From contig JAEOTR010000038.1 of assembly GCA_016839705.1 (NCBI GenBank), forward strand, positions 1 to 38,505: a stretch of DNA of 38,505 nt, given 5' to 3'. The position numbers and the translations under genes are program-made. Source of the stretch: Promethearchaeota archaeon. GTDB lineage: Archaea > Asgardarchaeota > Lokiarchaeia > Sigyniarchaeales > SOKP01. The stretch's first letter is position 1. Each line of letters starts with the position of its first letter. Shown here one piece after another: positions 1 to 38,505 of the stretch. The notes beneath the pieces were generated by a model, which made no database searches, had not been told where the DNA came from, and was given only the letters and a program-made list of their open reading frames with translations.

Positions 1-641
1 AGAAATCCTGTGTTTGAATAATGCCTTTCTGTTCCACCAGGTTGTGTATCCCAGTTATCTGAAACATAATAAGGACCAGCAGGATTTAAGGACCCATTTA
101 AGAATTCCCCTAATGTAGGACGTGAAATCCAGAGGGGGAAAGTTGTTCCTAAATTATTGTTAGTCCAATTAAGCATCTCCCAATCAAAATCCCAGAGTTC
201 ATTGTCAGAAACATCATTGCTTATTCCGGATCTATGAGTTAAAAGCAATCGCGGTGTTATTGGAGTGGCTGGATAGCTCGGATGCCGAACGTTAAAAGGA
301 AGATAGGTGTTAATGTCAGTATCAAGATCAAGCGAGCCATTATCATACAGTTGCATTATAGCTGTCGCTGTAAAGATTTTGGTTACAGAGCCAATCATAT
401 AAACAATATCTAAGTCTGGTTGATCGCCATAACCCTTAGACCATACGAGAGTATCGTTAATAACTATACCAGCAGCGAAAGAAGGGATACCACCTTGAGA
501 CATTAAATTGTTTATCCTTGAGTCAATAGTTTCTTGATCTTGAGGCTGAAATATAATAACAGCGGAGATAATTCCTGTAGTGGCAACCGCAGCTACAATA
601 ACTATTCCGATTATAAGTTTTTTATTGATTTCTCTATTCAT
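1..641 (-). CDS. Membrane-anchored serine hydrolase (beta-lactamase/AmpC-like family), 3' end beyond the window edge; absent from the ORF track
   Basis: Manual translation from ATG at 641: MNREINKKLIIGIVIVAAVATTGIISAVIIF (N-terminal TM)...GIPSFAAGIVINDTLVWSKGYG...YMIGSVTK (SxxK)...LDLDTDINTYLP...ITPRLLLTHRSG (LLTHxSG family motif). Confidence 0.88.
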   Translation of the reverse strand, partial: MNREINKKLIIGIVIVAAVATTGIISAVIIFQPQDQETIDSRINNLMSQGGIPSFAAGIVINDTLVWSKGYGDQPDLDIVYMIGSVTKIFTATAIMQLYDNGSLDLDTDINTYLPFNVRHPSYPATPITPRLLLTHRSGISNDVSDNELWDFDWEMLNWTNNNLGTTFPLWISRPTLGEFLNGSLNPAGPYYVSDNWDTQPGGTERHYSNTGF

Positions 642-979
642 ACATCTTCACTTCTATAAATTATTCAATTGGTAATTATCTTTTCGCGATTATTATTATT
701 AAATATTTATTCAAAACTGTTATTTTTCATAAAATTTGCATTAAGAGGATAGAACTTTTGGAAAATAACAAGATTCCAAACATTCGGTTTTTAATTTTTA
801 ATTTTCAAATTGCCATCGAATTTTCTTTACACGAAGATTATGGGATTTTTTTCTGATTCAGATTACTCTTTATCTGATGAGATATATAAAAACACATAAT
901 CTAGTCCGTAAATTAGGAAAAGACCAACAAAATATTTAAAAATTCAAAAATCAAATAATATCTACTAAAGGTTTTAAAA

Positions 980-1543
980 ACGCCTGTCACACCGCTTCAT
1001 TATCCCGTCGCATGGGGATTATCGAAACTAGACAAAAGGTTGAATCTACCAGGTTTAATTGTTGGCTCATTCATACCCGATATTGAGGTGCCAATTTTAT
1101 TCCTTTTTTTTAACGGAGTTTTCCCCGATCTTTTCATCTTACACAGCTTGATTGGCGCACTAACTATCGGAACTTTAATCTCAATTTTCGCTACGGTTTA
1201 TTTTTATCCAATTTTGGCGTCTCTGATATTTCGACTTGATAAGGGTAATTTAAAAGAAGCGTGTAAGTTAACTCCGGTTCTTATTTTGTCATGTATGCTT
1301 GGAAATGTTTTCCACATCGTATTAGACCTAATAATGCATCCATATAGTCTAATTCTGTGACCAATCGTAGATATTTACAGTATTGTTGGAATATTGGTTC
1401 TTGTTTTTGCTACGGGTGGTGATATACAGTTAGGATTTTTAATTGCGAATATTCTGTCTAATCTGATTATGGGATTATTTATGATTATAATAATAATTAA
1501 AAGTAGGACAAATCTGTGGGAGCGGACAATAATAGGAAAATAA
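980..1543 (+). pseudogene. DUF4184-like / metal-dependent hydrolase-like membrane protein, disrupted (ACG at the expected start; internal TGA at 1358-1360)
   Basis: The frame of ORF 1040..1360 extends upstream to ACG at 980: (M)PVTPLHYPVAWGL...LIVGSFIPDIE...LHSL...HIVLD. After TGA the same frame continues 60 hydrophobic codons (PIVDIYSIVGILVLVF...RTIIGK) to TAA at 1541-1543. IL*P fits an ancestral ILWP. Confidence 0.75.
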
Positions 1544-1602
1544 ATTTATGATTAATACTGTGCTAAAAATTATAAAAAAAAAAGAATTGAATATAAAAAA
1601 CA

Positions 1603-2682
1603 TTAAACAACAAATGATGCTGCTTTTTTTAAAGCTTTTTCTGCATCTTTTATGATTGTTTCAACGATGTCTGAAACACTCTCAAGTTTGTTTATGATTC
1701 CTATACTTTGCCCTAATAAAACTCCTCCGTTTTCCATATCTCCTTGATAAGCAGCAAAAGCAGCTTTGGCATCTCTTCTTAATTCTTCACGTAATTCTTC
1801 CTCTGATATTGCTGTGCGGTGATCCACCAATGCTTTTTCTTCCGCGATCTTTTCTTCTTTGGTTTTCACTAAACCTTTTGATAAAGAATATTTGTTTTTC
1901 CATAATCTAATGGTTCCTAAACTTCCTGTTCTCACAAGTGTATCTTGAGCTTTCGCAGGTGGCACTACACCTTTATAATTTTCATGAAATTCACTGTCTA
2001 TAGATGCGATGAATCTTGATCCCATGGCGATCCCTCCAGCACCGATGGCTAAAGCTGCCGCCATCCCATTCCCTGTAGCAAATCCTCCACACGCGATTTT
2101 CGGAATATCAGGATGCTTCTGCTGTACCTGTTGTAATAATACCATCCCACCAACTTTTTCATAAGATTGGTGGCCTCCTCCTTCAAAACCAGTTACAACA
2201 AGACCGTCACAACCCGCAGCCACACATTTATCTGCCAGCCAGAGCGCTGGGGCAACATGGAAGTGTTTAATATTTGAATCTTTTCTTAATTTCTGAAAAT
2301 CTTCGTTTTTAGGTACTCGAGCTGCTGAACCCGCACTGCTAAGCGCATACAAACATTGTTCTTTCAATTTGGGATTTGCCATTATATGCTTAGAAGTTTC
2401 CGAAATCAATTCGTCGCAAATTACTTCATTTCTGGAAGTTCTCACGTTAAAACCAAAAATCCCATCAGTATGTTCAACAACAAAATCAAGATTTTTCAGC
2501 ATCGCATCGATGTAATTCTTTTCATAACCATCCATAGATACGTTTGTATGTGAAATCATACCAAGCCCGCCTGCATCTGCGACAGCTACTGCTAATTCGG
2601 TTGTTCTGAAAGGTCCCATCGCGGCGCTTGCGATTGGATGCTTAATTCCAAACATTTCAGTTATATTCGTTTTTAATACCAA
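1603..2682 (-). CDS. Nitronate monooxygenase / FabK-like enoyl-thioester reductase family FMN protein (paralog 1)
   Basis: KTNITEMFGIKHPI..AAMG, AVADAGGLG, GFEGGGH (catalytic His), IACGGFATG, IAMGSRF, LLGQSIG. TTG start preceded by an AAGGTGA RBS. Confidence 0.9.
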   Translation of the reverse strand: MVLKTNITEMFGIKHPIASAAMGPFRTTELAVAVADAGGLGMISHTNVSMDGYEKNYIDAMLKNLDFVVEHTDGIFGFNVRTSRNEVICDELISETSKHIMANPKLKEQCLYALSSAGSAARVPKNEDFQKLRKDSNIKHFHVAPALWLADKCVAAGCDGLVVTGFEGGGHQSYEKVGGMVLLQQVQQKHPDIPKIACGGFATGNGMAAALAIGAGGIAMGSRFIASIDSEFHENYKGVVPPAKAQDTLVRTGSLGTIRLWKNKYSLSKGLVKTKEEKIAEEKALVDHRTAISEEELREELRRDAKAAFAAYQGDMENGGVLLGQSIGIINKLESVSDIVETIIKDAEKALKKAASFVV

Positions 2683-2872
2683 AATAAATCACCTTCTATT
2701 CTAATTGAATTTAAACCTAAATAAAATTAAGCTTCTTTATGAGAAAATTATCCTATTCCATTTTATATATTTATTTAACTTGATTTGTCAGATTCTCTAT
2801 AAACTTTGGTGACATTGAAGATTCCGATATACAAATCGGATAATTTACTCATATTTATCGCTTAGGTTAATT

Positions 2873-3355
2873 CTATGATATAGAAATCATGTTCTCTGGA
2901 ATTTTAACGGCGAGGACTTCCCCTTTAACGCATAATTGCCCTTTAGCATATAAGTTAACTTCTACTATGACTTTTTTCCCTTTTATTTCTTTTACCTTTC
3001 CAATTAACTCTAGTTCTTGATCAATCGGGGTTGGTCTTAAGTAATCAACCTGAATAGAAGCGGTTACATATCGTAATTCGGGTTTTGTTCCCATTTTTCG
3101 CCCCTCTGATTTATAAACAGCGGCAGCAGCAGTTCCTGTTCCATGACAGTCAATTAAAGATGCCATTAATCCCCCATACACATATCCAGGAAAAGCAATA
3201 TAGTATGATTTAGGTGTGAATCGGGCAATACTCGTATTTTCATCCTCATTCCAGTAACTTTTAATCTTCATACCAACTTCATTCAATCTTCCACATCCAT
3301 AACAGTAACTCATTTGTTCGGAATAGTAATCTTGAAACGCTTTTTTTTCCACCAT
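2873..3355 (-). CDS. PaaI-like hot-dog fold thioesterase
   Basis: CYGCG motif, 'FPGYVYGGLMASLIDCHG', 'VTASIQVDYLRPTP'. Confidence 0.85.
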   Translation of the reverse strand: MVEKKAFQDYYSEQMSYCYGCGRLNEVGMKIKSYWNEDENTSIARFTPKSYYIAFPGYVYGGLMASLIDCHGTGTAAAAVYKSEGRKMGTKPELRYVTASIQVDYLRPTPIDQELELIGKVKEIKGKKVIVEVNLYAKGQLCVKGEVLAVKIPENMISIS

Positions 3356-3414
3356 ATTTATTCACAAATTTCATTATTACATTTTAAATATCGAATTTTC
3401 TCTTCTGGTATTTC

Positions 3415-3768
3415 TCACTTTTTATAATAGTCAAGAATTTTTAATGCAAACCTACTTGATACAGTTGCAGGACCACCTCCCATTTCAATTGCAACTTCTA
3501 GTGCTTCAATTATTTGCTCCTCAGATGCCCCAGAATTTAACGCTTGATTAATATGCCACTCCATACAAGATTCACAATTGATAACAACAGAGATACCGAG
3601 AGCAATGAGCTCTTTATACATTTTGCTTAAGTAGCTATCCTTGTAGGTGTTTCCCTCCAATTCAAGAAAGGATTGATATGCTTTTGACTTTTTATTTAAT
3701 AATAACTCATGTGCTTCTTTCCTACCAGATATGATTCTCTCAATTTTCTCTTTATCTTTTTGGTCCAT
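3415..3768 (-). CDS. Carboxymuconolactone decarboxylase / AhpD-like alkylhydroperoxidase family protein
   Basis: 'KELIALGISVVINCESCMEWH...GASEEQIIEALEVAIEMGGGP' with CxxC-x3-H motif. Confidence 0.88.
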   Translation of the reverse strand: MDQKDKEKIERIISGRKEAHELLLNKKSKAYQSFLELEGNTYKDSYLSKMYKELIALGISVVINCESCMEWHINQALNSGASEEQIIEALEVAIEMGGGPATVSSRFALKILDYYKK

Positions 3769-3809
3769 GATAAATAAAATGAATCCAAATTCTTATACAA
3801 TTCTATTTT

Positions 3810-3849
3810 TAACCCAATGCCTCTTTGCAGAGCAGAATGATTTGGGTTA
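3810..3849 (-). other. Candidate structured leader RNA (two-tier hairpin with GCAA tetraloop) upstream of the AhpD-like gene
   Basis: Minus-strand UAACCCAA/UUGGGUUA outer stem and UGCUCU-GCAA-AGAG(G)CA inner stem, ending ~40 nt before ATG 3768. Confidence 0.4.
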
Positions 3850-3996
3850 GTAAGCTCTTCTTTTTATAATTTGTATTCGATCTAGCAAGAGAAGCAACTC
3901 AACTTGATTCATAAATTTTAAGGAAGGAAATCTGTTAAATAATTAGTTCTCTTCTTATAAAGTATAAGCTTAAATGAAAGATTAAAAGTCAAAGAA

Positions 3997-4230
3997 ATGA
4001 AGAGAAAAGTTGATAAAACTTATTTCATTGGTATTACGTTATTTCTATTTGGTTCACTCTCGATTTTATATGGGATTATAACCATGATTATAAGGTTGTT
4101 CTTGGGTTATACAGGAATTAATATTTTCGTTAAAGACGTGCTTTTCGACCCAGTTTTCCTACTTCTGGGATTAATTCTAATTAGAAGGTATAAGAACAAA
4201 AGTTTTCGATCAAATCACATTAAAAGATAA
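3997..4230 (+). CDS. Small hypothetical membrane protein (2 TM)
   Basis: 77 aa; two hydrophobic segments flanked by basic residues; fills an intergenic gap. Confidence 0.6.
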   Translation: MKRKVDKTYFIGITLFLFGSLSILYGIITMIIRLFLGYTGINIFVKDVLFDPVFLLLGLILIRRYKNKSFRSNHIKR

Positions 4231-4322
4231 AAATATTGTAAAACTGATGAATATTTAGCTTTTATTCTTAGATTTCAATAATATTTTTTACTGATATTGA
4301 TAATATCATTATTGAGATACAA

Positions 4323-4835
4323 TTGAAGGCACAAAAAAATACAAAGAAAAAACTTACTTCTCGTTTAGGGCAAAAGAAGAAATCCAAGGTTAAAAATGGG
4401 GAGGATTTAGATCGGGATGAAATTGTTAAAAATTTAAATGGTCGTACGCTTATGGTTTATTTTGCACTTTTAAATAAAAAATTTATCGGTGTACGCGATT
4501 TACAGCGACATTTAGAACTTTCAAGTCCTAGCGTAGCAAAATACCATCTTGAGAAATTGGTTGACTTACGTCTTGTAGAGAATAGAAATGGTATTTATCA
4601 TCTTGAAAGAAAAGCGAATTTGCCATTGTTAACTTCTTGGGTTTTGATCGGGAAACAACTAATCCCTAGGGTTATTTTCGCTGCTATTTTTTTTACTTTT
4701 CTTTTTATTGGTTATCTATTCCTAGTTTATACATATTGGAATAAAGATAGTTTATTTGTTATAATGTTTGGAGTACTAATTTTAGTTTATGTATGGTTTG
4801 ACGTGATCTTACAATTCAAACGGAAGCCAATTTAG
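4323..4835 (+). CDS. Membrane-anchored winged helix-turn-helix transcriptional regulator (ArsR-like HTH plus 2 C-terminal TM helices)
   Basis: 'LNGRTLMVYFALL...GVRDLQRHLELSSPSVAKYHLEKLVDLRLVENRNGIYHL' wHTH, then TMs 'VIFAAIFFTFLFIGYLFLVY' and 'LFVIMFGVLILVYVWF'. Confidence 0.85.
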   Translation: MKAQKNTKKKLTSRLGQKKKSKVKNGEDLDRDEIVKNLNGRTLMVYFALLNKKFIGVRDLQRHLELSSPSVAKYHLEKLVDLRLVENRNGIYHLERKANLPLLTSWVLIGKQLIPRVIFAAIFFTFLFIGYLFLVYTYWNKDSLFVIMFGVLILVYVWFDVILQFKRKPI

Positions 4836-4853
4836 TAAAAACCACATCTATCA

Positions 4854-4898
4854 TTGAGAACTCAGCGGGAGTTCTGAAATTTTTGATGGTGTTCTAAA
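4854..4898. promoter_or_regulatory. Inverted-repeat operator candidate upstream of the alpha-2-macroglobulin gene
   Basis: TTGAGAACTC-agcgg-GAGTTCTGAA (9/10 arm match) at 4854-4878, plus a third half-site GTGTTCTAAA at 4889-4898 (GTTCT repeated 20 bp apart). Confidence 0.5.
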
Positions 4899-4964
4899 CT
4901 TTAGTATAATAAATTTTGGTGATATAGTGTATTATAGAGTTGAATTTAAATTAGGAGAATAAAA

Positions 4965-7900
4965 ATGAATAGACACAGAAAAGGGAGTATCTTCTTATTA
5001 TTGGTTTGTATTCAATTTGTATTAATGGGTTTTAGTATTATGGGAACCAGTTCCTTTAATGAAAATGAGCAGGAAATTCCTAAAGAAAACGATCTTCCAA
5101 ATGAAGGCGTGTCACATTCATCTCCTTACTATTTTCCAATTAATAGATCATCCCCATTAATGACAGAAACATTAGAAGAAGTAGATTCTGATGAAAATCT
5201 CAAAACTGCTTATAATTATTATAATAATGATTATGTTTTAACACTCAATTTAGATAAATTCGTTCTTACAATCGGTGAAACTCTAACATTAAACTTAGGT
5301 TTAACCTGCAATTTATCTGCTTCCCCAGGAAGGATTATATCCGTAGAAATATATGAAGGATTTTACCGCAATTATTATTACTATTATCCAAGCTATTATG
5401 AGACTACAACACCAATTTATACGAAAAATCTTACTACTGATACTAATGGTCAAGCTTCAATGACATTCTCTTCGACGTCTACTGAAGGAATATATACCGT
5501 TTATGCCTACACCGAAGATTATCGAATTTATAAAGACTTTACCGTAGGTGAGGTTGGCATTTTCTATAAAGGACCAAGATATTATAAACCTAATCAGCAA
5601 TACCGCGCTGCTGTTCATATGGTTAATCTCACCGACTTTTCAGGTATACCATTTACATTTTTCAATTATTCAATTTCTTATTATCTATATTCTACTACCA
5701 GTTGGCATATATTGACAACAGATTTAATTCAAACCGATAATGCAGGATATTCGATTCTTAATACAGATATTCCGTTAGATGCTGATAATTATCATGTCCT
5801 TAGACTAACATTATCTACCCTTGATGGTAAAGCTGAGTATCAAACATTTTTATATGAGAGTTGGGAGTATTACTATTATTGTAGGTGGGGAGGACAGCAA
5901 AAAACTAATCAAGAACAATATCAATATGTTGTAACTACGGATAAAACAATCTATAACCCGGGTGATAATGTTTTTCTAAGAGCATTAGTGCTGCAGTACT
6001 CCTTTATGAATGAATCTAAAACTGCATTACATCATACCCCGATTTCCTTAACTATATATAATCCAGATGAATTTGCGATATTTTGGACAGATATTGTTAC
6101 TGACGAATTTGGCATCCTGTCTTTCAATTTTCCATTAGATGAAGATTGTGATCTTGGGAATTATGGTTTCGAGTTTAGTTATTCTGGTGAAACTTATAGA
6201 TATAATGTAAAGGTTGATTATTATATCAAACCTGTCTTCAGAGTAGAAATTGATACAAACGGAAAGGATTATTATTCTATTCATGAAAAATGGTTTGAAG
6301 GGTTTGTTGATGTTTCTTATTACTTTGGTCAACCGGTAGTAGGTGCAACTGTAGAACTAACGGTTCAAAGCTATTGGGGAGAAATCAAAAAAGTAATAGA
6401 AGGATACACAAATGGAGAAGGTAGATTTTATTTCTCAATAAATTTGCGGTTAATTCCGGATTTAGAGTACACTTTTAGAGTAAAAGCTGATGTAACCGAT
6501 GACTACGGAAGGAGTGCATCAACCGAAAAAATTTATACTCGTATTAGAGAATTATATGCTTATGGGTATTTAACAAATTGGGCACCTCATCCTGACGATA
6601 CTTTAGAATATTATTTTTATGCATTTCAATATGTTATGTCTGATTATGGTTATTGGTATTGGATGTATAATCCATTAGTAAATGTGAGTGTTAATATCGA
6701 AATCTTTGGAATTGCAAACTACCCTATCTATCCTTTAGTGTTAAAGGATAAACAACTTCTAACAACTTATTCTGAGAAAACAAATATATTTGGCTCTGGG
6801 AAATTAGAATTTAAACTACCATTAATTCATATAATGACATATAATCTCTTTGAAATTAGATTAACAGTTAATTTAGAAGATGGTCGAAGTACCTCTTCAT
6901 CTTACTATTATAGGTATAAGAAATACAGTTTGGACATTAATATACTAGAACCAACGTTAAACCCAGGCGATATTCTTGAATTTGAGGTTACTTTTAAAGA
7001 TATTCTCACAGGTTCTTCAAGTACAGGTGAAGGTAAAATATATATTTATGATGCTAATCACCAGTTAATTGGTCGGGTTAGTGATATAATATCTGGGAGT
7101 AAAACCTATACTTTTCTTATTCCAAGCTCCTCACCTGAAGGTAAATATTTTATTTATTCCTATGTTTATTCACGTCAAAATCAATATTATGGGGGATTTA
7201 ACTATCATTCTGCTCATGAAAACTTTATAGTGGGGGATTTTCAATCAATTTCATTTAGTACTAATTTTAGTACTACTGGAACTTATTATGATAAAATTAT
7301 AGTACAACTCGGTGATACTATTGAAATTAATGGTACTACAAATGTAACAACAAATATTCAGCATTATTTAGAGATTTATAAGCGTGGGGTACTTTTTTCA
7401 GTACCTTTAGAAATAAATGACAATAAATTTTCATATATTTTGTCTGTTATTCCTGAGTTTGTACCCGATTTTACTATAATTATCTACACAATCTCTGATT
7501 CAGGAAAACTTTATGAAAGTGTTCTAGCGGTACATATAGATTATAATTTTGGCATAAATCTTTCAACAGATAAAGAAACCTATGAACCAGGTGATCTAGT
7601 TACTCTAACCATAACACCAACAGAAAATATTACATCAGTTGTGGCACTTTCATTTATTGATAGTGCTGTTCTTGATGTAGAGCCAGAAGATGATTCCGAA
7701 TTAGCTTATTTTTCAGATCGTCCCTACTCAACCTACATTAGCTCAGGAAGCTCATGGGGATTTGGATTTAGTGCTGAAAGTTATTGGTGGTTTGGGTATG
7801 GCAGACTTACAGGAGGGATTTATTATTTACCACTGCCCTTGTTCGATGAATACTATACTGTATCGCTGGAATTCTTTGGTCGCGCCGATTTAAAATCTGA

Positions 7901-10900
7901 TACTCCTTCGTTCGATGAATTACTTTCTAATTTTGAAACGGATGTTCGAAAGAATATATCAGAATCAGCAAATTGGATGCCAGAATTGATAATTTCAGAA
8001 CCTACTGAGATCACTTTTAAGTTACCTGATAATATAGGTGAATGGACAATTAGAGCAGTGTGTAATAATATTTTTGAGAATTCTAACGATATTATCCTGT
8101 GGGGAGATGTAATAACCAAGCGGATTAAATCCTTTTTGCCATTTTTCATAGAATTTGAGATATCTGAACCTGTATTTCAAGATGATATCCTAAGCGTTAA
8201 AGGTTATGTTTACAATTATATTGGGACGGATGTTGATGCTACTGTGGCAATAAGTGCTCCTGAGCTTATTATATTGAATAAAGATGTACAAGAATTATTT
8301 ATTCCTGATGGCTATGTCTCTGAAGTGGAGTTTTCCGTATATTGTATAGAACCTTACTCCCAGAATATTACTCTTTTAGCGGCTGCTGAACCTTTTGGAG
8401 TAAAATATTCCGATGCTAAGCAATTGACAATTTATATCAAACCAAATGGTATTGAAATCATCAGTAGAACAATAGGTTTTTTAAATGCAACTGATGGGTC
8501 GCTAATTCTGAATCATACTATCGATCCCTTAACGATTTATCATAAAGAGACATTAGCATTATACGCCGATCTGATGGATATTTCTATCGATAGTTGGCAA
8601 TCCCTTATTGGCTATCCATATGGATGCATAGAACAAACAATATCTAAAACACTTCCCACAGCTCTTATATTTAATTATTTAAATCAAACCGGGCAACTTA
8701 CGAGTAATTTAAAGCAAGAATTGAGTTTTATGATTTTAGATGGCCTAGGTCGTATTTATAACTTTCAGCATAACGATGGTGGGTGGGGTTGGTGGAGAAA
8801 TGATGCTTCTAAAATAATAATGACTTCTATAGTCGTATTCGCGTTAAATAAAATTGAGGAAGTGGGATTCCAGATTAATTCAGATATTTTAAATAAAGGG
8901 ATAGATTATTTAATTGCACAACAACATCCGAATGGTCTCTGGGATTTTCAAGAATACTCTTCAAATACATTAGAAGCGACAGCGTTTATTTTAAAGACAT
9001 TTTTATGTTCAAAACAAATTACAACAGAGATGAATACAGCGATTACTAGTGCAGTTAGTGAGTTAGCAAATTTATGGAATTCAGGAGATATGAAGAGTAC
9101 ATATGGAGCTTCTTTATTTTATATTGCAACTCTAGGTAGCATTTATGAGAATATCACTCTAAATAATGAATTAATTCAATACATTAAAGACGATAAGAAG
9201 GTTGAAGAAGATACGATATTTTGGGAGAGTGATACAAACAGTATTTGGTATTGGCGAAAATTGGGGAAAAAAGTAGAGATTACCTCCTACGCTACATTAG
9301 CTCTTGCCATGGATGATTATATAAGCAATTATGCCTTAATCCAAAAAGCCGTTAGATTTTTGTTGAACCAGCGTAATCGTTGGGGTTGGGGATCAACAGC
9401 GGATACTTCAGCTGCAATTATAGCTTTAACAGAAATAAATGGGATTATGATTAATGGTGGAATCATAGATTTCAATGGAACAATTTCTATAATAGTCAAT
9501 AACAACACACCACCTCAATATTTTTTAAATGTTACAGAAATGAATAACCACCCAGATGAAATCTTATTAAAACTCTCTGCTTTTATGCTAGGGAATCTTA
9601 ATACAATCAATATTACACTAGACGGGATTGGTACAATATGTTATATATTTGAAAGTGTGCAGATTTTAAGGTCAGACCCAAAAATAGAGATCCCAGAGAT
9701 AATAGAAGTCTCTAAAAATGAGCATTTTTATTTCCCAGTAGAATTCTCAAACATTGATGAACGAATGCCATTGGTAGATACTACAATATCACTACTTGAC
9801 GTTCCTGATAATTTCTCTGATCCTGAAGCAGACTATATAATTGTTCACCCTCTCATTATAAATGGAAGCAAAATCTATTTTCCTTTAATAGCCCCAAATA
9901 ATGACGGTGATTATTTCTTAGAAGGAGTTTCAATTCTTGGTTATATTCAATACAATGACACCTCTAGTAATTCATCAAGATTTCAACCTTTTCAACAAAC
10001 AATCGGACCTATAATAATACGTGTTGGATCACATTCACAATCATTATTCCCATCCATTGAACCAATTAATCCCGTTATAGAACCACAAATAATAACTATT
10101 AAAAAACAAATGTCAAAACAAAAACTACTTACTTCAGGAGAAGTGATAAATGTCACATTACATATTACAAATACCGGAGACTCGCGCCAATTCTACGTCG
10201 TGGAAGATGAGCTACCTACAGGTACAGTTTTTTTACCTGATTCTGTTATAATCTCAGACAACTATGATGACACAGAAATTACTTATGGTTTATATTCATC
10301 GGGAATTCATTTCTTCTTCCCAATGCTAAGTACGGGAATTACAGAAATTATATATCAAGTTCAAGTAATAAATATTAAAAACGCTTACTCAGGTAGTTGC
10401 AAACTTTGGGGTATGTATGATGATATTCTTATTTCTGCAAAATCAATTGTGCTTGAAAACATTCCACGTAAACATTATGCTAATCAGTTGGTTTATCAAG
10501 ATTTAATGGAACCACTTATTTTAAACACCAGCATCAAACAAAGTTATAAAATCCCAGACATTCACCTTCAAATTAATATTGATGCAATCGACAACAATCT
10601 TATCAATAAAATTCGGGTCGTTTTTTCACAAAAATCTGGCTGGAGATCTCAAACTCTATATTCAATGGATAATCAAGGTGAATTCTCAATTACTATTACA
10701 GATCTCAAGAACATTAACTCTGTGATAACATTATTTATTGAAGTTTCTGATATATATGGTAATACAGCTACAATGATATTAATGCCAATAAAAATTACCG
10801 CTTATGAACTTATACCTTATTTAATCGTGGTGATAATTGTAGGTTTTTCAATTGGATTGGCTAGTATATCTACGATTCTGTATAAGAACTCAGTAGAAAA

Positions 10901-10994
10901 GAAAAAAAGAATAAATGATAGTTGGGATGAGAAACCTAAGGATGTAATCTCATTTTTAGATAACTCTGATGAAAAATTTGAAATCTCTTCTTAA
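4965..10994 (+). CDS. Alpha-2-macroglobulin family / thioester-containing protein with signal peptide and C-terminal TM anchor
   Basis: MG-domain motifs (TTDKTIYNPGD, STDKETYEPGD, TDEFG, VDYYIKPVFRV), 'VRKNISESANW...FKLPDNIGEWTIRA', thioester YPYGCIEQT (C1221, nt 8625-8636), TED motifs FQHNDGGWGWW, VEITSYATLA, WGSTADTSAAIIAL, terminal MG-like 'GEVINVTLHI...YVVEDELPTG'. AGGAG RBS. Confidence 0.93.
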   Translation: MNRHRKGSIFLLLVCIQFVLMGFSIMGTSSFNENEQEIPKENDLPNEGVSHSSPYYFPINRSSPLMTETLEEVDSDENLKTAYNYYNNDYVLTLNLDKFVLTIGETLTLNLGLTCNLSASPGRIISVEIYEGFYRNYYYYYPSYYETTTPIYTKNLTTDTNGQASMTFSSTSTEGIYTVYAYTEDYRIYKDFTVGEVGIFYKGPRYYKPNQQYRAAVHMVNLTDFSGIPFTFFNYSISYYLYSTTSWHILTTDLIQTDNAGYSILNTDIPLDADNYHVLRLTLSTLDGKAEYQTFLYESWEYYYYCRWGGQQKTNQEQYQYVVTTDKTIYNPGDNVFLRALVLQYSFMNESKTALHHTPISLTIYNPDEFAIFWTDIVTDEFGILSFNFPLDEDCDLGNYGFEFSYSGETYRYNVKVDYYIKPVFRVEIDTNGKDYYSIHEKWFEGFVDVSYYFGQPVVGATVELTVQSYWGEIKKVIEGYTNGEGRFYFSINLRLIPDLEYTFRVKADVTDDYGRSASTEKIYTRIRELYAYGYLTNWAPHPDDTLEYYFYAFQYVMSDYGYWYWMYNPLVNVSVNIEIFGIANYPIYPLVLKDKQLLTTYSEKTNIFGSGKLEFKLPLIHIMTYNLFEIRLTVNLEDGRSTSSSYYYRYKKYSLDINILEPTLNPGDILEFEVTFKDILTGSSSTGEGKIYIYDANHQLIGRVSDIISGSKTYTFLIPSSSPEGKYFIYSYVYSRQNQYYGGFNYHSAHENFIVGDFQSISFSTNFSTTGTYYDKIIVQLGDTIEINGTTNVTTNIQHYLEIYKRGVLFSVPLEINDNKFSYILSVIPEFVPDFTIIIYTISDSGKLYESVLAVHIDYNFGINLSTDKETYEPGDLVTLTITPTENITSVVALSFIDSAVLDVEPEDDSELAYFSDRPYSTYISSGSSWGFGFSAESYWWFGYGRLTGGIYYLPLPLFDEYYTVSLEFFGRADLKSDTPSFDELLSNFETDVRKNISESANWMPELIISEPTEITFKLPDNIGEWTIRAVCNNIFENSNDIILWGDVITKRIKSFLPFFIEFEISEPVFQDDILSVKGYVYNYIGTDVDATVAISAPELIILNKDVQELFIPDGYVSEVEFSVYCIEPYSQNITLLAAAEPFGVKYSDAKQLTIYIKPNGIEIISRTIGFLNATDGSLILNHTIDPLTIYHKETLALYADLMDISIDSWQSLIGYPYGCIEQTISKTLPTALIFNYLNQTGQLTSNLKQELSFMILDGLGRIYNFQHNDGGWGWWRNDASKIIMTSIVVFALNKIEEVGFQINSDILNKGIDYLIAQQHPNGLWDFQEYSSNTLEATAFILKTFLCSKQITTEMNTAITSAVSELANLWNSGDMKSTYGASLFYIATLGSIYENITLNNELIQYIKDDKKVEEDTIFWESDTNSIWYWRKLGKKVEITSYATLALAMDDYISNYALIQKAVRFLLNQRNRWGWGSTADTSAAIIALTEINGIMINGGIIDFNGTISIIVNNNTPPQYFLNVTEMNNHPDEILLKLSAFMLGNLNTINITLDGIGTICYIFESVQILRSDPKIEIPEIIEVSKNEHFYFPVEFSNIDERMPLVDTTISLLDVPDNFSDPEADYIIVHPLIINGSKIYFPLIAPNNDGDYFLEGVSILGYIQYNDTSSNSSRFQPFQQTIGPIIIRVGSHSQSLFPSIEPINPVIEPQIITIKKQMSKQKLLTSGEVINVTLHITNTGDSRQFYVVEDELPTGTVFLPDSVIISDNYDDTEITYGLYSSGIHFFFPMLSTGITEIIYQVQVINIKNAYSGSCKLWGMYDDILISAKSIVLENIPRKHYANQLVYQDLMEPLILNTSIKQSYKIPDIHLQINIDAIDNNLINKIRVVFSQKSGWRSQTLYSMDNQGEFSITITDLKNINSVITLFIEVSDIYGNTATMILMPIKITAYELIPYLIVVIIVGFSIGLASISTILYKNSVEKKKRINDSWDEKPKDVISFLDNSDEKFEISS

Positions 10995-11274
10995 AAATCA
11001 CTTTTTTAGTATTATAAATTTTTTTCATTAAATCGCCTTAAAATGTATTAGAAGAAGTATTATAATATAATTTTAAAAATCCATATTTACTTCTTAAACT
11101 AAAACTAATATTAAATCTAATATTAGCTTAGACGTTGTCATCTTTTTTTAATGATATTAGAAGAGAAGTTTAAACACAGTCTAAGAGTCCATTGAGAGTT
11201 CCTATTCTTAAACTATATATTAAATCCTGTGAATATTATTATTATAGAAAAAAACAAAAAAAGTGAAAAAAAAA

Positions 11275-11496
11275 ATGACCCAAGCTTATGAAAATGTAAT
11301 GGAAATGAATATGATTGAAGTTGAAGAGATTGAAATTCCTGAAGTTCAAAAAGCTCCCGAAAATAAGGCTGATGATCTAATTGGAGATTTAAATCCACGA
11401 TATTATGAAGAAGCAATTACTATGAATGAAGCTCACGACCGAATTCATTCAGCTAAAGCTTATTCTAATACGAGTTTCAATTCTTATGGTTTTTAA
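11275..11496 (+). CDS. Small acidic hypothetical protein (likely start ATG 11275 rather than GTG 11263)
   Basis: Open frame MTQAYENVMEMN...SYGF with GAA/GCT-rich codons, TATA-like TATATATTAAA near 11214-11224 and a downstream oligo-T tract. Confidence 0.7.
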   Translation: MTQAYENVMEMNMIEVEEIEIPEVQKAPENKADDLIGDLNPRYYEEAITMNEAHDRIHSAKAYSNTSFNSYGF

Positions 11497-11499
11497 ATA

Positions 11500-11519
11500 A
11501 TTTTTTTCTCTCCTTTTTT
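11500..11519 (+). terminator. Archaeal-type pyrimidine/oligo-T terminator
   Basis: TTTTTTTCTCTCCTTTTTT just after the stop of the small acidic ORF. Confidence 0.45.
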
Positions 11520-11728
11520 AAATAAAATACTATTTTATAATAATAAACCTATAATTTTTGATTTCTTCTTAGAAAGTTTCTTGTTATCTTTATGAAGTAT
11601 AAGCTCTTAAAAATTAGAGAATCATATTTTTTTTTCTTCCCTTTATTTTATAAATAAAAACGTCACCCAAAAAATTAATTTTAATAATTCTGCTAATTTA
11701 TACAACTCAATACAAGGTGATTTATAAA

Positions 11729-12760
11729 ATGATTGAAACGAATATTACAAAAATGTTTGGGTTGAAATACCCTATATTTTCTGCACCAATGGGTCCTTTT
11801 TTCACACGAGATTTAGCCCTTGCGGTGAGTGAAGCTGGTGGATTGGGTGTATTATCAAATGTTAACATAATTGGAACAAATCCAGTTGAAGAACATAAAA
11901 AAAGCATTGAATATATGATTGAACATACTGATAAACCATTTGGTCTCAATTTTCTTACATCTCGTAACAATATAGGTGTTAAGGAAATGTGTACTGATGT
12001 TCCGAAAATAGTTATGGATAATCCGAGAATGAGAGAGCAATGTGTCTATTGGTTGACCTCTGCAGGATCCTCAAAGATTCTACCTGCTTCGAAACCCTTC
12101 CAAGAGTTACGGGAAAGATCGGAAGTAAAACACTTTCACGTAGCACCAGCTGTATGGTTAGCACAGAAATGTGTAGAAGCCCAGGTGGATGGAATAGTAT
12201 GCACTGGTACTGAAGGAGGAGGACATCAGTCCTATGAGAAGGTTACAACGTTAGTTTTACTCCAACAACTTGCAAAAGCTTTCCCGGATTTGCCTAAAAT
12301 TGCATGTGGAGGATTTGCAACAGGAGAAGGTTTAGCAGCAGCATTATCATTAGGAGCAGGAGCAATAGCTATGGGTTCACGATTTATAGCATCAAAACAA
12401 AGTGAATTTAATGAAGCGTATAAAAAATTAATCCCTCCAGGAACCCCTCAAGATACAGGATTGTTTACCGGGTCTTTCGGTCCTATCAGATTATATCGGA
12501 ATAAATATGCGTTAGAGCATCCAGCACCCTCTACTAAAGAGGAAATGATGGCTTATGAAAGATCCCTAACGATGGAACAGAGGACACGTGATGCAGGTGC
12601 ATATGAAAGGATATATAACGGAGATACTGAAAATGGTGCAGTATTACTTGGACAATCAATCGGAATTATTAAGAGTATTGATGATGTAAACGATATCATT
12701 GAAAGAGTCATGAAAGAAGCAGAATCAGCGATACGTAAAAATGCTGCTATGCTTAAATAA
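11729..12760 (+). CDS. Nitronate monooxygenase / FabK-like FMN protein (paralog 2, close to paralog 1)
   Basis: Same motifs as paralog 1 (GTEGGGHQSYEKV, IACGGFATG, IAMGSRF). The GTG at 11717 is part of an AAGGTGA RBS, so the start is probably ATG 11729. Confidence 0.9.
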   Translation: MIETNITKMFGLKYPIFSAPMGPFFTRDLALAVSEAGGLGVLSNVNIIGTNPVEEHKKSIEYMIEHTDKPFGLNFLTSRNNIGVKEMCTDVPKIVMDNPRMREQCVYWLTSAGSSKILPASKPFQELRERSEVKHFHVAPAVWLAQKCVEAQVDGIVCTGTEGGGHQSYEKVTTLVLLQQLAKAFPDLPKIACGGFATGEGLAAALSLGAGAIAMGSRFIASKQSEFNEAYKKLIPPGTPQDTGLFTGSFGPIRLYRNKYALEHPAPSTKEEMMAYERSLTMEQRTRDAGAYERIYNGDTENGAVLLGQSIGIIKSIDDVNDIIERVMKEAESAIRKNAAMLK

Positions 12761-12811
12761 AACTTTACATATTTACAAAAATCTTTTATTTTCTTTTATA
12801 TTGAGATTTAA

Positions 12812-13246
12812 TTAACCAGAAAAATTTTTTAGTTTCTGCAACTCTTTTTTAAGATCATCGGGGATGATTGCTTTTTTTTTTTCTTCATAGTTATACCACA
12901 CTATATGAGCTTCTCCTTCAGCAGCTGTACGATTCAATTTTTTACTCAGTATAGAATGATGAATAATTATTTTTGATTCTTCAATAGCTTTTATTTTGGC
13001 ACCAACATAGACGGTGTCGGGATAAATCAAAGGAGCCTTATAATAGCAATCTTGGTATGATAATATTGGAGCGATACGAGCTGTTGTAGGATCTTTATAG
13101 ACATTCAACAATTCAAATAATGCTATCCGTGAACTCTCAAAATATCTGTAATAAATTGTATTATTAACATGCCCTCTAGCATCCATGTCTCCCCATCGGA
13201 TGGGTATCTCCATAACCACAGGGAAATTCTTTAATTTTTCGGTCAT
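12812..13246 (-). CDS. Acyl-CoA thioesterase (4HBT/YbgC/FadM-like hot-dog fold)
   Basis: 'IRWGDMDARGHVNNTIYYRYFESSR' family signature; 'YKAPLIYPD'. Confidence 0.9.
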   Translation of the reverse strand: MTEKLKNFPVVMEIPIRWGDMDARGHVNNTIYYRYFESSRIALFELLNVYKDPTTARIAPILSYQDCYYKAPLIYPDTVYVGAKIKAIEESKIIIHHSILSKKLNRTAAEGEAHIVWYNYEEKKKAIIPDDLKKELQKLKNFSG

Positions 13247-13323
13247 TGTTTCATCTCTGATTAATCAATTCTAAAATACATAGAAATAAAATTATAGAAA
13301 TAAGAAATTTAATAAAAATAAAT

Positions 13324-14295
13324 TTAAAAAGTGGTTTTTAACCTATTAATAACAGATTCGGCTTCTTCCATTATTCTATCCAATAATTCCTTTGCAGTAG
13401 GAATATCTTTAATTAAACCTATACCTTGACCACAGCTTACCATACCCGCGTCTATTTCACCTTCTCTATACATTTTTAATGCATTTTGACCAGAGGCTAC
13501 TTGAATTATTTCCTCTAAAGGAGCTTTTTTAGATTCCAATTCAATTATTTTTTCAGCAGCTTTATTTCTCCAAACTCTATGGGTATTACGAATAGATCGC
13601 ATGACTAAATGAGTATCTGTTTCTTGAGCTTGAACAAAAGCTTGTTTTAGATTATCGTGAATAGGACATTCTTGAGTTGCCATCATCCTAGTCCCCATAA
13701 TAACACCTTCAGCACCAAGTGCTAAAGCAGCAGCAATTCCTCGTCCATCGGTAATTCCTCCCCCAGCGATTACTGGAACATCTATAGCATCTACAACACA
13801 TGGGGTCATAACAAGAGTACCGATATCTAAAGTTCCTGTTGCACCACCATTTTCATACCCAACTACAGTTATCATATCAGCGCCCAAAGATGCAGCTGTT
13901 TTGGCATATCTTACACCTGCACATTTATGAATCCAAATAGCGCCACCATCCCTAAATTTTGGGACCAAATCTGCAGGGGCCTTATGGCCACTTGTTTCGA
14001 TTATTTTCGCACCCTCATCAAGAGTTGCTCCTACATACAGTTCCAATTTCTCTTGCGGCATCATTGCGGGAAATAAATTTATATTTACAGCAAAGGGTTT
14101 ATCAGTTAAGGACTGTGTTTTTTTAATTGCTTCCCGTAACTCATCAGGAGTTTTGTAATTAGCACTGGCTAAAACCGCACATGCACCAGCATTGCTTACT
14201 GCAGCAACAAATTCAGGATTTGAGATATTTGCCATAGTCCCCGATATAATAGGATATTTACATCCTAACATTTCAGTAACTTTCGTTTTAATCAT
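13324..14295 (-). CDS. Nitronate monooxygenase / FabK-like FMN protein (paralog 3; His replaced)
   Basis: KTKVTEMLGCKYPII, AAVSNAG, TDKPFAVN, GYENGGA (canonical EAGGH), PVIAGGGITDGRG, GVIMGTR, CGQGIG. Confidence 0.9.
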   Translation of the reverse strand: MIKTKVTEMLGCKYPIISGTMANISNPEFVAAVSNAGACAVLASANYKTPDELREAIKKTQSLTDKPFAVNINLFPAMMPQEKLELYVGATLDEGAKIIETSGHKAPADLVPKFRDGGAIWIHKCAGVRYAKTAASLGADMITVVGYENGGATGTLDIGTLVMTPCVVDAIDVPVIAGGGITDGRGIAAALALGAEGVIMGTRMMATQECPIHDNLKQAFVQAQETDTHLVMRSIRNTHRVWRNKAAEKIIELESKKAPLEEIIQVASGQNALKMYREGEIDAGMVSCGQGIGLIKDIPTAKELLDRIMEEAESVINRLKTTF

Positions 14296-14431
14296 AATTT
14301 TATACCTAAAAATTAGTCAATTATAGATAGTAATTTCTCCATTTGATTTATATTTCATTAAAAAAATATAATATCAATACAAGGTTTTAAAAAATTTAAT
14401 ATTGTTATGAAAAAAGAGGTTAAAGATAAAG

Positions 14432-15265
14432 ATGGACTATGAGTTTATAATTTTTGAAGTTTCAGGCCAAGTAGCAACAATAACACTCAACAGACCAGAA
14501 CGCCTTAATGCGTGGACATATGAAATGAGTAATGAGATATGGGATGCTCTAATTAAAGTAGAAAATGATCCTAATTTAAGAGTAACGATCGTCACAGGGG
14601 CGGGAAGGGGTTTTTGTGCTGGTGCAGATTTATCAAGAGGTAGTACTACATTTGATGGATCTAATCGTCCTCGTGAGGAGGTTGAAAGAAGAAGACGTGA
14701 AGGTAGCCTAATTAGACGATATTTTACTTTAAAAAAGCCTGTTATCGTTGCAATCAACGGACCTGTTGTTGGAGTAGGAGTAACACTTATCTTACCATTC
14801 GATATTCGAATCGCAGCAGAGAGTGCACGCATTGGAATCGTGTTTAATCGCCGTGGTGTTATCCCTGAAATTGCGTGTCCTTGGATTTTACCCCGAATTA
14901 TTGGGATAAGTAGAGCTGCTGAATTAATGTATACTGGTAGAATTGTTAATGCTAAGGAAGCTTTGGAATTTGGTCTTGTAAGTCGAGTTGTACCTGACGA
15001 TAAACTTATGGATACAGCTCGAGAAATAGCTGATGAAATATTGCTTTCTGCTCCTGTTAGTGTTGCTTTAACAAAACGCATGTTATATCAATTTCTTACT
15101 GAAACAGATATTGATAAAGCGGAGAGAATTAATCATCAATATTTTGGATGGACTGGAACACAACCAGATGCTCGCGAAGGAGTAGTTTCTTTCCTTCAAA
15201 AAAGAAGGCCCGAATGGAAAATGAAAGTTCCTGATGATCTACCGGATTTTTTCCCTTTAGAATGA
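14432..15265 (+). CDS. Enoyl-CoA hydratase/isomerase (crotonase) family protein
   Basis: ITLNRPERLNA, VTGAGRGFCAGADL, KPVIVAINGPVVGVG, FNRRGVIPE, DAREGVVSFLQKRRPEW. Confidence 0.92.
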   Translation: MDYEFIIFEVSGQVATITLNRPERLNAWTYEMSNEIWDALIKVENDPNLRVTIVTGAGRGFCAGADLSRGSTTFDGSNRPREEVERRRREGSLIRRYFTLKKPVIVAINGPVVGVGVTLILPFDIRIAAESARIGIVFNRRGVIPEIACPWILPRIIGISRAAELMYTGRIVNAKEALEFGLVSRVVPDDKLMDTAREIADEILLSAPVSVALTKRMLYQFLTETDIDKAERINHQYFGWTGTQPDAREGVVSFLQKRRPEWKMKVPDDLPDFFPLE

Positions 15266-15315
15266 GATTTGGTAAAAAATTTTTTGCTTTTCTATTTATT
15301 TTTCATTAATTTGAT

Positions 15316-15879
15316 CTAATTTCTCATGAAAATAAAGGCGTTTACGAACTTACCTTTTTCAATTTCTAATGAAAGTGGTAGATTTTGAGAAAAGACTTCT
15401 GGGTCGACGGCATCAGGATGGGAAGGTCTTCGTTGTCGAACAACTTCTACCCCGGCGGAGTTGAATTCAAATATTATAATCAATCCTTTTTCTTTAATCA
15501 CTCTGATAAATTCTCGTAAGGCGGATTTTTTGTCATCAATATGATGAAAAGACGTATAGCAAAATACAGCATCAAAAGATTTATCTTCGAAGGGTAAATC
15601 TTCAGCTCTGAAAAATTTAAAAGTAATCAAATCCTCCACTGATAATTTTTTCGCAGATTCACGCCATTTTGCCCAATTATGACCCTCAGGTTCTCCTGTC
15701 GTTACCTTATATCCTTGGAGTGCTAAAATAATTGACATTACACCATATCCTGTTCCTATATCAAGAATTCTAACGTTTTTTTTCAATTTTAATTTTTCTA
15801 CAGTGCTATAAAGGAAATCAGCATTAAAGGAAAATTTTTCTGATAGTATATTTTTAGCTTTTTCCAAATCTATCTTCAT
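15316..15879 (-). CDS. Class I SAM-dependent methyltransferase
   Basis: Motif I ILDIGTGYG, AEDLPFEDKSFDAV, FHH, 'LREFIRVIKEKG'. Confidence 0.88.
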   Translation of the reverse strand: MKIDLEKAKNILSEKFSFNADFLYSTVEKLKLKKNVRILDIGTGYGVMSIILALQGYKVTTGEPEGHNWAKWRESAKKLSVEDLITFKFFRAEDLPFEDKSFDAVFCYTSFHHIDDKKSALREFIRVIKEKGLIIIFEFNSAGVEVVRQRRPSHPDAVDPEVFSQNLPLSLEIEKGKFVNAFIFMRN

Positions 15880-15941
15880 AATGTTAATCTAGATTTCACA
15901 AAATTAGAATCTTATTGAATTGGTTTTTAAAAAATGAGTTG

Positions 15942-15977
15942 GTCGACGAAAAAATTTTGGGATTTATTCTCGCCGAC
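15942..15977 (-). other. Candidate RNA hairpin upstream of the methyltransferase gene
   Basis: Minus strand GUCGGCGAGAA-(14 nt)-UUUUCGUCGAC: 11-bp stem with two G-U pairs that form only on the minus strand. Confidence 0.4.
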
Positions 15978-16237
15978 ATAAATTTTTAATAACAATTTAA
16001 TAGCTTCATTTAAATAGGTTTCATTACAAACCATATATTGTCGAGAAGAGGTATTATTACCTCAATGCATTGTAACCATCGGTTAATCAACAGCGATATG
16101 AAAGGAAATTGTGAGTAAAATCGCAATTTGAACTAAAATGTTAGCCTTCCGGTTAATATTCGGTGTTCAATCCAACCAATTCGTAAGAACTGGCGAGGTT
16201 ATCAAACGATAATGTTAGCCATTGGATAAGAAATTAT

Positions 16238-16367
16238 TCTCTGGATAATGATTCTTTTCACAGCGTCGCTTGAATTGATGTATTGAGAAATTCCCCTCAC
16301 TGAGTAAGGAATAATAATACCAATGCAATGAACACCTTTGGGTTTTCATTAGCATCTTCTCTACCTT
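16238..16367. repeat. Degenerate ~130-bp direct repeat, copy A
   Basis: Manual alignment with 18952-19080 gives about 97/130 identities and a single 1-nt gap. Confidence 0.8.
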
Positions 16368-16433
16368 TTACCTAATTTATGGAGTATCATTGAAAACTGC
16401 TAAGAACAAAATATAAATTAATATCTTTAATTT

Positions 16434-16826
16434 TCATCTTGTTTTATTATAATAATATAGATTGGTCGCAATTAACATAATTAGTACTATATTATAACAC
16501 AAGGTAGTAATTATGGAGATTATTGGTGCTGGGATAAAAATTAAAGATACAATATTTAGAACCAATATCATTAATTGCCAGGTAATGATAAATTCGAAGA
16601 TCATTTTCATGTGTTCCCATTCTTTTTTTTTTCGAGCAAGTATAGCAAAAATTGACAAAATTAAGAAAGTTCCCCCGAAGACCCAAGAATAATAAGGATC
16701 GTAAAATGGCCATTGGACAAGAAGTAAATATGCATGTGGGATCACCAGATATAGGAATGCGATTATTATACCTACAATAGCATTAATTATTAATAAAATT
16801 TTCATACTTTTTGTTATTTCTACCAT
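16434..16826 (-). CDS. Hypothetical 4-TM membrane protein
   Basis: Four hydrophobic helices; 'WPFYDPYYS..FGG' loop. Confidence 0.75.
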   Translation of the reverse strand: MVEITKSMKILLIINAIVGIIIAFLYLVIPHAYLLLVQWPFYDPYYSWVFGGTFLILSIFAILARKKKEWEHMKMIFEFIITWQLMILVLNIVSLIFIPAPIISIITTLCYNIVLIMLIATNLYYYNKTR

Positions 16827-16878
16827 TTCATATCATCTCATATTGTATGATTCGGATTTATTTGATTTTTTACAAAAT

Positions 16879-17958
16879 TTACGTTGTTGCGGGTAAAATG
16901 TAAGATTCAAGCAAATATAAGGGAAAATTGAATTGTAAATTCATACCTGTGAAAACAACTACTAAGTGCTTTTCAGGAAACACATTAATTTGCTGTTCCC
17001 CATATCCTAATGCTCGAAAACATCTAAGATCTGGATTAATCCACCATTGATATCCATATTCAACATTTGGGGCAACAACAATCTTTGAAGTAGTTGATGC
17101 TTTTACCCAATTTCTTGAAATTATCTGCGTTCCTTCCCAATTGCCATCCTTAAGGAACATTTGTCCAATTTTAGCCATATTACGAGCTGTTAGAAACAGT
17201 CCATCACCACCACAAGCTACACCCTGTGGATCTGTAAGCCAGTTTGCATCGATAATAGATAACGGTTCAAATAAATATTCATTGGCAAAATCAATAGTAG
17301 ACATATTAGTAGCTCTTTCTAAAATTGCGGTTAGTAAATGGGAAGCTCCTGTATTATAATTAAAAACAAGACCGGGAGGTGCAACCATTTGTCTATCAAG
17401 AACAAATTTAACATGATCTCCACTTGCCTTCCATGTATTATAAGGATTTCGATTATCCTCATAAGGATAATATTCAGGCCAATTCAAGCCTGTTGTCATA
17501 GTTAATAAGTGTTCAATTGTCATAGATTCCTTTTGGGCATCTATGTTTGTAATATTTTTATCCGGAAAGTAATCGAGGACAAATTCATTTATACTTTCAA
17601 TATAACCTTTATCGATAGCAATTCCGATTAAAGCAGAAGTAACACTTTTTGAAACAGAATATACACGAAAGTTATATTCTTTATTTGCAAACTGATGGTA
17701 CCATTCAGTTACAATAAAACCATTTCTAATAACAATGATGCTATACACAAAATAATTCTGATTTTCAACATCATTTATCATATCTGTTAAGACATCTGAA
17801 TCCATCTGTACGAGTTCAGGTATTATAGTTGTCCAATGTTCCTGAGAATTCAATCTTGTTATAAGAATCCATCCAGGTAGAATCCCTCCGGTTCCAAGAA
17901 TTAAGACTATAAGTGGAAGACTTATCTGTTTAAACCTGTTCTTATCTTTTCTTGACAT
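16879..17958 (-). CDS. Membrane-anchored serine hydrolase (beta-lactamase class C / NylB-like)
   Basis: N-terminal TM, YSVSKS (SxxK), HLLTMTTG, FNYNT (catalytic Tyr), LFEPL, ARNMAKIGQ, YGYQWW, ALGYGEQ. Confidence 0.9.
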   Translation of the reverse strand: MSRKDKNRFKQISLPLIVLILGTGGILPGWILITRLNSQEHWTTIIPELVQMDSDVLTDMINDVENQNYFVYSIIVIRNGFIVTEWYHQFANKEYNFRVYSVSKSVTSALIGIAIDKGYIESINEFVLDYFPDKNITNIDAQKESMTIEHLLTMTTGLNWPEYYPYEDNRNPYNTWKASGDHVKFVLDRQMVAPPGLVFNYNTGASHLLTAILERATNMSTIDFANEYLFEPLSIIDANWLTDPQGVACGGDGLFLTARNMAKIGQMFLKDGNWEGTQIISRNWVKASTTSKIVVAPNVEYGYQWWINPDLRCFRALGYGEQQINVFPEKHLVVVFTGMNLQFNFPLYLLESYILPATT

Positions 17959-18159
17959 TCTACAGAATATTGTTCCTTAAGTTAAAAATTATGAAAAACA
18001 AATAATCAGTAATATGAAAAAATTCATTGTTAATAAAAAACTTGTAGACTAATATTTGATAATTCAAGATAATCGAAAAACGCAATCGATAGAATATTAT
18101 TCATCAAACTAAAACAAAATAAAAATTTCATGAAAAAACTTTATTAGTTTCTTTAATTA

Positions 18160-18900
18160 GTGATTTTAAGAGTACTCTATAAACAAAGGCAGATTAAAAT
18201 TTCGACTCAAAAAAACTCAAGAAAGTGGTACATACTCCTTTTGATCTTATTTATATCATTGGGGGCAGTTATCTATAATATTATTAACATATTGATTCTA
18301 TTTGATATGCGTGAATTTGATAGTCATAGGAGTTATACTGTTAATTATAGTCAAGGTTCTGGATATCTAAATGTAGATTTTAAAATAACTCATGATAGAG
18401 AGTATGATTTTCAAGCTGAATTAATCTTGCGAACAACAACCACTGGAAATGTAGAAGAAATAGGAATAACAAATTATCAATTTGAGGTTAATGTGGATGA
18501 AGAATTTAGATTAACCAGACAAGAAAGTTATGTTAATCCATTAATTTCTCATAGGGAAACATTTCTTATTGCTGGCATCTACAGAGACAGTCTTACTATA
18601 TGTGAGGGTGATGTTGATGTACAATTCAATGTTAATGAGGTTGTGCAAAATGAAACAATTAATTTCGAAATAGCAATTCGGATGCCCATTGATCCCGCCC
18701 TAAGATTTTTTGAGCATGATGTATTAGGAGTATGGATTGAAGTTATTCTTTTCATCGTATTAGGAGTACTTATCATTTCTATTTCAAAAGTAATCAAAAA
18801 GGTACGATATGAAGTAGTGTACCCAGAAAAGGAGAAGAAAAGGGATAACGAGTTTTGGAATTTTATTGAGAAAAAAGCAGAAAAACAAAAGCAAGAATGA
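18160..18900 (+). CDS. Hypothetical membrane protein (TM, beta-rich extracellular domain, TM, charged tail); true start uncertain
   Basis: Two hydrophobic helices enclosing a beta-strand-like region with NxS/T sequons (NYS, NET). Confidence 0.75.
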   Translation: MILRVLYKQRQIKISTQKNSRKWYILLLILFISLGAVIYNIINILILFDMREFDSHRSYTVNYSQGSGYLNVDFKITHDREYDFQAELILRTTTTGNVEEIGITNYQFEVNVDEEFRLTRQESYVNPLISHRETFLIAGIYRDSLTICEGDVDVQFNVNEVVQNETINFEIAIRMPIDPALRFFEHDVLGVWIEVILFIVLGVLIISISKVIKKVRYEVVYPEKEKKRDNEFWNFIEKKAEKQKQE

Positions 18901-18951
18901 GTTTATGAAAGTTTCAATCATGTATCAGAGTGTAGCCACCTTAAGGAGAAC

Positions 18952-19080
18952 TCTCTAGATAATAATCCTTTTCATGGTGCTAGTTGAATTGATATTTTAG
19001 GAAATATCACTCACTAAGAGAGAATTAATAGCGCCAATGTAATGAACACTTTCGATTATTCATTACCTCTTCTCTACCTT
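18952..19080. repeat. Degenerate ~130-bp direct repeat, copy B
   Basis: See copy A. Shared blocks TTGAATTGAT, CTCACT, CCAATGYAATGAACAC, TCTTCTCTACCTT. Confidence 0.8.
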
Positions 19081-19149
19081 CCTACCTTTTGCTTTTACCT
19101 ACCTGAAAATTGATTATAATAATATATAAAAGAAAATATTAAATTAATT

Positions 19150-22100
19150 TTAAGATACAGCTATTAAACTTTCTTCAGAAGTGTAGATAGTAATGCTGTC
19201 GACAATGAGGAGCCATTTAAATCTTATTACGATGTCAGTTGTAGTACTATTAACAAATCCGTTTAAAATTATTCCTTCACCAGAATAAAGAGTAGTGTTA
19301 ATTAACGTAAAATTAATGCCTGAGTATAATCCATAGGTGAAAGTGGCATTTTCCAATGGATATAAACTAGGTGAAACTTCAATAGAGAAATCTCCACCTC
19401 CTTCTCTGTATAGCGATAGATTTACTTGTACATTATGTCCCGGTGCTGAAAGAGTATCATTAAAGTTTTCGAGTTCTATTCTAAAACTAGCAAGATCGTC
19501 AGGTAAAATAATTGAATTCTCCATATTAAACACGTAAGTAATAGGGACTATTTCGACATCTATTATTAGAGTGTTTGAAGTTTTATTTCCAAATTCATTA
19601 GTTGCTTCTACGTAAAATTCATATAATCCTGTTCCCAATTCTGAGACTGAATAAGTAGTTTGCGAACTTGGTAAATCTGTTGCGAGCAAAGTATTATTTC
19701 TATAAACTGAATATGTTTCAGCTAATAAGGATTGAGTCCAATTCAATGCAAAATCACCGTCAATATCTGGACTGCCTGCATCAGATGTCAGGGTAAATGC
19801 ACCTGGTTCAATGTTTCCCAATTGATTATAAGCATCATAAGCTTCTGACCCATAGCCTACTTTCCTGGTGAAAGCTTCCACAAATCCTGCTAATTTCAGT
19901 TGTTGTAATCCCCCAACTGAACTATAAGTTGGAATGTAATAATAAACTGAACCTCCAAGAGGATATAAAAGCGTATTACCCATTCTAGCACCCGAAATCA
20001 AGGAAATTTGTTGGGTTGCTTCCGTTTCATAGGTGTCTCTTGCTGTTTTAGGACCAATCAAGTTTTCAGTTGCGTTTCTAGTATGATAAAATATAGCTTC
20101 CCCAAAATTTGTCCCATGCCGAATAACATACATTCCTGCTAAAGTTCTTGCTTCTATCCCTTGATATTCTACTAGATCTAATCCTACGTATTCTATCCCA
20201 TCTCCGAGATTTGTTTCGATATAGAAGAGATCTCCGCGTTCTGGTCTTTCGTGAAAATCATCTCCTCTTTTCCATGTTGTTAAATCCTGAACGTGATATT
20301 TGTAATTTGCTTTTAACTGTAATTCAAATAAGGTTTCAGGATATCTCAATTGGTTTTTTAACCAAAGTGGAGCAACTTGCCAATCGTAAATTTTCGTGTA
20401 ATATTCCCAAAGAGGATATGTCGGATCTAAGCTTGCATCAATTCCTTCTAAATTGGGATTTTCATAAAATTTCATCACACCGGTTTTTACATCAATTAAA
20501 CTAATTCCTAAAAATCTTAATATGGGAGAATTAGCATATGATCCAATATTTATTGTTGTGAAAATTGAAACTGCATAATACATCTTTTCTTCTTGACTGT
20601 CAAAAACTAAATATGGATCATAATCTATACTTAATTGAGGTAAAAGTATGTTTGCTACACGTTTTTTCACATTTCTATTAATTAAAAATTCTTTATTACC
20701 GCCCTCAAAAACATAACCCCACAATCCTAAATTTAGTGTGTACCAAAATGCATCTAAACCGGCTAATGTCCCGTCTGGCTCACCCACATCATTATAAACA
20801 TACTTATTATTAGTAATTCCTTTACTCCAATTAGTACCAAGAAGGATAGAATTATCGTAAGCCCCTAAACTTCCACCGGATTCATGCTGTTCTAAAAATT
20901 TCTGGCTTTCAGATTCACCGAAAAATATTGGATAATCATCAGGAACATTAAAAATAGAACTTACATTAACTAATTCTCCTGTGAATGTGTCTAAGGCTAA
21001 AAAACCTTCAACATGATCATACAATTCAGTATTAGTTCTAACAGGATCTCCCGAAAATTGAGATAATCTAACAGTTTTCGGTGCAACCCAATATTCTGTT
21101 CCATTTATATAAACAATATCTGAATCTGCTAATCCCTCAAATGTGGTGCCTATTTTCGCCGCTAAACTTTGCACTGCAAAATCTTGATCAAATTGTCTTA
21201 TACGTGAGATCATTTGAGTATCATTTTCAGGATTGGATGATTGCGTAAAGTCATCAATAGAACGCTCTTCAAACATGTCCAATCCTGCACACTCTCGGGT
21301 CCATAAAATTTCTCTTTCGATTTTCTTTGTCCATTGATATTCAGAATATACTGAAGTATTACTTAATGTTATAGCTGGACCTATACTAAAAAGCATCGGT
21401 ATTAAAATGACAATAATAACGGCTGTTGCTAGTATTCCCATCCTTATTCTTCGAGGATTTATTGTCATCCTATTTGTAGGATTTCGTGCTAATTTAATGC
21501 GTCCAAGAATAAATACTAAAATACCCAAAGCTAAGAGAATAAAAAATGCTAAAATTAGAGACCACATTTGTATTACTTGGATTCCGTCTAAAGCGTAAGC
21601 AGGTAAAGAAAAAAATACCAATCCCAAAACTAAACCACCTATTACTAAGCCATTTCCTGCGATATTGTAGTCATTTCTTCTCAAATAATAGTTGCTTGCT
21701 ATGTTAAGGGCCAACCTGAATATAAGAACTCCGAAAATAAAGTAAATTAGAGGCAAATATAATCGAGTATAAACAAAAATAAATTCGATATTCATGCTGT
21801 TATAATTTAAAAGTACATCAAGGGCATCTGTGAAAATTGTAAGTGGTGACAAGGTAATTTCTCCTCTTTCATATAAAAATAAAACCCAAGAAAATTGACC
21901 ATCAAAATCCAGCGCCATACCTATGAAATAGAATAAGATAAAACCTACGGTCCACCAGAAAATTAATGATTTTATCCTAGATGGTTTTCCAAATTTTAAT
22001 CGAGTTCCTATAATTGTCAAAAGATTTTGATTGGGTGGCACACTCATTATTATACAACCAATTATAGCCCCAGTCAAAGCTGTTTTATTGAAAAAGAAAT

Positions 22101-22473
22101 TAATCGACCAAAAATTTAGAAAGTAAAAATCATAAAAATTCAACCCCCCTGCTTTGTTTTGGTAGAGTTGATAATTTAAATTGAGTGGACCAAACCATGC
22201 AGGCCAAAACCAGAAGAAGGATAAAAGTACAAGGATTACCACAACAACGGGAATAATAATCTTAAGATATTTTTTCACTCGGGGTTTATTTTTAAACCAG
22301 TTAGACTCCAGAATCTTTTTACGAGGCGGTTTTCTAGGACTTTCAATCGTATCAAGCTCTCCTCGCTCTAAGAGTTTTACTTTCTGTTGTAGTTCATATT
22401 TCCGATTAGCTTCTTGACAGTCTTCGCAATAATAATTAAATTTTTCATGCTTTTCACAAGACTTTTTTACCAT
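19150..22473 (-). CDS. UPF0182 (COG1615) family membrane protein with N-terminal Zn finger and C-terminal FN3/Ig-like domains
   Basis: About 8 TMs followed by 'IEREILWTR..GL', 'PIFFGE', 'RNVKKRVANILLP..DYDPYLV', 'QLRYPETLFELQ..YHVQD', 'MGNTLLYPLGGSVYYYIPTY'. N-terminal CxxH-x6-CxxC. Confidence 0.85.
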   Translation of the reverse strand: MVKKSCEKHEKFNYYCEDCQEANRKYELQQKVKLLERGELDTIESPRKPPRKKILESNWFKNKPRVKKYLKIIIPVVVVILVLLSFFWFWPAWFGPLNLNYQLYQNKAGGLNFYDFYFLNFWSINFFFNKTALTGAIIGCIIMSVPPNQNLLTIIGTRLKFGKPSRIKSLIFWWTVGFILFYFIGMALDFDGQFSWVLFLYERGEITLSPLTIFTDALDVLLNYNSMNIEFIFVYTRLYLPLIYFIFGVLIFRLALNIASNYYLRRNDYNIAGNGLVIGGLVLGLVFFSLPAYALDGIQVIQMWSLILAFFILLALGILVFILGRIKLARNPTNRMTINPRRIRMGILATAVIIVILIPMLFSIGPAITLSNTSVYSEYQWTKKIEREILWTRECAGLDMFEERSIDDFTQSSNPENDTQMISRIRQFDQDFAVQSLAAKIGTTFEGLADSDIVYINGTEYWVAPKTVRLSQFSGDPVRTNTELYDHVEGFLALDTFTGELVNVSSIFNVPDDYPIFFGESESQKFLEQHESGGSLGAYDNSILLGTNWSKGITNNKYVYNDVGEPDGTLAGLDAFWYTLNLGLWGYVFEGGNKEFLINRNVKKRVANILLPQLSIDYDPYLVFDSQEEKMYYAVSIFTTINIGSYANSPILRFLGISLIDVKTGVMKFYENPNLEGIDASLDPTYPLWEYYTKIYDWQVAPLWLKNQLRYPETLFELQLKANYKYHVQDLTTWKRGDDFHERPERGDLFYIETNLGDGIEYVGLDLVEYQGIEARTLAGMYVIRHGTNFGEAIFYHTRNATENLIGPKTARDTYETEATQQISLISGARMGNTLLYPLGGSVYYYIPTYSSVGGLQQLKLAGFVEAFTRKVGYGSEAYDAYNQLGNIEPGAFTLTSDAGSPDIDGDFALNWTQSLLAETYSVYRNNTLLATDLPSSQTTYSVSELGTGLYEFYVEATNEFGNKTSNTLIIDVEIVPITYVFNMENSIILPDDLASFRIELENFNDTLSAPGHNVQVNLSLYREGGGDFSIEVSPSLYPLENATFTYGLYSGINFTLINTTLYSGEGIILNGFVNSTTTDIVIRFKWLLIVDSITIYTSEESLIAVS

Positions 22474-22598
22474 ACTAAATCATCTTTTTCCAAATAATAA
22501 TGAAGTTTAATTTTCTCAAATTTTTCTCTGAGGTAATTCACATATATAAAGATAAAATAGTATAAAAACTAATAGTAAATTGATTATAAATGAAAACT

Positions 22599-24878
22599 TC
22601 AATCTGATGATCTGTCAATTGGGTTGAAAATCCTTTTCTTAATCAATTCTTTGATAATCTCAAAATCTTTTGGAGTACAAACATTCTCAGGAAGAAGGTA
22701 GATTGAATAAAAGTAGTTTAAATTGTTATCATGCATAAGATCCGATGCTTTTTTAATCATATCTCTCTCGGATTGAGTTAGTTTCATTTTTAAAGAATAA
22801 TCAATGGTCAGAGGATATAAAAATGATAAATCTAGATGTTCTTCTAGTAGATCCTTTATTCCTTGAAATTCTCCGAGATTTCCTTGGAATTCATCAAATA
22901 AGCCCCCATAATGATGATAAATATTATAAGCCAGTGATTCAAGTGTATAAAGAAAATTCTTGGAGGGACTTTCCTTCATGATAACTATTAACCTTAAATT
23001 AACAAATTCTGTCATCAGCAAGATTGACTTTTGATACTCAATTTTAAAGGTTCGAGACTCCTTAGCTCTCCCTAGTATTTCACTACCGAAGTTTTGGATC
23101 GCCTGAAGAAAACCTGATATTAATGTAGGATCAACATCCTTATCCGCAAATGCCTCTGAATATACATCAATACCAGACTTCTTGTGTAAAACAATTATAT
23201 ATTCGATATCCATTATCTCGGAACATTTTTCTAAGAGAAGTTTTAGTTTATCTCTATGCCTTGTTTGGACCTTCTTAATTGTGGCATAGCTAGAACCTCC
23301 TAGCACAACCCCTCCAATTACAACAAACCCCACTATAAGAAAAATCACTAAGAAATCCGGAGGTTGATTTGAAGACGATATGGGAGATAGTGAGAAAACT
23401 TGCGTTTTAATCCCGGCATCAGTTTGGTTATACCAATATATGTAGGCAATATAATTACCTTTAAGGATATTGGGTGGAATTTCATAAGTAAATCTATTAA
23501 TTTCAGTAGGAAGGTTAATAACCTGTTGGTGTAATTCAATCCCTTCATCATCTCTTAATACAAATTTATAAGTTCCTTCCAGAATTGGATCTGCTATAGA
23601 CAAACGTAACTGTTGGCCCCCAATCCATTCAGTTTCAATTATTTTAAGACTAAAGGGCACACTTGGTGAATTTGCTGTGATTTCCCAATCTGCTCCGTGT
23701 TCAATTGTATGATTTGGAATCAAAACTTTATTATTTAATGAATCAATGACAACATCGGAGGAAATATTTTGTTGATTTTTGAATATTGAGATATTAGACC
23801 AACTACTTGAATAATCAAATTTAATAGAATCATTAATTGAATATCTTTCAATCGAGGGGGTAATTCTCCATAGATTCCATGAATTGTAATTAATTTGCAA
23901 TATACTGGGAGCTCTAAAATCACTGAGAATGTTTAAATTATAGCTTAAATTGAAGTTTAAGCTTTCAGTTTTATTGTTTTTGATCTTCACTTGTACATTT
24001 TTATTATTTGGATGATAATTTAAATTCGATTTTTTAAGATATCCCTTTCCAGGATGATTACCATTTGCTATTTCATATGAATTACCGTTGAATTCTGCGG
24101 TCATATTGATTTCTTCTGGGAAAAAAGTGTCATTTACTTTTTGGATAATTTTATAAAGAAGTGAAGTTCCTTGTATTCCTCCCCCCCATGAGCCCGCATT
24201 ATATTCTGAGATATTTAATTCAGGATATGTTGGATTAATATTATTGAAATACCAATAATACGTAGATTTTGGACTTGTACCTATTGAACTCCCATCTATT
24301 ACAAGATAATAGAACCCTTCAGTAATATAGATAGGTGTGGAAAAAGTTTGTATATGCCATGATGGTATAAGAGAATACGACATATTCAATAGATGAGGTG
24401 TTCCATAAACCGCGTTATTTGGGGAATAAGTATTATTATCGTGTCCATGAATTTCAACATATATCGGCTTGTTTTCAGTGGATTCATTATTCCCATAAAT
24501 TTGCAAACCATAAACAATAGTAGGATCTTGTATTACAATTTGTACTCCATAACCATCATGAAATTTATCAATTGAATATTTATCAATCGGGATATCTTCA
24601 ACTGTCTTTAATTCTAAGCCAAATTCAACATCTGTAAAATTTAATTCTATATCATTTATTCTCCATAAAGAAGAAGGTAATTCAAAATCTAAAGTGGTGG
24701 TATTACTTAAGATACCAGTACTTGTCGAAAATTCCGTCAACTCAAAATCGGTATCAATATCTAAAGAAAACTCACTACTTGTTGATACCCCAATATTCAT
24801 ATTTTGAAATAGAAATAAGATTAATGTAAAAAATAGGAAGACATATAACAGTTTTTTAGATGATTTGGCTGGATTCAT
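22599..24878 (-). CDS. Type I membrane protein: large extracellular beta domain, one TM, cytoplasmic longin-like domain
   Basis: Signal peptide, many NxS/T sequons, TM 'FLVIFLIVGFVVIGGVVLGG', then 'IEYIIVLHKKSGIDVYSEAF..DPTLISGFLQAIQNFGSEI..FKIEYQKSILLMTEF..LRLIVIM'. Confidence 0.75.
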   Translation of the reverse strand: MNPAKSSKKLLYVFLFFTLILFLFQNMNIGVSTSSEFSLDIDTDFELTEFSTSTGILSNTTTLDFELPSSLWRINDIELNFTDVEFGLELKTVEDIPIDKYSIDKFHDGYGVQIVIQDPTIVYGLQIYGNNESTENKPIYVEIHGHDNNTYSPNNAVYGTPHLLNMSYSLIPSWHIQTFSTPIYITEGFYYLVIDGSSIGTSPKSTYYWYFNNINPTYPELNISEYNAGSWGGGIQGTSLLYKIIQKVNDTFFPEEINMTAEFNGNSYEIANGNHPGKGYLKKSNLNYHPNNKNVQVKIKNNKTESLNFNLSYNLNILSDFRAPSILQINYNSWNLWRITPSIERYSINDSIKFDYSSSWSNISIFKNQQNISSDVVIDSLNNKVLIPNHTIEHGADWEITANSPSVPFSLKIIETEWIGGQQLRLSIADPILEGTYKFVLRDDEGIELHQQVINLPTEINRFTYEIPPNILKGNYIAYIYWYNQTDAGIKTQVFSLSPISSSNQPPDFLVIFLIVGFVVIGGVVLGGSSYATIKKVQTRHRDKLKLLLEKCSEIMDIEYIIVLHKKSGIDVYSEAFADKDVDPTLISGFLQAIQNFGSEILGRAKESRTFKIEYQKSILLMTEFVNLRLIVIMKESPSKNFLYTLESLAYNIYHHYGGLFDEFQGNLGEFQGIKDLLEEHLDLSFLYPLTIDYSLKMKLTQSERDMIKKASDLMHDNNLNYFYSIYLLPENVCTPKDFEIIKELIKKRIFNPIDRSSD

Positions 24879-25094
24879 TATTTAATAGCAATTGATTTCT
24901 AATTCTAATACTACCCATTTTAATTAAAAAACCTTTTGTTTTTAAAATGATAAAAACATAATTTGCTATACAAGAAATTTCGACCGTAGAATAAGAATTA
25001 CCTTGTAAAGCTTCCCAAATTCAAAACTAAGTTTTGTAATGAATTTATGTAGATAATAACGATTCAAATAATTTTAGGGTGAAAAGAAATGGTT

Positions 25095-25988
25095 TTACAA
25101 ATTTCTAAATTCATTCCCGGTAACACCCCAAGTTCTTAGAATCCTTTCAGCATTTGAAACAATATTCTCAATAAATTCTTTAATCGATGTTTCCTCATTC
25201 ACATGACCGACAGCCATCGAACCTACTGGAGAGTCCCGTAATTCAAGATGGAAAATTTTCTTATAAAATTTTTCATCAAATATATCTTGGTACAATACTT
25301 GCTTCTTCCAAGCCTCTGAAGCGGGACTTTCTTTTGTTGCCATAATAGCACTTCCAAAACAAACAGCATCAGCACCCATCGCCAGAGCCGCTAGAAATCC
25401 GCGCGCATCGCCTATGCCTCCTGCGGCGATTAAAGGAACTTTTATGAGTTTTCTAGCCATTGTCATATTAACAAGTGTAGTATTCTGATTTGGATTTTTG
25501 AATCCAGTACCCTCTAAACCTACAATGGTCACTGCATCCGCACCCGCTCTCTCTGCTGAAATAGCGTGTTTTACTGTAGCACTCTTATGAAACCACACTC
25601 CCCCTGCATCGTGTACTTTTTTACCAATCCTTGCTGCTTTATAAGCAGAAGTAGTAATTACCTTGACTCCTTCTTCTAAGGCAATATCAACAAAATCAAA
25701 ATATGATTCCTCAGATTGAACTCGTCCTCCGCTTTGTCTAACTTGGGGAGGCCAAACTGTATAATTTACCCCAAAAGGTTTGTTTGTTAATTTTTTCATT
25801 TTTTTAATTTCATCATAAAATTCATCAGAAGTTCTAAAATTTAAAGCAGTAATGATTCCCAAACCACCGGCATTTGAAAATGCTGCTGCAAATTCAGCTT
25901 TTCCTATGATGGCAAAAGCACCCATTATAATAGGGTATTGGGTATTCATCATTTTGGTTATTCTGGTATTCCAAATCATTTTTATCAC
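25095..25988 (-). CDS. Nitronate monooxygenase / FabK-like FMN protein (paralog 4; His replaced)
   Basis: NTRITKMMNTQYPIIMG, AFSNAGGLG, TNKPFGVN, GLEGTGF, PLIAAGGIGDARG, AVCFGS. Confidence 0.88.
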   Translation of the reverse strand: MIKMIWNTRITKMMNTQYPIIMGAFAIIGKAEFAAAFSNAGGLGIITALNFRTSDEFYDEIKKMKKLTNKPFGVNYTVWPPQVRQSGGRVQSEESYFDFVDIALEEGVKVITTSAYKAARIGKKVHDAGGVWFHKSATVKHAISAERAGADAVTIVGLEGTGFKNPNQNTTLVNMTMARKLIKVPLIAAGGIGDARGFLAALAMGADAVCFGSAIMATKESPASEAWKKQVLYQDIFDEKFYKKIFHLELRDSPVGSMAVGHVNEETSIKEFIENIVSNAERILRTWGVTGNEFRNL

Positions 25989-26050
25989 GCTGAAAGAGTA
26001 ATTTTTGTATGTTAATAAAAAATGATATTTATTCTTTATGAAATATTTTT

Positions 26051-26983
26051 CTACTGTCCTGAAATTGAATCAACGTTCCTAAAAATGTTCTTTAGTTTTG
26101 TTACATCACTCTCAGGAAGTGAAGGTCTTAAAATTGAATCAATGTTAGCTTTCATATGTTCAATCTTTCCTGTACCTGAAATAATAACATCTGTTCCTAG
26201 TTCATCGCGACAGAATCGATAGGCTGCATCAACCAAATTAATTGCCCCTTTCTTATGCATAAGAAATCCTAAAGGATTTGCTTGATCAATATCAGAGGGA
26301 TTTAATTGTTCTTTTTCGATTAATTCATTAATACATTCAGCAAGTCTTTTTAGTCTGCTAAGAGCAAGGCGTACGGCAAACATTATTAAAACCCCGATGT
26401 TTTTTTCGATAGTTTTTGGAAAAACATTATACCGTGCTGACTGGTTTAAAATATTAAATCCAACCATCATGACGTCCCAAACATCATCTTGTAACGCTCT
26501 TTCTAGCATAGAATGGTTTGAATCTGCATTAAATCGCTCAGTGATCCCTAAATAGCGTATTTTACCTTGATCTCGCATTTCAAGAAGTGTCGGTACAACG
26601 TCTGAAAGTAAATATTCATAATCTTGTAAGATTACTCCATGAAGATGATAAATATCAATATAATCCGTACCAAGGTTTTTGAGGCTTCTTTCAAGACTGT
26701 TCACAACATCTTTTGGTTTTATAGTGCCCCAGGTCGATTTTTTTGTTGAAATTATTAAAGTTTCACGCTCATAATCTTTAATTACTCTCCCAACAATACT
26801 CTCAGTTCGATAAACTTCTGCAGTGTCAATGAAATTAATACCTGATTTTAGAGCATGTTTGATAATAGCTACAGAGTCTTCTTCACTAATGCCTGTACTT
26901 TGCCCAATACGGCTGGGACCGCCACAGCCCACTCCCATAACACTTACTTTTAATCCAGTACGACCGAGTGTAGTATATTTCAT
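26051..26983 (-). CDS. Aldo/keto reductase
   Basis: MKYTTLGRTGLKVS, GINFIDTAEVY (D,Y), ISTK (K), SLKNLGTDYIDIYHLH (H), GKIRYLG. Confidence 0.92.
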   Translation of the reverse strand: MKYTTLGRTGLKVSVMGVGCGGPSRIGQSTGISEEDSVAIIKHALKSGINFIDTAEVYRTESIVGRVIKDYERETLIISTKKSTWGTIKPKDVVNSLERSLKNLGTDYIDIYHLHGVILQDYEYLLSDVVPTLLEMRDQGKIRYLGITERFNADSNHSMLERALQDDVWDVMMVGFNILNQSARYNVFPKTIEKNIGVLIMFAVRLALSRLKRLAECINELIEKEQLNPSDIDQANPLGFLMHKKGAINLVDAAYRFCRDELGTDVIISGTGKIEHMKANIDSILRPSLPESDVTKLKNIFRNVDSISGQ

Positions 26984-27079
26984 TCTAAAACCTGTTTAAA
27001 ATATATTGTTTATCATAAAATTAATTAAACATTTTAAATTTTAGATTTTACAGATAAATTAAATTTAGAGCTGATTTAA

Positions 27080-28300
27080 ATGCAAGGACAAGTACATTTT
27101 GAAGATTTAAATTTCGAATATGGATACTCCTGTATGCCCGATAGATTACATTATTTTTCTAAAGAAGAAAACGATTTTCGGATGGAAGTTCGTAAATGGT
27201 GCAAAGATAACATTGAACCTGTTGCCAATAAGATAGATCGGGAACGAAATAAAGATCTAGCGGTAGATACGGTCAAAAAAATGAAACCTTATTTAAACAT
27301 ATTAATTCCCGAAGAGTTAGGGGGTTTGGGTAAAGGAGTTCTATTCCGTGCAATATTTGGTGAAGAATTAACTGCGTTTAATTATGCTATAGCTACCATT
27401 TTTGGTGCGTCATCATGCTTATTTGCCGCTCCTATTATTGAATATGGAACACCTGAACAAAAAGAAAAATATTTATCAGGAATAGCCGATGGTACCAAAT
27501 TAGGAGCAATTGGTATTACTGAACCTACTGGAGGGTCTGACGCCGTTGGAGGAATGAATTTACGAGCGAAACGTGATGGAGATTATTACATCTTAAATGG
27601 AGAAAAATGCTTTATAACTAATGGGAGTTATGCGGATTATATCACTTTATATGCAGTAACTAATGATCAGGTGAGAAGACATCAAGGAATATCAGCATTC
27701 ATCTTTGAAACAGATACTCCAGGATTTGAGGTGTTGAAAGATTATACCTATATGGGACGTAGAGGCATGCCGAATTCTCATCTTCGTTTTGATAATTGTA
27801 AAGTTCCTGCCGAAAATTTACTTTATAAGGAAAATGAAGGTGTAGAGGTGTTAATGTTTGGCCTTGATGGGGAAAGAGTATTTACTGCCTCACAATATCT
27901 TGGATTAGCAAGAAGTGCTTTCGAAGTAGCGTATAAATATGCTCATCAACGTGAGCAATTTGGAAAAACAATCTACTCTTTTGAAGGTATTTCCTTTAAA
28001 CTTAGTGAAATGTTTATGGATTTAGAGTTGAATAGGATCGCCATAGCCCAAATAGCTCGTATGCTTGATGCGGATAAATACTGTCGAGCTACTGTAGCTG
28101 CGGTAAAAGCGCGAATCTCTGATGCCGCAGTTAATATAACAAAAGATGCTGTACAAGTTGTAGGTGGATTAGGTTACTCTGAAGAATACCCGGTTGAAAG
28201 ATATTACAGAGATGCAAAAATAGGACAAATAAGCGCAGGATCAGCAGAAGTAATGAGATTTCTGATTTCAAGAGAAATGATTAGAATGTGGGGTAAGTAG
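27080..28300 (+). CDS. Acyl-CoA dehydrogenase (isovaleryl-CoA/LCAD-type catalytic arrangement)
   Basis: IPEELGGLG, GTPEQKEKYL, ITEPTGGSD, LNGEKCFITNG, GLDGERV, REQFGK, VQVVGGLGY..EYPVERYYRDAK, QISAGSAEV. Confidence 0.95.
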   Translation: MQGQVHFEDLNFEYGYSCMPDRLHYFSKEENDFRMEVRKWCKDNIEPVANKIDRERNKDLAVDTVKKMKPYLNILIPEELGGLGKGVLFRAIFGEELTAFNYAIATIFGASSCLFAAPIIEYGTPEQKEKYLSGIADGTKLGAIGITEPTGGSDAVGGMNLRAKRDGDYYILNGEKCFITNGSYADYITLYAVTNDQVRRHQGISAFIFETDTPGFEVLKDYTYMGRRGMPNSHLRFDNCKVPAENLLYKENEGVEVLMFGLDGERVFTASQYLGLARSAFEVAYKYAHQREQFGKTIYSFEGISFKLSEMFMDLELNRIAIAQIARMLDADKYCRATVAAVKARISDAAVNITKDAVQVVGGLGYSEEYPVERYYRDAKIGQISAGSAEVMRFLISREMIRMWGK

Positions 28301-28302
28301 TT

Positions 28303-28770
28303 ATGGCTCGAATAGAAATAAGCCCCTCTGAATGGAAAAATTATGTTGGAAAGGAACTAGGAACCTCTGATTGGTATGAAGTGACCCAAGAGGAGATAAA
28401 TGACTATGGAGAGATTGTAGGTGATATTCAGTGGATTCATGTCGACCCAGAGCGAGCTAAAAAAGAATCTCCTTATGGAAGAACAGTCGCACATGGTAAT
28501 TGGGTATTGTCTATCGCTTATTCGAAATTATTTTCACAATTATATACACCGATAAATACAAGGATGACGGTAAACTATGGTTGGAACAAGATTCGATTTC
28601 CAGCTCCAACACCTGTGGGCAAACGCATTAGGTTAATAGGAAAAGTTAATCAAGTTAAAGATGTTGGAAATGATGCATATGATGTTGAATTTGACTTTAA
28701 GATCTATGTTGAGGGTGAGTCAAAACCCTGTTTTGTAGCATTAAAACTTTCAAGGTTTTATTCTCTTTAA
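28303..28770 (+). CDS. MaoC-family (R)-specific enoyl-CoA hydratase/dehydratase
   Basis: GDIQWIHVDPERAK.ESPYGRTVAHG (D-x4-H dyad), NYGWNKIRFPAP. Starts 2 nt after the ACAD stop. Confidence 0.92.
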   Translation: MARIEISPSEWKNYVGKELGTSDWYEVTQEEINDYGEIVGDIQWIHVDPERAKKESPYGRTVAHGNWVLSIAYSKLFSQLYTPINTRMTVNYGWNKIRFPAPTPVGKRIRLIGKVNQVKDVGNDAYDVEFDFKIYVEGESKPCFVALKLSRFYSL

Positions 28771-28825
28771 AATAGAAATGTAAAGGTATTGAAGAAGAAA
28801 AACAAATAAGACTTGATAACCTGTT

Positions 28826-29278
28826 TTATTTTTTTATTTCTTCAACTTTTAAAATATAATGGCAAGTTCTTTGGTTATTAAGCGGGATACAATTTAAAAA
28901 CTTAGATTCAGTCGTCATTTGAGGAAATATTTCACTTAAAAATCCTCTCGTATAGGGAATACAAATATTTTCTTGAAAAACAGAACCTCTAGAAGGATTA
29001 TAAATCCCACCAATCGGGCAAAATTTTTTAGAATACTTTACACTCACATCATAAGTATGGTCATCTAATTTTTTTATCGTAGGTTTTCCATTTAAACCAG
29101 CGTAAAACTGCTTTAAAATGACTTCCATCTCTAATGATGACCCTCTATCTTTATAGAATTTACCTAACTTTGAACCAGATTTTACAGAAATTGCTCGGGG
29201 TAAATTATTTCCCCCAATCTCAATCATTTCTTTAATGTAGGCTTGAAAAAACTTTAAAACATCCTTATTTTTTGACAT
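28826..29278 (-). CDS. V4R / Bet3-like (methanogen output domain-like) protein with four conserved Cys
   Basis: Helical N-terminus with 'SGSKLGK', then FCPIGG...ENICIPYTRGFL...NCIPLNNQRTCHYIL, the C-P..C..G..C..C pattern of V4R-fold proteins. Confidence 0.6.
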   Translation of the reverse strand: MSKNKDVLKFFQAYIKEMIEIGGNNLPRAISVKSGSKLGKFYKDRGSSLEMEVILKQFYAGLNGKPTIKKLDDHTYDVSVKYSKKFCPIGGIYNPSRGSVFQENICIPYTRGFLSEIFPQMTTESKFLNCIPLNNQRTCHYILKVEEIKK

Positions 29279-29428
29279 TTTTGCTGAGCTTTCCTATTAT
29301 AATTTAAAAAATAATATAAAAAAACCTAATTCATCTTTAGTTTTTGAATATTTAATAATTTTTGTCAGAATTGTTTATAGAACAATAAATAATAATTTTA
29401 AAATTATTTATAAAAAATGTATTACTTA

Positions 29429-30220
29429 TTATTTGGCGATAAACTCGGGTTCTTTTTTATCGATTAGTGCTAAAACACCTCTTTTATAGTCTTCAGTTTC
29501 CGCGGATTTTATCTGCATTTGGCGTTCATTTTCAAGGTGTTCTTCCAAAGGGGTGCTTAATGCTTCGAAGAATAATTTTTTAGTTCTAGCATATGCTAAC
29601 GTTGGTCCATTAGCAAGACGTTGTGCCCATTGTAAAGTAACTTCTTCTAACTTCTCTGCAGATGTAATTTCATTAATAAGACCTAATTTATTCATCTCTT
29701 CTGCAGAATAAGTATCTCCAAAAAAAGCCATCTGAGTAGCTTGTTGCCAAGTAAGTTGACGACTTAACAGTATAGATCCCGCAAATCCAGGAATTAAAGC
29801 GAGTTTTGAAAAAGACTGCCTAAATCGTGCTTTATCGGATGCTATAATGAAATCACATGATAGAGCAAGGTTCATGCCTGCACCAACTGCCCAACCATTA
29901 ACCGCTGCAATAACAGGTTTAGGATACAGTCTTAGGAATAACGCAATTTTATAAAGGTTTTTGGTTAAATCATCCATTTCTTTTCCTGATGTACCATCCT
30001 CTATACTTGATTTAAACAATTTTATATCTCCACCAGCAGAAAATGCCCTACCAGAGCCAGTGATTATTACACATCTTACATCATTGTTTTTTTCAAGTGA
30101 TTCTAAGGATTCTAACAATTGTTTTGCCGTTTCTTTGTTTAAGGGATTTAAATTTTCAGGATCTATTAACTTTATCAATGCTATTTTATCTTCTATTTGT
30201 ACATCTATTTTATTTCCCAT
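29429..30220 (-). CDS. Enoyl-CoA hydratase/isomerase (PaaG-like clade) protein
   Basis: ITGSGRAFSAGGDI, PKPVIAAVNGWAVGAGMNLALSCD, FSKLALIPG, LANGPTLAY, TEDYKRGV..KKEPEF. Confidence 0.92.
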   Translation of the reverse strand: MGNKIDVQIEDKIALIKLIDPENLNPLNKETAKQLLESLESLEKNNDVRCVIITGSGRAFSAGGDIKLFKSSIEDGTSGKEMDDLTKNLYKIALFLRLYPKPVIAAVNGWAVGAGMNLALSCDFIIASDKARFRQSFSKLALIPGFAGSILLSRQLTWQQATQMAFFGDTYSAEEMNKLGLINEITSAEKLEEVTLQWAQRLANGPTLAYARTKKLFFEALSTPLEEHLENERQMQIKSAETEDYKRGVLALIDKKEPEFIAK

Positions 30221-30473
30221 TTCTACATCTTCTCAATTTTAGAATAATTTATCTATTTAACGAGTTTATTTAAAGTTATTATTAATCGTTTAAAAACCTT
30301 AATGCTACAGAGAAATAGATTATTCTCCAAGATTTTAATGTAAAGTTATTCTAATTTTTTAATCAGTCGATCAATAAAGACTCATTAATGGGTTATCATG
30401 AAAGTTTATTAAATTGTTTGCCCCAAGTGTAAACCACAGAAAGTTATTTAATTTAAAAAATATGAAAGAGTGA

Positions 30474-31139
30474 TTGTCAATGAAAAGGAAAAAACTTTCA
30501 ATGATAATTTTAATCGTCGGAATAGCTTTTTTAGTACTTGCTCCAATTTTAGGGTATACTTTGGATAAAACAACTCTCTTAGACAGAAAACCCATAACTA
30601 TTAATGAAGATAGTAGTGTAGGTTTACCAGAAGCATATGATTATGGATTTACATTACAAAGTTATCAAAAAGTCCGTATAGAATTTTCAGTTTATTATGC
30701 TAACGTTACAGCAACACTAAAAATTTTTGGGAGAGGATATTATGATCAACAAAAGGCTTTAAATAGTACCTCTCCAGGAGCTATGGTCGGTTTGGATTTT
30801 GTTTGGTCGCAATTTGCTTGGGGACAGACTCCTTCATCCCATACAGATGATGCAAACTCGAGAACAATCACCTACAACGGATATTGGTACATTGAATTTG
30901 CTGGAGATACAAATAATGATTATCTTATCTCAATACCTGGTTCTTATGTAGTTGTCGTTTATGGGGATAATGATGGACCAGCAACTAACACTGAAGTAAA
31001 ATTCAACATTGTCATTAAAATAGATGGTCCAGGAGATTACCTAGAAAAAATATTCTTTTATATCGGTGCTGGTGTAATCCTTGCTGCTCTATTGTTCATT
31101 TCTTTTGGTTATTACAAACAATTTAAGGGAGGTCGGTAA
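30474..31139 (+). CDS. Hypothetical membrane protein (TM, beta-sandwich, TM)
   Basis: Two terminal hydrophobic helices, beta-rich middle, NxT sequons. Its 3' end contains a GGAGG RBS for the next gene. Confidence 0.8.
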   Translation: MSMKRKKLSMIILIVGIAFLVLAPILGYTLDKTTLLDRKPITINEDSSVGLPEAYDYGFTLQSYQKVRIEFSVYYANVTATLKIFGRGYYDQQKALNSTSPGAMVGLDFVWSQFAWGQTPSSHTDDANSRTITYNGYWYIEFAGDTNNDYLISIPGSYVVVVYGDNDGPATNTEVKFNIVIKIDGPGDYLEKIFFYIGAGVILAALLFISFGYYKQFKGGR

Positions 31140-31141
31140 CT

Positions 31142-31606
31142 ATGGGAGAAGAAAAAGGCTTTTTTGATAGATTACCATTGATGGATAAGAACAAGGCCAC
31201 AAAATTTATTATATACGGTTTAGTAGCAGCTGTACTATTTGGTCTGATAATGATGATTAGTCGTTCAATTGCTCAAAACGCAGGCACATGGGAAAATTTA
31301 GAAAATCAGAGGAATGAAATAAATTATTGGAATGGTGATTATGGATACAATGACTATATTAGAAGGCAAGAAGAAATTGATGAAATAAGATATTGGATGG
31401 AATGGCAAGATGTAGTCTTTATGAATATTGCCAGAGTTGGAGTAAATATTTCATTAATTTTCATCCTTATAGGGTTTCTCAGTTTTGCTGTGAATGATAA
31501 AATCGATGAAAAAACAAGAAGGATCTCTTTAATCATTGCTGGACTAGTTCTGTTTGTACTTATGTTTACTACATTTTTCTCTTCAATATCTATAAGTGTA
31601 GCGTAA
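31142..31606 (+). CDS. Hypothetical 3-TM membrane protein, coupled to the upstream gene
   Basis: GGAGG RBS, 2-nt gap, three hydrophobic helices; followed by a long T run at about 31618-31628. Confidence 0.8.
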   Translation: MGEEKGFFDRLPLMDKNKATKFIIYGLVAAVLFGLIMMISRSIAQNAGTWENLENQRNEINYWNGDYGYNDYIRRQEEIDEIRYWMEWQDVVFMNIARVGVNISLIFILIGFLSFAVNDKIDEKTRRISLIIAGLVLFVLMFTTFFSSISISVA

Positions 31607-31778
31607 TTCTAAAAAAATTTTTTTTTTTTAATCTATTCAAGATTATCTAATGATTGGTTAACCAATTCAAATATTTCCTTTAAATACTAAAGTGCATTAG
31701 TAATATTAAGATGTTGACACTCAAGACATAAATTAAATTTAAAACCTAATTAAATAATAAAAATATGAGGTTGTTCCC

Positions 31779-32465
31779 GTGGGAGAAAATTATGAGAAAA
31801 TGTGGTCAATTCCATTAATAGGTGGAATAATAGCAATAATAGCAGTTTTAACACCGGTGGCTTCTTTTGATACAATGGGTGTAAGTTGGTACTGGTGGAT
31901 GTGGACTCTTTCGGTAATGGGTATAAGTGGTATGGGCTCTGAAGCTCTTTTTATAACTGAAGTGGATATCATGATTCCCTCTTTGATCACTACGGTTATT
32001 ATGATTCTCAATATAATTAGCCTTCTTTCTTTAGCTATTAAAACTAAAACAAGAAAGTTGGATACAAAAAATTTCGAATCTACCTCAATAATTATAGGTA
32101 TTTTACTTATTGGTATCACTATTTATTATTTAGTAACGATAGACTCTGCATTTTATGATGGACTAATAATAGAAGGAACTTCATTTCCCATGGGTTATCA
32201 TTTTTGGGAAGTATTTAGCCCAAGTTTTGGTGTCATTGGTCCATTCCTAAGCGCAGTTTTGACATTTATTGGGGCTGGGGTATTTCGATATTACTCAAAA
32301 AGAAGGGTGGAATTAACACCAATAAAAATGGGAACTTTTGAAGAAAGACGGCCAATAATAAAATCAGAGGGGGGATTAAATTTTTGCCCCGAATGTGGAC
32401 AAAAAATATTATCTACAGCTCAACGTTTTTGCATGAATTGTGGATTTGAACTTCAACAGATCTAA
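31779..32465 (+). CDS. Multi-pass (about 4 TM) membrane protein with C-terminal zinc ribbon
   Basis: Four hydrophobic segments; C-terminal FCPECG-x7-RFCMNCG. GAGGT RBS before the GTG start. Confidence 0.82.
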   Translation: MGENYEKMWSIPLIGGIIAIIAVLTPVASFDTMGVSWYWWMWTLSVMGISGMGSEALFITEVDIMIPSLITTVIMILNIISLLSLAIKTKTRKLDTKNFESTSIIIGILLIGITIYYLVTIDSAFYDGLIIEGTSFPMGYHFWEVFSPSFGVIGPFLSAVLTFIGAGVFRYYSKRRVELTPIKMGTFEERRPIIKSEGGLNFCPECGQKILSTAQRFCMNCGFELQQI

Positions 32466-32477
32466 TTTTAATTTAAT

Positions 32478-33314
32478 CTATTTATCTAAATAAACGGTCC
32501 ATTCTGCTTTCAATACAAAATATTGATCAATAGCATCTTTCATAGTTTGACGGCATACTTCAATTTCTTTAAGGGTTGGGGGATCAATTTGCTTCACTTT
32601 TTCAGCGATTTTTAACTCCCATCCCGTATTTTCTTTCACTTGTTCTACCGTAATATTTGGATGTAGGGCGTCTAGATAGGCTTCTTTTGTTTCAGGATCA
32701 AATTTCATAATACAGAAAGGTGTGACAATAACCTCTGGACCCGTATCAGGAGGGTAACCCGCTTTTATTCTGCTGTTATAACCTTCTAAATAACCTGGAT
32801 CGGTAATAAAATCTAATTTCTCGGGTAATCTCCGTTTTATATGGTCATCTATCATCCATATTAATCTTTTTGCCATGCCTGCAATTTCAGTAGCACCACC
32901 ACCTCCCGGTAAACGATAAATTGGCTTCTCGTATGGACCAACCACAGTAGTATTACAGTTTCCATACCTGTCAACCATGGAAGTACTCAATAATGCAACG
33001 GTTATTTCACCTCTTTGTAGTATAGATAAAGCATCGATGGAGTCTCCAACAAATAACGAATTCGGTACTAATACAGGATCACTAATCGAGTAAGGCATTT
33101 TGATTGGTCTTGGAAGCTCGTTTTGAAATTGACCTACTTCTAGCACAGCGAAAAGATCAGGGCAATGAAGTAACTTAGCCATGTGGACAGCAAGAAAAGG
33201 CCAGTGAAAAGCATTAAATATAATATCATCATTTCTAATCTGTCTGCATGCTGATACTAACATCATTTCAAAACCAGTATATTCTGTACAAAACTCCTTA
33301 TCTTTAGAATCCAT
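32478..33314 (-). CDS. Family I CoA-transferase, beta subunit (glutaconate CoA-transferase B-like)
   Basis: 'FAVLEVG' (catalytic Glu position), VDRYGNCNTT, RLPGGGGATEI, LDFITDPG, LHPNITVEQVKENTGW. Confidence 0.9.
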   Translation of the reverse strand: MDSKDKEFCTEYTGFEMMLVSACRQIRNDDIIFNAFHWPFLAVHMAKLLHCPDLFAVLEVGQFQNELPRPIKMPYSISDPVLVPNSLFVGDSIDALSILQRGEITVALLSTSMVDRYGNCNTTVVGPYEKPIYRLPGGGGATEIAGMAKRLIWMIDDHIKRRLPEKLDFITDPGYLEGYNSRIKAGYPPDTGPEVIVTPFCIMKFDPETKEAYLDALHPNITVEQVKENTGWELKIAEKVKQIDPPTLKEIEVCRQTMKDAIDQYFVLKAEWTVYLDK

Positions 33315-34239
33315 AATTCACAGCCCCCTGAATAATTGGTTTAGCTTTTAGAAATTTAACTTTATCCTTTCCTAAAACTTTCAGATATTCTTGTCGATCA
33401 TCAACTCCAGTTACCCACTTTTCAAGCCACTTCTCCCAATCTTCTATAGTTTTAGTTTCTTTAGCATAATTAAATCTATATTCTAAATCTGTGTAGTAAA
33501 AGCCTTGCATACTGCTTGGATGAGCACCCCAGGGTTCATATACGACAGCATCAACTTTATGAGCTCCAACAATTGTGCGTTCGGGAGATTCCATAATTAC
33601 GCTTTTATCCACGATTTGCTCTGTTGCAACTATAATTTTCTTACACGCATTAATTCCGTATTTAGTATCTCCTATTAATCCCCACATTTGGGCATTTCCT
33701 TCACTATCTGCCCGTTGAACCTGAATTACTCCAACATCAGGATTTATTGCAGGAACAACACATATTTCTTCCCCAGTGAACGGGCACTTTACTCTTGCAG
33801 CTTTTAATCCAACTTCTTTTGGATGATCATAAATACCAGTTCCGACTACCGAACGGATAGGGACAAATGGAATTCCCATATAACCAGCAAAAAAAGACAT
33901 GTTGATCATAAAAAGAGACTGTTCATTGTAAATTATCTTTTGGGGTATTCCCTCTTCCATTGAGCGCCTTAGATTATACGCAGGTTGAGGTCCGGTGCCA
34001 TTCCAACAATGTGAAGTGACTATATGATTTGTGACTCCCGCACCTATTAATTGGTCAAACATTATTCCACCCCCACACTTGGTCACTTTTAGATTTCGTT
34101 TATTCTGTCTGATTATTTCATGGGCTGCGGAAAAAGTCATCCCATTTCCAAAGCCACCAAAGAATACAAAATCATCATCATGAACTAATTTATTGATTGC
34201 CTCTTTCATAGACATTATTTTATCTGAGATTTTTTTCAC
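33304..34239 (-). CDS. Family I CoA-transferase, alpha subunit (glutaconate CoA-transferase A-like)
   Basis: KIMSMKEAI..VHDDD..FGGF, HEIIRQ, DQLIGAG, MGIPFVP, CPFTGE, PAINPDV..QRAD.EGN, PWGAHP. Overlaps the beta subunit by 11 nt. Confidence 0.92.
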   Translation of the reverse strand: MKKISDKIMSMKEAINKLVHDDDFVFFGGFGNGMTFSAAHEIIRQNKRNLKVTKCGGGIMFDQLIGAGVTNHIVTSHCWNGTGPQPAYNLRRSMEEGIPQKIIYNEQSLFMINMSFFAGYMGIPFVPIRSVVGTGIYDHPKEVGLKAARVKCPFTGEEICVVPAINPDVGVIQVQRADSEGNAQMWGLIGDTKYGINACKKIIVATEQIVDKSVIMESPERTIVGAHKVDAVVYEPWGAHPSSMQGFYYTDLEYRFNYAKETKTIEDWEKWLEKWVTGVDDRQEYLKVLGKDKVKFLKAKPIIQGAVNYGF

Positions 34240-34421
34240 CTTTATACTAAAGTTAAAGCTACTACATAATGAGATATTATATACTAAACTTTTAGACCAT
34301 TTATAAATTTATACGTTCCAATTAAACGTTTAAATTTCAGACTGAGATATCAATAATCTTTTAAAAAGATTAAATGAAAAAGTTAAAGTTAGAAAAAAGC
34401 ATAATATAATTAGAAAAAACC

Positions 34422-35336
34422 ATGAATTATGTAGTTGGAAATTTAGTTGAACCTGTATTTAGACCTCCCTCTGAGTGGGATGCTTTATTGATTGCAATAA
34501 CAAATGGATGCACTCATAAATGCACATTCTGCTCTATGTACAGATCAAAACAGTTCTCTATGCGTAAAGATATCGAAGAAATCAAAGATGATATTAAAAG
34601 AGCGGGAGCTTTTTATGGAAATCGAGTACGTAAAATATTTTTCGAAGATGGAAATGCTTTTGTTGTTAAACCCGAAATTCTTATTGAGTTAACAGAATAT
34701 GCTCATAAAATACATCCAAATCTCGAAAAAGTAAGTTCATATGCTCATGCCAAAGATATCCTTAAAAAATCCGATGAAGATTTAAAAAAATTAGCAGATG
34801 CTGGATTTACAATGGTTTATGTAGGCATTGAAAGTGGAGACGATGAGGTTCTTAAGGATTGTAAAAAAGGAGCCACACAAGATGATTACGCTCTGGCTGC
34901 TCAAAAATGTTATAAAACCGGAATTGCCTGGTCTGGTATTTTTCTATTAGGCCTTGCAGGAAATGATCCTGAAAAAAGTAGAAAACACGCAATTGAATCT
35001 GCTAAATTGATAAATAGAATGGCTCCACCGACTCCAATTGAATGGTATATATCCCCTTTAACATTAGGTGTTACTCCCGGAACCGAGTTGTGGACACAAA
35101 AATCAACAGGCGAATTCCACCCATGTACCAGTACTGAAATTCTTCAAGAATTATATACAATGATAGAATACACGTCGAATGATCTGGAGAAGTGTATTTT
35201 CAACTCAAATCACGCATCAAATTATGTTAGCTTAAAAGGAGAATTGGCAGAAGATAAAGAGACTTTCCTAAAGGTTGTTGAAGCAGGCATTAAATATCCA
35301 AATTTGCGCAGACCAGACTATCTTCGTGGGCTATAA
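34422..35336 (+). CDS. Radical SAM protein (RPPSE-type, no B12-binding domain)
   Basis: FRPPSE, GCTHKCTFCSMY (CxxxCxxC), YVGIESGDD, SNHASNY. Confidence 0.9.
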   Translation: MNYVVGNLVEPVFRPPSEWDALLIAITNGCTHKCTFCSMYRSKQFSMRKDIEEIKDDIKRAGAFYGNRVRKIFFEDGNAFVVKPEILIELTEYAHKIHPNLEKVSSYAHAKDILKKSDEDLKKLADAGFTMVYVGIESGDDEVLKDCKKGATQDDYALAAQKCYKTGIAWSGIFLLGLAGNDPEKSRKHAIESAKLINRMAPPTPIEWYISPLTLGVTPGTELWTQKSTGEFHPCTSTEILQELYTMIEYTSNDLEKCIFNSNHASNYVSLKGELAEDKETFLKVVEAGIKYPNLRRPDYLRGL

Positions 35337-35408
35337 ACATTCATATTCTTTTAATTTATAACTAAAAAATGAAAATATAAATATTATACCAATAATTAAA
35401 TAAGGAAA

Positions 35409-36611
35409 ATGAGTGAAACAAACGTTTCTTTTGATTTTGATCAAGTTATTGATCGAACTAAATCTAATTCAGCAAAGTGGGATAAGAAAGTTTTAGAAAA
35501 ACGTTTTGGTGACCCTGATTTATTACCTTTTTGGGTAGCCGATATGGATTTTAAAGCACCAGAACCTATCATCGAAAAACTAGTTCAAACAGCTGAATAC
35601 GGAATATATGGCTATTCGATTCTTCCTCCTTCATTTTTTGAATCTGTTCTAAGTTGGTTCAAGAGACGATATGAGTGGGATATAGATGAAAAATGGTTAA
35701 GTCAAACTCCAGGTGTTATCCCTGCGTTAGATGTTGCAGTTAATGCTTTTTGTAATTCTGGTGATAAAGTTATAGTGCAAAATCCGGTTTACTATCCTTT
35801 TTATCGTGTTATTGAAAATAATGGTTGTAGAATTCTTTTGAATCCTCTAAAGTTGTCTAATAACCATTATACCATGGATTTTGAAGATCTAGAGAAGAAA
35901 GTCAAAGATCCAAGAGCTAAAATGATAATATTATGCAATCCACATAACCCTATAGGTCGTGTATGGACTGAGGAGGAATTGAAACAACTGGGGGAAATTT
36001 GTATTCAAAACAAAATTTTAGTAGTCTCAGATGATGTTCACTGTGATTTAATCTTACCAGGGTATAAGTATACAAATTTTGCCATATTAAATGATGAGTT
36101 CACCCAGAACTCAGTTATATGTACTTCCACAAGTAAGACTTTCAATCTAGCGGGTTTAAAAATATCGAATATTGTAATTATAAACCAGAAATTACGTCAG
36201 ACATTTAAAAATACGCAAGCAAATTTCGGTGTCGGTGGTCCTAACCTTTTTGCTGTAGCAGCGATGGAAACTGCCTACAGCCATCAAACTTGTGAGAATT
36301 GGTTAGACGCTCTATTAGAGTATCTTAAAGGAAATTTGAATTTTTTAAGGAATTATATCAAGGAAAAAATCCCCAAAATAAAACTAATAGAACCCGAGGG
36401 GACTTATCTAGTTTGGCTTGATTGCCGAGAATTGAAACTGGAGCCCAATGAATTGGAAAAGTTTATGCGTGAGGATGCAAAATTAGCACTAGATGAGGGT
36501 TATATTTTTGGTCAGGGCGGGGAAGGATTTGAAAGGATCAATATTGCTTGCCCCAGATCAATCTTAAAACTAGCACTTAATAATATTACTACAGCCATAA
36601 GAAAAATGTAG
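35409..36611 (+). CDS. MalY/PatB-family PLP-dependent C-S lyase (cystathionine beta-lyase-like)
   Basis: FDFDQVIDR..SAKWD, LPFWVADMDF, PVYYPF, LCNPHNPIGRVW, SDDVH, SKTFNLAG (PLP Lys), PEGTYLVWLD, RINIACPR. Confidence 0.93.
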   Translation: MSETNVSFDFDQVIDRTKSNSAKWDKKVLEKRFGDPDLLPFWVADMDFKAPEPIIEKLVQTAEYGIYGYSILPPSFFESVLSWFKRRYEWDIDEKWLSQTPGVIPALDVAVNAFCNSGDKVIVQNPVYYPFYRVIENNGCRILLNPLKLSNNHYTMDFEDLEKKVKDPRAKMIILCNPHNPIGRVWTEEELKQLGEICIQNKILVVSDDVHCDLILPGYKYTNFAILNDEFTQNSVICTSTSKTFNLAGLKISNIVIINQKLRQTFKNTQANFGVGGPNLFAVAAMETAYSHQTCENWLDALLEYLKGNLNFLRNYIKEKIPKIKLIEPEGTYLVWLDCRELKLEPNELEKFMREDAKLALDEGYIFGQGGEGFERINIACPRSILKLALNNITTAIRKM

Positions 36612-36651
36612 AAAATTTCTAAGTAGAGGAAATAGATTATATCCAAGAATT

Positions 36652-36996
36652 TTAACTTGTTTTTCTTTTTTTAATTAAAGCGCCATAAACAATCAAGATA
36701 ATTCCAGCAATTAAAAAAACCAACTCTTCTACAAGTGAAGTGATATAACCTATTAAGAAAAGAATGTAGCCATTATTGTAAAGAAGCGCGCTTGTTATAA
36801 ACGAAATTAATGCCATAAATAAGAAAAAGATACCAAGCCCGATTAAATCAGTACTATTTTTGAATGAAAATCTCCTACGACCAAATTGCTCTCTCCACCT
36901 TTCTACAAATTTACTTGGTCTCCAACAATTCCAAAGAACAATAATAGAGCAAATTAGGGGCACAAAAGGCATAGTATAAATAAATATTATTAGCAC
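36652..36996 (-). CDS. Hypothetical 3-TM membrane protein; start uncertain
   Basis: Three hydrophobic helices with a basic loop and tail. The frame stays open a few codons upstream of the GTG with no clear ATG. Confidence 0.55.
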   Translation of the reverse strand: MLIIFIYTMPFVPLICSIIVLWNCWRPSKFVERWREQFGRRRFSFKNSTDLIGLGIFFLFMALISFITSALLYNNGYILFLIGYITSLVEELVFLIAGIILIVYGALIKKRKTS

Positions 36997-37321
36997 GAGT
37001 CCTTGTAGTATTATTTCGCAACACCTTTTTTAAACAATCATTAATATTAATTTTACTTCCTATAAAAAATTATTAATCGTCTGATTTCATTGAAAAATCC
37101 ATTAAAAAATAAAGTGCTATAAATCTATCTCAAAAAGCATTGAGTAAAATCACCTAAAATATGTTTATTTGAAGTATTATTTTTATTTTGACTTAAAAAT
37201 TATTTAAAAAAATGAAAAAGATTGGAACCTAAAATATCTTATTACCAAGTAATAGAAGAATGTTTATAAACCAAAAGGAATTTAAAACAGTAATTTCTGA
37301 ATCATATTTATTTGTTATATC

Positions 37322-38350
37322 ATGACTGTAAATTTCTTAGATTTAGTACATATTGAAATATCTGTTCCAGACGCAGAAAAAGCATATCAAATCCTACATA
37401 ATGTGTTTGGGGTAGAAAAGGTTCAAGAAGAATTTGCTAATTTTTTAGATGGCGAATATAATAAAGTAATCCATGTCGGACTCGGAGATGTGGTTCTGCA
37501 GTTTATAGAGCCTAAGGTTGTGGGAAGTTCTTGGGATAATCAACTAAAAACTAAAGGCCCTGGAATCCATAACTTAACTTTTGGCGTAGAGGATGCCGAA
37601 GAAGCAGCGGAGGAAATGGAAAGATTAGGTGGCATTAAACCTCTTTTTACATTTGATTTAGAATGGGGAAACATGATCCCTTCTGAAGTCTTAAATCCTA
37701 AAGCGGGGAAAGTATTTATGATGGACTCGATGGAAAAACTTGGGTTTAATTTAGAATTTGGGGATAATCCACTTAAAGAGGAAGCAAGGTCTATGATGCC
37801 TCAAACGCGCTATGCTACAGGGCGGGATGAATTAATTGGTAGTGTATCTCCAATGATGCATATTGAATTGGTTACTCCTGATATTGAGAAGACATATGAG
37901 TTCCTTCACACTGTCTTTGGATCTGAAAAAGTAGAAATTGAGTTTGCAAATTTTTTAGATGCTCCGAATTTTATGAGAACGATTCATGTAAATTTAAGTA
38001 ATGTTGTACTGCAATATCAGCAACCTTTGGTTGAAATCAAAAACTTTCCGATGGGAAGTTGGTATGATCTCTTAAAGAAAAATGGGGCTTATGTGCACAA
38101 CATCACATTTGTTGTAAATGATCTTGATGATGTTGTTGAAAAATTCAAGAATGAGGGAATTGAGCCTCTTTTCACCTTTCCTCTTCAATGGGAGAAGCTT
38201 AATGAGAAGATAAAATCTGAGATAAAACCAGTTCACATGATGAATACAATGGAAAAACTAGGTTTTCATATGGAATTTGGTGAAATTCCATCAGAGGAGG
38301 AACTTAAAGTTTTTTCAGATCTCTTATATATCGATCTAAACCAAAAATAA
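37322..38350 (+). CDS. Tandem-duplicated VOC (glyoxalase / methylmalonyl-CoA epimerase-like) protein
   Basis: Two repeats, each with H/Q/H/E ligands: HIEISV..LQFIEP..GIHNLTF..LEFG and HIELVT..LQYQQP..VHNITF..MEFG. Confidence 0.88.
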   Translation: MTVNFLDLVHIEISVPDAEKAYQILHNVFGVEKVQEEFANFLDGEYNKVIHVGLGDVVLQFIEPKVVGSSWDNQLKTKGPGIHNLTFGVEDAEEAAEEMERLGGIKPLFTFDLEWGNMIPSEVLNPKAGKVFMMDSMEKLGFNLEFGDNPLKEEARSMMPQTRYATGRDELIGSVSPMMHIELVTPDIEKTYEFLHTVFGSEKVEIEFANFLDAPNFMRTIHVNLSNVVLQYQQPLVEIKNFPMGSWYDLLKKNGAYVHNITFVVNDLDDVVEKFKNEGIEPLFTFPLQWEKLNEKIKSEIKPVHMMNTMEKLGFHMEFGEIPSEEELKVFSDLLYIDLNQK

Positions 38351-38378
38351 TATAAACTAATAGAAGTGATATTATAAA

Positions 38379-38505
38379 ATGATGTTTCAAACATTTGAAG
38401 AGATAATGTGGTTACTGATATTATATTTGATATTCTTAGTTCTTATGGCAATTTTCCTGTCTATTGCTCTGAGCTTTTTCAAAAAAGCAAAACATACAAA
38501 TTTTG
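38379..38505 (+). CDS. 5' part of a membrane protein, truncated by the window edge
   Basis: Open frame from ATG 38379: MMFQTFEEIMWLLILYLIFLVLMAIFLSIALSFFKKAKHTNF, no stop before the end. Confidence 0.65.
   Translation, partial: MMFQTFEEIMWLLILYLIFLVLMAIFLSIALSFFKKAKHTNF

Follow-up and report, generated by a model that had tools for sequence, protein, structure and literature searches.

A candidate membrane-tethered winged-helix regulator linked to an A2M gene, with a conserved GTTCTAA box between them, in Asgard archaea

Does the small winged-helix protein encoded directly upstream of an alpha-2-macroglobulin (A2M) gene in a Lokiarchaeial genome control that gene, and if so, through which element of the DNA between them? 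The window analysed here is a contig of 38,505 nucleotides (JAEOTR010000038.1, assembly GCA_016839705.1), and the pair lies in a 3.36-Mb metagenome-assembled genome with 31% G+C and 93% completeness. The nearest matches of its proteins in the databases are labelled Lokiarchaeota or Promethearchaeota, as expected of an Asgard archaeon. An initial annotation of this DNA had proposed a circuit in which a membrane-anchored regulator acts on a palindromic operator, with envelope damage or proteolysis controlling expression of the A2M. The sequence features on which it built, namely the ORF, the repeat arms, a third GTTCT and a gap of 129 bp between the stop codon of the upstream gene and the A2M ATG (4965), were all found at the coordinates given there (Table 1).

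Table 1. Features of the locus, with positions in the window; amino acid (aa) ranges are those of the encoded protein
Feature	Position	Strand	Remarks
TATA-like element CAATAATATTTTTTAC of the upstream gene	4276..4291	+	About 32 bp 5' of the TTG; putative promoter element
Upstream (candidate regulator) gene	4323-4835	+	170-aa protein, TTG start
Basic, disordered Lys-rich tail	aa 1-28		AlphaFold2 model
Winged helix	aa 31-94		AlphaFold2 model; recognition helix PSVAKYHLEKL
Short hairpin	aa 106-115		AlphaFold2 model; conserved juxtamembrane segment precedes TM1
TM1	aa 117-137		AlphaFold2 model; followed by outer loop YWNKD
TM2	aa 143-166		AlphaFold2 model
Left arm TTGAGAACTC	4854-4863
Spacer AGCGG between arms	4864-4868
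Right arm GAGTTCTGAA	4869-4878
Hairpin AGAACTC-AGCGG-GAGTTCT, then GAAATTTTT	4857..4884	+	Lineage-specific, terminator-like; right arm holds the distal GTTCT
T5 run	4880-4884	+	After the right arm
Distal GTTCT	4871-4875	+	20 bp (two helical turns) 5' of the proximal box
Promoter box T-GTTCTAAAC-TTTAG-TATAATAA (= T-GTTCTAAACTTTAGTATAATAA)	4890..4912	+	Candidate operator and presumed BRE/TATA
Proximal (third) GTTCT	4891-4895	+	Part of GTTCTAA (4891-4897)
TATA element TATAATAA	4905-4912	+	Directly 3' of the TTTAG of the box
Shine-Dalgarno-like AGGAG	4953..4957	+	7 nt 5' of the A2M ATG
A2M gene	4965..10994	+	2009-aa thioester protein; N-terminal hydrophobic signal or anchor
A2M C-terminal TM (aa 1950-1973) and 36-aa cytoplasmic tail	10812..10991	+
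Acidic tail motif VISFLDNSDE	10944-10973	+	After a basic stretch

A winged-helix membrane protein linked to an A2M

An AlphaFold2 model of the 170-aa protein was built from 28 homologs (pLDDT 77), and a hydropathy scan detected two C-terminal hydrophobic segments in the orthologs too, conserved across the family. Model and scan bear out the initial reading of the upstream gene as encoding a membrane-anchored winged-helix protein, and its two helices place it among proteins with at least one TM region, the membrane criterion for transmembrane transcription regulators (TTRs). No sensor domain was found in the protein, the outer loop consisting of five residues only. The distance from the wing to TM1 is about 20 residues (aa 95-116). 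A connection of this length would force the DNA against the membrane, which counts against a regulatory role.

The best Foldseek matches of the winged helix include ArsR/SmtB and MarR folds (CadC, SmtB, PagR and BigR). Their probability was 1.0, but E-values were 0.02 or worse because the domain is small, and the TM-scores to the ArsR/SmtB-type matches, normalised to the target, were 0.5-0.64. The protein scored 16.7 bits with the Pfam model HTH_5 (ArsR, PF01022), below the gathering cut-off of 22, and its matches to TrmB and HTH_20 were likewise sub-threshold. Many members of the family gave sub-threshold matches to ArsR, TrmB, LexA and HTH_20; at E <= 0.01, HTH_5 was matched by 8 of 28 members (best 3.5e-4) and TrmB by 19 of 28. 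A sequence profile search of the PDB with the 170-aa protein returned nothing significant. The recognition helix of ArsR/SmtB proteins follows the pattern S-x-x-S/A-x-x-H-L-x-x-L, which is similar to that of the protein described here.

Orthologs numbered 164, at 60-89% identity and nearly all exactly 170 aa long. Conservation per region was calculated in 117 orthologs by averaging, over alignment columns, the frequency of the most common residue, and was 0.89 for the winged helix, 0.86 for the juxtamembrane segment, 0.82 for TM1, 0.90 for the loop, 0.73 for TM2 and 0.45 for the basic tail. The TM hairpin with its outer loop (0.73-0.90) is about as conserved as the winged helix, so that the hairpin is not just a passive anchor. 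Such conservation would also fit a protein that is not a transcription factor but a membrane partner of the A2M (an anchor, assembly factor or tail adaptor), in which the winged helix would make protein contacts and GTTCTAA would be a core promoter element or the site of another factor. Winged helices can serve protein binding, PBP2, a non-regulatory winged-helix protein, was among the structure and profile matches, and no Pfam DNA-binding family was matched at threshold. On the other hand, a recognition helix of the form S-x-x-A-x-Y-H-L-x-K-L and a Lys-rich N-terminal tail with a net charge of +8 over 30 residues are typical of DNA binders.

We then turn to the linkage of the two genes. In a phylum sample of 201 genomes (ortholog cut-off E < 1e-50), orthologs of the upstream gene were present in G156, G049, G165 and G094, and an A2M ortholog lay directly downstream on the same strand in all four. 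Genome and metagenome contigs provided 41 further loci, and all 31 that reached far enough had the A2M ortholog in the same orientation, in most cases 127-157 bp past the upstream stop codon. An opposite-strand AIM24-family gene is inserted between the two genes in a deeper subclade (L060, L061 and L089), and probably also in L088, L090 and L091. In the order that was sampled, the two genes share the same five assessable genomes and are found in no others, a sixth A2M lying on a truncated contig, and the pair is present in just 3 of the 10 genomes of the genus. The flanking genes vary among loci, those in the window being NMO, thioesterase and CMD genes. Pairwise protein distances of the two families were correlated with r = 0.95 (0.92 within the main clade). 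The linkage to the A2M that had been proposed for the window is thus seen at every assessable ortholog locus, and by these sequence comparisons the two genes are inherited as a unit. No linked protease gene was present at any of the loci examined. Adjacency to such a gene is not a property of all Asgard A2Ms: those of families f22, f18 and f24, about 27% identical to that of the window, have a PolB or PIN-domain gene upstream and no adjacent candidate regulator (a family B DNA polymerase gene in f22, a PIN-domain gene in f18).

The downstream protein carries the MG2, MG3, bait-region, A2M and TED domains of the A2M family, all above Pfam gathering cut-offs (PF07678, 3e-33; PF01835, 3.5e-17; PF07703, 7e-10; PF00207 and PF17791 also above cut-off), and the thioester motif CxEQ as GCIEQ (aa 1220-1224). 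It is encoded by the sole TED-bearing gene of the genome. The pbpC-type transglycosylase domain (PF00912) had no match anywhere in the 93%-complete genome, in agreement with the earlier remark that pbpC is absent. A conserved TM helix and a cytoplasmic tail of 26-45 aa were present in 12 of 12 distinct A2Ms linked to the 170-aa family, and each tail has a basic stretch followed by (V/I/F)SF(L/I)D(E/D)SE. The acidic motif was absent from 10 of 10 unlinked Asgard A2Ms; nine of these have a short basic stub at the C-terminus and one (L034, f18) has a longer basic tail. The co-occurrence of this tail with linkage would fit feedback by the A2M on the candidate regulator; the restriction of the TM and acidic-motif tail to the linked clade would also suit a membrane partner of the A2M.

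Hairpin and promoter box in the spacer

The arms of the inverted repeat match at 9 of 10 positions and contain a perfect 7-bp stem (AGAACTC/GAGTTCT). The initial annotation had taken this palindrome as the operator. In that reading AGAAC-N9-GTTCT (4857-4875) would be bound by a dimeric regulator, which would be released or switched by intramembrane proteolysis or envelope damage. The repeat exists, its right arm coincides with the semi-conserved distal GTTCT, and at least three GTTCT/AGAAC words in the 129-bp gap are rare (0.1% of shuffles). However, a perfect inverted repeat of at least 7 bp with a loop of 3-12 nt arose in 15% of gap shuffles, and the palindrome alone is therefore not significant. 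We aligned 28 distinct orthologous spacers on their last GTTCTAA. AGAAC-N9-GTTCT was found in one of these, that of the window itself, and the left arm reads GAGATCTC in the nearest relatives and GAGTTCTC in one relative. An inverted TTAGAAC-N14-GTTCTAA does occur in the deep clade and in f22, with a spacing unlike that of the repeat in the window. Conservation upstream of the A2M genes of relatives, which had been suggested as a check, was thus seen for the gene pair and for GTTCT but not for the palindrome. With neither a sensor domain, nor a protease site, nor a linked protease gene seen, we consider an inverted-repeat operator under proteolytic or envelope-damage control very unlikely.

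The hairpin may instead be only a transcription stop, or neutral; together with the T5 run it would end the upstream transcript, and the A2M would be transcribed from its own promoter. The hairpin begins 22 bp past the stop codon, is followed by a complete promoter-like box and, with its T-run, is the only terminator-like site in 4200-5050, where 0.1 would be expected. The RNA fold of the hairpin had a z-score of -2.6, and T5 or longer runs lie between the stop codon and the box, at varying positions, in 10 of the 28 orthologous spacers. Against this, archaeal termination is generally held to need only oligo-T; further, the hairpin is absent in relatives and 18 of the 28 spacers have no T5 run, so that read-through co-transcription is possible. 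We give a transcription stop or neutral repeat slightly less than an even chance, and this would be compatible with a tethered regulator acting elsewhere in the spacer. The annotation had named a palindrome acting only as a terminator as grounds for abandoning its operator, and this applies in part, in that the hairpin and T-run look terminator-like. An RNA element in the spacer was also considered, and there was no Rfam match at E <= 1.

The alignment moved the candidate cis-element from the hairpin palindrome to the region 4865-4915. The 23-bp promoter box was nearly invariant in the 28 distinct spacers, and the sequence upstream of it had diverged. In 13 of 28 loci a distal GTTC stands exactly 20 bp 5' of the proximal one, with degenerate versions at the same place elsewhere. 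The conserved elements are the third half-site and, less strictly, the right arm of the palindrome, directly repeated with a period of 20 bp. The 3.36-Mb genome has the composite box at a single, intergenic site, that of the A2M promoter, and GTTCT-N15-GTTCTAA is likewise unique; other genome matches to a relaxed pattern look like chance hits, the C34 match lying inside an ORF. We rejected the box as a general promoter consensus of the genome, as the 9-mer GTTCTAAAC is not enriched (34 copies versus about 42 expected, an estimate from base composition) and the composite box is at a single site.

Part of the invariant box may simply be core promoter. Given the position of TATAATAA, transcription of the A2M should start near 4935, and AGGAG would be the ribosome site for the ATG; GGAG at this place is kept in most of the main clade. 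A sigma-70-type promoter scan was uninformative, the host being an archaeon. The element CAATAATATTTTTTAC of the upstream gene is kept in most main-clade orthologous loci, and the promoter region that holds it in the window is without a GTTCTAA box. Autoregulation through GTTCTAA was discarded on this ground; one relative (L083) and some f12 loci do have an upstream box, too sporadically to support it.

The box beside paralogs and a proposed mechanism

The family of proteins with a winged helix and two TM helices (wHTH-2TM) had a match in 117 of the 201 genomes of the phylum, often with several copies in each, and 1856 database clusters matched its profile. Several paralogs per genome would share the same half-site, a point that counts against a dedicated regulator. 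The box itself was found beside some of these paralogs. In f12 (13 genomes), GTGTTCTAAAC(C/T)GTAGTCTAATA begins 4-9 bp past the paralog stop codon and is followed by a Shine-Dalgarno sequence and a gene for a 105-aa two-TM protein. Further f12 copies precede small single-TM proteins, and two lie between an ABC permease operon and the gene of a soluble 80-aa protein of the ArsR family; the helix of that protein, STAAYHLKRL, is similar to SVAKYHLEKL of the protein in the window (common YHLxxL). In f7 a paralog and a DUF3160 gene (753 aa, N-terminal TM) are divergent, with the box between them; on the DUF3160 strand it reads GTTCTAAAG-N14-GTGTTCTAAAACATGGTAC, a 21-bp period. A stricter pattern of the box gave 19 matches in five other genomes versus 8 for the reversed control. 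Counted together, members of the family adjoin GTTCTAA in four or more genomic contexts.

The box was also found at distant A2Ms. In the promoters of f22 A2Ms, TTCGAAC/TTAGAAC precedes GTTCTAATGCTTGGTAT by about 20 bp, and a palindromic GTTCTAA site is present at the f24 A2M locus. In the main clade the distal site is directly repeated, but it is inverted in the deep clade and f22, and therefore no single binding geometry fits all cases. The f22 genomes encode an unlinked wHTH-2TM protein, placed near the A2M-linked clade in the tree at weak support values (81-83), and no box was seen adjacent to the f22 paralog loci.

These contexts bear on the possibility that the small protein is a membrane partner of the A2M. 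Retention of the box at f22 A2Ms that have no adjacent copy of the gene speaks for it. However, the box adjoins paralogs with non-A2M neighbours and a bona fide ArsR-family relative, and a partner specific to the A2M therefore fails to explain it. One transcription factor family with a conserved recognition helix and half-site would account for the box contexts better, and we think a role purely as membrane partner unlikely.

The 170-aa protein is probably a minimal, dedicated transmembrane transcription regulator of the adjacent A2M gene that binds GTTCTAA. A dedicated two-gene regulatory circuit, as put forward in the initial annotation, is the best reading of the locus. Protein architecture, gene linkage, box conservation and the tie between box and protein family are seen in the sequences, and DNA binding, the direction of control and the input signal are inferred, as follows. 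The winged helix would be held at the inner face of the membrane by the two-helix hairpin, and the protein would stay in the membrane. It would most likely bind the GTTCTAA box abutting the BRE/TATA of the A2M promoter (4891-4899), and the weaker distal GTTCT, two helical turns upstream, would assist binding. Both half-sites would lie on one face of the DNA, turned to the membrane-bound protein, an arrangement that suits a protein tethered about 20 residues from the bilayer. The membrane-held regulator would then modulate recruitment of TBP and TFB at the A2M promoter. We lean towards activation as the probable mode of control, given the place of the box immediately 5' of the presumed BRE. In archaeal systems that have been characterised, sites so placed usually go with activation. 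The regulator gene would be driven by its own promoter and, in the window, would end at its own hairpin and T-run terminator.

The signal may enter through the conserved TM hairpin of the regulator or, alternatively, by way of the A2M, whose TM helix and acidic cytoplasmic tail are conserved. In an extended form of the latter proposal the A2M would itself be the sensor, with bait cleavage or thioester firing altering the state of the TM helix and tail; the tethered winged-helix protein would read this change in the membrane or cytoplasm and adjust transcription from the GTTCTAA promoter. This strikes us as improbable. If true, a thioester protein would act as the ectodomain in a transmembrane signalling device of two proteins, in the archaeal lineage nearest to eukaryotes. 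Should the wider association also be true, the wHTH-2TM family and GTTCTAA would form a general means, in Asgard archaea, of coupling envelope proteins to their own promoters.

Comparison with known systems

Almost nothing is known of gene regulation in Asgard archaea, and comparative genomics alone here gives a candidate pair of regulator and box. Conservation of the box reaches deeper than that of the target proteins, with the box still present at A2Ms that are just 27% identical. The target is a complement/A2M-type surface thioester protein, and the module bears on envelope defence or policing in these archaea and on possible feedback of a surface protein on its own expression.

In bacterial A2M-PbpC operons (ECAM/YfhM type) and in the MagD operon of Pseudomonas, a membrane-tethered A2M trap is encoded in a conserved small cluster. 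The bacterial A2M-PbpC module has an adjacent pbpC, whereas here there is none, PF00912 not being found in the genome. The bacterial A2M is anchored by an N-terminal lipid and its partner is an enzyme; the A2M described here is anchored by a C-terminal TM with a cytoplasmic tail, and its conserved partner is a regulator-like protein. The ArsR/SmtB repressors CadC, SmtB and PagR are some of the winged helix's best matches in structure, but the 170-aa protein is sub-threshold in Pfam, is membrane-anchored and has no ArsR-type dimerisation helices in the model. ToxR-type regulators combine an OmpR-like DNA-binding domain with a periplasmic sensor domain, whereas the candidate regulator exposes only about five residues outside.

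Archaeal A2M homologs have been described as thioester proteins specific to archaea that carry CxEQ and a signal peptide (Makarova et al., 2021, PMC8416519). Those of Halobacteria are associated with the HTH regulator arCOG02808, implicated in bacteriocin systems, which is a different and larger HTH protein than the one described here (PMC8416519). In the searched portions of the text and supplements of that study, the Asgard pair, the two-TM regulator and the GTTCTAA box were not found described. A full-text literature search combining Asgard or Lokiarchaeota with macroglobulin or thioester returned no paper describing such an Asgard protein, and no publication on a wHTH-2TM/A2M module was found.

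TTRs such as ToxR, CadC and TcpP carry a DNA-binding domain and a TM region in one polypeptide and regulate from the membrane (Demey et al., 2023, PMC10269533). The protein described here has TM helices like this class, and its winged helix would be the DNA-binding domain in the same chain. The survey of bacteria and archaea reported about four TTRs per archaeal genome on average, with two-TM forms making up 17% of all TTRs, and the terms 'Asgard' and 'Lokiarchae' are absent from its main text (PMC10269533).

Among characterised proteins, the nearest analogs are ArnR and ArnR1 of Sulfolobus acidocaldarius, which activate the archaellum operon as membrane-bound one-component regulators. They are archaeal and, like the protein described here, have an N-terminal HTH and two C-terminal TM helices (PMC6396743). 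The ArnR boxes lie at -43 to -84, upstream of the BRE, EarA being cited in the same connection (PMC6396743). They are inverted repeats (TCGAC-N5-GTCGA), in contrast to GTTCTAA with its 20-21 bp period, and ArnR carries HAMP-like and sensor domains in the stretch from HTH to TM helices, for which the protein described here has about 20 residues. The likeness is one of architecture, the target here being an A2M and that of ArnR a type IV pilus structure (PMC6396743). ArnR acts from two boxes upstream of the BRE/TATA of a promoter for a cell-surface structure, and the same arrangement is proposed for the candidate regulator of the A2M gene (PMC6396743).

Regulator-A2M pair and its start sites

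The genes flanking the pair formed by the membrane-tethered winged-helix regulator (wHTH-2TM) and the alpha-2-macroglobulin-family protein (A2M) were different in every relative, and the pair itself was present in only 3 of the 10 genomes of the genus; the pair therefore behaves like a two-gene cassette. The TTG start of the regulator gene was kept in most orthologs, and the distance of about 32 bp between it and a conserved CAATAATATTTTTTAC element upstream suggests that the leader of the regulator transcript is very short or missing. In a deeper subclade, an AIM24-family gene on the opposite strand separates the regulator gene from the A2M gene, whose promoter there reads AATTTAGAACAC-N14-GTTC(T/G)AA.

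C-terminal tail of A2M

Regulator-linked A2Ms shared a conserved C-terminal TM helix followed by a cytoplasmic tail of 26-45 aa, ending in the acidic motif (V/I/F)SF(L/I)D(E/D)SE. This motif was absent from all 10 Asgard A2Ms compared that lack an adjacent regulator gene. It might serve for protein contact, for phosphorylation or for sorting.

Locations of the features described
Feature	Location	Also in
A2M C-terminal TM helix and cytoplasmic tail (aa 1950-2009)	window 10812-10991	L053-L061, L068, L080
AIM24-family gene, 240 aa, minus strand (PF01987, E 1e-53)	L060:8540-9260	L061, L089
CAATAATATTTTTTAC element and TTG start	within window 4276-4325	
Nitronate-monooxygenase-like (PF03060), 4HBT thioesterase and CMD-family genes, enclosing the pair	window 1603-3768 and 11717-14295	
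Only regulator paralog in the genome, with NosD/right-handed beta-helix gene	G000:C42:54006-55751 (= L004:6007-7754)	
wHTH-2TM paralog, box, 105-aa gene (f12 genomes)	L096, L099, L102, L104, around 5420-5800	
DUF3160 gene and divergent wHTH-2TM paralog (f7 genomes)	L108:2604-4973	L113, L107

Paralogs and the GTTCTAA half-site

The single paralog in the genome of the window, 30% identical to the regulator, had no GTTCTAA box nearby; it overlaps the end of the NosD-type gene, with which it probably forms an operon. In one family of Asgard genomes (f12), a paralogous gene is followed by the box GTGTTCTAAAC, the same as at the A2M promoter, and then by a conserved gene whose 105-aa product has two TM segments and matches no Pfam family. 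These genomes thus have another module built on this plan, free of A2M. In another family (f7), where the DUF3160 proteins are about 750 aa long with an N-terminal TM, the DUF3160 strand bears GTTCTAA repeats with a 21-bp period. Upstream of a distant A2M gene of family f24 (L037, G092:C123) lies a perfect palindrome, CCTTGTTCTAATATTAGAACAAGG, which is the same half-site in another arrangement.

Follow-up and report, generated by a model that had tools for sequence, protein, structure and literature searches.

The window analysed here, a stretch of 38,505 nucleotides from a Lokiarchaeia genome, holds a gene for an A2M-family thioester protein together with an upstream regulator gene and a candidate promoter site. 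The GTDB order of the host also holds Promethearchaeum syntrophicum and L. ossiferum. The suspected Asgard origin of the contig was borne out by GTDB placement and by flanking genes that are syntenic with a sister genome (77-93% identity). The GC content is 32.1% in the A2M gene and 32.8% in the contig. The features of the locus are as follows.

4323..4835, + strand: membrane-tethered regulator with a winged helix (ArsR/TrmB-like) and 2 TM helices; the start codon, TTG 4323, is uncertain
4870..4913, + strand: candidate promoter/operator of the A2M gene, a direct repeat of TGTTCT type with a 20-bp period; its proximal copy extends into a TATA-like, A/T-rich box
4965..10994, + strand: single-copy gene for an A2M-family thioester protein of 2009 aa
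4965..5048, + strand: signal peptide with basic n-region and hydrophobic aa 7-27 (hydropathy)
5232..5546, + strand: extra N-terminal MG-type domain, aa 90-194, not in eukaryotic TEPs
5553..8444, + strand: eight more MG-type beta-sandwiches, aa ~197-1160, bait-bearing domain and MG7 included (AlphaFold2 models; Pfam MG2, MG3, A2M_BRD, A2M)
7815..7919, + strand: hypervariable bait, aa 951-985, with a conserved Trp/Tyr-rich stretch just before it (variability and disorder)
8562..9434, + strand: thioester domain (TED), alpha/alpha barrel, aa 1200-1490 (Pfam 3e-33; helical barrel in the model)
8613..8636, + strand: YPYGCIEQ thioester motif with pocket tyrosines Y1217/Y1219, aa 1217-1224, conserved in homologues
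8940..8981, + strand: site without the ~12-residue His/Asn-bearing loop of C3/CD109/A2M, aa 1326-1339 (gap in the alignment)
9675..10034, + strand: beta-sandwich inserted after CUB and before the C-terminal MG, aa ~1571-1690, then a flexible linker (confident strands in the model)
10083..10469, + strand: C-terminal MG domain, bMG10-type, with invariant Met1817-Tyr1818 shielding the thioester (Pfam, homologue alignment; PMC4498604)
10494..10799, + strand: membrane-proximal stalk (weak Big_1 match, E=0.037; several invariant residues)
10809..10991, + strand: C-terminal TM helix, aa 1949-1973, with a GxxxG-type pattern of small residues, followed by a cytoplasmic tail of 36 aa

Domain architecture, anchor and glycosylation

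The protein has the full A2M/TEP architecture, with MG ring, CUB, TED and C-terminal MG domain in this order. The Pfam profiles that the initial annotation had proposed searching, MG2 (3.5e-17), A2M_BRD (7e-10), A2M (3e-6) and TED, were all matched, together with MG3 (2e-5) and bMG10 (0.003). Matches to squalene cyclase were also seen and reflect the common alpha/alpha barrel. All seven MG opening motifs listed earlier were located (aa 96, 203, 325, 432, 538, 662 and 868), but the count of about seven repeats is too low, as the models show nine MG-type sandwiches preceding CUB/TED. The eight-sandwich region is modeled with a pLDDT of 79. Alignments on the Asgard protein start at aa ~197 for eukaryotic TEPs and at aa ~89 for the Salmonella and E. 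coli A2Ms. Further along, the inserted sandwich found no Pfam match, and the linker behind it has an identity of 0.34. The stalk is probably Ig-like, judging from its sequence rather than from a fold model.

The proposed signal peptide and C-terminal TM both correspond to hydrophobic stretches (aa 7-27 and aa 1949-1973). A signal peptide occurs in nearly all full-length homologues and the C-terminal TM in essentially all of them, while C15, the cysteine in the signal, is retained in 20/74; the anchor is the C-terminal TM and not an N-terminal lipoprotein. Among Lokiarchaeia, conservation is 0.66 in the TM versus 0.35 in the tail, which is Lys-rich and then acidic, and 0.53 in the signal peptide. 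The small-residue pattern of the TM is absent in Hodar/Heimdall-type homologues. The protein contains 29 sequons, in line with the more than 20 first reported, and 28 of them lie in the ectodomain, where shuffles give an expectation of 19.8 (p=0.03), so that the excess is real but modest. Across homologues, the sequon ratio is 1.32x for Lokiarchaeia and 0.98x for the Hodar/Heimdall type. AglB/STT3 is encoded in the genome, and the idea of a glycosylated, C-terminally tethered surface protein was upheld, with the TM found and glycosylation probable.

Thioester site, bait and structural comparison

The thioester motif is intact, as originally read, with C1221 and Q1224 in YPYGCIEQ. Y1217, P1218, G1220, C1221, E1223 and Q1224 are invariant in 74 homologues, and so are M1817 and Y1818 of the shielding pocket. 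More generally, the thioester and all four residues of the bacterial-type pocket, as defined in PMC4498604, are invariant or nearly so in this set, down to 24% identity. The His/Asn loop is a gap in 14/14 Asgard rows and is present in Methanosarcinales/PVC and eukaryotic rows. The variable, disordered bait is inserted in an MG6-type domain. Within it, aa 957-976 show an identity of 0.20 versus ~0.7 elsewhere, the lowest of any internal segment among close homologues; the bait also varies in length and has a pLDDT below 50 in both models.

The alpha/alpha barrel expected around CxEQ is predicted, with a VIA Z of 34 to TEP1r (710 aligned, rmsd 5.0) and of 28 for the Asgard TED versus the isolated C5 TED. 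TM-scores of the model are 0.56-0.60 to native CD109, A2ML1 and TEP1 versus 0.30 to their activated forms; as modeled, the thioester domain is in the native form. The structural Z-scores to TEP1, C3, A2M and A2ML1 differ by at most 2 units and do not discriminate between them.

Upstream regulator and phylogenetic position

The regulator, recognized by weak Pfam HTH_5/TrmB matches and two hydrophobic helices, has almost no extracellular part. The initial annotation made no mention of this co-inherited upstream gene. It is present in exactly those 12/60 relatives that have the N-terminal half of the A2M, on the same contig and strand, and its orthologues (59-86% identical) adjoin the A2M gene in 12/12 of these genomes, which are kin and not independent. 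The pair is thus a winged-helix protein with TM helices stably linked to the gene of a membrane partner. No regulator lies upstream of A2M at seven Hodar/Heimdall/Kari-type loci, and therefore the regulation step is specific to the Lokiarchaeia lineage. Regulator paralogues are found directly behind other C-terminally anchored surface proteins at 7/9 loci, mostly overlapping them; these neighbors include a peptide-binding solute-binding protein and parallel beta-helix proteins.

The proximal copy of the promoter repeat holds a fixed position at 13 loci, with 10 invariant columns. Using a matrix built without the window, this site was the sole match in the 3.36-Mb genome, with no second site to indicate a regulon. 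A perfect palindrome at 4857-4875 was discarded as a conserved feature, as it occurs only in the window, whereas the 20-bp direct repeat is conserved.

Approximately 90 Asgard homologues form one clade with a support of 100/100. Their distribution is patchy: the gene occurs in 17/201 sampled Asgard genomes and 6-7/37 in the genus, which is why an 'Asgard-wide' label was dropped; in one Asgard family it is present in 9/10 genomes. A deep 100/100 split sets the clade, together with eukaryotes, apart from bacterial type I, and in the tree the clade is nested neither in bacterial type I nor in the Chloroflexi/Ignavibacteria group. Neither of the outcomes first envisaged, branching with eukaryotes or nesting in bacteria, therefore holds. 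Eukaryotic TEPs nest in another prokaryotic clade of Methanosarcinales, Altiarchaeota, PVC and others. The tree has no C3 row, the sole C3 retrieved lacking the Cys, and CD109 and human A2M (PDB) were compared by score only. As a whole, the tree takes the Asgard clade out as the source of animal A2M, CD109 and complement and points to the Methanosarcinales/Altiarchaeota/bacterial clade; this touches the long-standing question of the origin of eukaryotic thioester proteins.

Function and comparison with known systems

The protein is likely anchored on the cell surface as a type-I membrane protein, where it would act as a monomeric, probably N-glycosylated protease inhibitor of the bait-and-trap kind; its expression would be controlled by a membrane-tethered winged-helix regulator dedicated to it. 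A surface protease trap and candidate extracellular defence protein had been put forward before, and it is made probable by the full domain set, bait, thioester pocket and tether. The signal peptide would export the protein and the C-terminal helix would retain it, in keeping with both segments of the sequence. By analogy with bacterial A2M, a thioester would link Cys1221 and Gln1224, buried between TED and C-terminal MG by Y1217, Y1219, M1817 and Y1818. A foreign protease may then cut the exposed, fast-evolving bait (aa ~950-990), as its variability and disorder suggest. As in ECAM, SaA2M and CD109, the TED would swing out and the thioester would acylate a lysine of the protease, leaving it tethered and sterically blocked; the missing His loop suggests a preference for amines. 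In Lokiarchaeia, the wHTH-2TM protein would bind the conserved repeat before the A2M promoter and set expression, consistent with the co-inheritance and the site. CD109 provides a precedent as a C-terminally anchored monomeric A2M that traps proteases (PMC12927315). However, binding rather than baiting might be the task of the two extra sandwich domains and of the first half of the bait loop, which is aromatic and conserved, and the site in front of the gene may be a basal promoter of unusual conservation and not an operator. In the open-access literature, we found no biochemistry of any archaeal A2M and no relevant paper on a macroglobulin or thioester-containing protein in Asgard/Lokiarchae. 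Both cultured Lokiarchaeia, P. syntrophicum and L. ossiferum, carry the A2M/regulator pair, which makes it possible to test extracellular defence in Asgard cells.

The same pair could also act in signaling, with the A2M as receptor half of a two-protein transmembrane cassette in which bait cleavage or shedding passes via the TM helix to the wHTH-2TM protein and switches on transcription. We regard this as rather unlikely, and as an extension of the trap rather than a competitor; trapping would then also be sensing. The strict co-inheritance in Lokiarchaeia, the paralogues behind other anchored surface proteins and the TM small-residue pattern conserved only in the regulator-bearing lineage argue for it, as does a fusion in Ca. 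Altarchaeum that joins a wHTH-TM to an A2M from a different clade. On the other hand, this fusion is one sequence with a different topology, TM conservation may reflect common ancestry, the regulator barely reaches outside the cell, and most Asgard homologues outside the Loki lineage do without it. We know of no prokaryotic A2M-family protein described in such a receptor role for a transcription regulator. Likewise rather unlikely is the broader suggestion that Lokiarchaeia use a modular two-gene cassette (type-I surface protein plus wHTH-2TM) whose sensing module is here a thioester protease trap, so that a proteolytic attack on the cell surface would be both neutralised and, across the membrane, reported to transcription. 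If the trap does drive the regulator, an immune-type fold would here have been turned into a receptor system that senses proteases.

It is improbable that the protein is instead a covalent adhesin or opsonin attaching to a partner, prey or virus surface, as C3b or insect TEP1 do. Its structural likeness to TEP1 and C3 and its place on the outer surface fit such a role, and Lokiarchaeia live in contact with syntrophic partners. Yet the same likeness extends to A2M and A2ML1 without discrimination, the variable bait sits at the A2M position, the Pfam search found no anaphylatoxin or C345C domain, and the loop carrying the catalytic His of C3/C4B, which serves hydroxyl attachment, is deleted. Least credible is the reading in which eukaryotic TEPs (CD109, A2M, complement) have their precursor in this Asgard protein. 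CD109 is the best PDB sequence match (E 3e-34 versus 2e-10 for YfhM), and the dense occurrence in one Asgard family and the shared side of the deep split would agree with it. Against this, a Methanolobus A2M scores 423 and 385 bits to human A2M and CD109 versus 77 and 121 for the Asgard protein; eukaryotic TEPs sit inside the Methanosarcinales-type clade via four successive strongly supported branches and share with it the His/Asn loop, a Tyr-Tyr C-terminal motif and A2M_recep; and Asgard-eukaryote monophyly is rejected by the AU test (p=7.5e-13). The suggested relevance to the origin of eukaryotic TEPs accordingly fails for the Asgard clade.

Among known systems, type I bacterial A2Ms (E. coli ECAM/YfhM, Salmonella SaA2M; PDB 5a42, 4u48) share with the Asgard protein CxEQ, a membrane-bound monomer, a pocket of two TED tyrosines and the Met-Tyr of the C-terminal MG, ten MG-type domains including the extra N-terminal one, and the lack of a His/Asn loop. 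In contrast, the Asgard protein has a C-terminal TM and no N-terminal lipid, a stalk as well as an additional domain placed behind CUB and ahead of the C-terminal MG, and no pbpC partner at the loci examined; it faces outside and not the periplasm, and is far apart in the tree. Type II (MagD/YfaS; no CxEQ, six-gene operon) was rejected, as CxEQ is intact and no such operon is present. Human CD109 (PDB 8s3o, 9fx2; PMC12927315) resembles it in C-terminal surface anchor, bait, thioester and (probable) glycosylation. The Asgard protein differs in its TM helix and cytoplasmic tail instead of GPI, shows no obvious furin-type site, is not a sister lineage, and has a bMG10 match with Met-Tyr rather than an A2M_recep-type MG8 with Tyr-Tyr. 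The view that it is closer to CD109 than to YfhM stands for the anchoring side only; pocket residues, extra N-terminal domain and missing loop are bacterial-type.

Archaeal CxEQ A2Ms with signal peptide, Ig/MG domains and TED are already known from Makarova et al. 2021 (PMC8416519), who proposed a role in inter-microbial conflict and noted a regulator gene beside halobacterial modules. They name Halobacteria and Methanomicrobia, but no Asgard clade, C-terminal TM type or membrane-tethered regulator; what the present analysis adds is the co-inherited membrane regulator of Lokiarchaeia, with a conserved promoter site. The 'CD109 antigen'-like A2Ms of Methanosarcinales, Altiarchaeota and PVC share the superfamily and an intact thioester, but are ~1400 aa long, without C-terminal TM and with His loop and A2M_recep. 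Eukaryotic TEPs have their prokaryotic relatives in this group and not among the Asgard proteins. ToxR/ToxS and CadC/LysP represent membrane-tethered one-component regulators with a partner protein. By description, the Asgard pair is similar: its winged helix is cytoplasmic and tethered in the membrane, and the regulator gene adjoins that of a membrane partner. It departs from them in that the partner here is a thioester protein of 2000 aa and that no extracellular domain is present in the regulator.

Sequence, fold and thioester pocket

The A2M gene lies downstream of a gene for a putative regulator:

4323-4835, + strand: winged-helix (wHTH) protein with two TM helices, putative regulator, co-oriented and upstream of A2M
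4965-10994, + strand: A2M ORF, 2009 aa

All motifs listed in the initial annotation were found in the A2M translation, including the YPYGCIEQ-type thioester motif at aa 1217-1224 (C1221/Q1224), and hydrophobic segments at aa 7-27 and 1949-1973 match its N-terminal signal and C-terminal TM. Pfam HMM searches recovered MG2, MG3, A2M_BRD, A2M and TED (3e-33), plus a bMG10 match that is weak, and the domains follow one another as expected. The more than 20 sequons claimed are borne out by 28 in the ectodomain, a modest enrichment over the 19.8 expected (p=0.03); several are kept in 37-43 of 43 Lokiarchaeia homologues, and the genome encodes AglB/STT3. This Lokiarchaeia genome (3.36 Mb, 93% complete) holds one A2M copy, whose flanking genes are syntenic with a sister genome at 77-93% identity, and nothing suggests that the contig is bacterial or chimeric.

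A pair of AlphaFold2 models, covering aa 50-1074 and aa 860-1860 (pLDDT 79), predicts nine MG-type sandwiches, a CUB and, as sought by structure prediction, a helical TED barrel; a sandwich insertion and a flexible linker lead on to the C-terminal MG domain. The MG repeats described initially are therefore present, but their number exceeds the seven or so noted. The C-terminal model aligns with TEP1r (Z 34, 710 aligned, rmsd 5.0) and is closer to native CD109/A2ML1 (TM 0.59-0.60) than to the activated forms (0.30). The alignment with A2M of Salmonella and E. coli begins at aa ~89, that with eukaryotic TEPs only at ~197, so the first domain is the counterpart of a bacterial extra N-terminal domain. 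Both models show disorder at the bait position, and no other internal segment is so poorly conserved between close homologues (aa 957-976, 0.20 vs about 0.7).

Across 74 homologues there is no variation at Y1217, C1221, E1223, Q1224, M1817 or Y1818, and almost none at Y1219. The loop bearing His (C3/CD109) or Asn (A2M) is absent from all Asgard rows of the alignment. Given the thioester chemistry of C3/C4, its absence can be read as a preference for amines, and is more in keeping with amine-directed trapping by Asgard A2M than with opsonisation of the C3b kind.

Several further features were observed. A 77-aa acidic small ORF (11263-11496, +) lies in the 720-bp gap 3' of the A2M gene, and an orthologue from the same genus (G001:C425:12193-13711) shifts frame near aa 400 and is cut off by the contig end. 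Four nitronate-monooxygenase/enoyl-reductase-like paralogues (1603-2682, 11717-12760, 13324-14295, 25095-25988) share their region with thioesterase, enoyl-CoA hydratase, acyl-CoA dehydrogenase and CoA-transferase-like genes; this is fatty-acid/acyl-CoA metabolism, with no relation to A2M. The gene for a 1107-aa membrane protein (19150-22473, -; UPF0182, 1e-12) adjoins that of a secreted protein of 759 aa that has no hit in Pfam.

Distribution and relation to eukaryotic TEPs

About 90 Asgard homologues (1950-2080 aa) come from Lokiarchaeia, both cultured species included, and from genomes labelled Hodarchaeales, Heimdallarchaeota, Kariarchaeaceae and Thorarchaeota. Essentially every full-length one combines signal peptide, CxEQ and C-terminal TM. 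Occurrence is patchy: of the 201 Asgard genomes that were searched, 17 have the type, and within one family it is present in 9/10. The nearest relatives beyond this type are TM-anchored Thermoplasmata proteins and Chloroflexi/Ignavibacteria-type bacterial A2Ms.

Phylogeny was performed on MG7-CUB-TED (72 rows x 480 columns; IQ-TREE, LG+C20+F+G4 PMSF), with C3 left out, few eukaryotes and compositional heterogeneity flagged. The Asgard TM type forms a single clade (100/100) among mostly archaeal deep branches, whose order lacks resolution in a tree without independent root; it neither joins the eukaryotes nor falls inside bacterial type I or among the Chloroflexi-type A2Ms. The eukaryotic TEPs, ten of them animal and one from a microbial eukaryote with few introns, group together (100/96) inside a set of prokaryotic A2Ms that belong to Methanosarcinales, Altiarchaeota, Planctomycetes, Omnitrophota, Acidobacteria and Anaerolineae (support on the successive branches 100/98, 100/100, 100/100). 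Constraining Asgard and eukaryotes together costs 202 log-likelihood units (AU p=7.5e-13). The Asgard A2M is real; its proposed relevance to the origin of eukaryotic TEPs is rejected. Bit scores agree, with Methanolobus A2M (423 against human A2M, 385 against CD109) far above the window A2M (77 and 121).

Among prokaryotic A2Ms, those closest to the eukaryotic TEPs are bacterial or come from Methanosarcinales/Altiarchaeota (protein clade P0112/P0389/P0445/P0453 and locus L136:6001-10992); they have the His loop, the Tyr-Tyr motif and the A2M_recep domain in common with the eukaryotic proteins. The closest two lie on contigs of 1.9-4.4 Mb, one adjoining vWA/MoxR and trypsin genes. Sister to the animal TEPs is a 1601-aa TEP from a 383-member cluster (L106:3799-8604), its host assigned as an intron-poor microbial eukaryote because Ca-binding mitochondrial carrier and mRNA cap methyltransferase genes flank it. 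A second Asgard clade with a YPHGCxEQ motif (P0169, L089, L093, L096, L097) stands apart from the membrane type in the tree; Freyarchaeota P0169 has an actin fragment within its bait (aa 841-903; Pfam Actin 9e-9).

The upstream regulator and related cassettes

Of 60 relatives, 12 have an orthologue of the regulator (59-81% identity), and precisely these 12 carry the A2M N-terminal half. The two genes share contig and strand each time; they are direct neighbours in ten genomes and separated by one gene in two. Two relatives have the A2M C-terminal part alone, at a contig edge, and neither gene was found in the other 46 with the queries used. The pair is co-inherited, these 12 genomes being kin and thus no independent statistic. 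The regulator is absent at seven Hodar/Heimdall/Kari-type A2M loci. The intergenic gap contains a conserved TGTTCT-type direct repeat of 20-bp period, whose proximal copy leads straight into a TATA-like box that lies 55-70 bp ahead of the start codon. When a matrix was made without the window, its one match in the genome was the window's own site.

At 7/9 loci, a paralogue of the regulator gene immediately follows the gene for another surface protein with a C-terminal anchor; these proteins include a solute-binding one that binds peptides and several of the beta-helix kind. A Ca. Altarchaeum A2M (P0428) carries an ArsR-type winged helix and TM fused at its N-terminus (aa 35-145). The pairing of a surface protein with a membrane regulator is thus a cassette of general use in this lineage, in which A2M fills the surface slot. 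At C42:54006-55753 of genome G000 and at loci L125-L131, paralogous cassettes are found in which the gene for a C-terminally anchored beta-helix or family-5 solute-binding protein overlaps a wHTH-2TM gene; upstream of the C42 cassette is an inverted repeat, perfect over 11 bp, with TGTTC half-sites.

Proposed function and comparison with known systems

The signals for export and anchoring, the thioester residues and their pocket, the bait, the linkage of the two genes and the promoter site were all observed. A2M is probably a membrane-tethered protease inhibitor of the bait-and-trap kind, with the adjacent regulator controlling its transcription. The thioester bond would form and proteases would be captured, while the regulator may bind the candidate operator before the A2M gene. 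A less likely but plausible reading is that A2M may act as a receptor whose cleavage is signalled to the putative wHTH-2TM regulator. The co-inherited regulator is the part of the finding that deserves testing.

Archaeal A2Ms with intact CxEQ are already published (27 proteins, 24 genomes; PMC8416519); the open-access literature searched yielded none on the Asgard clade or on its pairing with the regulator. The bacterial pocket combines two TED tyrosines with Met-Tyr from the C-terminal MG domain, whereas all four residues come from the C-terminal domain in eukaryotes (Fyfe et al., PMC4498604); the window A2M has exactly the bacterial set. The proposed trap would resemble ECAM/SaA2M in chemistry and CD109 (PMC12927315) in its tethered topology.
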